The notes below the pieces were generated by a model. The model had not been told where the DNA came from. It was given only the letters and a program-made list of their open reading frames with translations, and did no database searches. Below, piece after piece: positions 1-51,211 of a DNA stretch of 51,211 bases; position 1 is the stretch's first letter; each line of letters begins with the position of its first letter. Source of the DNA: a virus (Duplodnaviria; Caudoviricetes). Made by a program: the position numbers and the translations under genes. The DNA lies in IMG/VR virus record IMGVR_UViG_3300020043_004509, positions 1-51,211 of that record. The stretch is one strand, 5' to 3'.

Positions 1-85
1 ACGATTCAGTACGCCGCTTTAATACCAATATCGACGAACGAGAAGGTATTGAGGACTGGCAGGCCGGGGTACACGACCCATTCAC
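1..85 (+). repeat. Exact 85-bp copy of portal-internal sequence 2550-2634
   Basis: Base-by-base identity ACGATTCAGT...CCCATTCAC; diverges at position 86. Confidence 0.95.
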
Positions 86-137
86 ATGCACATTCTAGCT
101 CTCACATACTTTGACACCTGTCAAGAAATATAGTGTT

Positions 138-330
138 GTATATGCGTGGGGGGTCTACGACGTATCGCTATACATAGCCATATAATCACACATGCGTGCG
201 CAGCATTGATACATAGAGCGTCGCAATACTAACGTAGTGGACGCCGTAGGCAACGCAATATAGCCCTATGGTGTGGGCTTGAGGTGTCTTTGTATGTGTG
301 TGTAGCTATTTAAAGCGTCACTTACGGCAG
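138..330 (+). repeat. Left copy of imperfect terminal inverted repeat
   Basis: 251-330 = revcomp of 51101-51180 (79/80); 217-225 = revcomp of 51183-51191; 138-154 = revcomp of 51193-51209. Confidence 0.9.
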
Positions 331-353
331 AAACACGATAAGCAATAGCCTAT

Positions 354-1955
354 ATGGAAATAAATGAATACGAGAGGCGAGAACAGCTGTTTAACGCCTA
401 TCTTTCTAGTGATGACGTTGCTGAAAAGCGCAAACTACGTGTACAGCTCATTGATGCTGCCCAGCGAAAGATGGAGGCACGGACTATGCTCTGGCAATTG
501 TGCCAACGTGATGATAATCCTGCTGAAGGGGCAATATTCTTCATCGAAAACTTCGGATGGACGTTCGACCCACGCAAGGAGCCGAAGCATATTCCATTCA
601 TTCTCTTCGATTATCAGAAGCGTGCCATCCGTGAGCTTATAGACCACATAGACAATGGCCGCGACCTTCTCATTGAGAAGTCTCGTGACATGGGTGTGAC
701 CTGGGTTACTGTATGGGTATTTGTATGGTACTGGTTATTTCGTGACGGCGTTAACCTGCTCATGGGTTCATACAAGGAGCGCCTCGTGGATGACCGTACT
801 GATGACTCAATCTTCGGTCGTATCGACTATTGTCTTGAATCTATCCCTAAGTACATGCTTCCTAAGGGATTCTCTACCCGAAAGCACCGTACCAAGCTTA
901 AACTTACGAATCCTGTCAATAACAACCTTATCTCAGGAGATACCATGAACCCTGATTTCGGTCGTGGCTCTCGTAAGACTGCTATATTCTTCGACGAACT
1001 TGGCTCCTGGGACTATGCAAAGGATGCCTGGGAGTCCTGTGGTGACGTTACAAGCTGCCGCATCGCTAACTCCACACCAAAAGGGCGCAACTTCTACTGG
1101 AAGCTACGCAACGATGGTATTGATGTGCTCACGCTGCACTGGTCAGAACACCCACTTAAAGACCGTCAGTGGTATGAATTTGAAAAATCACGACGTTCTG
1201 AGGAGGAAGTAGCGCAGGAACTCGACATTGACTACTCTAAGTCACAGGAGGCACGTGTCTACCCTGAGTGGAATGAGGCAAACGTAGAGTTTGGTGACTT
1301 CTTCTATGACGACAATAAGCCACTATACGTCGGATGGGACTACGGGAATAACGATGGTACTGCCATAATCTGGGCACAACCAGATGGGCATAAGCTGCGC
1401 ATTATAGACACCTACTACAAAACAGGAGAGACTATAGACTTCTTTGTACCTTTTGTTACAGGCATTGTGCCGTCAGACCACTATCGCTACACAAAGAAAG
1501 ACATGGAGGTAATCGAGAGACACCGAGACTGGAAACGAGGCACTCACTTCGGAGACCCGGCAGGGCGGCAGAAGAACTCAGTATCTCACTCTACAGTGTT
1601 TTCAATCCTGTCTGAGCACGGTATCCACACCAATTACAAGGATGAGTGGAAACACTTCCACAACCGTAAGTCTGCCGTTAAGGGCGCACTTCGTGACGGG
1701 TTCAACATTGCAACCAATGAGCAGAATAAGTACTTTGGAATGTGTATTGAACAGGCATCGTATCCACAGGTGACTACAGAAGGGGAGAAAGAGATTCGCT
1801 CTAAGGCACCTAAGCATGACTGGACTTCCCACCATCGTTCTGCGCTGGAGTATCTCTGTCTTGGTATTGCAGACTTTACAGTTAAGCGACACCAAGTTAA
1901 GGATAAGTTCGCACCTAAGGGATTCTTTAAAAGACGAAGAGCATTAAGCTACTAA
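354..1955 (+). CDS. terL: Terminase large subunit
   Basis: LFDYQ adenine-binding motif, Walker A-like IEKSRDMGVT, Walker B IFFDE, STPKG coupling motif, nuclease GWDYG..D. Confidence 0.95.
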   Translation: MEINEYERREQLFNAYLSSDDVAEKRKLRVQLIDAAQRKMEARTMLWQLCQRDDNPAEGAIFFIENFGWTFDPRKEPKHIPFILFDYQKRAIRELIDHIDNGRDLLIEKSRDMGVTWVTVWVFVWYWLFRDGVNLLMGSYKERLVDDRTDDSIFGRIDYCLESIPKYMLPKGFSTRKHRTKLKLTNPVNNNLISGDTMNPDFGRGSRKTAIFFDELGSWDYAKDAWESCGDVTSCRIANSTPKGRNFYWKLRNDGIDVLTLHWSEHPLKDRQWYEFEKSRRSEEEVAQELDIDYSKSQEARVYPEWNEANVEFGDFFYDDNKPLYVGWDYGNNDGTAIIWAQPDGHKLRIIDTYYKTGETIDFFVPFVTGIVPSDHYRYTKKDMEVIERHRDWKRGTHFGDPAGRQKNSVSHSTVFSILSEHGIHTNYKDEWKHFHNRKSAVKGALRDGFNIATNEQNKYFGMCIEQASYPQVTTEGEKEIRSKAPKHDWTSHHRSALEYLCLGIADFTVKRHQVKDKFAPKGFFKRRRALSY

Positions 1956-1968
1956 CTCTAAATCACTA

Positions 1969-2334
1969 ATGAAAGGAAATATCTGGTTCCGTCGCATACT
2001 ACGCGACATTAAGCGCATGTCCCCGCATTTCCGCGTGGTTCATGCAAAGTACGGATTCTACCGTATTTATTGGAAGAACGCCTACATCCATGAGGTATAT
2101 GACTCAATGCCCTACCTTGGCTACGATATAGAGGAGGAGGATGTTAACCTCGACAAACAGTCATACTACGAGGAATATGAAGACTCCAACGAGATAACGC
2201 GAAAGATTAAGAACTATGTTGAGGGATACTGGGACACATATGACGTAATCCGCACCAGATTGTGGATGCTACAGAACGATTCAGAGTTCCGCGACAACGC
2301 GCAGAAAGCTTACCAGCAATTTGTCATTAAGTAA
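1969..2334 (+). CDS. Hypothetical protein between terL and portal
   Basis: 121-aa ORF in operon position. Confidence 0.75.
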   Translation: MKGNIWFRRILRDIKRMSPHFRVVHAKYGFYRIYWKNAYIHEVYDSMPYLGYDIEEEDVNLDKQSYYEEYEDSNEITRKIKNYVEGYWDTYDVIRTRLWMLQNDSEFRDNAQKAYQQFVIK

Positions 2335-2363
2335 TTGCCCGCCCTTGACAAGTGTGTTATAAT
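2335..2363 (+). promoter_or_regulatory. Sigma70-type promoter for portal (extended -10)
   Basis: TTGCCC-17-TATAAT with TGTG upstream of -10; ATG 8 nt downstream. Confidence 0.7.
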
Positions 2364-2371
2364 ATAGTGAT

Positions 2372-4366
2372 ATGAATGAACCCAAGGTTGCGCTGATGGA
2401 GCTTTTTTATGGTGACGGGACTCAGTTCGTGCCATCAGACGTAGAGCAGCGTGTAGTAAATGATGTAGTTTTTTTATTCAGACAGACGCAAACTAACCGC
2501 GACCGCAACTTCCAGTACTTTGATGGGCTTAATCTTATTGAGTACATCGACGATTCAGTACGCCGCTTTAATACCAATATCGACGAACGAGAAGGTATTG
2601 AGGACTGGCAGGCCGGGGTACACGACCCATTCACTCGTAACAAGGCTCTAGGTATGCTTGGGCGTGTGCTTGAGCTGCTTCCTATCGCAAGCTTCCTTGG
2701 TCGTGGTGATGAAGACCATCAGAAGGGTATTATCCTTACTGACATCTATCTCTTCACTGAGGAACTAGATGATTATGAGGAGCTAATGACACATATCCTG
2801 CTTGAGGCTATTGTTAAGGGCACAGCCATTGGATATGAGGATATTGAGTACGAGGAACGAACAATACGTGACGTAGAGGGTATAGGCGATGAAATGACAG
2901 TAACTGAGAAGAATCTCAAGACTACTAAGTTCATTGGTCAAATAGTACCACTAGAGGAGTTCTACCCTTCTTCTGTATCTATCCGCAAGATTAAGGATAT
3001 GCCATTCGCTTTCTGGCGCAAGGTGATTCCATACTCTAGCTTCATTAAGTCATTCGGTCACTACCGTAAGTCTCAGGTTGTACAGGAGAAACGTTCGTTC
3101 GGAGAAACTGAGCAGCGACCGTACTACAATGATTTCATTGACGCTAACATCCCAGATGGTTCTGTAGAGCTTATTCGCTACTACGACCGTCTTCGTGATG
3201 AATATATAATCCTTGCTAACGGCGTATGGCTCAATCCACTTAAGGGCGAGGTTATTATGCCTCTTCCATGGAATCATAAAGAGCTTCCTTTCTGGGAGGT
3301 TAAGTATGACATCTTTGGTGATTTCTTCTACGGCAAGTCACTTCCAGATAGACTCAAGGCCATGCAGGATGTGCTCAATGTGCTCACTAACATGCTCCTT
3401 GACCAGTCCTTTCTATCCATCTTCCCGCCACTTCTTACTGCCGGTACAGACCCTATCGAGGACGACTACATGCGACCAGGGCGACGTACTCCTGTTGACA
3501 CACAAGGAATGTCACTCGACAGCCAGTTCAAGATTCTTGAAATGCCTACACCATCAGGGTGGCACCAATTTATCCTTGAGTACACACGCAAGGTCATGGA
3601 GGAATCTTCTATGGATGCCGTGTCTCAGGGTATCTCAGGACAAGGAGACCGCACTACAGCCTACGAGATTCGCACGGCTGCGTCAGGTGTTGCTGCTATG
3701 CTACAGCTGTTTGCTCGATTTATCAATATGGGTGTTAAGCGAAAGGCGTTTCTAAGGGCACCAAACATCTTGCAGTACGGGAATAACCCAGATGCACCAA
3801 TTGTACGTGGAATCCTCACAGACGACGCTGCGGAGCAAATGGAGGCATTCCAGAGCTTTACAATACGCAACACGGCTCTTACTGGAGGTCGTCGAGGAAC
3901 TCGCATTATCGAGATGTACCAAGACAAGGCATCAATTCCACCACGAGATACACTTCGCGCACGGGCAGAGCTTGCAAAGGTTGACTCTGGTACTGAAACT
4001 GAGATTACCGCAGTAACTCCAGAGTACCTACGAAACTACCTATTTGACGTTAAACTCGTTACTAATCCTAAGAGTGAAGCTTCAGCAGAGATTGAACAAG
4101 CTATCCAGCTCAAGAAGGTAGAAATTTACATGAACTACTTCCCTGATATGGTAAATCGACAGGAACTCGCCTCAGAAACTGCTGAGAAGCTCGGCGATGA
4201 CCCAACAAAGGTATTTTCTGAACAGGCCATGATGCCACCTCAGGCGCAAGAACAGCAAGGGGTAGGACTAGCAGACCAGAACACCGACAACATGGTACGC
4301 TCTGCCGCTGGTGGAGGAGACCAGATGGCTCAGATGCAGCAGTTACAATCAATAATGACACAGTAA
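2372..4366 (+). CDS. Portal protein (P22/podovirus-like)
   Basis: 664 aa after terL; 'FFYGKSLPDRLKAMQDVLN' and 'TAYEI' portal-like motifs; Q-rich C-terminus. Confidence 0.9.
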   Translation: MNEPKVALMELFYGDGTQFVPSDVEQRVVNDVVFLFRQTQTNRDRNFQYFDGLNLIEYIDDSVRRFNTNIDEREGIEDWQAGVHDPFTRNKALGMLGRVLELLPIASFLGRGDEDHQKGIILTDIYLFTEELDDYEELMTHILLEAIVKGTAIGYEDIEYEERTIRDVEGIGDEMTVTEKNLKTTKFIGQIVPLEEFYPSSVSIRKIKDMPFAFWRKVIPYSSFIKSFGHYRKSQVVQEKRSFGETEQRPYYNDFIDANIPDGSVELIRYYDRLRDEYIILANGVWLNPLKGEVIMPLPWNHKELPFWEVKYDIFGDFFYGKSLPDRLKAMQDVLNVLTNMLLDQSFLSIFPPLLTAGTDPIEDDYMRPGRRTPVDTQGMSLDSQFKILEMPTPSGWHQFILEYTRKVMEESSMDAVSQGISGQGDRTTAYEIRTAASGVAAMLQLFARFINMGVKRKAFLRAPNILQYGNNPDAPIVRGILTDDAAEQMEAFQSFTIRNTALTGGRRGTRIIEMYQDKASIPPRDTLRARAELAKVDSGTETEITAVTPEYLRNYLFDVKLVTNPKSEASAEIEQAIQLKKVEIYMNYFPDMVNRQELASETAEKLGDDPTKVFSEQAMMPPQAQEQQGVGLADQNTDNMVRSAAGGGDQMAQMQQLQSIMTQ

Positions 4367-4367
4367 T

Positions 4368-4715
4368 ATGGATTATATTCTTCGCAAGCTCGGTTACATC
4401 AAACGAACAGACATTACGGAAGATATAGTCGCTGAGTTTTATGGCAGTCTAATTGGCAATCCTGCTGAATATGACATGGGTTCTCAAGAATCTGAGTTAT
4501 TCTTTCAGCAGCTTGCTGGCCTAGAGGGTATTGATGAGTACCTTAAGGATATGGCCGCTAAGGATATGGTTCGCTACTTTGGAGCCTCTAATGATAAGGA
4601 ACGAGATATGGTACGAGGGGCGTTCGCTCGCACGGTCTATATCGAAAATAAGGTGCGTGCTATACGAAAACCTTCCAAGGATGTAAAACCTATGGATTTG
4701 CGCTACACAAAATAG
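4368..4715 (+). CDS. Small protein downstream of portal
   Basis: 115 aa, TAATATG coupling to portal stop. Confidence 0.75.
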   Translation: MDYILRKLGYIKRTDITEDIVAEFYGSLIGNPAEYDMGSQESELFFQQLAGLEGIDEYLKDMAAKDMVRYFGASNDKERDMVRGAFARTVYIENKVRAIRKPSKDVKPMDLRYTK

Positions 4716-4726
4716 TGTGGTATAAT
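4698..4726 (+). promoter_or_regulatory. Sigma70 promoter upstream of tRNA/scaffold
   Basis: TTGCGC-17-TATAAT with TGTGG extended -10. Confidence 0.75.
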
Positions 4727-4753
4727 ATTTTACACAGAACTTGAATGTTCTGT

Positions 4754-4824
4754 TTAGGGATGGAGAAGAGGTATCTCGTTAGGCTCATAACCTAGAGGCA
4801 CCAGTTCGATTCTGGTTCCCTGAA
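4754..4824 (+). tRNA. tRNA with CAT anticodon, initiator(fMet)-like; CCA not encoded
   Basis: Cloverleaf: TTAGGGA/TCCCTGA, D arm GAGA/TCTC, anticodon arm TTAGG-CTCATAA-CCTAG, T arm ACCAG-TTCGATT-CTGGT. Confidence 0.85.
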
Positions 4825-4863
4825 CAGACTATTCAATAGTCAAAATAACTTCAAACGACCCGG

Positions 4864-4894
4864 GCTGGACTCGACCAGCGGTGGACTCAACCAC
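4864..4894 (+). promoter_or_regulatory. Twin hairpins with near-identical loops upstream of scaffold gene
   Basis: GCTGG-ACTCGA-CCAGC and GTGG-ACTCAA-CCAC. Confidence 0.55.
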
Positions 4895-4940
4895 TTGAAA
4901 AAGGGATTAGATATAAAAAGGGGGGTTTGTAGAGAATGTT

Positions 4941-5576
4941 ATGGAACAAGATAATGAACAGATGACAGACCGAGAGAAAGAACTCATTGAGAAGCTTGCC
5001 AAGGCTGAACAAGACAAGGCAAACCTAGTAAGTGAGATTACAGAGACTCGAAAATCGCGCCAAGAAGAGGCGGCAGAGAAAGAGGCTCTTAAGAAGGAAC
5101 TTGAAAAAAGCACAGCAGGCGACCAAGGAAAAGATACAGAAGAAGTCGTCCGTAGTATATTGTCTCGTGAGAAACAAGAGGTAGTCAAGAAGAATCTTGA
5201 AACTGCCAAAGAGGAGTTCAAAAAGAACTTCAAAGAGTTTTCTCCAGACACCGACGCAGGGGGTATTCTATTCTCAAAGTTCGAGCGAGAATTAGCTAAG
5301 TTCAATCTTAGCGGGCTTGAAACTAAGGAGGAATTTGCCGCACGTATGAATGATGCTTACCGCCTCATCTCTAACGGAAAGCAGCCTACCAAAGTCAATT
5401 TTTATACTGGACATGACGAGGCAACTGGCACTGACCCCAAGGAAGTAAATGCTGATAATCTCTCTTCAGCTGAACTGAATTTAATGAAGGACATCGGGTG
5501 GACAAAAGAACGCTACCTGAAACAGAAAGCAAAGAATCCAGTTTACGTTGAAAATTTGCTTAAATATCGTCGATAG
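4941..5576 (+). CDS. Capsid scaffolding protein (putative)
   Basis: Charged coiled coil; position between portal and capsid genes. Confidence 0.75.
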   Translation: MEQDNEQMTDREKELIEKLAKAEQDKANLVSEITETRKSRQEEAAEKEALKKELEKSTAGDQGKDTEEVVRSILSREKQEVVKKNLETAKEEFKKNFKEFSPDTDAGGILFSKFERELAKFNLSGLETKEEFAARMNDAYRLISNGKQPTKVNFYTGHDEATGTDPKEVNADNLSSAELNLMKDIGWTKERYLKQKAKNPVYVENLLKYRR

Positions 5577-5594
5577 ACAATATCGTCGATAGAC
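5563..5594 (+). repeat. Perfect 16-bp tandem duplication AATATCGTCGATAGAC x2
   Basis: Seen directly; each unit contains palindrome TATCG-T-CGATA. Confidence 0.9.
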
Positions 5595-5630
5595 GACAAG
5601 TTCCTATTAGTAAATAACTAACAGGACATT

Positions 5631-6149
5631 ATGGCATTTTACAAAGTCGGAACCCTGAACCCACACGGAGCACCAGTTCTCAAGAAGTCTATTCTTGCCA
5701 ACAGTGTAGCCTCAGTGGTTATGGATTCCCTCAAAGTCGCTTCAGGCTTCGCAGCTTTGGGCACAACCGGAGCACTCGTATTTGGACACCTTGTGACTCA
5801 CAAGACCAAGAGTGACCTCGGCTTGCTCACAACCGGAGTAACTGGCGCAGCTGTAGGTAGTTATGTTAACGCATATACCGCAGCTTCAGACAACCAGACC
5901 GTTGGTATGGTCTCAGCAGAGTGTGACATTTCAAAATTCTCACTTTACTCAGCAGAAGCTGATGCAGCTCTCGCAACTACCGCAAACTCAAATCTTGCCC
6001 ATTTCAATTTTGACATTGTAGATGAGGATACTATTGACGAAAGTTCAGTAGTAGCAACGACTGCACAGTACCATTCATTTGGTGTAGACCCAGACAACAC
6101 AGCTCGCCTGATTGTCAACATTTATGAGAGCCAAGTATTTGGTGTTTAA
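5631..6149 (+). CDS. Capsid decoration/stabilisation protein (putative)
   Basis: 172 aa, A/T/V-rich, between scaffold and MCP. Confidence 0.6.
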   Translation: MAFYKVGTLNPHGAPVLKKSILANSVASVVMDSLKVASGFAALGTTGALVFGHLVTHKTKSDLGLLTTGVTGAAVGSYVNAYTAASDNQTVGMVSAECDISKFSLYSAEADAALATTANSNLAHFNFDIVDEDTIDESSVVATTAQYHSFGVDPDNTARLIVNIYESQVFGV

Positions 6150-6163
6150 TCTAATCGACTAAT

Positions 6164-7129
6164 ATGGAATCACGAGGAACGTGGACAGACCTCATCGCAG
6201 GTGTAGGTCTTCAAATTTCTGAGGTGTTTGACCAAGGTCAGGAGGAATACACACCTGGCATCTCAGCACTTCTTATCCGCACCACTGGTGACGGCGCAGA
6301 GAAGCACTTTAGTGGCAAGACTGGCGTAGGTCGCCTCTCACTCTTCGGAGAAGGAGATGACATCAGCCTCGGTCGTCGCTACAAGACCTACAAGACCTCA
6401 GTATCTTACAACTTCTACGGTAGTGGATTGCAAGTTACTAAGGCAAACATTGAAGACCGAGATTTCGCGGCACAGCTCGACGAAATGAAAGACCTCTCTG
6501 TTGCAGCTAACTACTCACAGGATGAGGCAGGTATGCAGCTCTTTAACGGCGGATTCGCTACTACTACTTTGGTACGTGGCTACAACCTTTCGTTCTACGG
6601 CGACGCAGTACCTACTTTCTCTACAGTACACCCTACGGTAGTACCCGGAGCAAGTACACAGTCAAACGCAAGTTCAACAAGTATCCAGTTCAATCACGAC
6701 AACTTGGAGACTGCTAAGATTGCACTCACCCTCCAGAAGACCGATGATGGTATCCCTATGGCACTCATGGGTAAGCCAACTATGGTAGCTCCTATTGCTC
6801 TCGAACGAGAAGCACGCGAAGTTACAGAGTCAGAGCTTATGTCTGAGAACGCTAACAACGCTATTAACGTACACCGCGGTACGACTGATGTAGTTACATC
6901 AATCTTCCTCGATGCAACAAATGGTGGTTCGGATTCAGCTTGGTTCCTTCTTGTACCAGGACGCAGTAAGATGTACCACGAAGTACGTCAGGCACCAGAA
7001 CTTGAAATGGATGTAGATATCCTTTCAAAGAACGCTACCTTCACGGTTGACGCTCGCTGGGCTAACTACGTTAAGGACTGGCGACGCACTTGGGGCAGTA
7101 AGGGAGACCTTTCAGCCTACTCAAGCTAA
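6164..7129 (+). CDS. Major capsid protein (HK97 fold, Mu gpT-like)
   Basis: 321 aa, position; motifs 'FGEGDDI', 'SDSAWFL', 'DWRRTWGSKG' typical of this MCP family. Confidence 0.85.
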   Translation: MESRGTWTDLIAGVGLQISEVFDQGQEEYTPGISALLIRTTGDGAEKHFSGKTGVGRLSLFGEGDDISLGRRYKTYKTSVSYNFYGSGLQVTKANIEDRDFAAQLDEMKDLSVAANYSQDEAGMQLFNGGFATTTLVRGYNLSFYGDAVPTFSTVHPTVVPGASTQSNASSTSIQFNHDNLETAKIALTLQKTDDGIPMALMGKPTMVAPIALEREAREVTESELMSENANNAINVHRGTTDVVTSIFLDATNGGSDSAWFLLVPGRSKMYHEVRQAPELEMDVDILSKNATFTVDARWANYVKDWRRTWGSKGDLSAYSS

Positions 7130-7136
7130 TCGTAAC

Positions 7137-7173
7137 CTTATCTCCCTTCTCATTAGTGGGCGGGGAGAATAAG
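7137..7173 (+). terminator. Stem-loop after MCP (possible terminator/stabiliser)
   Basis: CTTAT-CTCCC...GGGAG-AATAAG imperfect hairpin. Confidence 0.4.
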
Positions 7174-7218
7174 ATTGAGATTTCAGTCTGTTTTAATTAA
7201 GAATTTTGATAAAGAATT

Positions 7219-7629
7219 ATGGCAAAGAAATTAACAGTATTTACAGACGTACAGACTAATGGTGTAGTTGTATCTAAGACTTCAGCTGCTACTGAAGTTA
7301 CAGCAGGTGCAGTTACTTACACAGTAGCGCAGATTCTCGGTGGTCTTATCCTTCGTGACCCAGCAGGCGCAGGTCGTGCTGACCTCGTACCAACGGCCGC
7401 AGCCCTCTACGCAGAACTTGGCTCACCAGTTAAGTACGAAGGTCTCTCATTTGACTTTACTATCCGCAATACTGCTGACGCAGCTGAGACAATTACTCTC
7501 ACTACAAACACAGGTATGACAATGAGTGGTACAATGACAATCGCCCAGAACAACTCAAAGACGTTCAAGGTTGTATTTGCAACTCCTTCAACTGCAACAG
7601 TTTACTCTCTTGGTACAGTAGTACACTAG
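7219..7629 (+). CDS. Minor head/decoration protein (putative)
   Basis: 136 aa, Thr-rich, beta-strand-like, after MCP. Confidence 0.6.
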   Translation: MAKKLTVFTDVQTNGVVVSKTSAATEVTAGAVTYTVAQILGGLILRDPAGAGRADLVPTAAALYAELGSPVKYEGLSFDFTIRNTADAAETITLTTNTGMTMSGTMTIAQNNSKTFKVVFATPSTATVYSLGTVVH

Positions 7630-7630
7630 T

Positions 7631-7783
7631 ATGAATATTAACATTGCTCCAATCAGTAAGTTTGCCCGTAAGGTAAAGAATAAGATAAGTAGCGCTGTTG
7701 AAACTCGTAAACAAGTACAGAAAAACTGGCGTAATCGTTCTGACAATAGTAACTACTACGGTTCAGCTAAAGACTTTAAATAA
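7631..7783 (+). CDS. Small basic protein (50 aa), not in ORF track
   Basis: MNINIAPISKFARKVKNK...DFK*; coupled TAG-T-ATG upstream and TAA-T-ATG downstream. Confidence 0.65.
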   Translation: MNINIAPISKFARKVKNKISSAVETRKQVQKNWRNRSDNSNYYGSAKDFK

Positions 7784-7784
7784 T

Positions 7785-8000
7785 ATGATACTACGAAATC
7801 CAACAGATAAATTCCTTGCAGTGCGTATCTTTGGTACTGAATACACAATCGAACCAGGCGGTAAGAGTGTAGACATGCCAGAAGCTTCTGCTCGGTATTG
7901 GTCTGAAGTGCTCCATAAGTTTCTCACAATAGAACGAGAGGTTAAGGAAGTCGAGAAAGTGAAAGAAGTAAAAGTAGCAAAGGAAGTAACTCCTAAATAA
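7785..8000 (+). CDS. Hypothetical virion-module protein (start re-called at 7785)
   Basis: ATG in TAATATG junction; C-terminal EVKE repeats. Confidence 0.65.
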   Translation: MILRNPTDKFLAVRIFGTEYTIEPGGKSVDMPEASARYWSEVLHKFLTIEREVKEVEKVKEVKVAKEVTPK

Positions 8001-8002
8001 AC

Positions 8003-8455
8003 ATGTCTCTTCGTTATAAATCACATGACCCTCTTGTACTAATCGGTACTAAGACTGCTGCTGGAGTAACCTCTGGAATTGCACTAACTTCTGCATACCA
8101 GACCGAAGGTGCCAACAAGCCAACAAAGTCATTCACAACAGGTGGATACTCTCGTGCTGTATTCAATGTACTCTATACAATGGGGGCTACTGAGACAGCT
8201 AACTCTGTCGAACTTAAGATTGAAGAGTCTACTGACAGTATAAACTGGTTCCCAGTAGCAAACGATTCTACGTCAGGCGCGACATCGACACTTACAGCTC
8301 GTGAATTTAAGTTTGTGGGAGCTGATGCTGCCGCTGCTTCAATCTCTATCTTCCTTGACATCGCATACAAGTACCTACGAGTATCTGCAAAGGAAACTGG
8401 TGTTGTAACAAACGCTGGTAACGTCTACACAGAAGTGCTACTAAGCGGTCTCTAA
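8003..8455 (+). CDS. Putative structural protein
   Basis: 150 aa beta-rich; operon position. Confidence 0.6.
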   Translation: MSLRYKSHDPLVLIGTKTAAGVTSGIALTSAYQTEGANKPTKSFTTGGYSRAVFNVLYTMGATETANSVELKIEESTDSINWFPVANDSTSGATSTLTAREFKFVGADAAAASISIFLDIAYKYLRVSAKETGVVTNAGNVYTEVLLSGL

Positions 8456-8456
8456 T

Positions 8457-9200
8457 ATGAGTAAGGTTCAGAAACTTAGAAAAGAAAATGTTAAGTTTCA
8501 GAATCTTGCAGAGCACGTTACTCTTGCGGAGCTTGACTTCAAATCAAAGACTGTTGCTGAACGTAACAGGGTTCTCGCAAAAGAAAGAGAGCTAATTGAA
8601 AAGGAATCAGAGCTTGCCAAGAAACAGGCACTGCTCGATGAAGAAACACAGCGCACTGAACAGCGTTGTGTTTCTCTGTATCTTAAGGAGAAGGAACTTG
8701 AAGACCGTACCAAAGCACTGAATCTTGAGAAATTAGATTTTGCCAGGTATGTTATAGAGGAAAAGAAGGAAATCGTGAGACTTACTGATGAGGCAAACGA
8801 GGAACTTACTGCCTTAGGTGAGATGTTATCTCTTGCTGAGAGAGACCTTACTGCCAACATAGATAGGGCACATTCAAGTTACGAAGCTCTTGATGCTGTA
8901 ATATCTACAAATATAGAGGAACAGGAAGAGTTTAAGTCAATGACTGAACTTGAGGCTGAAAGGTATCGCGCCCTATGTGAGATGTCTACCCAGGAAGAGA
9001 ATAAGTATCTTGAGCTAGTTAAGCGAGTTACAGACGAAGAGAAGAAGTTCAATAACGTATATGGCTCGTCTGAAAAACTGATAACAAACCTGGAACTTCA
9101 ACGTAAGGAAGCCGATAAAAGAGACAGAGACCTTAGAATACATGCAGCTAGATTACGGGCATTGTATAAGAAACACTTTAACAAGGATATAAGAATATAA
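8457..9200 (+). CDS. Long coiled-coil protein
   Basis: E/K/L heptad pattern across 247 aa. Confidence 0.7.
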   Translation: MSKVQKLRKENVKFQNLAEHVTLAELDFKSKTVAERNRVLAKERELIEKESELAKKQALLDEETQRTEQRCVSLYLKEKELEDRTKALNLEKLDFARYVIEEKKEIVRLTDEANEELTALGEMLSLAERDLTANIDRAHSSYEALDAVISTNIEEQEEFKSMTELEAERYRALCEMSTQEENKYLELVKRVTDEEKKFNNVYGSSEKLITNLELQRKEADKRDRDLRIHAARLRALYKKHFNKDIRI

Positions 9201-9201
9201 A

Positions 9202-11226
9202 ATGTCTCAGTTATTTAACACAAATAATCCCGGTATAGGCGATACTGGAGGAGTCACACTTGAGGAAGGTTTGATACTCTCAAATCTTGCTTCTTTGACA
9301 TACTCACCTGGGGATATTCTCTATATCAATAGTTCTAGTGAGTTTCAGAATCTTGCAGTAAGTACCAATGGATATGTACTTACACTTGTAGGTGGTTTCC
9401 CTGTGTGGGCAGCGGCCTCTGGTGGAAGTGGTGGACACGTGATTGAGGATGAAGGCACCCCGCTTACACAAAGGGCAAACATGAACTTTGTAGGGTCTGG
9501 AGTGACAGTAACTGATGCAGGTGGCAAAACTGTTGTTACGATTCCAGGTGGTGGCGGAGGAGCAGTGGACTCGGTTAATGGTGAAACTGGCACTGTTATC
9601 TTAACGACTGATGACATTAGTGATGCTGCTCAAACAAACAAATGGGCAACAGCTGCTGAAAAGACTAAGCTTGGATTCATCTCAGTTACTCAAGCGGTAG
9701 ACCTTGATGCTCTTGAAACCGCTAGTCATGTCGCTGTAACCGTCACCGACAGTGCTGAAATTAACTTCACACTCACTGGGCAGGATATAACTGCGAACAT
9801 TATCGCAGGCTCTATTGACGAAACTAAGCTAGACGCGAGTACCAATGCTTCACTCGACCTTGCAGATAGTGCGGTGCAGCCAGCAGCACTTTCTGCTTAC
9901 GAACTGCTCTCAAATAAAGCTACTGACTTTTCAACCGTCAACGACACTAAATATCCAACTGTTGAAGCGGTACAAGAATACGTAACAAGCGCTGTCATAG
10001 GTCTCCTTGACTATCGTGGTACATATGACGCATCGACTAACTTATACCCCGCTACTGGCGGCTCAGGACTTGCAGGTGCTATTCTAAAAGGAGACTTCTA
10101 TATCGTATCAGTCGCAGGAACACTTGGCGGTACGGCTGTAACTGCTGGTGACTTAGTAATCGCACTTGTTGATACTCCGGCGCAGACAAGTTCTAACTGG
10201 GATATTGTTTCAAACGAGCTTGGCTACACCCCAGAAAATGCCGCCAATAAAGTGACTTCTGTTTCAGGTGCTTCTACAGATACTCAGTATCCGTCTGCTA
10301 AGTTGGTGTACGACCAACTTCTTCTAAAGGCGGCTGCCCTTGGTGGGGATGACAACTATGTTACTGATGCTGAGAAAGCAGCTCTCCATGCAGCCGTCAC
10401 AGTCACCGATAGTTCAGAAATAAACTTTACCATCACCGGACAAGACATCACCGCAAGCATCATTGCAGGGAGTATTGACGAGGCTAAGCTTGATGTAAGC
10501 ACAAACGCCTCTCTTGACCTAGCTGATAGTGCAGTACAACCGAATGATGATGTGACGCTCGGTGACTTAACGGTGGATTCTCTCACAACTTTTGTAAACA
10601 ACTTGCGATACACCGACAACGGTGTCGGTCGTGGTGACTTGGGCTTTTCTACTTTCAATAACGGCACTGACCCGTGGGGTGGTGCGTTGGAATTTTACAA
10701 CTCTGCTAGTGCCAGCAATAAAGGGTACATCACCCTTTTCATAGGTAATGCAACCAACAATGCCTTGCTTCGAATTGTGGCTCACGACGGTGACAACCTT
10801 TATGACCAACTGCCTTTGACACTGACTCAAACTGGTGTCTTGACGGTATCTGACAGTGTTGTTGTACCCGATGAAGCGTATGACGCGACTACTTGGAACG
10901 GTTCACTTGAAGTGCCAACTAAAAATGCAATTCGAGACAAAATCGAAACTATGGGTGGCGGAGTATCTGATGGTGATAAGGGCGACATAACTGTTACGGC
11001 ATCAGGTGCCACATGGACAATCGACAACAATGCAGTGACCTTTGCCAAGATGCAAGCTATAACAGATGGCCGACTTCTTGGAGCATCTGGTGGTACAGCA
11101 GTCGAAGAAATCACAATTGGTTCAGGCCTTTCTTTGGCGGCAAATACACTCTCAGCTACAGGGGGTGGAGGTGGTCTTACTCAAGGCCAGGCTGTAGCAA
11201 TCTTTACTGGTTACGCAATGGTATAA
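9202..11226 (+). CDS. Tail/head fibre protein with internal 52-aa duplication
   Basis: Fibre motifs 'AVDSVNGETGTV', 'YRGTYDAS', 'GDKGDIT'; repeat 9727-9882 vs 10387-10542. Confidence 0.75.
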   Translation: MSQLFNTNNPGIGDTGGVTLEEGLILSNLASLTYSPGDILYINSSSEFQNLAVSTNGYVLTLVGGFPVWAAASGGSGGHVIEDEGTPLTQRANMNFVGSGVTVTDAGGKTVVTIPGGGGGAVDSVNGETGTVILTTDDISDAAQTNKWATAAEKTKLGFISVTQAVDLDALETASHVAVTVTDSAEINFTLTGQDITANIIAGSIDETKLDASTNASLDLADSAVQPAALSAYELLSNKATDFSTVNDTKYPTVEAVQEYVTSAVIGLLDYRGTYDASTNLYPATGGSGLAGAILKGDFYIVSVAGTLGGTAVTAGDLVIALVDTPAQTSSNWDIVSNELGYTPENAANKVTSVSGASTDTQYPSAKLVYDQLLLKAAALGGDDNYVTDAEKAALHAAVTVTDSSEINFTITGQDITASIIAGSIDEAKLDVSTNASLDLADSAVQPNDDVTLGDLTVDSLTTFVNNLRYTDNGVGRGDLGFSTFNNGTDPWGGALEFYNSASASNKGYITLFIGNATNNALLRIVAHDGDNLYDQLPLTLTQTGVLTVSDSVVVPDEAYDATTWNGSLEVPTKNAIRDKIETMGGGVSDGDKGDITVTASGATWTIDNNAVTFAKMQAITDGRLLGASGGTAVEEITIGSGLSLAANTLSATGGGGGLTQGQAVAIFTGYAMV

Positions 11227-11238
11227 TAATAAAATAAT

Positions 11239-11676
11239 ATGGCAGCAAATACAGCACCAATCTACTCAATCACAGGCGACCAGTCTGTGAACGACGGCAC
11301 AACAATGCCATCGACATTCACAACAGCAGCGGCTGACTATACTGGAGCAACAGCAACGCATAACAAGCTTGTGTTCACAGCTGATGCTACTAATGGTGGG
11401 TTCTTACAAAGACTTCGGTTTAAAGCAATAGGAACTAACACGGCCTCTGTCGCTCGTGTCTTTATCAATAATGGTTCAGCCAACACAACCGCTGCGAACA
11501 ACAGTTTCTACGGTGAGATTTCACTCCCCGCTACAACAGCCTCAGCCGTAGCAGCAACGGTAGAAATCGACTACCCAATGAACTTTGCTTTAAAAGCAGG
11601 GTTCACAATCTATGTTGGACTAGGAACAACAGTGGCAGCAGGTTGGGTTTGTACAGCAATAGGAGGGCAATACTAA
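11239..11676 (+). CDS. Fibre-associated structural protein
   Basis: 145 aa A/T-rich, follows fibre gene. Confidence 0.6.
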   Translation: MAANTAPIYSITGDQSVNDGTTMPSTFTTAAADYTGATATHNKLVFTADATNGGFLQRLRFKAIGTNTASVARVFINNGSANTTAANNSFYGEISLPATTASAVAATVEIDYPMNFALKAGFTIYVGLGTTVAAGWVCTAIGGQY

Positions 11677-11679
11677 ACT

Positions 11680-12603
11680 ATGCTAGACTTTCAACATTTA
11701 CCAACTAGTACAGGAGCCTCTGACGTACAGATATTCAACAGACCATCTACTGTAACTAATACCCAATGGCAGACATACCAAAAGCCTCGCGGCAAAACCA
11801 TGTTGCAGATTTTGTGTGTAGGTGGAGGTGGAGGTGGGGGAGGGGGTTTCACACGCGCGGCAGCTGCTGCGGGAGGCGGTGGAGGTTCGGGTGGTTCTAG
11901 CGCGGTTACACGCGTCATTATCCCCTTCTACTTCCTCCCAGATGTACTCTATATCCAAGTCGGAGCTGGAGGACAGGGTGTAGCATCAGGAGGTGGTGTA
12001 GCTGGCTCAGGCGTACTTTCTTATGTAGCTATAGCTCCTAATACTACAGCTACAAATATCCTCGCGGTATCCGGTAACGCTGCAGCAGTTGGAGGCGGTA
12101 CGGGAACAGGAGCAGCTGTCGGTGCCGCTGGTACAGCTGGAACAATTGCAACGATTGCAAACATGCCTCTCGCTGGACTTGGAAATTACCAAATGATTGC
12201 TGGTCAGATTGGTGTAGCTGGAGGTGCGGTTGCTGGGGCTAACGGTACAGCCATAACCATCCCCACAACCTCAGTACTTACTCAGGCTGGTTCAAGTGGT
12301 GCAGGGACAACCTCAGCAGACTTCGCTGGTGGTGCATTTACTGCGGTCACAAGTTCTTGGCTATCAGAACAGCGACCATCTACCCCAGCAGCAGGAACAA
12401 CAGGACATGGTTCTAGTGGTGTTGCTCTATACAAACCATTCTTCTCTTTCGGTGGGGGAGGTGGTTCTTCGTCCAATGCGGCAGCAGGAGCCAACGGAGG
12501 TAACGGCGTAAATGGTTCTGGAGGTGGTGGTGGTGGAGCAGGCACCACAGGAGGTCGAGGTGGAAATGGAGGAGGTGGAATCGTAATAATGACTGCCTGG
12601 TAA
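11680..12603 (+). CDS. Glycine-rich adhesin-like protein, paralogue 1
   Basis: Poly-Gly tracts, 'YIQVGAGGQG', C-terminal 'GGGGIVIMTAW'. Confidence 0.75.
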   Translation: MLDFQHLPTSTGASDVQIFNRPSTVTNTQWQTYQKPRGKTMLQILCVGGGGGGGGGFTRAAAAAGGGGGSGGSSAVTRVIIPFYFLPDVLYIQVGAGGQGVASGGGVAGSGVLSYVAIAPNTTATNILAVSGNAAAVGGGTGTGAAVGAAGTAGTIATIANMPLAGLGNYQMIAGQIGVAGGAVAGANGTAITIPTTSVLTQAGSSGAGTTSADFAGGAFTAVTSSWLSEQRPSTPAAGTTGHGSSGVALYKPFFSFGGGGGSSSNAAAGANGGNGVNGSGGGGGGAGTTGGRGGNGGGGIVIMTAW

Positions 12604-12604
12604 T

Positions 12605-13534
12605 ATGTTTCCTTTTCATTTACCGACAGGTTTAGGTAAAGCTGATATCCAGATTTTTACTCAAACAGGACCAGCGGATAACACTCAGTGGAAAACTTAT
12701 ACTATACCCAAAAATAAAAGTATGGTATATGCCTATGTTATCGGAGGTGGTGGTGGTTCGGCAGGTGGCTACTCAGCCACCGCTGGCTCCGCGCGAGGTG
12801 GTGGTGGTGGGGGGGGGTCATCAAGCATTACTACTGTGCTTATTCCAATATCAGTTTTGCCGGATGTGCTTTATATTCAAATAGGTGCAGGAGGTCGAGG
12901 TGGAAATGGAGGTGGAGGTGGGGGTTCTGGACCAGGTGCGGCAGGTAACTTATCTTATGTCGCCATAGCTCCCAACACGACAGCAACTAATGTAGTAGCT
13001 GTCTCAGGAACAGCCGCAGGTGGAGCTGGTGGGCAAGCCACCGGAGCCGCAGGTGGAGCTGGTGGAGCTGGTGGTACTGTTGCTTCATTATCTATAATGC
13101 CATTAGGAGGATGTGGGATTTGTAATTTTATCGCCGGTCAAGCAGGAACAGCAGGTGGCGCACATACAGGAGCCAATGGTGGTACACAAACTATTCCCGT
13201 AACGGGAATAAATGTAATGGGTGGAACTGGTGGGGGTGGTACAACGTCAGCAGATTTTGCTGGTGGTTTAATTACAGGAGTATCTGCTTCTTTTATCTCG
13301 CAGGGGCGTTCTGAGAACGCCCCTGCTGGTAGTAACAGCGGGGCAGGAGGTTTTTCCCTCCCAAACTATTTATTCCATTATCCGGGTATGGGTGGCGGCT
13401 CCTCAAATGCCGGAGTCGGTGGTAACGGTGGTAATGGTGGCTATGGAAGTGGTGGGGGAGGTGGTGGGGGAGGTACTGCAGGAGGACGTGGGGGAGACGG
13501 GGGTAGTGGTTTAGTAGTGATGATAGCTTGGTAA
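12605..13534 (+). CDS. Glycine-rich adhesin-like protein, paralogue 2
   Basis: Colinear with paralogue 1 ('LPDVLYIQ', 'SYVAIAPNTTATN', 'TTSADFAGG'). Confidence 0.75.
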   Translation: MFPFHLPTGLGKADIQIFTQTGPADNTQWKTYTIPKNKSMVYAYVIGGGGGSAGGYSATAGSARGGGGGGGSSSITTVLIPISVLPDVLYIQIGAGGRGGNGGGGGGSGPGAAGNLSYVAIAPNTTATNVVAVSGTAAGGAGGQATGAAGGAGGAGGTVASLSIMPLGGCGICNFIAGQAGTAGGAHTGANGGTQTIPVTGINVMGGTGGGGTTSADFAGGLITGVSASFISQGRSENAPAGSNSGAGGFSLPNYLFHYPGMGGGSSNAGVGGNGGNGGYGSGGGGGGGGTAGGRGGDGGSGLVVMIAW

Positions 13535-13575
13535 TATAATTATATCAGCTGATACTTTACAATTAATAAACAAAT

Positions 13576-13821
13576 ATGGCCGTGGATAACGAATTACAAG
13601 CATTACTACGTGAAATGCACTCAACTATAAATGTTCTTGATGAGAGAACACGCTCTATCTTAGTACAGACTGAGAAGACTAATGGTAAGGTTCTGAGACT
13701 TGAGGATAAGGTTGATAAGGTAGAGAAGGTACAGGATGGGCTAGTGGTTAAGGTGGGCGCATTCGTCACCTTTGCTGCTGTGTTTGTCTCTATAGCAGTT
13801 AAGAAAGTATTTAATATATGA
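13576..13821 (+). CDS. Holin-like/XhlA-like membrane protein
   Basis: Coiled coil plus single C-terminal TM helix. Confidence 0.55.
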   Translation: MAVDNELQALLREMHSTINVLDERTRSILVQTEKTNGKVLRLEDKVDKVEKVQDGLVVKVGAFVTFAAVFVSIAVKKVFNI

Positions 13822-14000
13822 TTTCAGAACAACTAAAGAAGCGCCTTAAGTCTTTTGCTTGGCGACTTGGGATGGCGACACTTGTATTTTCCCTTGAGTA
13901 TATCTCTGTTAATGCAGGTATGCTTGACCTTCCTATCTGGCTCACAGGCGTTATTGCTCTTGCTGCTGGTGAAGTGTCTAAGTACCTAAACAGTAAATGA
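13818..14000 (+). CDS. Putative holin (2 TM)
   Basis: 60 aa, basic N-terminus, two hydrophobic segments, ATGA overlap. Confidence 0.6.
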   Translation: MISEQLKKRLKSFAWRLGMATLVFSLEYISVNAGMLDLPIWLTGVIALAAGEVSKYLNSK

Positions 14001-14031
14001 CGGATGTAGATTAGTGTGGTATAATGTTGTT

Positions 14032-14778
14032 ATGGACAATTCTCAGATACTTAAACAACTAGAAGAATTAAAGCAGCAGGTAGATATACTGAAAAAAGAT
14101 TTTGCCACAGAAAAATTTTTACCCTATGAAGAGTTAAAAAGAGATTACTCTATTAAATTAGATACTGCAAAGTATTTTTCATCTGGTAATGCTGCATTTG
14201 GAGGATATGCAAGTAAGACAGCAATCAATGATATCAGTTCAAGTGAGCAGGCTGTTATTTTCATAGGCAAAGACAGGGAGCTTGGTCGTGCTGGTATAGA
14301 TAATACACAGATGACACTACTTAGAGATAATGTAAACAATCAAGCTTACATGCTATCTATGTCAGGTATTATATTAAATGCCATTGATGGAATTGGTAAA
14401 GCTGGTTCAACTACTATTCATTCTAATAGTGCCAAGGCTTTGCAAGCAGAAAATCTCACCAATCATCTAATAACATTTAGATGTGACAATGGTTTATACT
14501 ATGGTTCTTATATAGTATCAAATGAAGGGAATCATCTTACCTTAGCCAGTGCATTGCCGGATGATATGTCAGAAAAAGATTTTTTAATATATACTCCTGT
14601 ATTTTTAGGCAGTCCATTAGTGCCATGGGAAAGACTATATGTTACATCTGGAACTGCTGGTGGAGTTAGATTTGGTGAGGGCACAACGACGGGTGGACAA
14701 AATGGACTCTTGTATATGAACTCTTCTGGTAATTTATTCTGGAGAACTCCAGCAGGGGCATCAACACAATTAAACTAA
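14032..14778 (+). CDS. Tail-associated protein (start re-called at ATG 14032)
   Basis: Own extended -10 TGTGGTATAAT at 14015-14025; AT-richer than neighbours; fibre-like C-terminus. Confidence 0.6.
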   Translation: MDNSQILKQLEELKQQVDILKKDFATEKFLPYEELKRDYSIKLDTAKYFSSGNAAFGGYASKTAINDISSSEQAVIFIGKDRELGRAGIDNTQMTLLRDNVNNQAYMLSMSGIILNAIDGIGKAGSTTIHSNSAKALQAENLTNHLITFRCDNGLYYGSYIVSNEGNHLTLASALPDDMSEKDFLIYTPVFLGSPLVPWERLYVTSGTAGGVRFGEGTTTGGQNGLLYMNSSGNLFWRTPAGASTQLN

Positions 14779-14779
14779 T

Positions 14780-16795
14780 ATGGCATCACTAATTATAGAC
14801 CTATCAGGAATGGGCGGCTTGGTTGAAAGACACCAGGGCGACCTTACTGATACCACTGCTACTCCTAATGCCCGGTATTTTGGAGGCGATACTAAGTATG
14901 CTGATGGTGTATTTGACCCCATGAAGAAACTTGGGTTCCTTTCTCCTGCAAATGCAAAGTTTGCATCCCTTGAAGATGGAGACTCGGTAACTAGTTATAT
15001 ATCTGCATTTGCGTATGATGATGAAACAGGTCTTGTTTTCATTGCAGAAGAAAGTAATTTAATAAATTATCTAACTGAATTTAATTCAGCAATATATAAT
15101 TACATTACACTAACAAGTGGTTATTCTGTCAAAGATATGGTTATGTACGAGGTAAATAACCAGAAGTCTATTGTTTACGCAGTAGATACCAATCTCAATC
15201 TTATAGAAGCTCCAGGTAATACAGGTTCAAATGCCGGTGGTATGTACGTTGGATTTAAGACTCTTGAAACAACAGAAGGTGCAACAGTGCTTGAGAAGGA
15301 CATCAAGAGTGCCTACCCATCAACAAATCTGACTGATATTGTCATTACTGACGCGACATCTTTGACATTTCCTAATCATAGAAAACTCGCACAAGAGTTT
15401 GATGGAGGTGATGTTTACGGAGGCGCTGTGTCTGGAGCATATATCTCAATCCGTAGAGAAGAAGGTACTGGTCTTGGTATAACAATGAAGGTATCTATAC
15501 AGACACCCGCTACAGCTTCTACCGGAGCTTTTACTAGTAGAGGTGCCTGGAGTAATGCAGTAACAGATTATGCTGTTAATGACACAGTAACTAATGCCAG
15601 TGTAACCTACCAGTGTATTCAAGCCCATAGTGCTGCCGCTACAGCAAGTGATGAACCTGGCGTAGGCTCTGCATGGGAGGACTACTGGAATGTATTTGGT
15701 GCTCCAAGTGGAACTATTCTTGCATCAGGAACATTTTCACTTTCAGATGTGCCCGTACTGGCCACAAATGGTGAAGCTAGATTCCCTGTAGAGTTTGATA
15801 CGCCTGTTACTGGATTAGGACAGGGTAACTACTGGCTTGTTATAGAAGAAGAAGGTTCTAATATGACTCCAACTGACAAGCTCGGCGTACTCTGCACAAG
15901 TAACTTAACTGGCATTTACGACGGGTACAAGTTTAAGGGATTTAAAGATACAACTACTGACTACTGGCGTGATGCTATTGACTTCAATGGTACAGGAGAC
16001 CTCGATACGATGGACTTCCGACTTGTAATAAATCAAGATAATAATTGGACAGCAAACACAGGAACTACTGTTAACTCACTTATTTTTGGTTCTGTTGGTG
16101 AAGAAACTGGGCAAAATACATTCTTGCTTACTGCTGAGAATGGACTGCTCTACTGGTTTGTAGGCAATAAAGTACATGCAATAAATGGTTCTATCACTGG
16201 TGGCGGAACTGGCACACTCACTGAAAACGTACTTGTATTTCCATCGTACCTATCTGTGTTTGGAGCATCAGAGACACGTTCTCGTATGTTTATTGCTATT
16301 CAATCAGCTGATTTAAATAGCCCGTCAACACGAAACTTTGTATCTGATAATATAGGAGTATTCACCTGGGATAGGCGTTCTCAGGTTCTAACCGCTTCAG
16401 ATTTCTATCGTGCGCCAGGAGCTAAGGAGATGAAGGGTATATTTACTTCTTCAACAGGAGATGTACTTGTTATAACAATTGGTAACGAAGGTTTCTCTGA
16501 GATTCGCGGCATATCTGGAAATCAATATGCAGTCATTCAAACATTTGAAGCTGACGGGTATCCATCCACACGACGTTCTATTACACAGATTGGAGATATG
16601 ACTGTATGGGTAGGACGTAACGGAATCATCTATGCCTATGGTCAACTGGCTCGTGGAGAGAGTATGGCACTATACAAGATTGGAGATGCTGCATCTGTAC
16701 TGGGTAACAACATCAGACCTGGTGCTATATTTGCCGGTAACGATGAAGTGACGCGACGAATAGGATTATTAATAGGGGCAAGTTTTACACAATAA
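14780..16795 (+). CDS. Tail nozzle/tube-like protein with inserted carbohydrate-binding module
   Basis: Beta-rich 671 aa; CBM5/12-like 'AW...YAVNDTVT..YQC..AH..PG..W' at 15539-15688. Confidence 0.55.
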   Translation: MASLIIDLSGMGGLVERHQGDLTDTTATPNARYFGGDTKYADGVFDPMKKLGFLSPANAKFASLEDGDSVTSYISAFAYDDETGLVFIAEESNLINYLTEFNSAIYNYITLTSGYSVKDMVMYEVNNQKSIVYAVDTNLNLIEAPGNTGSNAGGMYVGFKTLETTEGATVLEKDIKSAYPSTNLTDIVITDATSLTFPNHRKLAQEFDGGDVYGGAVSGAYISIRREEGTGLGITMKVSIQTPATASTGAFTSRGAWSNAVTDYAVNDTVTNASVTYQCIQAHSAAATASDEPGVGSAWEDYWNVFGAPSGTILASGTFSLSDVPVLATNGEARFPVEFDTPVTGLGQGNYWLVIEEEGSNMTPTDKLGVLCTSNLTGIYDGYKFKGFKDTTTDYWRDAIDFNGTGDLDTMDFRLVINQDNNWTANTGTTVNSLIFGSVGEETGQNTFLLTAENGLLYWFVGNKVHAINGSITGGGTGTLTENVLVFPSYLSVFGASETRSRMFIAIQSADLNSPSTRNFVSDNIGVFTWDRRSQVLTASDFYRAPGAKEMKGIFTSSTGDVLVITIGNEGFSEIRGISGNQYAVIQTFEADGYPSTRRSITQIGDMTVWVGRNGIIYAYGQLARGESMALYKIGDAASVLGNNIRPGAIFAGNDEVTRRIGLLIGASFTQ

Positions 16796-16796
16796 T

Positions 16797-17225
16797 ATGA
16801 CGACATTATATCTAAAGGGTCTTGAGGTAGCATTTGATGCGCTAATGCAGGAAGCCGCAGCACCTGCTGGCACAGTTAAACTATCGTACATGCAGCCAGC
16901 GTACACGCCTAACCTGACAACAGATAACTTCTATTCAGATGTATCTGCCTCTGTAGCATCTGGTGCTCCAGTAGAGACACTAGCAAACATTGATGTTCGC
17001 AGGGACACCGCAAATGTCCGTATTGAGGTGGACGCTGATGACGTTACTGAGACAGGAGTAACTACAAGTACAAATAAGTATATCATTTGGCTTGATACTG
17101 GAGTCGCTGCAACATCACCTCTTATTGCCTGTGTGGATATAGTTGAGGGGACGTTAGCTCCTACTGGAGGAATACTTGGAATTGTATTCAATGCAGAAGG
17201 TATATTCGGAGTAAATCCTACATAA
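16797..17225 (+). CDS. Tail-associated protein
   Basis: 142 aa; 'DTGVAATSPLIACVD' resembles common phage minor tail proteins. Confidence 0.6.
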   Translation: MTTLYLKGLEVAFDALMQEAAAPAGTVKLSYMQPAYTPNLTTDNFYSDVSASVASGAPVETLANIDVRRDTANVRIEVDADDVTETGVTTSTNKYIIWLDTGVAATSPLIACVDIVEGTLAPTGGILGIVFNAEGIFGVNPT

Positions 17226-17226
17226 T

Positions 17227-18675
17227 ATGGCTATAGTAGTTGAATCAGTATCGACAGATAACCTCGCCGCCGGAGACACAACAGTGATAACAAAACCTAC
17301 AGGACTTGCTGTTGGAGATTTGATGGTGGCAATGCTAGGTGGTCATAGTGCAGGCTCAGGTCTTTCCTTTGCTACCTTGTCAGGCTGGACACTTGGCTCT
17401 AACCTACAAGACCTTGTTGGCGGTGGATTTACATACTCATCTATACAGTATAAAGTTGCTACATCTGGAGATGTTGCCGCATCAGACTTTACATTTACAG
17501 GAGCATCTATGGATGAGACTGGTGGTACAATGCTTAGAGTGTCAGGAATACGAACTGATGACTGGTTTGATGTGTCACTAACTGGACAAGTAGACAACAC
17601 CGCTAATCCTTCTTTCTCATTATCACATACACCTGCTCAAAATAATGTCCTTTACGCATTTGTAGTAATGTGTGGAGATGGAAACAATGCAAGTTCACCA
17701 GTAATTAATGGAACAAATCCTACATGGACTAGACATCAAGCAAGTAGTCGGACAGCATCCCTAAGTACATTTAGCTCTGTGCAACTTACTACTGTTCCGT
17801 TAACGTCAATATCTGTAACTGGCGGTACTGGTAGCTCTGACTGGGGTTATGGTCTTTCTATATTTCAAGGAATTACTAATGCAACAGGTTCATCAGCATT
17901 TTCTACAGGCAGCGCTGAGTTCTTTGCTCCAGAGGCACAATACTTTGATGTAACAACTAATCCGGTTACAAATACAGAACTTATTGCTGTTGGAAATGGA
18001 ACGCTTGACGTTGGCGCTTCAGTGACTGTTACAGAGGAAGGATTTGTATTTTCATCTACGTCACAAGCCACTAATCCTGGTAATACCTCCCCTGGTGCTA
18101 CTACTTACACAGACTCAGTATCTACAGTAGGCTCATTCACTGACGGTGACTTTCTCCAAACACTAGATGGATACGCAGAAAATGATACGATATACGTTCG
18201 TGCATTTGCATATGGAAATACTACATATCAGTACGGTGATGAGGTATCATTTACATCAGTTAATCTTCCTAGATTATACAGATGGTATCCTCATGGTGAA
18301 GGAACTATTAACACAGTGGCACAGACTGGTAATCAGGGCAATGTATACTCACTTGTCAAGATTCTACCCGAAATGGCTACGGTGAAGCATATAGACATAC
18401 GTTGTCTACCTACGGCATCTACAGGTGCTACCGTGATTGGTACTGTTAAGTATTATTTCAATCACTCAACAACTCCTGCTATCACGAAGTCAGTCACTCT
18501 CAATGACGCTAAGAAAGGGTACGACAGGCACGAGATAAACATGCCATATGTCAATGCAGTCCAGATTGAGATTGAGTTTAATACAACACAGACACTGGGC
18601 GCAGATGACTTCCATCCGTACACAGCAGTAGTTCATTACGAGCCAACCAACACAGCATCTAAGGATGGCGGCTAG
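17227..18675 (+). CDS. Multi-domain tail protein (lectin-like N-term, FN3-like middle)
   Basis: 'TKPTGLAVGDLMVA' N-domain; 'IYVRAFAY...YGDEVSFT' FN3-like. Confidence 0.6.
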   Translation: MAIVVESVSTDNLAAGDTTVITKPTGLAVGDLMVAMLGGHSAGSGLSFATLSGWTLGSNLQDLVGGGFTYSSIQYKVATSGDVAASDFTFTGASMDETGGTMLRVSGIRTDDWFDVSLTGQVDNTANPSFSLSHTPAQNNVLYAFVVMCGDGNNASSPVINGTNPTWTRHQASSRTASLSTFSSVQLTTVPLTSISVTGGTGSSDWGYGLSIFQGITNATGSSAFSTGSAEFFAPEAQYFDVTTNPVTNTELIAVGNGTLDVGASVTVTEEGFVFSSTSQATNPGNTSPGATTYTDSVSTVGSFTDGDFLQTLDGYAENDTIYVRAFAYGNTTYQYGDEVSFTSVNLPRLYRWYPHGEGTINTVAQTGNQGNVYSLVKILPEMATVKHIDIRCLPTASTGATVIGTVKYYFNHSTTPAITKSVTLNDAKKGYDRHEINMPYVNAVQIEIEFNTTQTLGADDFHPYTAVVHYEPTNTASKDGG

Positions 18676-18701
18676 ACCGTCAACCTTTTTTGTGTTATAA
18701 T
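18673..18701 (+). promoter_or_regulatory. Sigma70 promoter for adaptor/ejection genes
   Basis: TAGACC-17-TATAAT with TGTG; ATG 8 nt downstream. Confidence 0.7.
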
Positions 18702-18709
18702 ATTTTGAA

Positions 18710-19966
18710 ATGTCAGTCACTATAAACAGCATTATCACCAATCTCAATACCTTGATTGGAGATACATCTACCGACCGCGTAAGTAACGAGGAGAGGTATG
18801 AATACATCACAGAGGCTACAGCATGGCTCCTTGAAGAGCTTGGTAACGAGCATATGGTTGAGACCTATGAGCTTGACTATTTCGATACTATCAACTACTA
18901 CAAGGTAACAGGCTCTATCCCAGACCTTCTTACTAGTGCTGACCTGCGCCGTGAGAGCGATAACTACTATTCATTTGCACGTAAATCACCACGTGAACTC
19001 TCTGAAGAGATTGCACAGAAAGTTACGGAGCCTTCATGGGCTACAGAACGTCGTGACTCTGAACTATTCCTTGTTGTCAATGCACAACCACGCAACATTG
19101 CACAGGTTGTATCTAACCTAGATTCTATAACTGATGGTGGCACATGGACTGTAGACGCTACCACATCTGATGCAACTAACCTCACAACAGATACCTATAC
19201 AAAGAAGCAGGGTACAGGCTCTATAAACTTTGACGTTGATGTATCGCAGTCAGGCAATAATCGCGCCACTATATATGCTAACGACGTTGCAAATAGTAAC
19301 CTCGAACAATTTGTAGACACCGGCTCTTTTGTATTTGAAATGTACATTCCTGATGCTACATACGTTTCATCTATAACACTTAGCTGGGGTTCTGATGCTG
19401 ATGCCACACCAGCCACTAAATCAAACTACTGGACTGCAACAGTAACCACAGATATTGATGGTGAAGACCTAGCTACAGGATGGAATACCATAAAGGTTGA
19501 CTGGAATACTTCAACTATGTCTGGCGCACCTGATGAGACATCACTTACATACAATGAAATTACGCTCAATTATACTGCTAGTCAAACTGATGATACTGAT
19601 TTCCGCATTGACTATCTACGTGCAGTAAAGCCAGAGAAGCTCGTATTCCACTACATATCATGGAATGTCGGTACTGTTAGTGCCGCAGATATAACGCCAA
19701 TAACGGCATTCACTGCGATAACCAATGTACCTTTCTTCTCAGGACAGTACGACCAGTACAAGTACGCAGTCGCCCATAAAGCAGCCTCTCTAGCCTTTAG
19801 TTCACTCAGACTGCGAGAGGAGTCTACTGACGAGGATAATAAGGCAGAACAATCTCTTACTCGGTACAGAAAGAACTTCGCAGCATCCAAGACACCAGAA
19901 GTTAAATCATTTAAATTAATGGGTAATAACCTACGTCGTCGAAGTAAGTCAGGAAGAATAAGATAA
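18710..19966 (+). CDS. Head-tail adaptor-like protein with inserted beta-sandwich domain
   Basis: Helical N/C termini typical of podovirus adaptors; 'GWNTIKVDW' CBM-like insert. Confidence 0.55.
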   Translation: MSVTINSIITNLNTLIGDTSTDRVSNEERYEYITEATAWLLEELGNEHMVETYELDYFDTINYYKVTGSIPDLLTSADLRRESDNYYSFARKSPRELSEEIAQKVTEPSWATERRDSELFLVVNAQPRNIAQVVSNLDSITDGGTWTVDATTSDATNLTTDTYTKKQGTGSINFDVDVSQSGNNRATIYANDVANSNLEQFVDTGSFVFEMYIPDATYVSSITLSWGSDADATPATKSNYWTATVTTDIDGEDLATGWNTIKVDWNTSTMSGAPDETSLTYNEITLNYTASQTDDTDFRIDYLRAVKPEKLVFHYISWNVGTVSAADITPITAFTAITNVPFFSGQYDQYKYAVAHKAASLAFSSLRLREESTDEDNKAEQSLTRYRKNFAASKTPEVKSFKLMGNNLRRRSKSGRIR

Positions 19967-19967
19967 T

Positions 19968-21107
19968 ATGGATACAAATACAACACCAGAACCAGTAACT
20001 GGAGCAACAACTGACACTAACCCAATCATATCTGTTCTTGAAAAGCGTCTTACTGGACAGGCTGAGTCAGTCAGTTCTGCTCAGGGAAATGTAGAGAGTC
20101 TCATTAACACTGCTATTACTGGACTACAAAAGTCGCAGGAAGCCGGGGCTGCACGCATAACTACAGACTACCGTCAGCAAAAGGAGGATATCCTTGGTCA
20201 AGGGCAGCGTGATGTAACAGATTTCTCTGAGTCACGCTCAGGATTCGGTACACAACTTGCGGCACTTCGTAACCTTGTTGGAGACACTGACAAGAGTATT
20301 CGTGACCTTGAGACTCGTAAGCAGGATGCTCTTATGGCTAATGACGCTGCTACTGCATCTGCTATTGCCGAGATGCAACTTAAGAAGGCTGAATTTGTCA
20401 TGGAGAAGGAACAGACATTCTACAACAACCTATTCCAGATGGCTGGCATAGAGGTACAGCAGTCAGCACAGAAGCAAGCGGCTACACAATTTAAGGAGAA
20501 GCTTGATTTTGATGTTGCTCAACGAACCATAGACCGTCAAGACCGCATGGCTGGACTTGCTGCTGAGTATGGTGTAGAGATGGCCGTTGGAGATACATAC
20601 GAGAGCCTACTTGGTAAAATATCTGCTGTAGTTAAGGCTGATAAGGCTGCTGAGGCCGCTTACAAGGCTGCTTCACTTGCACAGAAAGATAAAGAAGAAC
20701 AGGCTCTTGGAGTATACGATAACTTGATTTATGACTCAATATCAAGTGGCGGAACGGCTCAGGGGGCTGCCAATGCAGTTCTTACTCATCTGCAAAAAAC
20801 AGGAGAGACATTAAGTAGGGCTGAATTTAATGAAGTCTATACTAAGGCTCAAGAGATGGAGGCTCAGTTTAAGAGAGAAAACGCACAAGCTGAAGCTGAA
20901 CAGGGTGGGGGATTCCTAGGAAGATTCTTTGGAGGTAGCACTTCAAGTAAATACGCAACCTTTGGCGGTGACTCAATCTTTAATCAAGGACAAGCTCAAA
21001 CTATCAATAAGCGTACAGAAGGGAAAGAAAATATACAGAATGTTCTTAGTGATGAGTCTGTAATTGAAAGTCCTGAAGGATACCTCAGTAGACGTTTTGG
21101 AATCTAA
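19968..21107 (+). CDS. Internal virion/ejection protein (putative)
   Basis: A/Q-rich helical 379 aa; position. Confidence 0.6.
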   Translation: MDTNTTPEPVTGATTDTNPIISVLEKRLTGQAESVSSAQGNVESLINTAITGLQKSQEAGAARITTDYRQQKEDILGQGQRDVTDFSESRSGFGTQLAALRNLVGDTDKSIRDLETRKQDALMANDAATASAIAEMQLKKAEFVMEKEQTFYNNLFQMAGIEVQQSAQKQAATQFKEKLDFDVAQRTIDRQDRMAGLAAEYGVEMAVGDTYESLLGKISAVVKADKAAEAAYKAASLAQKDKEEQALGVYDNLIYDSISSGGTAQGAANAVLTHLQKTGETLSRAEFNEVYTKAQEMEAQFKRENAQAEAEQGGGFLGRFFGGSTSSKYATFGGDSIFNQGQAQTINKRTEGKENIQNVLSDESVIESPEGYLSRRFGI

Positions 21108-21118
21108 CTTAATAAACA

Positions 21119-24100
21119 ATGCCAGTAAAAATAGGAGGAACCCGTGCTCGTACCCTAGATACATACGAAGGTCTGTATGATGTTGCATATGATTCTGGAC
21201 TACGTGACCAGGCAGACGACATTCTTGCCCGTAACTCTGGTGAAGAATATAAACAAGTATTCTCTGGAGGTACGCTCAGTGATATATTTGATGTGCTATC
21301 CCTAGACTCTTATGGTGTTGTAGGAATGCTCAAAGGTAAGAGCTTCATGGATGGCGTAAAGAACCGCGAGTCATTCTCAGACAAGGATGCCCTTGGACAG
21401 TATGGTCTAGTAGGGGGTATTCTTGGTATGGTTGCTGACATAGCAGTCTCACCTACCACCTACATAGCTCCATGGAAAGCACTAACAAAAGTACCAGGAG
21501 TAACAGCTGCTGTCGGCGCTGGTAAGAATGCACTGTTTGGCAAGACAGTCAATAAGGCAATCATGGGTGGTAAGACTTACGAAGTTCGTGAAGGTGGATT
21601 ACAGGCCGCTAAGTGGCTTTCTGATAAACTCGTGTACGGCTCTGGACAAGATAAGTCATTTATTGAAATGATGGATAAGGCACAGCGAGACCAAGGTGTC
21701 GGCACCATAGAGGCACTCAAGATGATTGAGCCACTAAAGATGCTTGACGATAAACTTGGTGAGGCACTTATAGAACGTACACCTACTGGAGCATTTCAAC
21801 GTAAAGGACTTACTCAGCTGCAACGTGAACTTGATTCTGAAACTCTAGCCAAGGTTGCACCAATCTGGAATCGTATAGATGAGTTAGGTAAAGAGTTAGT
21901 AGACCTTGGGATTCTTGGTAAAGGGAAATATGAAGAAAATCTTGGGCACTATATCAAGAACTCGTATCTTGAATATGAACAGGCAAGCAAGAAGGGTAAT
22001 CGTCGTGGACTGGGTATGTTTGGTGTTAGTGGTCAGAAGGCTCGTAAAGACCTTGACCTTAAGACCCGTGAGGAACTTCAACAGATAGAGAGTCCAGCTT
22101 ATCTAGCTGCGTCTACACTACTTAAGATGAATCGTGACGTTGTTCAGGGTCGTCTAATGAAGAACCTTAACGAGAAGTTTGGTTCTGATATAGCTTTTGA
22201 AGGTGCCGAACTTATTCCAAAGACCAAGCGTTTCGAGACATCACAAGGAAAGATATACGAGAAGGCCGCAAAGCTCAAGGAAGTTCGTGATGCCGAGAGA
22301 AAAGAGGTTAAGGGTCTTACTAAGTTATTTTCTAAAGATAAGAAAATTGCCACCGCCATTCGACAGATTGAGCGACTTAAGGATAATGCTACGACACGTA
22401 GTACTAAGGAGCTTAATAAGTACTTTGAAGCTGGTGCTCGTAAAGCTGATGAGATTGTTGGTGAGGATGGTGTACGTGACTTCTCATTTGGTTTTGCTAA
22501 GGAGAATAAATACATCAGTGGAACTAAGGCGAAGGTAAAGGAAGGCTTTGATGAGCGTTCTCCTGTAGGGGCTACAACCAAGACAGGAATCAAGGATAAT
22601 ATAAATCCACAAGCTCTTAAGAAGTCACTCTCTGAAATGTCACTCCTTAAGAAGAAGTTCATCGACGAGAACCGTGGATTTAAACGCGGAGCTACAACTA
22701 AGAAGGCCAGCATAAGCGAGTACCAAGACGCACTCATAAAGATAATTGAGAAGAACTTTGAGCTTAAGGATATGGGCAAGTTCCGTAGACTCATTAAGAA
22801 TACTACTGATGAGAAGTCTCTTAATAAGGCAATCTCTCGACTCATGCGTGAGGCAGAAGTGCTTGATGAGAAGACTATGCAGGCAGCCGGTGAGTCAGCC
22901 CTCAACAAGGCAGTAAAGCTCCAGAAGGAGGTTGTGCGTCTTGCTATGAAGTCTGATAAGCTTACTCAGGGAGAGAAGGCACAGATACAGAAGGCAATGC
23001 TCGACTCTGAGGCGCGATTGAGTACACTACGCTTTAAGAAAGAAGATATCCTTGACGAGATTGATATGGATAGGATGGGCGACCTTGCTGGTAAGTATAT
23101 CCCTAAAGAGATGAAGGAGTTCATTGATGAGATGAATAAGGCATCTGACACTGGCATAGGGGCGCAGATTATGGCGGAGTTTAAGTTCTCTAAGGTAGTT
23201 CTGTCACCAGCCACACACATCCGTAACGTGTTATCAAACATGACACTTAACTGGTGGAAGCTTGGTATGGTTCCTAATCCAGCAGCATTTGTTAAGGCAT
23301 GGGGTGAGATTTCAAGTGATGCGCCTATTGTACAGAGGGCACGTAAGGCTGGGCTTGGTGCATCTACCTTTGCCTCACAGGAACTTAAGGGGCTTCTAGA
23401 TGACCCACAGATGCTTGGTATTAGTGACAAGGTAGGAAGTAAATGGACTCGATGGAAGAAGACCATCGGAGATGTGTACCAGAAAGAGGAAGAGGTTGCT
23501 AAACTCATGGCATTTAAGCACGGCATTAAGAAGGGGCTTACTGATGAGCAGGCATGGAAGGCAGCTGAAGAGGCAACCTTCAACTACGCACAAGTAACCC
23601 CATTCATAAAGAACCTACGAACCTCACTATACGGAGCACCATTCATTACTTTTGCTGTCAAGGCTCTACCTGCTGCTATAGAAACAGCTGGTCGTAGCCC
23701 CGGACGTATAGCATTCTTTCAGAAGCTTCGCAATGCTATAGAGGAACAATCTCCTGATATTAAGGAGACAGAGGAAGAGAAGGCTGCTATGCCTGACTGG
23801 ATGAAGGAGGGATTCTTCATTAAGTGGCCTTGGGGCAAAGATGAACATGGGCGCACACCCTATATAGACCTTACCTACATCATTCCATTCAGTTCACTCA
23901 TCACTCAGGGTGCAGACGTTGTACGCTCTGTATCTGGCGAGAAGGGAACAGGACGTAGTGAAACACTTGGGCAGGCAGGTCTTTCTGAGACACCATTCCT
24001 TAACATCATTAAGGAAATCGGCAGTAACAAGGACTTTGCCGGGAATAAGATTGTTAAGGAAACTGACCCTATAGAACAGCAAGTCATAGACCTGTCTATG

Positions 24101-24400
24101 TACTTTGCTAAGACATTCGCACCACCACCGATTGCTGCACAGATTCCTGTAGGATACAATCAGACTTCCGGTGAACGTGTAGATGCGGGTCTGTACAAGT
24201 CATGGATGCTCGGTGATGAACCTAAGCAGGCTGAGACACTCGCCCAGGAACTAGCATCTTATGGTGCTCTGAAGATACGTCCATTCGATGAAGAGATTCA
24301 ATCAGGAATCAATGACTGGAATAAACGTACTGAACTTGAGAAGCTACTTGTAGACAATGGAGTACTGAAAAGATACTCGTCCGTATACGAGCCTAAATAA
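21119..24400 (+). CDS. Large internal virion/ejection protein
   Basis: 1093 aa at end of structural arm; C-terminal 'EEATFNY...PFITF...MPDWMKEG' resembles large polyvalent/ejection protein C-termini. Confidence 0.65.
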   Translation: MPVKIGGTRARTLDTYEGLYDVAYDSGLRDQADDILARNSGEEYKQVFSGGTLSDIFDVLSLDSYGVVGMLKGKSFMDGVKNRESFSDKDALGQYGLVGGILGMVADIAVSPTTYIAPWKALTKVPGVTAAVGAGKNALFGKTVNKAIMGGKTYEVREGGLQAAKWLSDKLVYGSGQDKSFIEMMDKAQRDQGVGTIEALKMIEPLKMLDDKLGEALIERTPTGAFQRKGLTQLQRELDSETLAKVAPIWNRIDELGKELVDLGILGKGKYEENLGHYIKNSYLEYEQASKKGNRRGLGMFGVSGQKARKDLDLKTREELQQIESPAYLAASTLLKMNRDVVQGRLMKNLNEKFGSDIAFEGAELIPKTKRFETSQGKIYEKAAKLKEVRDAERKEVKGLTKLFSKDKKIATAIRQIERLKDNATTRSTKELNKYFEAGARKADEIVGEDGVRDFSFGFAKENKYISGTKAKVKEGFDERSPVGATTKTGIKDNINPQALKKSLSEMSLLKKKFIDENRGFKRGATTKKASISEYQDALIKIIEKNFELKDMGKFRRLIKNTTDEKSLNKAISRLMREAEVLDEKTMQAAGESALNKAVKLQKEVVRLAMKSDKLTQGEKAQIQKAMLDSEARLSTLRFKKEDILDEIDMDRMGDLAGKYIPKEMKEFIDEMNKASDTGIGAQIMAEFKFSKVVLSPATHIRNVLSNMTLNWWKLGMVPNPAAFVKAWGEISSDAPIVQRARKAGLGASTFASQELKGLLDDPQMLGISDKVGSKWTRWKKTIGDVYQKEEEVAKLMAFKHGIKKGLTDEQAWKAAEEATFNYAQVTPFIKNLRTSLYGAPFITFAVKALPAAIETAGRSPGRIAFFQKLRNAIEEQSPDIKETEEEKAAMPDWMKEGFFIKWPWGKDEHGRTPYIDLTYIIPFSSLITQGADVVRSVSGEKGTGRSETLGQAGLSETPFLNIIKEIGSNKDFAGNKIVKETDPIEQQVIDLSMYFAKTFAPPPIAAQIPVGYNQTSGERVDAGLYKSWMLGDEPKQAETLAQELASYGALKIRPFDEEIQSGINDWNKRTELEKLLVDNGVLKRYSSVYEPK

Positions 24401-24404
24401 CACA

Positions 24405-24437
24405 AAAAGACGACACCCATACTAGGTGTCGTCTTTT
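24405..24437. terminator. Bidirectional rho-independent terminator between arms
   Basis: AAAAGACGACACC-7-GGTGTCGTCTTTT perfect 13-bp stem. Confidence 0.9.
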
Positions 24438-24463
24438 CTATTTAAACCTCGCTACGGTCAATT

Positions 24464-24838
24464 CTAGACCTCTAGCGCGATGATTATGTTGGCTATGTGG
24501 TCTGTAAGTCGTTCACGTTCGTTGGCTATGGCATCAATGGTGGTATATCGTTCTACGCCAACCATGTACAGAGGGTCTGTTATGTCGTGGCAAAGCTCAT
24601 GGATGAGGCACTGACGTAGCTCTTCCTTGTCACCATCACGCCAGTATCTCATGGCTGCTTCACCATACTTGAGGTGGCAGGTCTTGTATGGGTACATATT
24701 GGCATGTTCCATTAGACTGCTGCTCCTCAGACTCTCAACGTACTGAATCGAGAATGTATGGTCTTGAACAAGCAACACTTTTCTGTACTTGTCAACTACC
24801 TTATGCACCCATTTCTCAAATTCTTTTCTATCCTTCAT
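24464..24838 (-). CDS. HEXXH zincin-like protein (start re-called at 24838)
   Basis: 'LIHELCH' with downstream E in 'NERERL'. Confidence 0.6.
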   Translation of the reverse strand: MKDRKEFEKWVHKVVDKYRKVLLVQDHTFSIQYVESLRSSSLMEHANMYPYKTCHLKYGEAAMRYWRDGDKEELRQCLIHELCHDITDPLYMVGVERYTTIDAIANERERLTDHIANIIIALEV

Positions 24839-25193
24839 ATCGTGACAAGATGTCTTCATCACGTACAAATAGGAAGTCTACACCCTCGCTGCGAACCTTG
24901 ACTGATGAGTACTTACCAAAGATTACAAAGTCTCCTTCCTTAACAGGTGATGGCTCGCGTACGCCAGACTCCAGTAAGCGGCCGCGCCCAACCTTAAGAA
25001 CAAGACCAAACTCAGGCTTATCCTCGTATTGATTAGGCCGGAATACCTTTCCTTCCTGCTCAAAGTCTACAGCAGCGATGAGTACGTTATCCTGTAGTAG
25101 CTGGTGCTTCAGCAGGTTTCTCACTTCCTCCTGTGACTTCGCCTTCTCCACTAGTGTCTGAAGCTGTTCCTTGATTGTCATCTGTAGATTCAT
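24828..25193 (-). CDS. groES: Co-chaperonin GroES
   Basis: 'LQDNVLI', 'GLVLKVGRGR', 'VKEGDFVIFGKYS', 'VRDEDIL'. Confidence 0.9.
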   Translation of the reverse strand: MNLQMTIKEQLQTLVEKAKSQEEVRNLLKHQLLQDNVLIAAVDFEQEGKVFRPNQYEDKPEFGLVLKVGRGRLLESGVREPSPVKEGDFVIFGKYSSVKVRSEGVDFLFVRDEDILSRYEG

Positions 25194-25389
25194 TAACTTT
25201 TAAGATTACTACCTGAGCATCTGGTCGGAATGAACCATCGCCATTCTGTCGAATCCGTGGCAAGAGACCAGCTGCGTAAGTTTCTCCCATTGCCTTGGTT
25301 GCCTTAGTTCCGTATGTAACAAACAAACTACGCATCTTTTCTACTAACTCCTGTGTGAGCTTTTCTACTTTACTTGGTGTCTGTGGCAT
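25087..25389 (-). CDS. Hypothetical protein between groEL and groES
   Basis: ORF overlapping both neighbours; acidic disordered C-terminus. Confidence 0.55.
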   Translation of the reverse strand: MPQTPSKVEKLTQELVEKMRSLFVTYGTKATKAMGETYAAGLLPRIRQNGDGSFRPDAQVVILKVNESTDDNQGTASDTSGEGEVTGGSEKPAEAPATTG

Positions 25390-26899
25390 TTTCTTTCTGG
25401 TTAACAATGATAAATCCGCTGGTCAGTACTGCGATAGCTACGGATGTTGCGTTAATAATTGCAAGCTTTGTAACTTCGTATGGGTCGATAACTCCTGCTT
25501 TAAGTAAATCCTCGAAGGTGTCTGTCTTGGCATTGTACCCGTAGGTATCTGTTGTCATGGACAGTATGTAGTCTTCGTGCTTCCCGCAGTTGCGTGCAAT
25601 CTGACGTAGGCTTGACTCTCCGAACTTAAGGTACATCGGGTCTGATTCTTCACGTGTTGCAGCATATAGAGCGAGGCCGCCGCCGACAAGATAACCATCG
25701 CGTAGAGCAGACCGAGTAGCATTAATTGAATCTTCATAACGATAGATGTTTTCTTGTACCTCAATCTGAGTAGCCCCTCCTACATTCACTGTGACTACAC
25801 CATTAGTAAGGGATGATAAGCGTCGTTCAAACTCTTTGTTGTCTGGCTCTGACTCCTTCTCCTTCTTCACTGACTCAATAAGGTCGAGCAGTTTAGGGTT
25901 GTAAGGATTGACTGTCTGGAACACAGAACGGTCTCGTGTGGCATATACCTTTGCTGCAACGATGAAGTCATCGACAGTAATCTTACCAACAAGCTTCCCT
26001 GACTTCTCTGTGATGGCTTCACCGCCGAGGAAGGTAGCCAGGTCATAGATTGGTGACATGTCACGGTCTCCAGTATCAAGCTTAACCAAGAGTAGGTTGA
26101 TGTACTTATTAATATGGTTTGCCATGAGGAAGTTTGGCGCTTTACCAATGAAGTCTCGTGCAACAATCACAAGGTTCTGGATACCATTCTCTAGGGCTGC
26201 TGCAAGGATAGACTGACATTCCTCTTCATAATAGAGTCGCTTGTCTGTAACGAGTACGTGCACATTCTCATAGGTTGCCCGCCCTACGCCGTCATTGGCA
26301 AGCTCCTGTGCGAATAGGCCTGTGCTAACTACATACCCGGTATCCTCTACTACCTCTGTCTTACCTGTGAGAGATTGGTTAATGAAGACAAGACCTGATT
26401 CTCCTGCTGACTTAACTACCTTAAGTACATTCTCAGCAATCTCAGCATCGTTGTTTGAGGAGATAGATGCAATACTTAGAAGCTGTGCGTCATCCTCTAC
26501 CTTGATAGGATTAAGGTTCTCAGTGACTCGTTTACTGAAGTCTAGTAGTTCCTTACGCAACTCCATCTCATTCATTCCGTCGTCAATCTTCTTGTACCCT
26601 GCCTTGATTAGGTTTGATGCTAGGAGAGTTGTGGTTGTTGTACCATCTCCAGCAGCTCGATTTGTTTCAAGGGCAGCATACTTAATCACTCGTATGATTG
26701 CATCCTCTACAGGGTCTTCAGATTCAATCTGCTTTGCAATAGTAACGCCGTCGTTAGTGACAAAGATGCCACCATGTGAGTCTTCAAACAGCACGTTTTT
26801 CCCTTTTGGTGATAGGGTCTGCACCACAGGTTCTGTGATGAGGTCTACTCCAGAGAGGATACGTGAGCGAATCTCACGACTATTTTTTATTTGTTTCAT
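25370..26899 (-). CDS. groEL: Chaperonin GroEL (phage type, no GGM tail)
   Basis: 'TLSPKGKNV', 'VTNDGVTIAK', 'AGDGTTT', 'GVIDPYEV'. Confidence 0.95.
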   Translation of the reverse strand: MKQIKNSREIRSRILSGVDLITEPVVQTLSPKGKNVLFEDSHGGIFVTNDGVTIAKQIESEDPVEDAIIRVIKYAALETNRAAGDGTTTTTLLASNLIKAGYKKIDDGMNEMELRKELLDFSKRVTENLNPIKVEDDAQLLSIASISSNNDAEIAENVLKVVKSAGESGLVFINQSLTGKTEVVEDTGYVVSTGLFAQELANDGVGRATYENVHVLVTDKRLYYEEECQSILAAALENGIQNLVIVARDFIGKAPNFLMANHINKYINLLLVKLDTGDRDMSPIYDLATFLGGEAITEKSGKLVGKITVDDFIVAAKVYATRDRSVFQTVNPYNPKLLDLIESVKKEKESEPDNKEFERRLSSLTNGVVTVNVGGATQIEVQENIYRYEDSINATRSALRDGYLVGGGLALYAATREESDPMYLKFGESSLRQIARNCGKHEDYILSMTTDTYGYNAKTDTFEDLLKAGVIDPYEVTKLAIINATSVAIAVLTSGFIIVNQKENATDTK

Positions 26900-27473
26900 T
26901 AGTTGAGAATCTTTTATTTGCTAGTAATGCTGCAAGCTTTGATGTCAGCTGTGCGATGAGCATCTTAAGCTGTTCAATCTTTTCCATGTCTTCCTCAGTA
27001 GTATTAACTAGGCCAGAGAAATGAGTGTCTGTCAAGCGCTTGCCGTAACATGTCTTGTTGGCAAACTTACGATGGGGGAAGATGTGATTGACTGTAATCT
27101 GTGGGTACTGAGCAACAATGGTATTGTACAATCGTCTAAATGACTTCTCCTGTGCCTTTGTAGGCAGTGTTAGGTCAAAGTTTCCCGATAGACAGATACC
27201 AATAGAGCTGCGATTCTGACCCAGTGTGTGTGCCCCTTCCTCTGTGTAGCCGCGACACTGTACAATCTTACCACTCTTCTCAATGACAAAGTGATATCCT
27301 ACATGATAGTCTGCACCCTTGTCGTTCTTGAATTGGCTTGATGTAAATCCAGGCCATCGTTCCTTGTGCCAGATGTCTATGTCCTGTGCCGTAGAGCCTG
27401 ACGAGTCTGCTAGTGGCTGCGCATCACTTCCGCCTGTGTGATGAACTATAATCTTTGTCGGGTTATTCTTCAA
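26880..27473 (-). CDS. N-acetylmuramoyl-L-alanine amidase (Amidase_2) endolysin
   Basis: 'IIVHHT', 'GYHFVI', 'GAHTLGQNRSSIGICLSGNF', 'HR..NKTCYG'. Confidence 0.9.
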   Translation of the reverse strand: MKNNPTKIIVHHTGGSDAQPLADSSGSTAQDIDIWHKERWPGFTSSQFKNDKGADYHVGYHFVIEKSGKIVQCRGYTEEGAHTLGQNRSSIGICLSGNFDLTLPTKAQEKSFRRLYNTIVAQYPQITVNHIFPHRKFANKTCYGKRLTDTHFSGLVNTTEEDMEKIEQLKMLIAQLTSKLAALLANKRFSTNETNKK

Positions 27474-27966
27474 ATTGCTGTAGCTTATCTTGTAATTTAA
27501 GAATCTCTGTGTGATATTCCTTTTGCGTCCATTCTTTAGTAGTCACCTTGGCTGCATAGTCAGCATCAAGTTTCTTTACCCACTTCTCTCCGTACCTATT
27601 GACAAGAGCTTGTCTGTATGGGATAAGTTTACCTGGTGAGAAGCGTGGGTTATTGCATGACGGGCATTCACCATGTATGTTACGCTCATCGAACAGAAGA
27701 GCAAAACCACAATCTCCTGCTGGAGCGTAATGACCAGCTTGTGAATCCTTCCATGTATTAAATTCCTTGCCGCAAGAGATACACGTTCCATACTTATTAA
27801 AATCTCTCATGCGGATGTACTTGGATAGTAGGTTCCAATAGATGCCCTTGCGCCCTACATACCTCCAGTACGACAACTTCAAGCCATACTCTTCTTCAAG
27901 TTCCTTCTGCTTGTCTAGCTTCTTTGAGTTGTCTTTTGGTTTACGCTTGAATCCTGAGCGCCTCAT
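27463..27966 (-). CDS. NinG/Rap-like HNH recombination endonuclease
   Basis: 'IRMRD..CISCG...AGHY...FDERNIHGECPSCN'. Confidence 0.85.
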   Translation of the reverse strand: MRRSGFKRKPKDNSKKLDKQKELEEEYGLKLSYWRYVGRKGIYWNLLSKYIRMRDFNKYGTCISCGKEFNTWKDSQAGHYAPAGDCGFALLFDERNIHGECPSCNNPRFSPGKLIPYRQALVNRYGEKWVKKLDADYAAKVTTKEWTQKEYHTEILKLQDKLQQFEE

Positions 27967-28097
27967 AATCCTAACTTATTGCGCAGGTAGTCAGATATCT
28001 TAGCAAACCCTCCCTTCTCTGCCTTATCTTCTATAATCTTCTTCTCTTCGCGCGTTACTCGAAAGATAAGGAACTTACTCTTTGTTATCTTGCTCAT
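27963..28097 (-). CDS. Ribbon-helix-helix DNA-binding protein (44 aa), not in ORF track
   Basis: MSKITKSKFLIFRVTREEKKIIEDKAEKGGFAKISDYLRNKLGL; CopG/MobC-like pattern; ATGA overlap. Confidence 0.7.
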   Translation of the reverse strand: MSKITKSKFLIFRVTREEKKIIEDKAEKGGFAKISDYLRNKLGL

Positions 28098-28632
28098 CTA
28101 TAATTTTATCTAGGCTTCGGTACAAGGTCTCATGTTCTCCCTTCTTACCATAAATCGTATAATCTACCTCAATCAAATCTTGCTCTACTTCAGACTGGTG
28201 TGTGCTCTTTGATACAACATCGTCACGCAAGATGCGAATCAACTTACCTGATGGTGACTTGACTGCCGCTGCCTCATTCAGGAAGCGTACATCGTCAACT
28301 ACAATACTCTTGCCTTGTCGAAGCAACTCAATAACACTGTCACTCCACTTATTAATCCAGTACTCAGAGTTATCTTTGCGTCGTATCTCAGTACCATAGT
28401 TCTGCATGAGAGCACGCATGATTGGAGGCTTGGTATTAAACAGGAAATCTAAGTCACCTAGTTCTCCATCGTGAATCAATGTGAGTTCCTGTAGAACATC
28501 TGGCAGGTTCTCTTTCATTTCCCTAACAAGAGCATCCTTGAAGTTTACCTTTACAAATCCGTACTTCTCTACTAAGTAGTTTGATGCTGTGCTTTTACCT
28601 GCTCCAGCCTTCCCTGTGAATCCGATTATCAT
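28075..28632 (-). CDS. Deoxynucleoside monophosphate kinase
   Basis: 'IIGFTGKAGAGKST', 'MQNYGTEIRR', 'DDVRFLNE', 'HQSE'. Confidence 0.9.
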   Translation of the reverse strand: MIIGFTGKAGAGKSTASNYLVEKYGFVKVNFKDALVREMKENLPDVLQELTLIHDGELGDLDFLFNTKPPIMRALMQNYGTEIRRKDNSEYWINKWSDSVIELLRQGKSIVVDDVRFLNEAAAVKSPSGKLIRILRDDVVSKSTHQSEVEQDLIEVDYTIYGKKGEHETLYRSLDKIIDEQDNKE

Positions 28633-29384
28633 TACTGTATTTCCTTAATAACTGTTACATTCTTCCCTTTACTCCACCCACCACAGTCAGTACACTGATG
28701 ACGCTGATGGCGGCCACTCTTTGAGTAACCATAACCGCGTTTCTGTAGGTGTTCTCCACCACAGATAGGACAGCGCCCATCCTTCTCATCGTAGAGATTT
28801 ACATTAGGATGGTTGTTCATCCATCCTCGTAGCTTCTGGTAGACATTACATAGCAAATCTACGTCCTGCTTATTGTATTTAACCATCTTGTACCAGGACT
28901 TCTTATCGCCCCGTAGACAGCCGAGCCATAGCTCAAAACCTCCTGTATCAATCTTACGCCCGACACCCAGCAAGTTGCCAAGGTCATCTAGTTTATTACT
29001 GTTTAGTTTAAAATACTTCTTTGCCACCTTAAGTGTATCAATAGTCTTGTACGATGATGGCGGCGTTAGTCCGTGAAAAAGGAATCTTGAGTTTGACTTC
29101 TTAATATCAAAAGCATCTCCGTTGTGAGCGACTATTATGTCTGCTTCATCAAATAGTTCCCATAGTTTTCTGACAAGTTCTTTGTCGTTGTGCGGGTCTT
29201 TCTTATAGGTCTTGTAGTCTGGTAGGGCGCAAGCGTGTGTCTTACCGTTATTCCAACGATAGGCGAAGCTTATCATATACCACTCCCTTTCAAATTCTAT
29301 AACATTCTGCTCCCATTTACCCCATGTATATGAAAGGTTTGGAGAAGTCTCAATGTCATAATATAAAATCTTTGGTTCTTTCAT
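28632..29384 (-). CDS. DEDDy 3'-5' exonuclease (RNase_H_2/YprB-like) with C-terminal Zn ribbon
   Basis: 'YDIET', 'HNGDAFD', 'YNKQDV', CPIC/CTDC. Confidence 0.85.
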   Translation of the reverse strand: MKEPKILYYDIETSPNLSYTWGKWEQNVIEFEREWYMISFAYRWNNGKTHACALPDYKTYKKDPHNDKELVRKLWELFDEADIIVAHNGDAFDIKKSNSRFLFHGLTPPSSYKTIDTLKVAKKYFKLNSNKLDDLGNLLGVGRKIDTGGFELWLGCLRGDKKSWYKMVKYNKQDVDLLCNVYQKLRGWMNNHPNVNLYDEKDGRCPICGGEHLQKRGYGYSKSGRHQRHQCTDCGGWSKGKNVTVIKEIQ

Positions 29385-29405
29385 TATTTATTTATCGACA
29401 TGAGT

Positions 29406-29434
29406 ATTATAGCATAAATGTATTACAAATACAA
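29406..29434 (-). promoter_or_regulatory. Sigma70 promoter
   Basis: TTGTAT-17-TATAAT with TG extension. Confidence 0.7.
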
Positions 29435-29477
29435 GCTTAAATAAAACTCAAACACACATTGTCTGAGATGTAAAGTG

Positions 29478-29550
29478 TAGGCAATCTAGGAATTGAACCT
29501 AGGACTTGCGAGGTATAAGCTCGCTACTCTGACCACTGAGTTAATTGCCT
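29478..29550 (-). tRNA. tRNA-Ile(UAU); CCA not encoded
   Basis: Full cloverleaf AGGCAAT/ATTGCCT; ACTC/GAGT; GCGAG-CTTATAC-CTCGC; CTAGG-TTCAATT-CCTAG. Confidence 0.92.
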
Positions 29551-29552
29551 AT

Positions 29553-29692
29553 AGTTGCCCACTGAAGGGCTGACGGTACGTCTACCATCCTACGTGGTGC
29601 CTGGTTCGCTTACGTCCCGATTACGGGAGTGGCAGAGGCGTGCATACCCTATACAACCGCATAGGACTCGACAGAATACTGTCTCCACTTGT
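29553..29692 (-). ncRNA. Putative structured ncRNA co-transcribed with tRNA-Ile
   Basis: Five hairpins between a promoter and the tRNA; G-U wobbles favour the minus strand. Confidence 0.55.
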
Positions 29693-29698
29693 ACTGAC

Positions 29699-29740
29699 AT
29701 TGTATCATGCTGTAACACAGAATGCAAGTACTTATCCACA
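29699..29740 (-). promoter_or_regulatory. Promoter with upstream DnaA-box
   Basis: TGTGGATAA-4-TTGCAT-17-TACAAT. Confidence 0.75.
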
Positions 29741-29745
29741 GTTAG

Positions 29746-29770
29746 AAAAGCACCCGCGAACGGATGCTTT
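29746..29770. terminator. Rho-independent terminator
   Basis: AAAAGCACCCG-CGAA-CGGATGCTTT; pairs fully (one G-U) on the minus strand. Confidence 0.6.
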
Positions 29771-29818
29771 GTTTTTATGTTCGTCTGTTCCGAACTGTCA
29801 AGACAGAATCACCTCCTT

Positions 29819-30016
29819 TCAACGCTCACGACGGTTGCCGTGGCGATTCCCTCGAATCCTGATATAGAGAGCATCGTCTTCCATATCAGCCTGTTTCAGT
29901 TTGCAGGACTGGCTGCAAAAGAATTTGTCATTGTATTCAAGCATTTCCTTCTGATGCTCAAGCTGTTGGCACCATGCGCATTTGCGGTGTGCTTGAAACT
30001 CAGGTTCTTTGCTCAT
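29819..30016 (-). CDS. Small TRASH/FCS-type zinc-finger protein (start re-called at 30016)
   Basis: CAWC...FCSQSC. Confidence 0.6.
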   Translation of the reverse strand: MSKEPEFQAHRKCAWCQQLEHQKEMLEYNDKFFCSQSCKLKQADMEDDALYIRIRGNRHGNRRER

Positions 30017-30191
30017 GGCCGTTTCCTTGCAGGTGGTTGATGTAGAAATTGTTGGCGCATTGCAGGTTGCAAAACGCATACTGCATCGTACCACGGCCGA
30101 TGTGCCGAGTAACCCACAGCGGTGTCACCGTGTACTGCTTACAACACTGACACATGTATGGCTTCTCAAAGATTGGAAAGTGAGTCTCCAT
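30000..30191 (-). CDS. Small TRASH/FCS-type zinc-finger protein
   Basis: CQCC...FCNLQC; promoter TTGCAA-17-TAGACT at 30255-30227. Confidence 0.6.
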   Translation of the reverse strand: METHFPIFEKPYMCQCCKQYTVTPLWVTRHIGRGTMQYAFCNLQCANNFYINHLQGNGHEQRT

Positions 30192-30261
30192 TTCTGCCTC
30201 CTATGTGAATGAACTTAACTGATATAAGTCTATCACCATTAGAGTAATATTGCAAGATTGA

Positions 30262-31236
30262 CTAGAATAAATCTTGTGCTGTAATGCTCTTGCTCTTCTT
30301 GTTGTAGTTAACCGAACGCTTCTGGAAGAAATCAGTATGCTTGGTGGTCATAACCTCATCGTCAAACCATGATGTCTTGTCAGCAAGCTCTTGATTGATT
30401 TCAAATATGGTAGGGAATCCAGCCTGCTTAAGCGAGTTATTCATGCGCACCTTTATAAACTCGACTACCACTTCTTTAGGAATGAATGACGGTTCGCCTA
30501 GCTCATACATCCAATCTACAACCTTCATCTCATTATTAAATGATACAATAGAAGCGTCGAGCACTTCCTTATCAAGCTCCGTGGTGAACCAGTCTGGGTT
30601 CTCTGAGCGTATGATATTAATTAGCTCTATGCCAAACAGTGCGTGGATTTGCTCCTCTTTACTTGTGGCCTCAACAGCGTTGCTCATACCCTTGAATAGG
30701 TTACGATGCTTATTAAAGCTCATCATAACAAGGAACTGGGCGAAGAGTGAGACATTCTCAATAAACACTGAGAACAGTAATATTGACTTAACGAAGTCTT
30801 TAATATCCTCCTCCTTTGACTTGGCGATAATTCCGCTTAGGAAGTCTATACGCTCCTTAATTACCGGCACCTCTGTAAGAGCTTCAAACTCATCATTAAG
30901 GTTAAGAATCTCTACAAGGTGTGAATACGCATCCATGTGACGTACCTCACTCTCGGCGAATGTGAAGCCAACGGCACCTATCTCTGGCTTTGGCATCTTA
31001 GCATAGAGGCTCCCCCAGAATGTCTTTACATTAACCTCAACCTGAGCAATAGCAAGCATCGCCCGCTTAATCAATTCACGTTCTGCCTCGGTTACATTAA
31101 CCTTGAAGTCCATAATGTCACTGGTGAAGTTGAACTCCGTGTGTACCCAGTAACTGTGCCGTACAGCATCAACGTACTCCACTAGCTGCGGATATTCGTA
31201 TGGCTTCAGCGTCTGTCGTTTCTTAAAAATATTCAT
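30262..31236 (-). CDS. nrdB: Class I ribonucleotide reductase beta subunit, class Id-like
   Basis: Ferritin-fold ligands E67, E97/H100, E160, E195/H198; Y104; K71; C-terminal 'DFFQKRSVNY'. Confidence 0.92.
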   Translation of the reverse strand: MNIFKKRQTLKPYEYPQLVEYVDAVRHSYWVHTEFNFTSDIMDFKVNVTEAERELIKRAMLAIAQVEVNVKTFWGSLYAKMPKPEIGAVGFTFAESEVRHMDAYSHLVEILNLNDEFEALTEVPVIKERIDFLSGIIAKSKEEDIKDFVKSILLFSVFIENVSLFAQFLVMMSFNKHRNLFKGMSNAVEATSKEEQIHALFGIELINIIRSENPDWFTTELDKEVLDASIVSFNNEMKVVDWMYELGEPSFIPKEVVVEFIKVRMNNSLKQAGFPTIFEINQELADKTSWFDDEVMTTKHTDFFQKRSVNYNKKSKSITAQDLF

Positions 31237-31290
31237 AGTAGTGACAATAAAACCACGCTAGGCGTGGCTTACTGTGTAGTGCTTTAACGG

Positions 31291-31485
31291 TTAACCTTCG
31301 CAGCTAATACAAACTCCTGCACGTGGTGACTCGCCTGATGGCATAGATTGAACTTCAATACTATCCTCAATGTCTTCAAGCTGTCGTTTAAGGGCGCGGT
31401 GTTCCTGGTCATCCTCTGAGTAGTCACTCATCTTAGCTCGTACCTCCTCTGCTTTCTTGGTTAGTTCTGCAATGTAGTCTGTCAT
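31291..31485 (-). CDS. 64-aa coiled-coil protein ending in NrdA-like redox tail CISCEG
   Basis: C-terminal 'GVCISCEG*'; start overlaps upstream stop (ATGA). Confidence 0.75.
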   Translation of the reverse strand: MTDYIAELTKKAEEVRAKMSDYSEDDQEHRALKRQLEDIEDSIEVQSMPSGESPRAGVCISCEG

Positions 31486-31934
31486 AATCGTTTAGACCAG
31501 CAGGATTGAGATGCTCTCCATGGCTGAGTGCCCTGGGTATCGTATAGATAGCTTGCATAGCCCCAATTTCCTTCCGGTGTGAAAATATCGTATCCAAGCG
31601 CCGTAGCTGTTTTGAGATGGTAGTGAGTATTAATCTGACACATACCTGTATCTCTGCTATCGACACGACCAGTAATAACTGTTACACCATCGCGTTCATA
31701 TTGCTGTGGTTCGCCAGTGCCATAGATATCACTCTCACAGCTACAAATAGCTTTAAGTACTGGATTATCTAGGACAAGAGGTTCCTCTACAACAACTTCT
31801 TCTACGATTACTACTTCTGGTGTAACTTCTGCGATTGGCTCTGGCTGCTTATCCTTTGCAAAGGCAAGGAATAATGGCGCAATCAGGGCGGCGACTGTCA
31901 GTAGTGCGACAAGTCTTAGTGGTTTATTTAAAAT
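31482..31934 (-). CDS. Signal-anchored lysozyme/lytic-transglycosylase-like protein, non-canonical start; not in ORF track
   Basis: Hand translation: hydrophobic N-term, 'AICSCES', 'DTGMCQINTHYH', 'GNWGYASYLY..QGTQPW..SQSCW'; start position uncertain. Confidence 0.8.
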   Translation of the reverse strand: MLNKPLRLVALLTVAALIAPLFLAFAKDKQPEPIAEVTPEVVIVEEVVVEEPLVLDNPVLKAICSCESDIYGTGEPQQYERDGVTVITGRVDSRDTGMCQINTHYHLKTATALGYDIFTPEGNWGYASYLYDTQGTQPWRASQSCWSKRL

Positions 31935-32046
31935 AAGCCTTAATATTACCCCCGACTTTCACGATACCATTTGCTTCCGTGACTTGAGATGGTATGCCTT
32001 GGGTTCTGACAAGCAGATGATTAAATTACCGTTAGGTAAGGGGTTT

Positions 32047-32075
32047 AGTATACCAAACTATTAGTATTACTTCAA
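32047..32075 (-). promoter_or_regulatory. Promoter for lysozyme leader
   Basis: TTGAAG-17-TATACT with TG extension. Confidence 0.75.
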
Positions 32076-32076
32076 C

Positions 32077-32916
32077 CTATTCAATGGGTAAAACTTCTAG
32101 CTCAATCTTGTTCCATCCGTCTGAATAATGGTATAAATCTAGCCCCTCGACAGTCCATCCTTTCTGCTTAAGTATGTCTGCATAGAATGATAGTTGATGC
32201 TGATACTGTGTGAGACTATCTTTCTTGAGTTCAAAGTTAGTCTTATAGTCACCAATGCGACACACCTTTTTATCTATGTCAAGTATCTGAAGTCTGTCGA
32301 TACGTCCAGCACGCTTGTTTGCAACATCAGAGATTAGGACTTCACTCTCGGCTTCGTCACCAAACTGTTCAACGAAAGAAAGTACAATGTCACGCAAGTA
32401 ATGAATCTTAGGCAGTGCGTAGTTGTCATCCATATCCTTGAGGCTCTGAATCTTACTACCCATCTTATGATAACGATGGTATACCTCTAGGGCTGTATGG
32501 ATTGCAGAACCGTATTCAGTAGAAAGGCGGCCATTCATATCCCAAAGCTCACCCAACTCTACACTGTCTACGTCCCATGCCTTAGCAGTCTTAGGTAGCA
32601 GCATCTCCTTGTTGAATTGAGGAACCTTAGTGGCAGCATAGGCTGAACCAGACAAGAGAGCGTTACCATTCTCATCGAAGTATTTATGCAGGTGGTCGTT
32701 GTAGATAACAAACTCATCTGTGAATGTTTTAAGTTTGACTCCATCACCAGTTTTGGACACCAGTGGACGTTCTCCAAACTTATCCCAGATAGATTGAATA
32801 TGTTTCTCTGCATCTGCCTTGAGCGCTTCAATATCATCACCCTCTAGTTCAATCTCTGGTTGCAGGTTCCCGTATTGAACGGTGGGGATAACAGCGGCAA
32901 GTTTATATTTATACAT
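32077..32916 (-). CDS. PD-(D/E)XK exonuclease (RecB/Cas4-like)
   Basis: 'GSAIHTALE', 'AGRIDRL', 'GDYKT', 'YQHQLSFY'. Confidence 0.85.
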   Translation of the reverse strand: MYKYKLAAVIPTVQYGNLQPEIELEGDDIEALKADAEKHIQSIWDKFGERPLVSKTGDGVKLKTFTDEFVIYNDHLHKYFDENGNALLSGSAYAATKVPQFNKEMLLPKTAKAWDVDSVELGELWDMNGRLSTEYGSAIHTALEVYHRYHKMGSKIQSLKDMDDNYALPKIHYLRDIVLSFVEQFGDEAESEVLISDVANKRAGRIDRLQILDIDKKVCRIGDYKTNFELKKDSLTQYQHQLSFYADILKQKGWTVEGLDLYHYSDGWNKIELEVLPIE

Positions 32917-33125
32917 TATTCGTTTTGGTGAATAAATTCATTGAGGAGTTCCTTCACCTCATCTGAATCAAGCTCATAAAGTGCTGCGGGTACTGCCAGG
33001 TCAAGCATTGCGCCAAGTGTCATACCTGGTACAAGCTGCCATGCTTTCTTGAGGGTGCGAATCACTCCATCAATGTCTTGTTCTGAGCTATGGTCTTCAT
33101 CCCATTCATCAAAGTCATCATCCAT
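32916..33125 (-). CDS. Hypothetical acidic protein
   Basis: 69 aa, overlap-coupled on both sides. Confidence 0.65.
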   Translation of the reverse strand: MDDDFDEWDEDHSSEQDIDGVIRTLKKAWQLVPGMTLGAMLDLAVPAALYELDSDEVKELLNEFIHQNE

Positions 33126-33618
33126 AAATCTCTAACTTATCACTAAACTTTTCAACAACTTCCTGCGATTCAACCAGTGGAACTTTCTGTAGATTCCCTG
33201 TTTCATTACATCGTCGCATAACCATGTAAGTATATGTTCGCTTGCCAGTGTTGTCAGTTTCGTGGTCGTAAAGCTGCTCTCTCAAGTCTTGATATGAGAG
33301 TGTTCGAGCCTCGTTAATAATCTCCTCTGTTACCCCTTCTTTCTTTAGTAGCTTCCAATACCTTGCCGGAATAGTTGACAACTCAGGAAAAGTCTTGGAT
33401 AATTCATACATGTCTATTAAGTGTTTTGCTTCCTGAACAGTAAGTCCAATCTCAGGCTGAGAAAGGTACTGATGCCAGGTATCTATCCCAGCACCAATTA
33501 CTTTCTTGAACTCACCATCCTTCAGTTCTCCTAGTGCTTCACCTATACTTAATGATATCTCATTTCGTACCTGAAGTTTTGCCAGGAGACCTATGTGCTT
33601 AGAAATCGCTAGGGTCAA
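33118..33618 (-). CDS. Hypothetical protein
   Basis: 166 aa in replication operon. Confidence 0.7.
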   Translation of the reverse strand: MTLAISKHIGLLAKLQVRNEISLSIGEALGELKDGEFKKVIGAGIDTWHQYLSQPEIGLTVQEAKHLIDMYELSKTFPELSTIPARYWKLLKKEGVTEEIINEARTLSYQDLREQLYDHETDNTGKRTYTYMVMRRCNETGNLQKVPLVESQEVVEKFSDKLEIYG

Positions 33619-33946
33619 CTGCTGCCTGCGGTGCTGGTACTGCGTCAGCGGCCTCTACAAGCGGTTCTACGCCCTCTGGGAGCTTGAAGTTGATGAACTC
33701 TGACGGTGTTCCATCTGCCTTAGTTCCCTTGACTCGTAGAAGGTTAATTTTTACCTTGTCGCCCTCCTTCCATGAATCAGTTACCCCTTTCTTTCCGAAG
33801 CCTGATAGCCATCGGCCGTCACGCTGAAATGAATCCCCGTTAATATCCATGAGGCTATCCTCTGCTACTGCTAGACCAAGGCTCTCGTAGTCTCCTTTCT
33901 TGCCCTGTCGAATTTGTCGGTTAATCTTTGAAATTGTTACAATCAT
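33599..33946 (-). CDS. Putative single-stranded DNA-binding protein (OB fold)
   Basis: Beta-rich 115 aa with acidic tail ending 'DPSDF'; context. Confidence 0.55.
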   Translation of the reverse strand: MIVTISKINRQIRQGKKGDYESLGLAVAEDSLMDINGDSFQRDGRWLSGFGKKGVTDSWKEGDKVKINLLRVKGTKADGTPSEFINFKLPEGVEPLVEAADAVPAPQAAVDPSDF

Positions 33947-33947
33947 A

Positions 33948-34211
33948 TTATAGTTTTATTAGTTCTTTTACTGCTTCATTAAATGGTATTCCTAGAGCAA
34001 CACAGAAATCAATTGCATTGTGGCCGTTTTTACCGCAGCCAAAGCAGTGATAAGAGTTGTTAGGGTATAGGGCGAACGATGGGCTGTGGTCTCTGTGGTC
34101 GGGGAACGGGCACGATATAGATACCCTACGCCCTGGATTTGAGAGACCCAGCAAAGTGTATATACTAACATCTCTTGCTCGTTGAATATCTTCTTTAGTA
34201 ATCATCGTCAT
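33948..34211 (-). CDS. Stand-alone CHC2 zinc-binding domain of primase
   Basis: 'CPFPDHRDHSPSF...YHCFGCGKNGHNAIDF...FNEAVKEL'. Confidence 0.88.
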   Translation of the reverse strand: MTMITKEDIQRARDVSIYTLLGLSNPGRRVSISCPFPDHRDHSPSFALYPNNSYHCFGCGKNGHNAIDFCVALGIPFNEAVKELIKL

Positions 34212-35649
34212 AATCTGATAGAACGCCCGTTGATGAGTTCATGCTAAATCTCTTACATGTCATTTCTCCCTTGTTCTTCACTATATCTATATCCACAGTG
34301 CCCTCCTCTTCAGATGAAAGCATGATGACACATTCAGGGTCTTGATATAGTGATGAGCTGCCCTTAAGGTCTTCGATTCCAGGCTTTCTTGATATGGCGG
34401 CACCTGCCTGTTCAATCTTGCGAATGTGCGTCACTACGATGAATACAATCTTGTGCTGTTCTGCTATGCGCTTAAGCTCTTGCATTGTATTAGAAATCTC
34501 AGTCTCACGATTGCCTGATGTGTGGCGAATCAAGTAGTCTAGGTGGTCTACAATCACGAACTTGGTATCGAATAGACGTTTAGATTTTATAATCGTGTCT
34601 ATGATATCCTCCTTCTTTGGAACTGTAAAGTACACCGGGAGGTCTACTACTTTGTCGATGTGCTTACCCCAGTCTACTTTGGACGTAAACTTGAGAGCAT
34701 CGGCACTCTTATTAAATAGCACCTGTAGAAATCGCTTACCTACACTGATGTTGCCACGCTCGAATGGCATAACAAGGCACGGAATCTTCTTCTCTGCTAG
34801 TTCCTTAACCATATTAAGGATTACCGTTGTCTTACCTATGTTCGACTTACCAGATAGAACGATTAGCCAGTCCTTCTCAATTTGCACCTTTGGAATCAGC
34901 GTAATCTCGTAGGCATCGTCTTCATCCTCCATGAAGTTGACGATGATATCTCCAACACTCTTGAACTGATGTGAGTAGAATGGAGATGCTACCTTGATTA
35001 GATTAAGAAAATCTTCTTTCGTACCCTGTTTAAAGAAATCATTTGCATCCTTAATTCCGCTAGGGTATTTAACTTCAAACGTCTTCTCTACTCCTGTTCT
35101 GTCTGCAAACTTCACTGCTGTAGACTTCCCTGCTTCGTCGTTATCATAGGCTAGGTACACTCGTGGGATAGTGTCTAGCAGTTCAAGCCATACTCCATAG
35201 CTATCCTTACCTGATGCTGGAGATACTACGTTCTTGATTCCAGCCTGCCAGCACGCCATGAGGTCAAACTCTCCTTCTACGACTAGTACGCCACCCTTCT
35301 TACGAGCCTCCTCTATACCTTCTTCATGGTAGAGCCACACCTCAGCGCCGGTCTCCTGGGTATACTTGGCCTTGTCTGGGTTAAGTAGTCTGTACTTGAT
35401 ATTGATAAGTTCTTTGTTCTTGAACACGGGGATTGCTACAGCATTCTTGCTTTCGTCATACCCTAGTTCAAAGTGCCGGATTGTTTCTTCATTAAACGCT
35501 CTCTCGTTTTTGAGGTATGTTAGAGCCTCTTGCCCTGTATCATTCCACAATGCTTCTTTCATCTTGTCAAGTGAATCACGAGGCGGTTTTATGTAGTCCT
35601 TACCAACCGCCTGCCTGATTGACATTATTCTCTCAGTAAATTCTGACAT
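34195..35649 (-). CDS. TOPRIM primase-DnaB-like helicase fusion (T7 gp4/Twinkle-like) lacking zinc domain
   Basis: 'VVEGEFD', 'YDNDEAG', 'KDAND', Walker A 'GKSNIGKT', 'IVDHL', 'DLKGSS'. Confidence 0.9.
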   Translation of the reverse strand: MSEFTERIMSIRQAVGKDYIKPPRDSLDKMKEALWNDTGQEALTYLKNERAFNEETIRHFELGYDESKNAVAIPVFKNKELINIKYRLLNPDKAKYTQETGAEVWLYHEEGIEEARKKGGVLVVEGEFDLMACWQAGIKNVVSPASGKDSYGVWLELLDTIPRVYLAYDNDEAGKSTAVKFADRTGVEKTFEVKYPSGIKDANDFFKQGTKEDFLNLIKVASPFYSHQFKSVGDIIVNFMEDEDDAYEITLIPKVQIEKDWLIVLSGKSNIGKTTVILNMVKELAEKKIPCLVMPFERGNISVGKRFLQVLFNKSADALKFTSKVDWGKHIDKVVDLPVYFTVPKKEDIIDTIIKSKRLFDTKFVIVDHLDYLIRHTSGNRETEISNTMQELKRIAEQHKIVFIVVTHIRKIEQAGAAISRKPGIEDLKGSSSLYQDPECVIMLSSEEEGTVDIDIVKNKGEMTCKRFSMNSSTGVLSDYDDDY

Positions 35650-36497
35650 TAAAATTCAATACCATTGCCTACGTCTGTAACTGATAATCCAAGTTGTCTC
35701 CACATGCGTATAACTGAAGGTCTGTCGTCGTATACGTTCTCTACATTAAGATTTTTAAGGAACCTATTGTATAGCTGTTCTTTAACCATAGTGTCAGGTC
35801 GCTTGTCACCACTGCGACGCATAAGCAAATAGTCAGTAGGAAGGCAACATGACTTAAGAAACTCTGTCGTAATGTCTCGGTAGTCTTCAGGTCGAGCAGA
35901 AACAAAGATTATCTGTTTACCTGCCACAATATCGTTCTCAAGCATCTCTCTAACTTCCGCACGAACAGTATCTCCATCCATTGCTCCAAAGAATCCAGCC
36001 CAATCCTTCTTCTCTCCTGTCACGAAGTGGCGGCGGTGTTCAATATCAGCAATGGTTCCATCAATATCGCATACCACGACAGGTTTATCAATATTGACAA
36101 GACCGTATTCTAGTGCCATATTGTTAATGACCTGATACCCCACCTCCTTGACCCGCCCCTTATCACGCGCTATACACTCTGCTACTGGTGTGTTGCTACT
36201 TACAACCTCAAATTCAGCTGCGTATAGCCTTGCTACTTCGTGCCACATGTCTATATTGGCAGGGTTAAGGTTGCAGTCATCAACTACGACGCTGCGGCCT
36301 TGACCGAGATATCCCCGCACTACGAACTTCTCGATATCGACAACCATGTGCTCATCACGGAATGCACCGAAGTTAAGCATCTCACGAATTGAGTCACGGT
36401 TGACACGGTATACCCCCTCCTTAACTAGCTCCTTGGCATAGGTGCTCTTGCCCGATGCAGGAAGCCCCTTAAGCATTATTAGTTTTGGCTTGTTCAT
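35649..36497 (-). CDS. pseT: Polynucleotide 5'-kinase/3'-phosphatase (T4 PseT-like)
   Basis: 'GLPASGKST', 'NRDSIR', HAD 'DIDGT', 'SAR', 'DDR'. Confidence 0.92.
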   Translation of the reverse strand: MNKPKLIMLKGLPASGKSTYAKELVKEGVYRVNRDSIREMLNFGAFRDEHMVVDIEKFVVRGYLGQGRSVVVDDCNLNPANIDMWHEVARLYAAEFEVVSSNTPVAECIARDKGRVKEVGYQVINNMALEYGLVNIDKPVVVCDIDGTIADIEHRRHFVTGEKKDWAGFFGAMDGDTVRAEVREMLENDIVAGKQIIFVSARPEDYRDITTEFLKSCCLPTDYLLMRRSGDKRPDTMVKEQLYNRFLKNLNVENVYDDRPSVIRMWRQLGLSVTDVGNGIEF

Positions 36498-36658
36498 AGA
36501 AGACTATTATTGTTTATAAAAAACTTAGCGCTTTGCCATAAATCGTTTAGTTCTTGGTCATCAGAACTTATTGGCATTTGCTGCCCGTATAATTTACCGT
36601 CCTTCCGTACAAGTACGGCTATATGATTGTCTTCAATAGACTCTATAGAATCTGTCAT
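36494..36658 (-). CDS. Small hypothetical protein (54 aa), not in ORF track
   Basis: ATGA overlaps at both ends. Confidence 0.6.
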   Translation of the reverse strand: MTDSIESIEDNHIAVLVRKDGKLYGQQMPISSDDQELNDLWQSAKFFINNNSLL

Positions 36659-37569
36659 TTTATATCTGCGACACTAATATCTCCTGATAATACATCTTTA
36701 TAAATTTGCACAGCTTTCTTCATTGCTATTCGTTTTAGTGTCTTGAAGTTAAGTGACTGTACTTTGTCCTGAATCTCCCATATCTCCTCGGTCAGCATGT
36801 CGTGGTATGCAGTGTTCGTTATGCGTGGAATATGCTCTAGGTCAAGTCTCTTATCTATCAGAGGCTGTAGCTTGTTCATAATCTTCTCAATACGCGCGAG
36901 TGTCATGTACTTGTTGACCACGTACATTTCCCAGTAACTGTCACTATGCTTGTTATTACCGCCAAAGGTAACTCCGTTATCCTCCTTAAAGTTCTCAGTG
37001 ACAATCTTTGCATAATTATGAGAGCCAAACTTATCGCGGAACTCGTGGTTCTTAAGCACAACTCCCTCTCCTTTCTCCCCAAGCGTAGATTTACCTACAT
37101 GTTCCATGATTTGTTCCTGTGTTGGGTTATCGAATGAACCGTGATATTCAGGCCGATGGATACCGTACTCATCTGCAATAGCCATGACATGTTCTTTGGT
37201 AAGAAACTCCTCTGCTTCTTCACCGTCTGATACTAGAGAAATATCAAAAAGATAGAAGTGTTTATAGTTAGTTTCGTTGTATTGAATAGTGTGCCGCACT
37301 AACCACTCACCATATAATCGCCATCCAGGATGATTTGCTAGGAGATTTCTGATACCATCATGCGATTTAACGTAATCTACAAATCCATTAAATCCCTCAG
37401 TAAGCTCTCTATTCCGTGAGCCGCATGTGATTTCACCACGTTTATCTACCCATATTTGCCCATTTGCGCCATCAATCTTCTCTTCAATATGTACCGTACC
37501 TTCAAGGATTCCCTCAACTTCTTCCTTACCAAGTCGATGAATCTTTGGATATCTTTTAAATGTTGTCAT
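36655..37569 (-). CDS. RNA ligase (Rnl2-like)
   Basis: 'EKIDGAN', 'SRN', 'LYGEW', 'FYLFDI', 'EGVVLK'. Confidence 0.88.
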   Translation of the reverse strand: MTTFKRYPKIHRLGKEEVEGILEGTVHIEEKIDGANGQIWVDKRGEITCGSRNRELTEGFNGFVDYVKSHDGIRNLLANHPGWRLYGEWLVRHTIQYNETNYKHFYLFDISLVSDGEEAEEFLTKEHVMAIADEYGIHRPEYHGSFDNPTQEQIMEHVGKSTLGEKGEGVVLKNHEFRDKFGSHNYAKIVTENFKEDNGVTFGGNNKHSDSYWEMYVVNKYMTLARIEKIMNKLQPLIDKRLDLEHIPRITNTAYHDMLTEEIWEIQDKVQSLNFKTLKRIAMKKAVQIYKDVLSGDISVADIK

Positions 37570-37651
37570 TATTTACTCATTATTACTAATAGTGTCTACT
37601 AATTGATATACATTGTATATCGTGACTGCGACTGAGGCGGAGACTAGCATA

Positions 37652-37999
37652 TTAGCTTAACTCTATGTCGTGTAACTTATAATGATTTAACACTTGTATT
37701 ACTCCCTTCCAGTTGTAATCATGTTTTTTTATGTCTTGCCAATCTATAGGCACTTGATAGGCTGACTTTACTTCGTTACTCAGCCAGTCAACTAATGCTT
37801 GGATAGCTTCTTCGTATGTTTCATAAAGTTCATTATTTTCCAGTTCACTCATGTAGCCGTAGTGCTCAATACGGTAGACAGGCTCCTGCCCATAGCTCCA
37901 TACTTTGTTTATGTAGAAATGACAATCACGGTCTTTATGATGGTCGCACCCTACATAGTCATACCAAAATTGGGTTAGTTTTAGTAATTTGCTTTCCAT
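37652..37999 (-). CDS. Hypothetical protein
   Basis: 115 aa; 'DHHKDRDCHF' possible metal site. Confidence 0.7.
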   Translation of the reverse strand: MESKLLKLTQFWYDYVGCDHHKDRDCHFYINKVWSYGQEPVYRIEHYGYMSELENNELYETYEEAIQALVDWLSNEVKSAYQVPIDWQDIKKHDYNWKGVIQVLNHYKLHDIELS

Positions 38000-38243
38000 A
38001 TATCAAAGCCTTACGGCGTTAGTTGTTGATGATTGGCTCGCTTACCCAGACCACGACTGTCCACATGCTTGACCCGACACTGTTTGTAATTACCGCACAG
38101 ATTGGCGCAACGCTCGTTTCTTTCACTAGTATATAAACTCTAGCTATTCGTGACTCGGGGGAGTGAACCAACCATCCCTCTAATAATTCTACCTTATTGC
38201 TGCTAGTGCGTCTTCTACCACTTAGGTGGTGATTTTTGGGGTG

Positions 38244-38399
38244 TTAGCACGTAACCAGCGGCACTTCAAACTTTTGCTTATTGCCACAAGCAGGACATTC
38301 ATGCTCGTACAATCCTGGCTCACGGTACTTTAGTGTGGCGGGGTCGTGCTCTGGGTGTTTGCAGCTTGTATCTTCAAACTTCTTGATTTGTCTTTCCAT
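38244..38399 (-). CDS. Small zinc-ribbon protein (start re-called at 38399)
   Basis: 'CKHPEH...HECPACG'. Confidence 0.6.
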   Translation of the reverse strand: MERQIKKFEDTSCKHPEHDPATLKYREPGLYEHECPACGNKQKFEVPLVTC

Positions 38400-38400
38400 A

Positions 38401-38847
38401 CTAACTTTCATTACTACTAATAGGGTCTTGGAGTAGTTCGGGGTTCTCGTAGATGTTGCCGATGACTTGTACATCATAAATATAGTCGGCACCGACTATT
38501 GTGTATAGCTCTCGTCGTAGACCGCTGGGGTACACACATCGAAACTGGGCACAGTCATTTATCCATTCAATTTTTCCTAACAGTTTTTCTTCTCTACCGA
38601 AAGCTGAATCTTCATCTACCTCAATAAATGAGAGAATATCCCCCTCATAAATCTCTTTGCCGTTCTTGTCTTTGAGGCCGGTGTATTGCATAAGTATTGC
38701 ATTTTGAAATTCGTCTTCGTCATAGCTAAAGTCACACAACATTGGATACTCTTTTGACCACTTTAATCCACTCCACGCTATTGCGTCAAATGTGTAGTTC
38801 ATGTATTTTATTTCCTCAACCCACGCTCTAAACTTAATTTGTCGCAT
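38401..38847 (-). CDS. YopX family protein
   Basis: 'IKFRAW', 'LMQYTGLKDKNGKEIYEGDI', 'VIGNIYENPELL'. Confidence 0.92.
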   Translation of the reverse strand: MRQIKFRAWVEEIKYMNYTFDAIAWSGLKWSKEYPMLCDFSYDEDEFQNAILMQYTGLKDKNGKEIYEGDILSFIEVDEDSAFGREEKLLGKIEWINDCAQFRCVYPSGLRRELYTIVGADYIYDVQVIGNIYENPELLQDPISSNES

Positions 38848-38855
38848 ATCTATTC

Positions 38856-39146
38856 CTAATTACTAATAGGGTCTAACGTCTGGCGGATGAGGGATTGGGC
38901 TGTTCTAAGCGTTGCATTTCTTATCTGTGCATCGTGATGGGCTGCCGGTGGTAGATGTGAGTGATTACTTAAATCCCATATCTCCCCCTCTAGTAAATCA
39001 CAGAGTACTTGGGCGATATGCTGGCGGTCTGTGGTGATTAAATTATTTGTTTCCCTATAACCGGCTGGGTCGTCAACTTCGTCTAGACCATTAAGAATGT
39101 TCATTATTTTTTTAGTTGTTTTCTCAACTGGTTTCAATATATTCAT
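38856..39146 (-). CDS. Hypothetical cassette protein
   Basis: 96 aa. Confidence 0.65.
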   Translation of the reverse strand: MNILKPVEKTTKKIMNILNGLDEVDDPAGYRETNNLITTDRQHIAQVLCDLLEGEIWDLSNHSHLPPAAHHDAQIRNATLRTAQSLIRQTLDPISN

Positions 39147-39150
39147 ACCT

Positions 39151-39237
39151 CTATAGGTTAGTTACCCTTACAATCATCCAACAAAGCAACAAGCCTACTA
39201 CTGCCCCTGCTAGTACTCCTAATGGTTCTGGTGTCAT
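39151..39237 (-). CDS. 28-aa single-TM peptide, not in ORF track
   Basis: MTPEPLGVLAGAVVGLLLCWMIVRVTNL*, bounded by a 20-bp direct repeat containing an AGAGGT SD-like motif. Confidence 0.6.
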   Translation of the reverse strand: MTPEPLGVLAGAVVGLLLCWMIVRVTNL

Positions 39238-39241
39238 ACCT

Positions 39242-39598
39242 CTATAGGTTAGTGATGCCGTGTTTGGCGGCGAACTTTAGCTTAAACTCTTGTAATGCCA
39301 ATTTAATACCCATACGCTCCTGTTCTTCGGCATTAAGTTCTCGTTCGGTGTTTTGGTAATCCATTACTGCGAACAGTTCCCCTACCACCTCCCGCAATCG
39401 GGCTTCGTAGTGAAGCTGAATAACATACTCTATGTCTTTTGCGTGTTGTTCAGTAATCTTTCCTTGCAAACCGAGCTGCGCTACCAGTTCCTCCACACCT
39501 TTGCGGGTAGAGGTTTCTTTTTCTGGGGTCGTACACTTTAAACAAACGCTGTCATGGTTTGTCATTTGTACGCATTTTTCGCAGTATTCTAATGTCAT
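39242..39598 (-). CDS. Hypothetical cassette protein with N-terminal Zn finger
   Basis: 'CEKCVQMTNH..CLKC'. Confidence 0.65.
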   Translation of the reverse strand: MTLEYCEKCVQMTNHDSVCLKCTTPEKETSTRKGVEELVAQLGLQGKITEQHAKDIEYVIQLHYEARLREVVGELFAVMDYQNTERELNAEEQERMGIKLALQEFKLKFAAKHGITNL

Positions 39599-39611
39599 AC
39601 ACTATCACTAG

Positions 39612-39800
39612 TTACTCCTTATAATCCGGCAGGTCACATGCTACTCGTATTTCAAGGATGTACCAATTCCATTCTGGTGCGCACCCTCGTAGTTCTTCGT
39701 ACTTTCTATCTTCGTTGTAGTTCGCCAAAGCAGCTACTGACTGACCGAAGTGAATCCAGGCAAAGAGTAGTAGTAGGGCGATGTTTAAGTATTGCAACAT
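39612..39800 (-). CDS. Hypothetical membrane/secreted protein
   Basis: Hydrophobic N-terminus. Confidence 0.6.
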   Translation of the reverse strand: MLQYLNIALLLLFAWIHFGQSVAALANYNEDRKYEELRGCAPEWNWYILEIRVACDLPDYKE

Positions 39801-39809
39801 AGGTTTGAG

Positions 39810-40118
39810 TTACTCCTTATAATCAGCGGGGGTAGGTTGGTCTGTGAATTGGATACATTTAAGCCAACGTCTTTCAGTAAGGGGTGACATAAATGCGTCC
39901 TTGATGTTCTTGGTGACATAAATTATCCGTTCCCTCTCCGCCTTCACAGCCGCCTCTCGTTCTTGGTCTTTCTCGGCTACGAGTTTTAGCATTTGTTCTT
40001 TAGCAGTACTGGCAAGTATTACTTCTGCACTTGGTTCAAACCAGTCTGCTCGATGTTTTCCCGCTTCTACCGTCTTGTTAATTGCACGCTCCCACTCCTC
40101 ATTAGTCTTTGGTGGCAT
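39810..40118 (-). CDS. Hypothetical cassette protein
   Basis: 102 aa, 'AVKAERERI'. Confidence 0.65.
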   Translation of the reverse strand: MPPKTNEEWERAINKTVEAGKHRADWFEPSAEVILASTAKEQMLKLVAEKDQEREAAVKAERERIIYVTKNIKDAFMSPLTERRWLKCIQFTDQPTPADYKE

Positions 40119-40121
40119 ATA

Positions 40122-40580
40122 TTACTTCTTATCTTCATTGGTAATGGGTTGGTCTAGCTCGGATTGGTAGCGGTCTATGATGGTTTGGAGGGTGGCGTTT
40201 GCACCCTCTAATCTTTGCGATACCATCCTGCATATATCGCTACACTTACTTTTCCCAGTTAAACAACTAACGGTATGCTCGTATTCAATCTTCATCCCCT
40301 CCAACTTCACTATCTCCTCCCGTAGCCAGTCGTGGCGGGTTTTCTGTGTCTTTGCATCTGCCGCCGTATGACACATTGCCATAAAGTCTTTCATAGCTTG
40401 TCCACATTCTTTATCTTTTTCTGCGAGGGCTTTCTGTAGCTCTTGGTGGTGGGTTTGTTCCAATTCTTTAATGATTTCATCTGTAAGCTGTTTACGTTGT
40501 CTGAAACACGCTCTACAACACGCGGTGCTTGTAAGCACTTTTTGTTTCTTCTCAATCACCTCTCTAGTGTTATGTGGCAT
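40122..40580 (-). CDS. Hypothetical cassette protein
   Basis: 152 aa helical, Cys clusters. Confidence 0.65.
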   Translation of the reverse strand: MPHNTREVIEKKQKVLTSTACCRACFRQRKQLTDEIIKELEQTHHQELQKALAEKDKECGQAMKDFMAMCHTAADAKTQKTRHDWLREEIVKLEGMKIEYEHTVSCLTGKSKCSDICRMVSQRLEGANATLQTIIDRYQSELDQPITNEDKK

Positions 40581-40583
40581 ACC

Positions 40584-40931
40584 TTATACAGTTTGATATC
40601 TGTCTCGGTTTAATGTGGTGTGTAAATCATCTTTCATATTTGCCCACACAGTCTTTACAATCCAGAAGTTGCCTGGTATAACTGTATATATTACATCTCG
40701 CTCATCATCAAGCTCCATTCTGAGTACATACTTTACGATAAAGTGCTGGTCTGTCTCAATCTCAATCACAGTGCAGTGGCGCAAATTAAGCGTGTTAAAT
40801 GGTTTTATCTGGCCTGTTCTATCAATGAAACACTGTTCTATGGAATGGCGCGTATGCTGTAGGCGTACGTTACCTTCTGGCTTCTGAAACCAATCTGGGA
40901 ATCCTACATCCTTGTGATATAATTTTGTCAT
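40584..40931 (-). CDS. Hypothetical protein, possibly BECR/RelE-like RNase fold
   Basis: 'HTRHS' and terminal 'IVKTVW' strand pattern; family call weak. Confidence 0.45.
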   Translation of the reverse strand: MTKLYHKDVGFPDWFQKPEGNVRLQHTRHSIEQCFIDRTGQIKPFNTLNLRHCTVIEIETDQHFIVKYVLRMELDDERDVIYTVIPGNFWIVKTVWANMKDDLHTTLNRDRYQTV

Positions 40932-41134
40932 TCCCTAAAGATATCAGATACATCCAGTCCTCGGCAAGTGGATTTATCCACAGGTGGCTTATGATAGACC
41001 TGTCTTTCGTCGTAATTAAGGTGCTGCTTGATTCCACGCTTTCGTTTAATAGGCACTTCACGCACTACAGTAAATCCAAAGGGGTCAAATGTTATAGTTG
41101 GTGCACTCACTCGAATGATATTTTCTTCATCCAT
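40928..41134 (-). CDS. Hypothetical protein
   Basis: 68 aa, overlap-coupled. Confidence 0.5.
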   Translation of the reverse strand: MDEENIIRVSAPTITFDPFGFTVVREVPIKRKRGIKQHLNYDERQVYHKPPVDKSTCRGLDVSDIFRE

Positions 41135-41885
41135 GATTGATTAAATTATCTATAGCCTCTAAATAATTATCCATCGTTTGTTCCTCCATGGCGGGGGCGC
41201 AATTTACCTCAAGGACATATACATTTCCGCTAGTATCCTTTATGATATCTACCGCACCAAACACTAATCCTAGAGCGTCTACAGCATCTATAGCGAGCTG
41301 TTCAATGCGCTCAAGCCGTCTAAGATTCTGGCTGCGAAATACCCATCCAGTTCCCAGATTACGCACCATACGTTCATCTTCTGTTGGCGTGTCATCATAG
41401 CGGCGAGACTTCTTCCTGTAGTCTATTACCTTCCCATCAAAGACATGGACACGATACTCACCGTCACCTTCGATTGATTTGGTGTACAGAGGAGCGTGGG
41501 GGAAATCAGTGTCTTCTGGCCGGACAATCTGAAGGCCATTAGCGCTGTGTGATGTTACCTTGTGCCGGGCATACACTACCCCTTCCCAGAATAGAGCCTC
41601 CTCATGCTCTACTGTGAACTCAGGAATCGAAATACCGTGTGCCTGAAGAACCTGGAAACAGGAAATCTTATTCACTGCCTGTGCCACAGCTTCAGGATGG
41701 TTTACATAGCTGAGGTCTTCTGTATGCCACCTAGGTAGTTTTGAGTTACCCCAATTAATAATAATATCATCTTCTGTTGGTCTGAATTTACGGTCAGGAT
41801 ATACCCTCGGTACACCCATCGCACGAGCGAGGTTTCGCCCACTCGTTGAACCCATCTTGTAGGGGTAGATAACTATGCGTGCCAT
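41127..41885 (-). CDS. ATP-grasp ligase (RimK/phiEco32-like)
   Basis: 'IINWG', 'NK', 'EYRVHVF', 'RN', 'FGAVDII', 'VLEVNCAP'. Confidence 0.9.
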   Translation of the reverse strand: MARIVIYPYKMGSTSGRNLARAMGVPRVYPDRKFRPTEDDIIINWGNSKLPRWHTEDLSYVNHPEAVAQAVNKISCFQVLQAHGISIPEFTVEHEEALFWEGVVYARHKVTSHSANGLQIVRPEDTDFPHAPLYTKSIEGDGEYRVHVFDGKVIDYRKKSRRYDDTPTEDERMVRNLGTGWVFRSQNLRRLERIEQLAIDAVDALGLVFGAVDIIKDTSGNVYVLEVNCAPAMEEQTMDNYLEAIDNLINHG

Positions 41886-41963
41886 TTTTGATTTTAAGCG
41901 TTAATTTTTGGTAAGATGAGCATTGTATCGTCTTTACGGTTTACGACGCTCCTAGGGGCAATT

Positions 41964-42776
41964 TCAGGCGTTTGGCGATGTGCTGGAGGCTGAGTCAGGA
42001 TAGCCAATCTTACTCAGGTAGCGATTAAGGTGTTTTTCGACCTCTTTCTCGTTGTCTATGTCAACCTTCAGGACATTGCGGATGTAGGCTGAGATGGCAT
42101 CGGCATTGGTAGGGAGCCAAGTCAGGGGAAAGGCATTGTCAGAGAGGCGCTTGAAGGTGAAGTCATCGGTGCCGGTAGCGCCACGCCACTGGAAGAATTG
42201 CATGAGCAAGAGTGCGATGCGCTGCTCTGAGTTTTGCTCAAGCAAAGGTTTGAGTGTTCTACCTACTCTGCCGAAGTCAACAGTCGGCTTGGTGCCGTAG
42301 GTATTTTGCCATAACAGGGAGTAGAAACTAATCACCCTTTGTAACTTGCTGCGACCAGTTACAGGTAGACATTTTTGACTAGGCTCAACTATATCTTTAG
42401 ATATAGTATCTTGTATTATTATACTTGTATTATTCTGTTCCTCATTTTTGCGGAGGGGGTCTGATAATTTTTGAGGAGCTGACCGTGGTAATTTTTGACT
42501 AGGTGAGCATGGTGTAATCTTGCGAATAGCATCACCTCCACTGCCATCTTTTATCTTAATAGCACCATGGTCTTGCAGCTCTGTCAATACCCTAGATATT
42601 GTTGCTGTACTTTTTTTGAATACGTTTTCAAAATAAGCATTTGATGCAAAACAGTACCCATTTTTATTTGACAAAGCATTTATTTCAGAATAAATAACCT
42701 TAGCAAAACTACTCAGTCCTTCTTGGTATCGTACATTTGCAGGTAGGATACCGTACATGTTTGGCTTATCTTTCAT
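41964..42776 (-). CDS. Replication initiator (N-terminal wHTH, lambda O/replisome-organiser-like)
   Basis: 'ILPANVRY..LS..AKVIYSEI...GYCFASNAYF...TISRVL.EL'; internal DNA repeats. Confidence 0.8.
   Translation of the reverse strand: MKDKPNMYGILPANVRYQEGLSSFAKVIYSEINALSNKNGYCFASNAYFENVFKKSTATISRVLTELQDHGAIKIKDGSGGDAIRKITPCSPSQKLPRSAPQKLSDPLRKNEEQNNTSIIIQDTISKDIVEPSQKCLPVTGRSKLQRVISFYSLLWQNTYGTKPTVDFGRVGRTLKPLLEQNSEQRIALLLMQFFQWRGATGTDDFTFKRLSDNAFPLTWLPTNADAISAYIRNVLKVDIDNEKEVEKHLNRYLSKIGYPDSASSTSPNA
42371..42503. repeat. Iteron-like ATTTTTG(ACTAGG) repeats inside rep gene (putative ori)
   Basis: Copies at 42371, 42444, 42467, 42491; AT-rich tract 42390-42440. Confidence 0.6.
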
Positions 42777-42835
42777 AGGCTGATGATACCATACATCCTG
42801 TTGTATTACAACTAGTAATTCTATGTATCTGTGTT

Positions 42836-43927
42836 CTAATCTTCTTCATACCGAATGTCTCGCTGATATGGTGAAGGAACGCCTGATAATTGCTCATCAA
42901 GCTCATCATATTCCCGCATTTTCTTCTCAAGTTTACGGTTGATTCCGGCAATTTCCTCACGTATTGCTTCTGATTCAGACAGGTCTCGAACAGTCAGAAG
43001 TTCTCCTCGCCAATACTCACGTTCAGACTCAAGAACAATGATATTCTCATCAATAAGTTGTAGCTGGTCATAGCCATAACTGTAGGCATCCTCACTGTTT
43101 TTGAAGTCACGTACCCTTGGCGTTGCTGCTGGTAGTGTGAACCCCATACGTGGCTCCTGAACAGTCGGGTTTTTGTATGTTGTACCTATATGAACTTCCA
43201 TGCTGTGTAGACTGCTATCATCATAGTTTTCCCAGAATATTACTCCTGTAGGCACGGCCTCTCCGTCATTGTGAGAGTGAAAGATATCATAGTTACCCTT
43301 CTTATGCTTCACAGGGCGATAGAATAGAGGATTGCCTGTGTTATGACCCCAGATGCGCTTAATAACACGGTTCGTGCCCTTCTCTATCTGGTACATCATA
43401 AAGGCAATAGTGCCAGCCACGTTGATGTCAGTGATTACACCCTCCTCAAACAGGGCAAGCTCTATAGCGAGCGACTCACTGTCGTTGAATTTGGTGTGCT
43501 GGTCTAAAAGGAAAACCTGACCAAGATGCGTCACACTTTTTCCCACTATGTGTTCTGTTGTATACTCAAAACCAATCTTCTTATGGCGGTCTCGTGCCAG
43601 AGAAGGGGTTTGAATTACACCGTTATGGATAACCATGTAGTCATATTTCAGACCTTTATTACTCACCACGATAGGGTGTGTAGCAAAGATTAAGTTGTCC
43701 GTCGATGTCGGTTTTCGGTGGTGAAACATAATTTCAGGCGCTGTCTCTTGACTAAGCATCCGAAGTATATCCTTTTCCTCTGTGGCTCGCTCAATACGCG
43801 CCACTCCGTAGTCTACAGCGATGTAGCCAAACCCCTCAGAGCCGCGTGATTTCTGCTTTAGATACGCCTCCTGAATGATATTGGACACTCGCTTGCTCTT
43901 GCGTTTAGCAAAGATGATTCCGCACAT
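42836..43927 (-). CDS. Class II (Ntn) glutamine amidotransferase
   Basis: N-terminal 'MCGI', 'SRGSEGFG', 'HHRKPT', 'HP', 'IHNGVI', 'DSE'. Confidence 0.9.
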   Translation of the reverse strand: MCGIIFAKRKSKRVSNIIQEAYLKQKSRGSEGFGYIAVDYGVARIERATEEKDILRMLSQETAPEIMFHHRKPTSTDNLIFATHPIVVSNKGLKYDYMVIHNGVIQTPSLARDRHKKIGFEYTTEHIVGKSVTHLGQVFLLDQHTKFNDSESLAIELALFEEGVITDINVAGTIAFMMYQIEKGTNRVIKRIWGHNTGNPLFYRPVKHKKGNYDIFHSHNDGEAVPTGVIFWENYDDSSLHSMEVHIGTTYKNPTVQEPRMGFTLPAATPRVRDFKNSEDAYSYGYDQLQLIDENIIVLESEREYWRGELLTVRDLSESEAIREEIAGINRKLEKKMREYDELDEQLSGVPSPYQRDIRYEED

Positions 43928-45105
43928 TAGATTGGTTGTTTAAGAAGTGTATAATGTTCAACAAGTCGCTTAACATAGCGCTCCATACGTCGATTAAGCC
44001 CTAGGAATCCAATCATAGCACGTGTCTTTTCTGATATGTCTTTTATGTCCTTTAGGGCAATCATGTCCTTTAAGTCAACACCGTTTCCAATCTTTTGAAT
44101 GATTGAATCATGTAGCTCTACCCATAGTAGAATCTTCATGTGGTCAGTTGTTGGTGGGTGCGAACGTACCTCGATGGTTCCATAACGATACCATAGACTA
44201 TGTAGATTGATGTCATGGTAACGACTATCATCACGTTTATTACGTACACGACGCTCTACACCATCTATAGAAGACTCACGATACCACAGTCGCCTGATTT
44301 CATCGTATGATTCACACGACTCAATCTCGTCAAGAGTAAATACCTCCTCAAGCGGCACACAATAGGCATTGCGTATCTTGCGGCTGTCTGGCACCATAGA
44401 CTGCATTACGTCACTGAATAAAGTGTAGAAGTAGAATAGGTTCTTAATCTTATAGAATGGCTCTGTTTCTTCTGTCTCGACAAGAGTTAACAGATTACGA
44501 CGCAGCTTCATCTTTGATGACAGAAACTCCTCAGTTAGTTCAGTTTTACCAGACTCGACAATAGCGTTTAATTCATCCCTGTTTACTGAAAAAATAGTTG
44601 GTACTTTTCCTGAGTAAACCATAAAGTCTCGGTCTCCCACGCCTCTACCATAGTAGAATTTTGGCGATACCCCCTGAATTGATGAACAGATACGAGCAAC
44701 GTCGTACTGAGTGGTATTCCCCGTGCGTTTGCTAAGTATCTCAACATCACGCTTTGATATGCGTGCAATTGCACGGCCAACGATAGGCTCAGAATCCTTG
44801 ACTAGCTCATAATGCTTGTCCTGTAAGTAATCATGCGCCCCAATGTGCACATGAACGCTACAAGAAGTATTATCAGATATTACATGATTGTCATTGAGGA
44901 TAGAGCATACCTTCTCTATGATTTTGCACCCATCTTCACCCATTAGAACTGGCGTAACAATCTCTACCGGCGATATAGTCTCATCAAGAGAGCCATCACG
45001 CATCATCTGCATATTCCCTGGTAGTTTTTCCCGTACAAGCTGTCGGTAGTCGTCATTCTCAAACCCTACTTCAAGCTCAACTCCAAAGGTGCGATTAATT
45101 TCCAT
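43927..45105 (-). CDS. Amidoligase (Amidoligase_2, phiEco32-like); start re-called at 45105
   Basis: 'FGVELE', 'DGSL', 'EIVTPVL', 'CSVHVHIG', 'RY..IN', 'TIEVRSH'. Confidence 0.88.
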   Translation of the reverse strand: MEINRTFGVELEVGFENDDYRQLVREKLPGNMQMMRDGSLDETISPVEIVTPVLMGEDGCKIIEKVCSILNDNHVISDNTSCSVHVHIGAHDYLQDKHYELVKDSEPIVGRAIARISKRDVEILSKRTGNTTQYDVARICSSIQGVSPKFYYGRGVGDRDFMVYSGKVPTIFSVNRDELNAIVESGKTELTEEFLSSKMKLRRNLLTLVETEETEPFYKIKNLFYFYTLFSDVMQSMVPDSRKIRNAYCVPLEEVFTLDEIESCESYDEIRRLWYRESSIDGVERRVRNKRDDSRYHDINLHSLWYRYGTIEVRSHPPTTDHMKILLWVELHDSIIQKIGNGVDLKDMIALKDIKDISEKTRAMIGFLGLNRRMERYVKRLVEHYTLLKQPI

Positions 45106-46072
45106 AGAGCAATATTTTCTCGATGCCCGGATTGTAAACATCGTGCTCCTTCCAGTAGTCTGCCCCTATTTTAGTGATGTCAAATCCGTTCTTCATACGA
45201 TTTAGGAGACTATCGAATGTGCGAGAGCTAATTGTGTAGTATTCAGCTGGATATATCTCACCTACATGCTCCGTAAAGAATGCTCTCAGACGCTCAAAAT
45301 TGACCGTAGCGAGGTTTTTATCGTTGTTGTTGATGGCAGACACCACATCCTCACTTGGCACCAAGGAGAGCAATTCCTGGTCAAGGTCATTGTGTACGAT
45401 GTGTACCGCTTCTCGTGCTAGTCCATACACTAGTGACAGGTACGTGTAGTGACCGAGCCAGAAGTTGCCCAGTGTACGATACTCTACTCCGTATGACTTG
45501 TCACGGTACTCTCCAGCCCGTCCATAGGTCTTACGACGCTCTACCTGTGTAGGGTCTTGGTCAAAGGCAACAGATATGTTACCGACCAATAGGTCTAATA
45601 CAGGAACCAGACGCTTTACGTCAACCAAATCCTTATCAAACGATAGGTGGATGTGGCCTCCTGCTGGACGGAACATATAATGCTGAGGGTCTTTTCCCAC
45701 AGGATTTTCTCCATATACATTTGCTGATGGTACACATCCAAACATCTTGGAGTCCTCTGATAGACGTGCAAATGAATTTGCCGGAATATCATACCCGCCA
45801 CCGAGCACAATATTGTACCCAATCTCATCAGCAAGTCGGTATGCCTGTCTAACACGCGATGATATTTCTTGGCGACAAGTTGAGGGTGCAAAGTTCATCT
45901 CTCCCTGAAAACCATCGCGTATCAATTTTGTAGCTCCGCTTTCGCTAGTATAATCACCATCAGGTAGTGCCACCTTTGATTCAACTACTTTTTCCCCCTT
46001 GAATATTGTACCCTTAGACTTAAAGAAAAACTCAGGGTCTCCTCCAAGTCCTACCCAAATCTGTTTATTCAT
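45095..46072 (-). CDS. COOH.NH2 ligase type 2 (phiEco32-like); start re-called at 46072
   Basis: 'GGDPEFF', 'DG..GE', 'FGC', 'GGHIH', 'RR..YGRAGEYR.K.YGVEYRTLGNFW'. Confidence 0.9.
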   Translation of the reverse strand: MNKQIWVGLGGDPEFFFKSKGTIFKGEKVVESKVALPDGDYTSESGATKLIRDGFQGEMNFAPSTCRQEISSRVRQAYRLADEIGYNIVLGGGYDIPANSFARLSEDSKMFGCVPSANVYGENPVGKDPQHYMFRPAGGHIHLSFDKDLVDVKRLVPVLDLLVGNISVAFDQDPTQVERRKTYGRAGEYRDKSYGVEYRTLGNFWLGHYTYLSLVYGLAREAVHIVHNDLDQELLSLVPSEDVVSAINNNDKNLATVNFERLRAFFTEHVGEIYPAEYYTISSRTFDSLLNRMKNGFDITKIGADYWKEHDVYNPGIEKILLYGN

Positions 46073-46424
46073 ACGCAATATCAATGACATCTCGTGTATA
46101 AGCTTCAATTCTCTCCCCTCCGAGCATATCCTCGCTCTCAACTACCCACATCGTTGCTTCTCCGAATGGTGTATTGATAGTTGTCTGGACATAACCTGCC
46201 GAAACTTCCATCATATCGAGAGCCTCAAATGTCTCTTCGCGAACCTCAAATACCTCTACCTCGTGCTCGCCACCATCTTCTGTAAGGAATAAGCGTGGGT
46301 ATGCACCGTACACAAGGCTCATAAGGCCGCGCACCACCATATTACCCAGATAAACCTGCTCACCCATCCGTCCGTGATTGTAGAACTCCCGCTTGAGACT
46401 ACCGTATGTTGCAATTAATTTCAT
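46065..46424 (-). CDS. Gamma-glutamylcyclotransferase (AIG2/GGCT-like)
   Basis: 'YGSLKR..NH', 'YP', 'LD.ME..GY'. Confidence 0.88.
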   Translation of the reverse strand: MKLIATYGSLKREFYNHGRMGEQVYLGNMVVRGLMSLVYGAYPRLFLTEDGGEHEVEVFEVREETFEALDMMEVSAGYVQTTINTPFGEATMWVVESEDMLGGERIEAYTRDVIDIAYE

Positions 46425-46780
46425 TAGAATGGATATTCTGAATCGTCCTTATAAATGTACTCTCCATGTCCAAGCGCCCACCTCTTAAGCTTTGGGTAAT
46501 CAATGATGTAAATCCAGGCTCTGATGTTACGTCCTGAATTTGGATTTTTTGTCAGTGGTGTCTCTACAACCTCACCGACACCAAGTTTCTCGATTAACTT
46601 CTTAAGTCCCATACCACGACGTTCACATACAAAGTTGTCAGTGAATAAAGCCATCGCAAAACGGTATTCTTTTCGTATCTTATAGATTTCGTACAGCTGT
46701 TCTCGCGGCTGTGAAAGATTATAGAACTCCTTAAGGCCACAACAGGTACTATGTTTGACTGACATACTAGAGTCCACCAT
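46424..46780 (-). CDS. Hypothetical protein coupled to ligase cluster
   Basis: 118 aa, 'STCCGL', 'NPNSG'; TAATG overlap. Confidence 0.7.
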   Translation of the reverse strand: MVDSSMSVKHSTCCGLKEFYNLSQPREQLYEIYKIRKEYRFAMALFTDNFVCERRGMGLKKLIEKLGVGEVVETPLTKNPNSGRNIRAWIYIIDYPKLKRWALGHGEYIYKDDSEYPF

Positions 46781-47141
46781 AAGCTACCTTCTTTAATAAT
46801 TTCTTGATATATCGAGTTCTGCCAAGAAGTTGCTGCTGTTCTTCGTGTGTGAATGCGTCACGTTCATCCATAAGCTTGCCTACAAGTCGTGTAACAATGA
46901 TAGGGATAATGATTAGTGGCACCACGTGCATCAGAATCATGGCATCAATGCGCCCAATGACTGTTACGGGGTACATGTCACCGTATCCAACAGTCATCGA
47001 GGTAACACTTGCCCACCAGAGAGAATCCCATAGTGATTTTGATTCAGCTAATGCAAATACGATAGCGCTTAGGCTCACAAAACCAAGATAGATACAGATT
47101 AACTCACGAAATGTATCTGTATAGCGATTAATTGATTTCAT
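46767..47141 (-). CDS. KcsA-like 2-TM potassium channel
   Basis: TM1, pore helix 'DSLWWASVT', filter TVGYGD, 'YPVT..GR', TM2. Confidence 0.92.
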   Translation of the reverse strand: MKSINRYTDTFRELICIYLGFVSLSAIVFALAESKSLWDSLWWASVTSMTVGYGDMYPVTVIGRIDAMILMHVVPLIIIPIIVTRLVGKLMDERDAFTHEEQQQLLGRTRYIKKLLKKVAYGGL

Positions 47142-47143
47142 AG

Positions 47144-47707
47144 TTAGAAGTTAACATCTACACTCTTTTCGGCACCACTTACTGACTTAAACAGCGATAC
47201 CTTTACAAAACCAAATGCTCCAGCAAACATATTCTTAGGGAATCGCGTCACGTTCTGGTTGTAATTTGTCGCAACCTGATTAAAGTTATCCCGCTTAGTT
47301 GCAATACCATTCTCTGTACCTGCTAATTCAGCCATAAGTGACTGCACAAGCTGGTTTGACTTAAGTTCCGGGTATGCTTCTTGTAGGCGTGGCAACAGTG
47401 CAATACTAGTCTCCATCTGATTCATAGCCTCTACCTTCTCACCAACAGTTCCAGCGCCACTAATTGCCCGTCGTGAATCTGCAATCTTACCGAACACTTC
47501 TATTTCCTGCTTTTGCCCACCCTTAACAGAGGCCACAAGATTATCAATAAGGTCAAAACGTCGCTGATACTGTGTCTCAACCTGCGCCCATGCATTATCT
47601 ACCTGTGCCTGTGCTGTAACAAGTGAGTTATAGTTTCCTACAAACCACATACCCATCACTCCAATAAATGCTACAACAATACCTCCAACAATTGATACTT
47701 TTGACAT
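47144..47707 (-). CDS. lemA: LemA family protein
   Basis: N-terminal TM, 'YNSLV...AWAQVETQYQRRFDLI.NL', 'EAYPELKSN', 'TEN', 'FP.N..A..FGF'. Confidence 0.93.
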   Translation of the reverse strand: MSKVSIVGGIVVAFIGVMGMWFVGNYNSLVTAQAQVDNAWAQVETQYQRRFDLIDNLVASVKGGQKQEIEVFGKIADSRRAISGAGTVGEKVEAMNQMETSIALLPRLQEAYPELKSNQLVQSLMAELAGTENGIATKRDNFNQVATNYNQNVTRFPKNMFAGAFGFVKVSLFKSVSGAEKSVDVNF

Positions 47708-48234
47708 TATTTTTTCTTATTAAGTAACCTCATTACTAAGTAAACTAATCCTCCCAACAATAAAATTGATACAATCCAATTAATAATATACATTGTATCC
47801 GTTCCTTCTTCTGTGTGTGTCTCCTGCTTAACCTGCCCATCTTCCCCTGTTGTCTCAACAACTACCTCTCTATGTTGACTTTGTGTGAAGAGGAAAATCC
47901 AGGGCAAATAATCCATAAAGTCACGTTGAGGATAGTACACGGTTGAGCCGACAGGTGGTTGATAGCCGCCCCTAAATGTAGGGCGATTATTACTATCTAC
48001 AACAGTGCCCGCCCCACTCATCTTCTTTCCTGTCACACTAGTTACAGGTTTATCTGCTACCTTAGTTACAGGCTTTGGTGCTGGCGGCCTAACAGTATTA
48101 ACTGTAGTTGCAGGCCTCGATACACCTCCGCCTGACCTAACTCCCCCTACTCGACTCCCCTTAGCCTCAGTAAGTTGCGCCCCACCAATAGATAAGGCAA
48201 CAACCATTACTAGTAAAAACTTAATAACCCCCAT
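47707..48234 (-). CDS. Exported G/R/P-rich membrane protein
   Basis: Signal peptide, 'GGVRSGGG' region, C-terminal TM; TAATG-coupled to lemA. Confidence 0.75.
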   Translation of the reverse strand: MGVIKFLLVMVVALSIGGAQLTEAKGSRVGGVRSGGGVSRPATTVNTVRPPAPKPVTKVADKPVTSVTGKKMSGAGTVVDSNNRPTFRGGYQPPVGSTVYYPQRDFMDYLPWIFLFTQSQHREVVVETTGEDGQVKQETHTEEGTDTMYIINWIVSILLLGGLVYLVMRLLNKKK

Positions 48235-48461
48235 AGATAATTTCTTAAGTGATAATTACAATGTCATAACTGACTCTCATAATGTATCACAGAGAATATA
48301 AATACACAATACCTGGCACTGTGCATAACTCAGGGCAATTTTGCAGCCCCCGTTCAGATTGAAAAACACCCGATATAATGCGGGTGTGGATAGCGTCTGT
48401 TGACATATGTAAAAAGTATGTGTCTTGACTTTCTGTACAAATGTGGCGTTATTTATATACA

Positions 48462-48495
48462 AAAAAGCACCATAATTTCTTATAGTGCTTTGTTT
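48462..48495. terminator. Terminator separating early region from lemA operon
   Basis: AAAAAGCAC-CATAA..TTATA-GTGCTTTGTTT. Confidence 0.6.
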
Positions 48496-48533
48496 GCTGT
48501 CACGCTTAATTGCGTGTGTGCTATTTAAGCTTT

Positions 48534-48764
48534 TTATTTTATATCTATTTCCTGCGTCTCGTCCAACGTGGCGTCAAACAATGTGAAGTAGTATCCTTTC
48601 TCTACGTAAAATATACGTACAGTGTCGTTTTCTGCTCTTTCTATTCTAATATCCGGAAATTTTCTATTTCCGTGTCTGATACTCAATATCAACTCATTGT
48701 CCCCGCCTTTACTCGCTACCCGTCCACCTTTGTCGCTGGTGAGTTCGGCGTATAGTTTGGCCAT
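48534..48764 (-). CDS. Early hypothetical protein (start re-called at MAKLY)
   Basis: ATG at 48764 one base after upstream stop. Confidence 0.6.
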   Translation of the reverse strand: MAKLYAELTSDKGGRVASKGGDNELILSIRHGNRKFPDIRIERAENDTVRIFYVEKGYYFTLFDATLDETQEIDIK

Positions 48765-48765
48765 A

Positions 48766-48957
48766 CTAGTAGTTGATACTATCGACACTCGTAACGGCTG
48801 CGAGGTCGTGCGCGTGTGTACCTGTAGGGAGCACGACAAATGGCTTTTTTTCAGCTTGCGTATACTTTATGTACTGCCAAACTGCCTTATAGCCTTTTTT
48901 TGTGTGTGTGTTTTTAAACACAGCTTGTCCCGTTGGGGTTATGATGGTTAGTGTCAT
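48766..48957 (-). CDS. Early hypothetical protein (start re-called at MTLT)
   Basis: ATG follows stop of 48960-49274. Confidence 0.55.
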   Translation of the reverse strand: MTLTIITPTGQAVFKNTHTKKGYKAVWQYIKYTQAEKKPFVVLPTGTHAHDLAAVTSVDSINY

Positions 48958-48959
48958 AC

Positions 48960-49274
48960 TTATTCCACTTCTGTTAAAAACTCTACACAATGCGCTAGAA
49001 GTTCTGGCGACTCTATATCAAGCATACTCGCAACGCCGGTAATTTTGGGCGTTCCGGTACTTGTATATATTCCCTTCACTTCAATTACTTTGTGCGCTGT
49101 TTCTTTTTCTAACGCATTACGAAAGCGGCTGTCACCACCAAAAGTTTCTTTTACCGTATAGCTCATGCAATACGGTTGGTCGGTATCAATAAGTGATACT
49201 AGCCAAATGCCGTATGCCCAATTTGCGCCACTAGGCGCGTTATATCCTATTTTGGTTAAAGTTATTTTTTTCAT
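48960..49274 (-). CDS. Early hypothetical protein
   Basis: 104 aa. Confidence 0.65.
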   Translation of the reverse strand: MKKITLTKIGYNAPSGANWAYGIWLVSLIDTDQPYCMSYTVKETFGGDSRFRNALEKETAHKVIEVKGIYTSTGTPKITGVASMLDIESPELLAHCVEFLTEVE

Positions 49275-49459
49275 GTATTTTTTATATGTTACCTATAAAA
49301 CAAGGCCATAGGATGCGCTTAGAGCGTTTTTATATGCCTTGTCTGATATGTACCCCGCGTCAAATGCGGGGGTGATGTCAAAGTACTGTACTGTGTGCCG
49401 TGCGTGTGTTTAGTACGCCGCATACAATGCCCTACAGTGTAAGGCATTGTGGCGGGGTG

Positions 49460-49657
49460 CTAGATATGTATGATTGTGATTCTTTTTAGTGTGTCGTCGT
49501 TGAGTTCCCACGTGGCGGACAAAGATACTTCCTGGGTTGCACATATACCACCACCAAACGGGTTCAAAATGAAGTGTGTGCCGTCTAATGATGTATAAAT
49601 GACAATATCTTTCTCTGTAAAAGCTTGCTCTACCTCCTCGCGTGTATGTGTGCGCAT
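49460..49657 (-). CDS. Early hypothetical protein (start re-called at MRTH)
   Basis: AT-rich leader before ATG. Confidence 0.5.
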   Translation of the reverse strand: MRTHTREEVEQAFTEKDIVIYTSLDGTHFILNPFGGGICATQEVSLSATWELNDDTLKRITIIHI

Positions 49658-49734
49658 AGTTTTATTTATTACGTGCGGTTGTAATGCCGCGCATGGCGTA
49701 CACCATGTGATGATGTACGCTAGCGGGGTGCTAC

Positions 49735-49941
49735 TTATATGCAAGTGTGTGGGTTTGAAAACTCGCCGTCACATATTTCACAGCGTTGTGTGATGGGTGT
49801 GTGGCAAATTATCCGATAGTCAAAGTGGGTACTATAGAGCCAGGTGCGTTCGTACTTTTCGCGCAGTCTTTGCTCATAGTCGCGCGCTTCAGCTGGAGTG
49901 CAGTCTGTTAAGATATAAAGGTGTTCAATAGCGATTTGCAT
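49735..49941 (-). CDS. Early hypothetical protein
   Basis: 68 aa, C-terminal CEIC. Confidence 0.55.
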   Translation of the reverse strand: MQIAIEHLYILTDCTPAEARDYEQRLREKYERTWLYSTHFDYRIICHTPITQRCEICDGEFSNPHTCI

Positions 49942-49942
49942 A

Positions 49943-50122
49943 TTACTTTTTAATTACCTCGCACCATGATAATTCTCCCCATCGCTTTGCGTCTTCGTTC
50001 TTTTCTGCTAGTCGCTGTTCAAACTCTGCGCGACTACTGTAGTGTGTTGTAAGCGTCATACGGCCGTTTGTCATTGCGTATATTGCGCGTGTACCGGCTT
50101 GCTGCTGCATGATTGTGTGCAT
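49943..50122 (-). CDS. Early hypothetical protein (59 aa), not in ORF track
   Basis: MHTIMQQQAG...EVIKK*; TAA-T-ATG coupling on both sides. Confidence 0.6.
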   Translation of the reverse strand: MHTIMQQQAGTRAIYAMTNGRMTLTTHYSSRAEFEQRLAEKNEDAKRWGELSWCEVIKK

Positions 50123-50123
50123 A

Positions 50124-50330
50124 TTAACGTGTGCTATGCGCCTGATTAAATAATCGTTCCTGCTGTTCTATGATAGCGTCATTGCTGTTTCGTATGTCCT
50201 CCAGGTACTGTAGTGAGTCAATTTGATATTGCGTCATACTTTCATCGTTGCCGACTAGTAGCAAGTGGAGTGCTGCGCCCACTATTAAGCAAAAAATGAT
50301 AGTGACTACTGTGTTGAGTGTTTCGTTCAT
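50124..50330 (-). CDS. Early single-TM protein (start re-called at MNETL)
   Basis: TM helix followed by coiled coil. Confidence 0.55.
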   Translation of the reverse strand: MNETLNTVVTIIFCLIVGAALHLLLVGNDESMTQYQIDSLQYLEDIRNSNDAIIEQQERLFNQAHSTR

Positions 50331-50889
50331 AAAAGTATTAGGTATAGTGCTGTTAAGATTGATATTGGTGCATACTGCGCCCACCTATATATCGTTGCGT
50401 GCCTACGTCGGTACATCCCACGACGGTACTCCGTATACTTATGCATAAGTACAATCATAGTACCGTACAATAAAGTAGCCCGTGTGATTGCGCCCCCATC
50501 GTAGCAAAGCGTCTGCCATACTAGGTGCACTTACAACGCCCACCACCACATCACGTTCATCTAGTACATGCCACATCTTAATTCTTGTCATATGTTTATG
50601 CTATATTGTTAAGTTTCGCCTACCTCCTCACATATAATACTACACACCCGCGCCCCTATATCGTGAGTTATCCACATTTATGACTATGTATGTGTATGCC
50701 CTACTATATGCGCCCCACCTAACACCGCGCCCCCTCACAATCAGGAACACTCACATATACACATAATTGTAAAAGCACCCATAAACATAGCCCTTAAAAT
50801 GCCCCAGGACACGTTAAAATCGCGCCCCCTTAGCATTACATCATGTAAAAAGGTCTACGACGTCAATGTATATGGCCATTGTTACTATG

Positions 50890-50928
50890 TGTTAGTAGGG
50901 TGTTAGTAGGCGTTAGTAGGTGTTAGTA
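50890..50928 (+). repeat. Four ~10-bp tandem units (T/C)GTTAGTAGG
   Basis: Units at 50890, 50901, 50911, 50921. Confidence 0.85.
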
Positions 50929-51100
50929 CATACCCACCTCACACCACACTCACCTAAAGAGAATCGCCCCCATAACAATACGGCTATAAATAAAGCCATT
51001 TACTTGCTTACTTGTCTAGTATATGTTATAATATATCTATCGCTAAATAGGGGGACTCACTACGCTTCAGTAGGTACGCACCATGATAGAGCACGATAAG

Positions 51101-51209
51101 CTGCCGTAAGTGACGCTTTAAATAGCTACACACACATACAAAGACACCTCAAGCACACACCATAGGGCTATATTGCGTTGTCTGCGACGCTTACCCCCCA
51201 CGCATATAC
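51101..51209 (-). repeat. Right copy of imperfect terminal inverted repeat
   Basis: Three blocks (80, 9, 17 bp) colinear with revcomp of 138-330. Confidence 0.9.
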
Positions 51210-51211
51210 CA

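Follow-up and report, generated by a model that had tools for sequence, protein, structure and literature searches.

How might a phage that encodes only the beta subunit of a class I ribonucleotide reductase (RNR) keep the enzyme supplied with electrons, and what is the role of a 64-aa ORF, ending in VCISCEG, directly upstream of that gene? In ordinary class I RNR, a cysteine pair at the C-terminus of alpha reduces the disulfide of the active site and is then recharged by thioredoxin or glutaredoxin, and this re-reduction is conventionally presented as something that the alpha tail does within its own molecule. At this locus, a sequence of the same form stands at the end of a separate mini-protein.

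The RNR locus of the phage genome

The window (the whole stretch of DNA that was analysed) is an entire IMG/VR virus record of 51211 bases, rated 100% complete with 'linear' ends by CheckV, and no end repeats were found in the record. Structural genes form an arm on the plus strand, and genes of replication and metabolism an arm on the minus strand. The minus arm encodes a primase-helicase, a PD-(D/E)XK exonuclease, a polynucleotide kinase, an RNA ligase and a dNMP kinase, together with an exonuclease subunit, GroES and GroEL, and an amidase. The features around the mini-protein gene are:

31482..31958, minus strand: upstream frame of 154-158 aa, a stop-to-stop frame (context, outside the RNR module)
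31291..31485, minus strand: gene for the 64-aa mini-protein, ATG at 31483-31485 and TAA at 31291-31293 (ORF list and sequence)
31345..31482, minus strand: predicted helical hairpin, residues 2-19 and 27-47 (AlphaFold2)
31294..31344, minus strand: low-confidence linker and terminal motif, residues 48-64 (pLDDT about 50)
31294-31311, minus strand: codons for C-I-S-C-E-G of the mini-protein (compared with class Id NrdA C-termini and Patescibacteria tail proteins)
31253-31267, minus strand: terminator-like hairpin in the spacer between the ORF and nrdB, CCACGC cua GCGUGG, then UUUUAUU
30262..31236, minus strand: class Id nrdB, 324 aa, intact and orphan (Pfam, PHROG and PDB matches)

The product of nrdB matches PF00268 (E 6.1e-53), and its closest solved structures are 6sf4, 5olk, 8dq3 and 6cwo (E 1.3e-128 to 3.8e-93), of which 6sf4/5olk and 6cwo are presumably the Leeuwenhoekiella and Flavobacterium class Id proteins. 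Of 118 positions conserved to 95% or more across 95 relatives, it retains 113, the C-terminal D-L-F included. A 95.6%-identical strain from freshwater metagenome runs differs from the window by 84 substitutions over 1901 nt, with no indel within the mini-protein ORF; among the 40 substitutions listed, all of them in nrdB, 31 are at third codon positions. By these comparisons, the window nrdB looks functional and under purifying selection.

The first-pass annotation described nrdB as an orphan, and this was borne out: there was no match to PF02867 across the 51211-base record, and tblastn with three NrdA proteins gave a best E of only 0.077 in the window. A degraded nrdA was also considered and was rejected, as tblastn found no NrdA-like sequence. 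A scan of 55 of the 72 window ORFs turned up no redoxin, so recharge of the mini-protein would depend on the host.

The mini-protein ORF ends 54 nt upstream of the nrdB start on the same strand. Its ATG overlaps the stop codon of the upstream frame (ATGA), indicating that it closes a transcription unit rather than standing alone. None of the listed RNA runs contains this region. The upstream frame opens only from ATA or ATT (table 11 starts) and had no Pfam or PDB match; its product is secreted-looking and unrelated to RNR. A group I intron or other RNA 5′ of the ORF was rejected, the region being an open frame without a canonical start. At the gathering score Rfam returned the two tRNAs only, and at E≤5 over 31200-32150 it gave one weak, chance-level match. 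Folded as 59 nt, the spacer before nrdB reached -15.9 kcal/mol (z -2.65; 3 of 200 shuffles fold as well). A consensus terminator scan found none and did not flag 31253-31267, but the terminator-like hairpin noted earlier between the two genes is real by its fold and U-run.

The mini-protein ends in ...SMPSGESPRAGVCISCEG (ORF 31291..31485, minus strand), with VCISCEG-stop as its last residues. The AlphaFold2 model, built on a two-sequence alignment (A2), has a mean pLDDT of 80.4 with 34 residues at 90 or above; residues 1-40 fall in blocks of 85-94, while residues 48-64 have low pLDDT and are hence predicted to form a flexible arm. The cysteine pair (C59 and C62 of 64 residues) has CxxC spacing and, as in class I alpha tails, lies no more than ~10 residues from the end of a flexible C-terminus. 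The feature is confirmed as first described, a 64-aa ORF with a predicted two-helix hairpin, a disordered linker and VCISCEG-stop, in keeping with both the ORF sequence and the modelled helices.

The mini-protein had no Pfam match above cut-off and no PHROG or NCBIfam match, and the Pfam scan gave sub-threshold coiled-coil-like matches only. It is not recognisable as a glutaredoxin or NrdH, since neither Pfam nor NCBIfam returned a redoxin match and the model consists of two helices only. Nor does it extend the C-terminus of an alpha polypeptide, the ORF being free-standing in a record with no PF02867, or form part of a split catalytic subunit of the NrdJa/b type, as the window holds no alpha body.

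Class Id alpha subunits with and without a tail

Among relatives of the window NrdB, the gene order is nrdB then nrdA, and NrdA is 541-580 aa long and ends C-x-[ST]-C-E-[GA]-stop. The available text of PMC9669993 gives the beta-alpha order for 70 of 104 NrdAi operons, NrdAi being class Id with characterised members from F. johnsoniae and A. ureae. As nrdA is normally downstream of nrdB in this clade, the ORF upstream of nrdB is not at the nrdA site, and the first-pass placement of the ORF 'where nrdA would be' is wrong for the clade. The CISCEG-stop ending of the mini-protein is nevertheless a full match to the ending of class Id alphas. As a DNA pattern, C-x-[ST]-C-E-[GA]-stop had one match in the window versus 0.03 expected, and 3 of 100 shuffled windows contained a match.

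The state of the NrdA C-terminus was recorded at loci related to the window nrdB, those neither tailed nor tail-less being mostly cut by the locus end and the others without nrdA or masked:

Viral contigs, first set: 80 loci; NrdA tailed in 73, tail-less in 1 (L003)
Viral contigs, second set: 80 loci; NrdA tailed in 67, tail-less in 1 (L091, the same contig as L003)
Metagenome contigs: 80 loci; NrdA tailed in 53, tail-less in 9
Genome contigs: 80 loci; NrdA tailed in 61, tail-less in 16

The tail-less NrdA proteins are complete, stopping about 10 residues past ...AAQQxxRKKL without any Cys pair. The 9 metagenome contigs that encode them are among the closest to the window NrdB (59-66% identity). 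A scan of GTDB genomes with one tail-less protein assigned such alphas to Patescibacteria (Paceibacteria, Kaiserbacteria, Saccharibacteria and others), which are the nearest relatives among cellular organisms, and the 61 tailed loci of the same scan were mostly from Flavobacteriaceae. Across an alignment of 48 alpha sequences, three cysteines never vary (C81, C251 and C266, in L171 numbering), C81 and C266 being the active-site pair. The tail-less alphas keep these active-site cysteines, indicating that a reductant is still needed.

In a quick version of the NrdB tree, the sequences associated with tail-less alphas form one supported clade (SH-aLRT 96), with L003 nested inside. The sister group of this clade has long, tailed NrdA proteins, ending ...K-x-x-V-x-V-x5-C-V-S-C-E-[GA]. 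The branch of the window NrdB is long (1.52), and the quick tree gives this protein no firm place.

Free-standing tails in Patescibacteria genomes

Whole genomes were searched with a DNA pattern of the tail motif plus stop, and with the reversed pattern as a control. The tail pattern had matches in 16 of the 19 Patescibacteria genomes with a class Id alpha, versus 4 matches for the reversed pattern. The counts below are from MAGs and were taken without completeness figures, and the genomes of the 16-versus-16 comparison are those returned by similarity search, not a random sample:

Patescibacteria with tail-less class Id alpha: n=16; free tail protein in 14; 1 spurious match; 2 genomes without a match
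Patescibacteria with tailed class Id alpha (G019, G020, G021): n=3; free tail in 1 (G019); 2 matches are NrdA ends; none in G021
Bacteroidota with tailed alpha: n=16; free tail protein in 0; 18 matches, being 16 NrdA ends and 2 spurious
Other Patescibacteria, evenly drawn: n=30; free tail protein in 0; 3 spurious matches

The only class Id alpha among the 30 evenly drawn Patescibacteria is tailed (CIGACEA). The two tail-less genomes without a match (G014 and G018) may be incomplete MAGs or may use a variant of the motif. G019 carries a tailed alpha plus a 33-aa ORF ending VCISCEG, showing that free tails are not strictly confined to genomes with a tail-less alpha. Taken with the motif match, the distribution (14/16 versus 0/16 and 0/30) supports the initial proposal that the mini-protein is a free-standing class I alpha redox tail, probably acting in trans.

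The 14 free tail proteins comprise 11 of glutaredoxin fold and 3 short peptides. The former read as 85-149 aa, mostly 99-104, one of them being truncated where its contig stops; they have an active site that is mostly CPFC, then a linker, then ...KPR[VI]H-x5-C-x-S-C-E-G. These carriers belong to the thioredoxin-fold redoxins, PF00462 being above cut-off on the four that were scanned. The short peptides (38-59 aa) have an FDLP-x-V motif ahead of the same tail ending. The glutaredoxin-tail family numbers 337 proteins at E≤1e-5, and the best 120 of the 337 all end CxxCEG; where named, they are called 'glutaredoxin 3', 'glutathione S-transferase N-terminal domain-containing protein' and 'hypothetical'. 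Against the UXX-star model (NCBIfam NF041212, cut-off 66 bits) the glutaredoxin-tail proteins scored 25-40 bits, below the cut-off and over the redoxin domain only, and the mini-protein had no match. The available part of PMC13188914 gives no link between UXX-star proteins and RNR.

None of the Patescibacteria tail proteins was found within 4 kb of nrdAB, and in G003 the tail protein and nrdAB are on different contigs. The first-pass annotation had counted homologues unlinked to RNR genes against its proposal. Taken literally, such homologues exist in Patescibacteria, but there they co-occur with tail-less alphas. A comparison of the window GroEL with 61 Patescibacteria and 61 Bacteroidota did not discriminate between the two phyla as host, the best match being 35-36% identity (256.6 bits) in the former versus 34% (237.6 bits) in the latter.

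Relatives of the mini-protein

A phmmer search of 1.84 billion representatives, with no length filter, returned four matches to the mini-protein, one of which was itself and two of which were long repeat proteins aligned to the helical part only. It also returned P0004 (68 aa, with the ending NTCVSCEG), whose alignment to the mini-protein spans the full length at 37% identity (E 5e-4). No longer, fused form of the mini-protein was found among these representatives. P0004 keeps the helices and the terminal motif, and both cysteines and the terminal residues are retained; with the absence of indels in the 95.6%-identical strain, this speaks for maintenance of the gene. The helical hairpin is conserved only with P0004, giving a helical type of two members. 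The locus encoding P0004 was not found in viral contigs or, with alignment A2, in metagenome contigs, and pattern scans of viral contigs with the mini-protein and alignment A1 gave no further helical-type relatives. In a word-indexed search, 3 of 8 candidates were small relatives of the mini-protein. Leads from the Atlas were sub-0.9 and generic hairpins only, and an HMM search of the 19 Patescibacteria genomes gave a match to the tail only.

Among the 80 viral loci closest to the window NrdB, L003 has the only other small ORF ending in the motif. It encodes 46 aa, ends SCVTCEA, has its stop codon 1 nt before nrdB, and is 49% identical to a Patescibacteria FDLP-type peptide. A search for small proteins with this ending, and for their linkage to RNR genes, had been suggested as a check; two such proteins were found, and the linkage was seen for the 46-aa ORF of L003. 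Apart from the L003 NrdA, no NrdA at the viral loci is tail-less. The portal proteins of L003 and the window are 54% identical over 570 aa, indicating that the two phages are kin. Where the contig ends, the reading frame of the L003 NrdA enters an exact inverted terminal repeat of 99 bp, which makes the real C-terminus of this protein uncertain. A length of 99 is a common k-mer size in assembly, and the repeat is suspected to be an assembly artefact for this reason.

Free tails also turn up on two other viral contigs, in proteins of 46 aa and 130 aa. When the mini-protein type was compared by hhalign with the FDLP-type set, to which the 130-aa viral protein contributes its last 55 aa, only the last 10 columns aligned (probability 89%). 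The mini-protein lacks the R-[VI]-H-x5 stretch and the glutaredoxin or FDLP parts of the other free-standing tails, and SPRAGV precedes its Cys pair. Judged by sequence, it is a third kind of tail carrier, which would work like the Patescibacteria carriers but shows likeness to them in the tail only. The same tail occurs on four unrelated carriers (glutaredoxin, FDLP-type peptide, helical hairpin and a Cys-rich domain), and so looks like a portable functional module.

Proposed function of the mini-protein

Given an intact beta and no alpha in the phage, the alpha served by the tail would be that of the host. The kinship of the phage with L003, together with the best identity (66%) being to a contig with a tail-less alpha, makes it plausible that the host alpha is itself tail-less. 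The mini-protein is rather probably a trans-acting alpha-tail module, carrying reducing equivalents to a host class Id alpha that works with the phage beta. Each turnover would leave a disulfide in the alpha active site that needs reduction. The reduced mini-protein would then put its tail into the active site of the host class Id alpha, probably one without a tail of its own, and leave oxidised, to be recharged by a host redoxin. The phage would bring both exchangeable partners of alpha, beta (nrdB) and tail, and the catalytic body would come from the host. The sequences show the ORF with its motif, the orphan but intact nrdB, and a clade of tail-less alphas with separately encoded tails; that the tail shuttles electrons, which alpha it serves, what reduces it and whether the hairpin helps in docking are inferred from them. 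The hairpin could serve for stability, for docking on alpha or beta, or for recognition by the reductant. A complex prediction with alignments, for the mini-protein, the window NrdB and a tail-less NrdA (L171), scored 0.03 against a mark of 0.32, which speaks neither for nor against binding.

For the Patescibacteria, the simplest account is that in one class Id lineage the redox tail has left alpha and is supplied in trans, usually on a glutaredoxin, a carrier that could recharge its own tail arm, and that phages connected with this lineage have minimal tail carriers beside nrdB. A broader scheme would be a 'trans-tail' class I RNR, in which one clade of Patescibacteria class Id enzymes has a tail-less alpha and a tail on dedicated carriers, phages of these bacteria have minimal carriers of their own by nrdB, and the window phage goes furthest, bringing only beta and a hairpin-mounted tail for the tail-less alpha of its host. 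This scheme is an open possibility to which we give a little less than an even chance.

The tail might instead be a decoy or inhibitor, a mimic that occupies the alpha active site or soaks up the host redoxin or glutaredoxin-tail protein, thereby throttling or redirecting host RNR. Such a role would fit a mini-protein without a redoxin domain, unlike most cellular tail carriers, in a phage with no redoxin among the 55 of 72 ORFs scanned, and there is a precedent in Sml1, a small protein whose inhibition of R1 involves the tail site according to the available text of PMC6382339. However, an intact phage nrdB under purifying selection argues for more dNTP synthesis rather than less, the two cysteines and the precise ending are kept as they are in functional tails, and short redoxin-less peptides are present in 3 of the 16 cellular genomes with a tail-less alpha. 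A decoy or inhibitor is therefore unlikely, and on the sequence evidence a tail supplied in trans is favoured over either.

Somewhat less likely again is a CxxC protein outside tail chemistry, for example a dimeric hairpin binding a metal or iron-sulfur cluster through four cysteines, either for assembly of the NrdB cofactor or unrelated to RNR. In principle, a helical dimerisation module ending in CxxC could bring four cysteines together in one site, and the ORF adjoins nrdB and is translationally coupled to an unrelated, secreted-looking protein. The match to alpha tails nevertheless exceeds CxxC, including the clade-specific S-C-E-G-stop common to them, and a distribution complementary to that of alpha tails would not be expected of a metal site.

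Least probable of all is a functionless remnant, the last codons of a former nrdA upstream of nrdB surviving in a chance ORF: the likeness to NrdA is confined to the last 6-10 residues, few family members exist (sequence searches gave three small relatives), rearrangement is frequent in phage nrd regions, and the available text of PMC3653736 notes phages whose RNR gene sets are incomplete, with unknown function there, but nrdA lies downstream of nrdB in the clade, the window has no other NrdA-like sequence, P0004 keeps the whole length, helices and motif at only 37% identity, the hairpin is confidently predicted to fold (AlphaFold2), the start of the mini-protein is coupled to the upstream frame, and the tail recurs on other carriers exactly where alpha is without one.

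Comparison with known systems

The arrangement preferred here, a tail acting in trans on a host alpha, shares features with several known systems. The tail of class I alpha (class Id NrdA/R1) has the same CxxC at the very end of a disordered arm and the same terminal residues, and presumably the same job of reducing the active-site disulfide and being recharged by a redoxin, as set out in the available texts of PMC6187632 and PMC9669993. That tail belongs to alpha, whereas the mini-protein is a separate 64-aa polypeptide in a phage without alpha. In its available part, PMC6187632 states the Cys pair for NrdA of all class I RNRs, and the clade with tail-less alphas departs from this statement.

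In the split class II enzyme NrdJa/NrdJb, the redox portion at the C-terminus of the catalytic subunit likewise comes as a separate polypeptide; the portion of PMC9669993 at hand describes NrdJb as a folded IscU-like plus zinc-finger domain, with its gene beside that of NrdJa. Unlike this pair, the present case belongs to class I, the tail is bare and sits on unrelated carriers, and the window genome encodes no catalytic body. Electron-delivery parts are also joined in glutaredoxin fusions such as Grx::ATP-cone::NrdB of Facklamia ignava, which also involve NrdBi/Id and are common in viruses, and in the fusions covered by the available text (PMC6187632) the redoxin is attached to beta, alpha, NrdD or NrdJ, and the tail stays on alpha. 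The Patescibacteria proteins, by contrast, have the tail fused to the redoxin while alpha has lost it, and the window protein has no redoxin domain.

For yeast R1, the tail can reportedly serve the active site of the neighbouring monomer (Zhang et al. 2007). There the tail remains part of R1, whereas in the window it is on a separate protein. To our knowledge, Sml1 carries no CxxC tail mimic. It competes at the R1 tail site, and a CX2C motif is described, in the accessible text of PMC6382339. The nrdA of Aeromonas phage Aeh1 is in pieces, so that a phage RNR large subunit is likewise made from separately encoded parts, but according to the available text of PMC3045599 the split is due to insertion of a homing endonuclease gene, and it gives two large fragments, both in the phage, with no tail-only protein.

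Implications for class I RNR

In the literature searched, with subscription journals outside its scope, no description was found of a class I alpha without a C-terminal Cys pair or of a free-standing alpha-tail protein, nor, with supplementary tables also outside the scope, of a glutaredoxin bearing an alpha tail. The wider trans-tail pattern appears to be undescribed, and to be a variant of the known tail mechanism.

If true, a separate, exchangeable tail would revise the rule that all class I alphas carry the Cys pair. It would also provide a clean handle on how the tail docks and which redoxins it accepts, features that the disorder of the tail obscures in alpha structures. It would further show how two small genes, in place of a whole enzyme, can put dNTP synthesis under phage control. 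In candidate-phyla bacteria, which have minimal redox metabolism, hundreds of proteins annotated as 'glutaredoxin 3' or 'GST N-terminal domain' would be tied to DNA precursor synthesis.

The nrdB gene and its flanks

The window NrdB (30262–31236, − strand) has a far longer branch in the NrdB tree (1.52) than its relatives (median 0.12), and its conserved sites are kept. A strain variant of the gene carries a compensating +1/−1 indel pair at 30291/30298, close to the 3′ end. Many NrdB proteins of Patescibacteria and Flavobacteriaceae share a conserved N-terminal extension of about 22 residues (..AKAYIxYRxE.., alignment A4), which may be the remnant of an ATP-cone and is absent from the window protein. 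The position occupied by nrdA in related genomes is filled by a pair of Cys-rich ORFs, the first of which matches zf-FCS just at the Pfam cut-off:

29819–30191, −, short Cys-rich ORFs of 63 and 91 aa, overlapping each other, downstream of nrdB
29477–29550, tRNA-Ile(TAT), after the Cys-rich ORFs

On the other side, the apparent 590 nt gap 5′ of the mini-ORF is occupied by an open frame:

31482–31958, −, stop-to-stop frame of 158 codons
32075–32047, promoter-like site upstream of this frame

The first ATG, GTG or TTG of the frame does not occur before 31643, and it is open from an ATA at 31946, or from an ATT a few codons further. Its N-terminus resembles a signal peptide (K/R, then a hydrophobic run, then AFA), and it includes an ES...GMCQIN stretch that we take to be reminiscent of lytic transglycosylases; comparison of the product with Pfam and PDB gave no match.

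Other genes of the window

33948–34211, −, separate 87-aa ORF for a CHC2 primase zinc finger
34195–35649, −, Toprim-DnaB primase-helicase gene
24831–26899, −, phage-encoded GroES (Cpn10) and GroEL
41130–47707, −, ATP-grasp (R2K/RimK-like), Amidoligase_2 and phiEco32-like COOH-NH2 ligase, then an ion-channel protein and LemA

The CHC2 ORF lies downstream of the primase-helicase gene and overlaps it, and is not the N-terminus of that protein. GroEL shares just 30–36% identity with the sampled bacterial chaperonins. The ligase cluster may form a module for ligating peptides or metabolites.

Free tail proteins and tail-less NrdA

Tail endings on separate proteins were found in viral contigs and in bacterial genomes:

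L371 12928–13320, −, free tail protein of 130 aa, viral contig
L370 1549–1689, −, free tail peptide of 46 aa, FDL-type, viral contig
L334 1501–1602, −, 33-aa ORF ending in NVCISCEG, Paceibacterota genome G019

The 130-aa protein has a Cys-rich N-terminal part (CPGC...), then DFDLPDV and the tail; the 46-aa peptide adjoins a large terminase-like gene. The 33-aa ORF is flanked by clpB-like and secreted-protein genes, among short repeats, in a genome where NrdA bears its own tail. A glutaredoxin-fold family of about 100 aa (loci L336, L339, L341–L347, L349, L351; proteins P0006–P0125) has an added ...KPRVHVGGSxCxSCEG end, and carries only generic names in public records. At the four loci with flanks listed, the family lies beside a gene for a ~120-aa protein and one resembling methionyl-tRNA formyltransferase; nrd genes are not among the neighbours.

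The contig of the related phage locus L003 (G001) ends in an exact inverted terminal repeat of 99 bp. Since its nrdA reading frame extends into this repeat, the record label 'ITR, 100% complete' may be based on an assembly artefact.

The class Id NrdA proteins of Patescibacteria genome loci L251–L264, L266 and L267 have no C-terminal Cys pair, and neither do those of metagenome contigs L171–L173, L178, L180 and L188–L191; all end in a Lys-rich stretch. These tail-less proteins are at odds with the rule, as given in PMC6187632, that the Cys pair is present in all class I NrdA.
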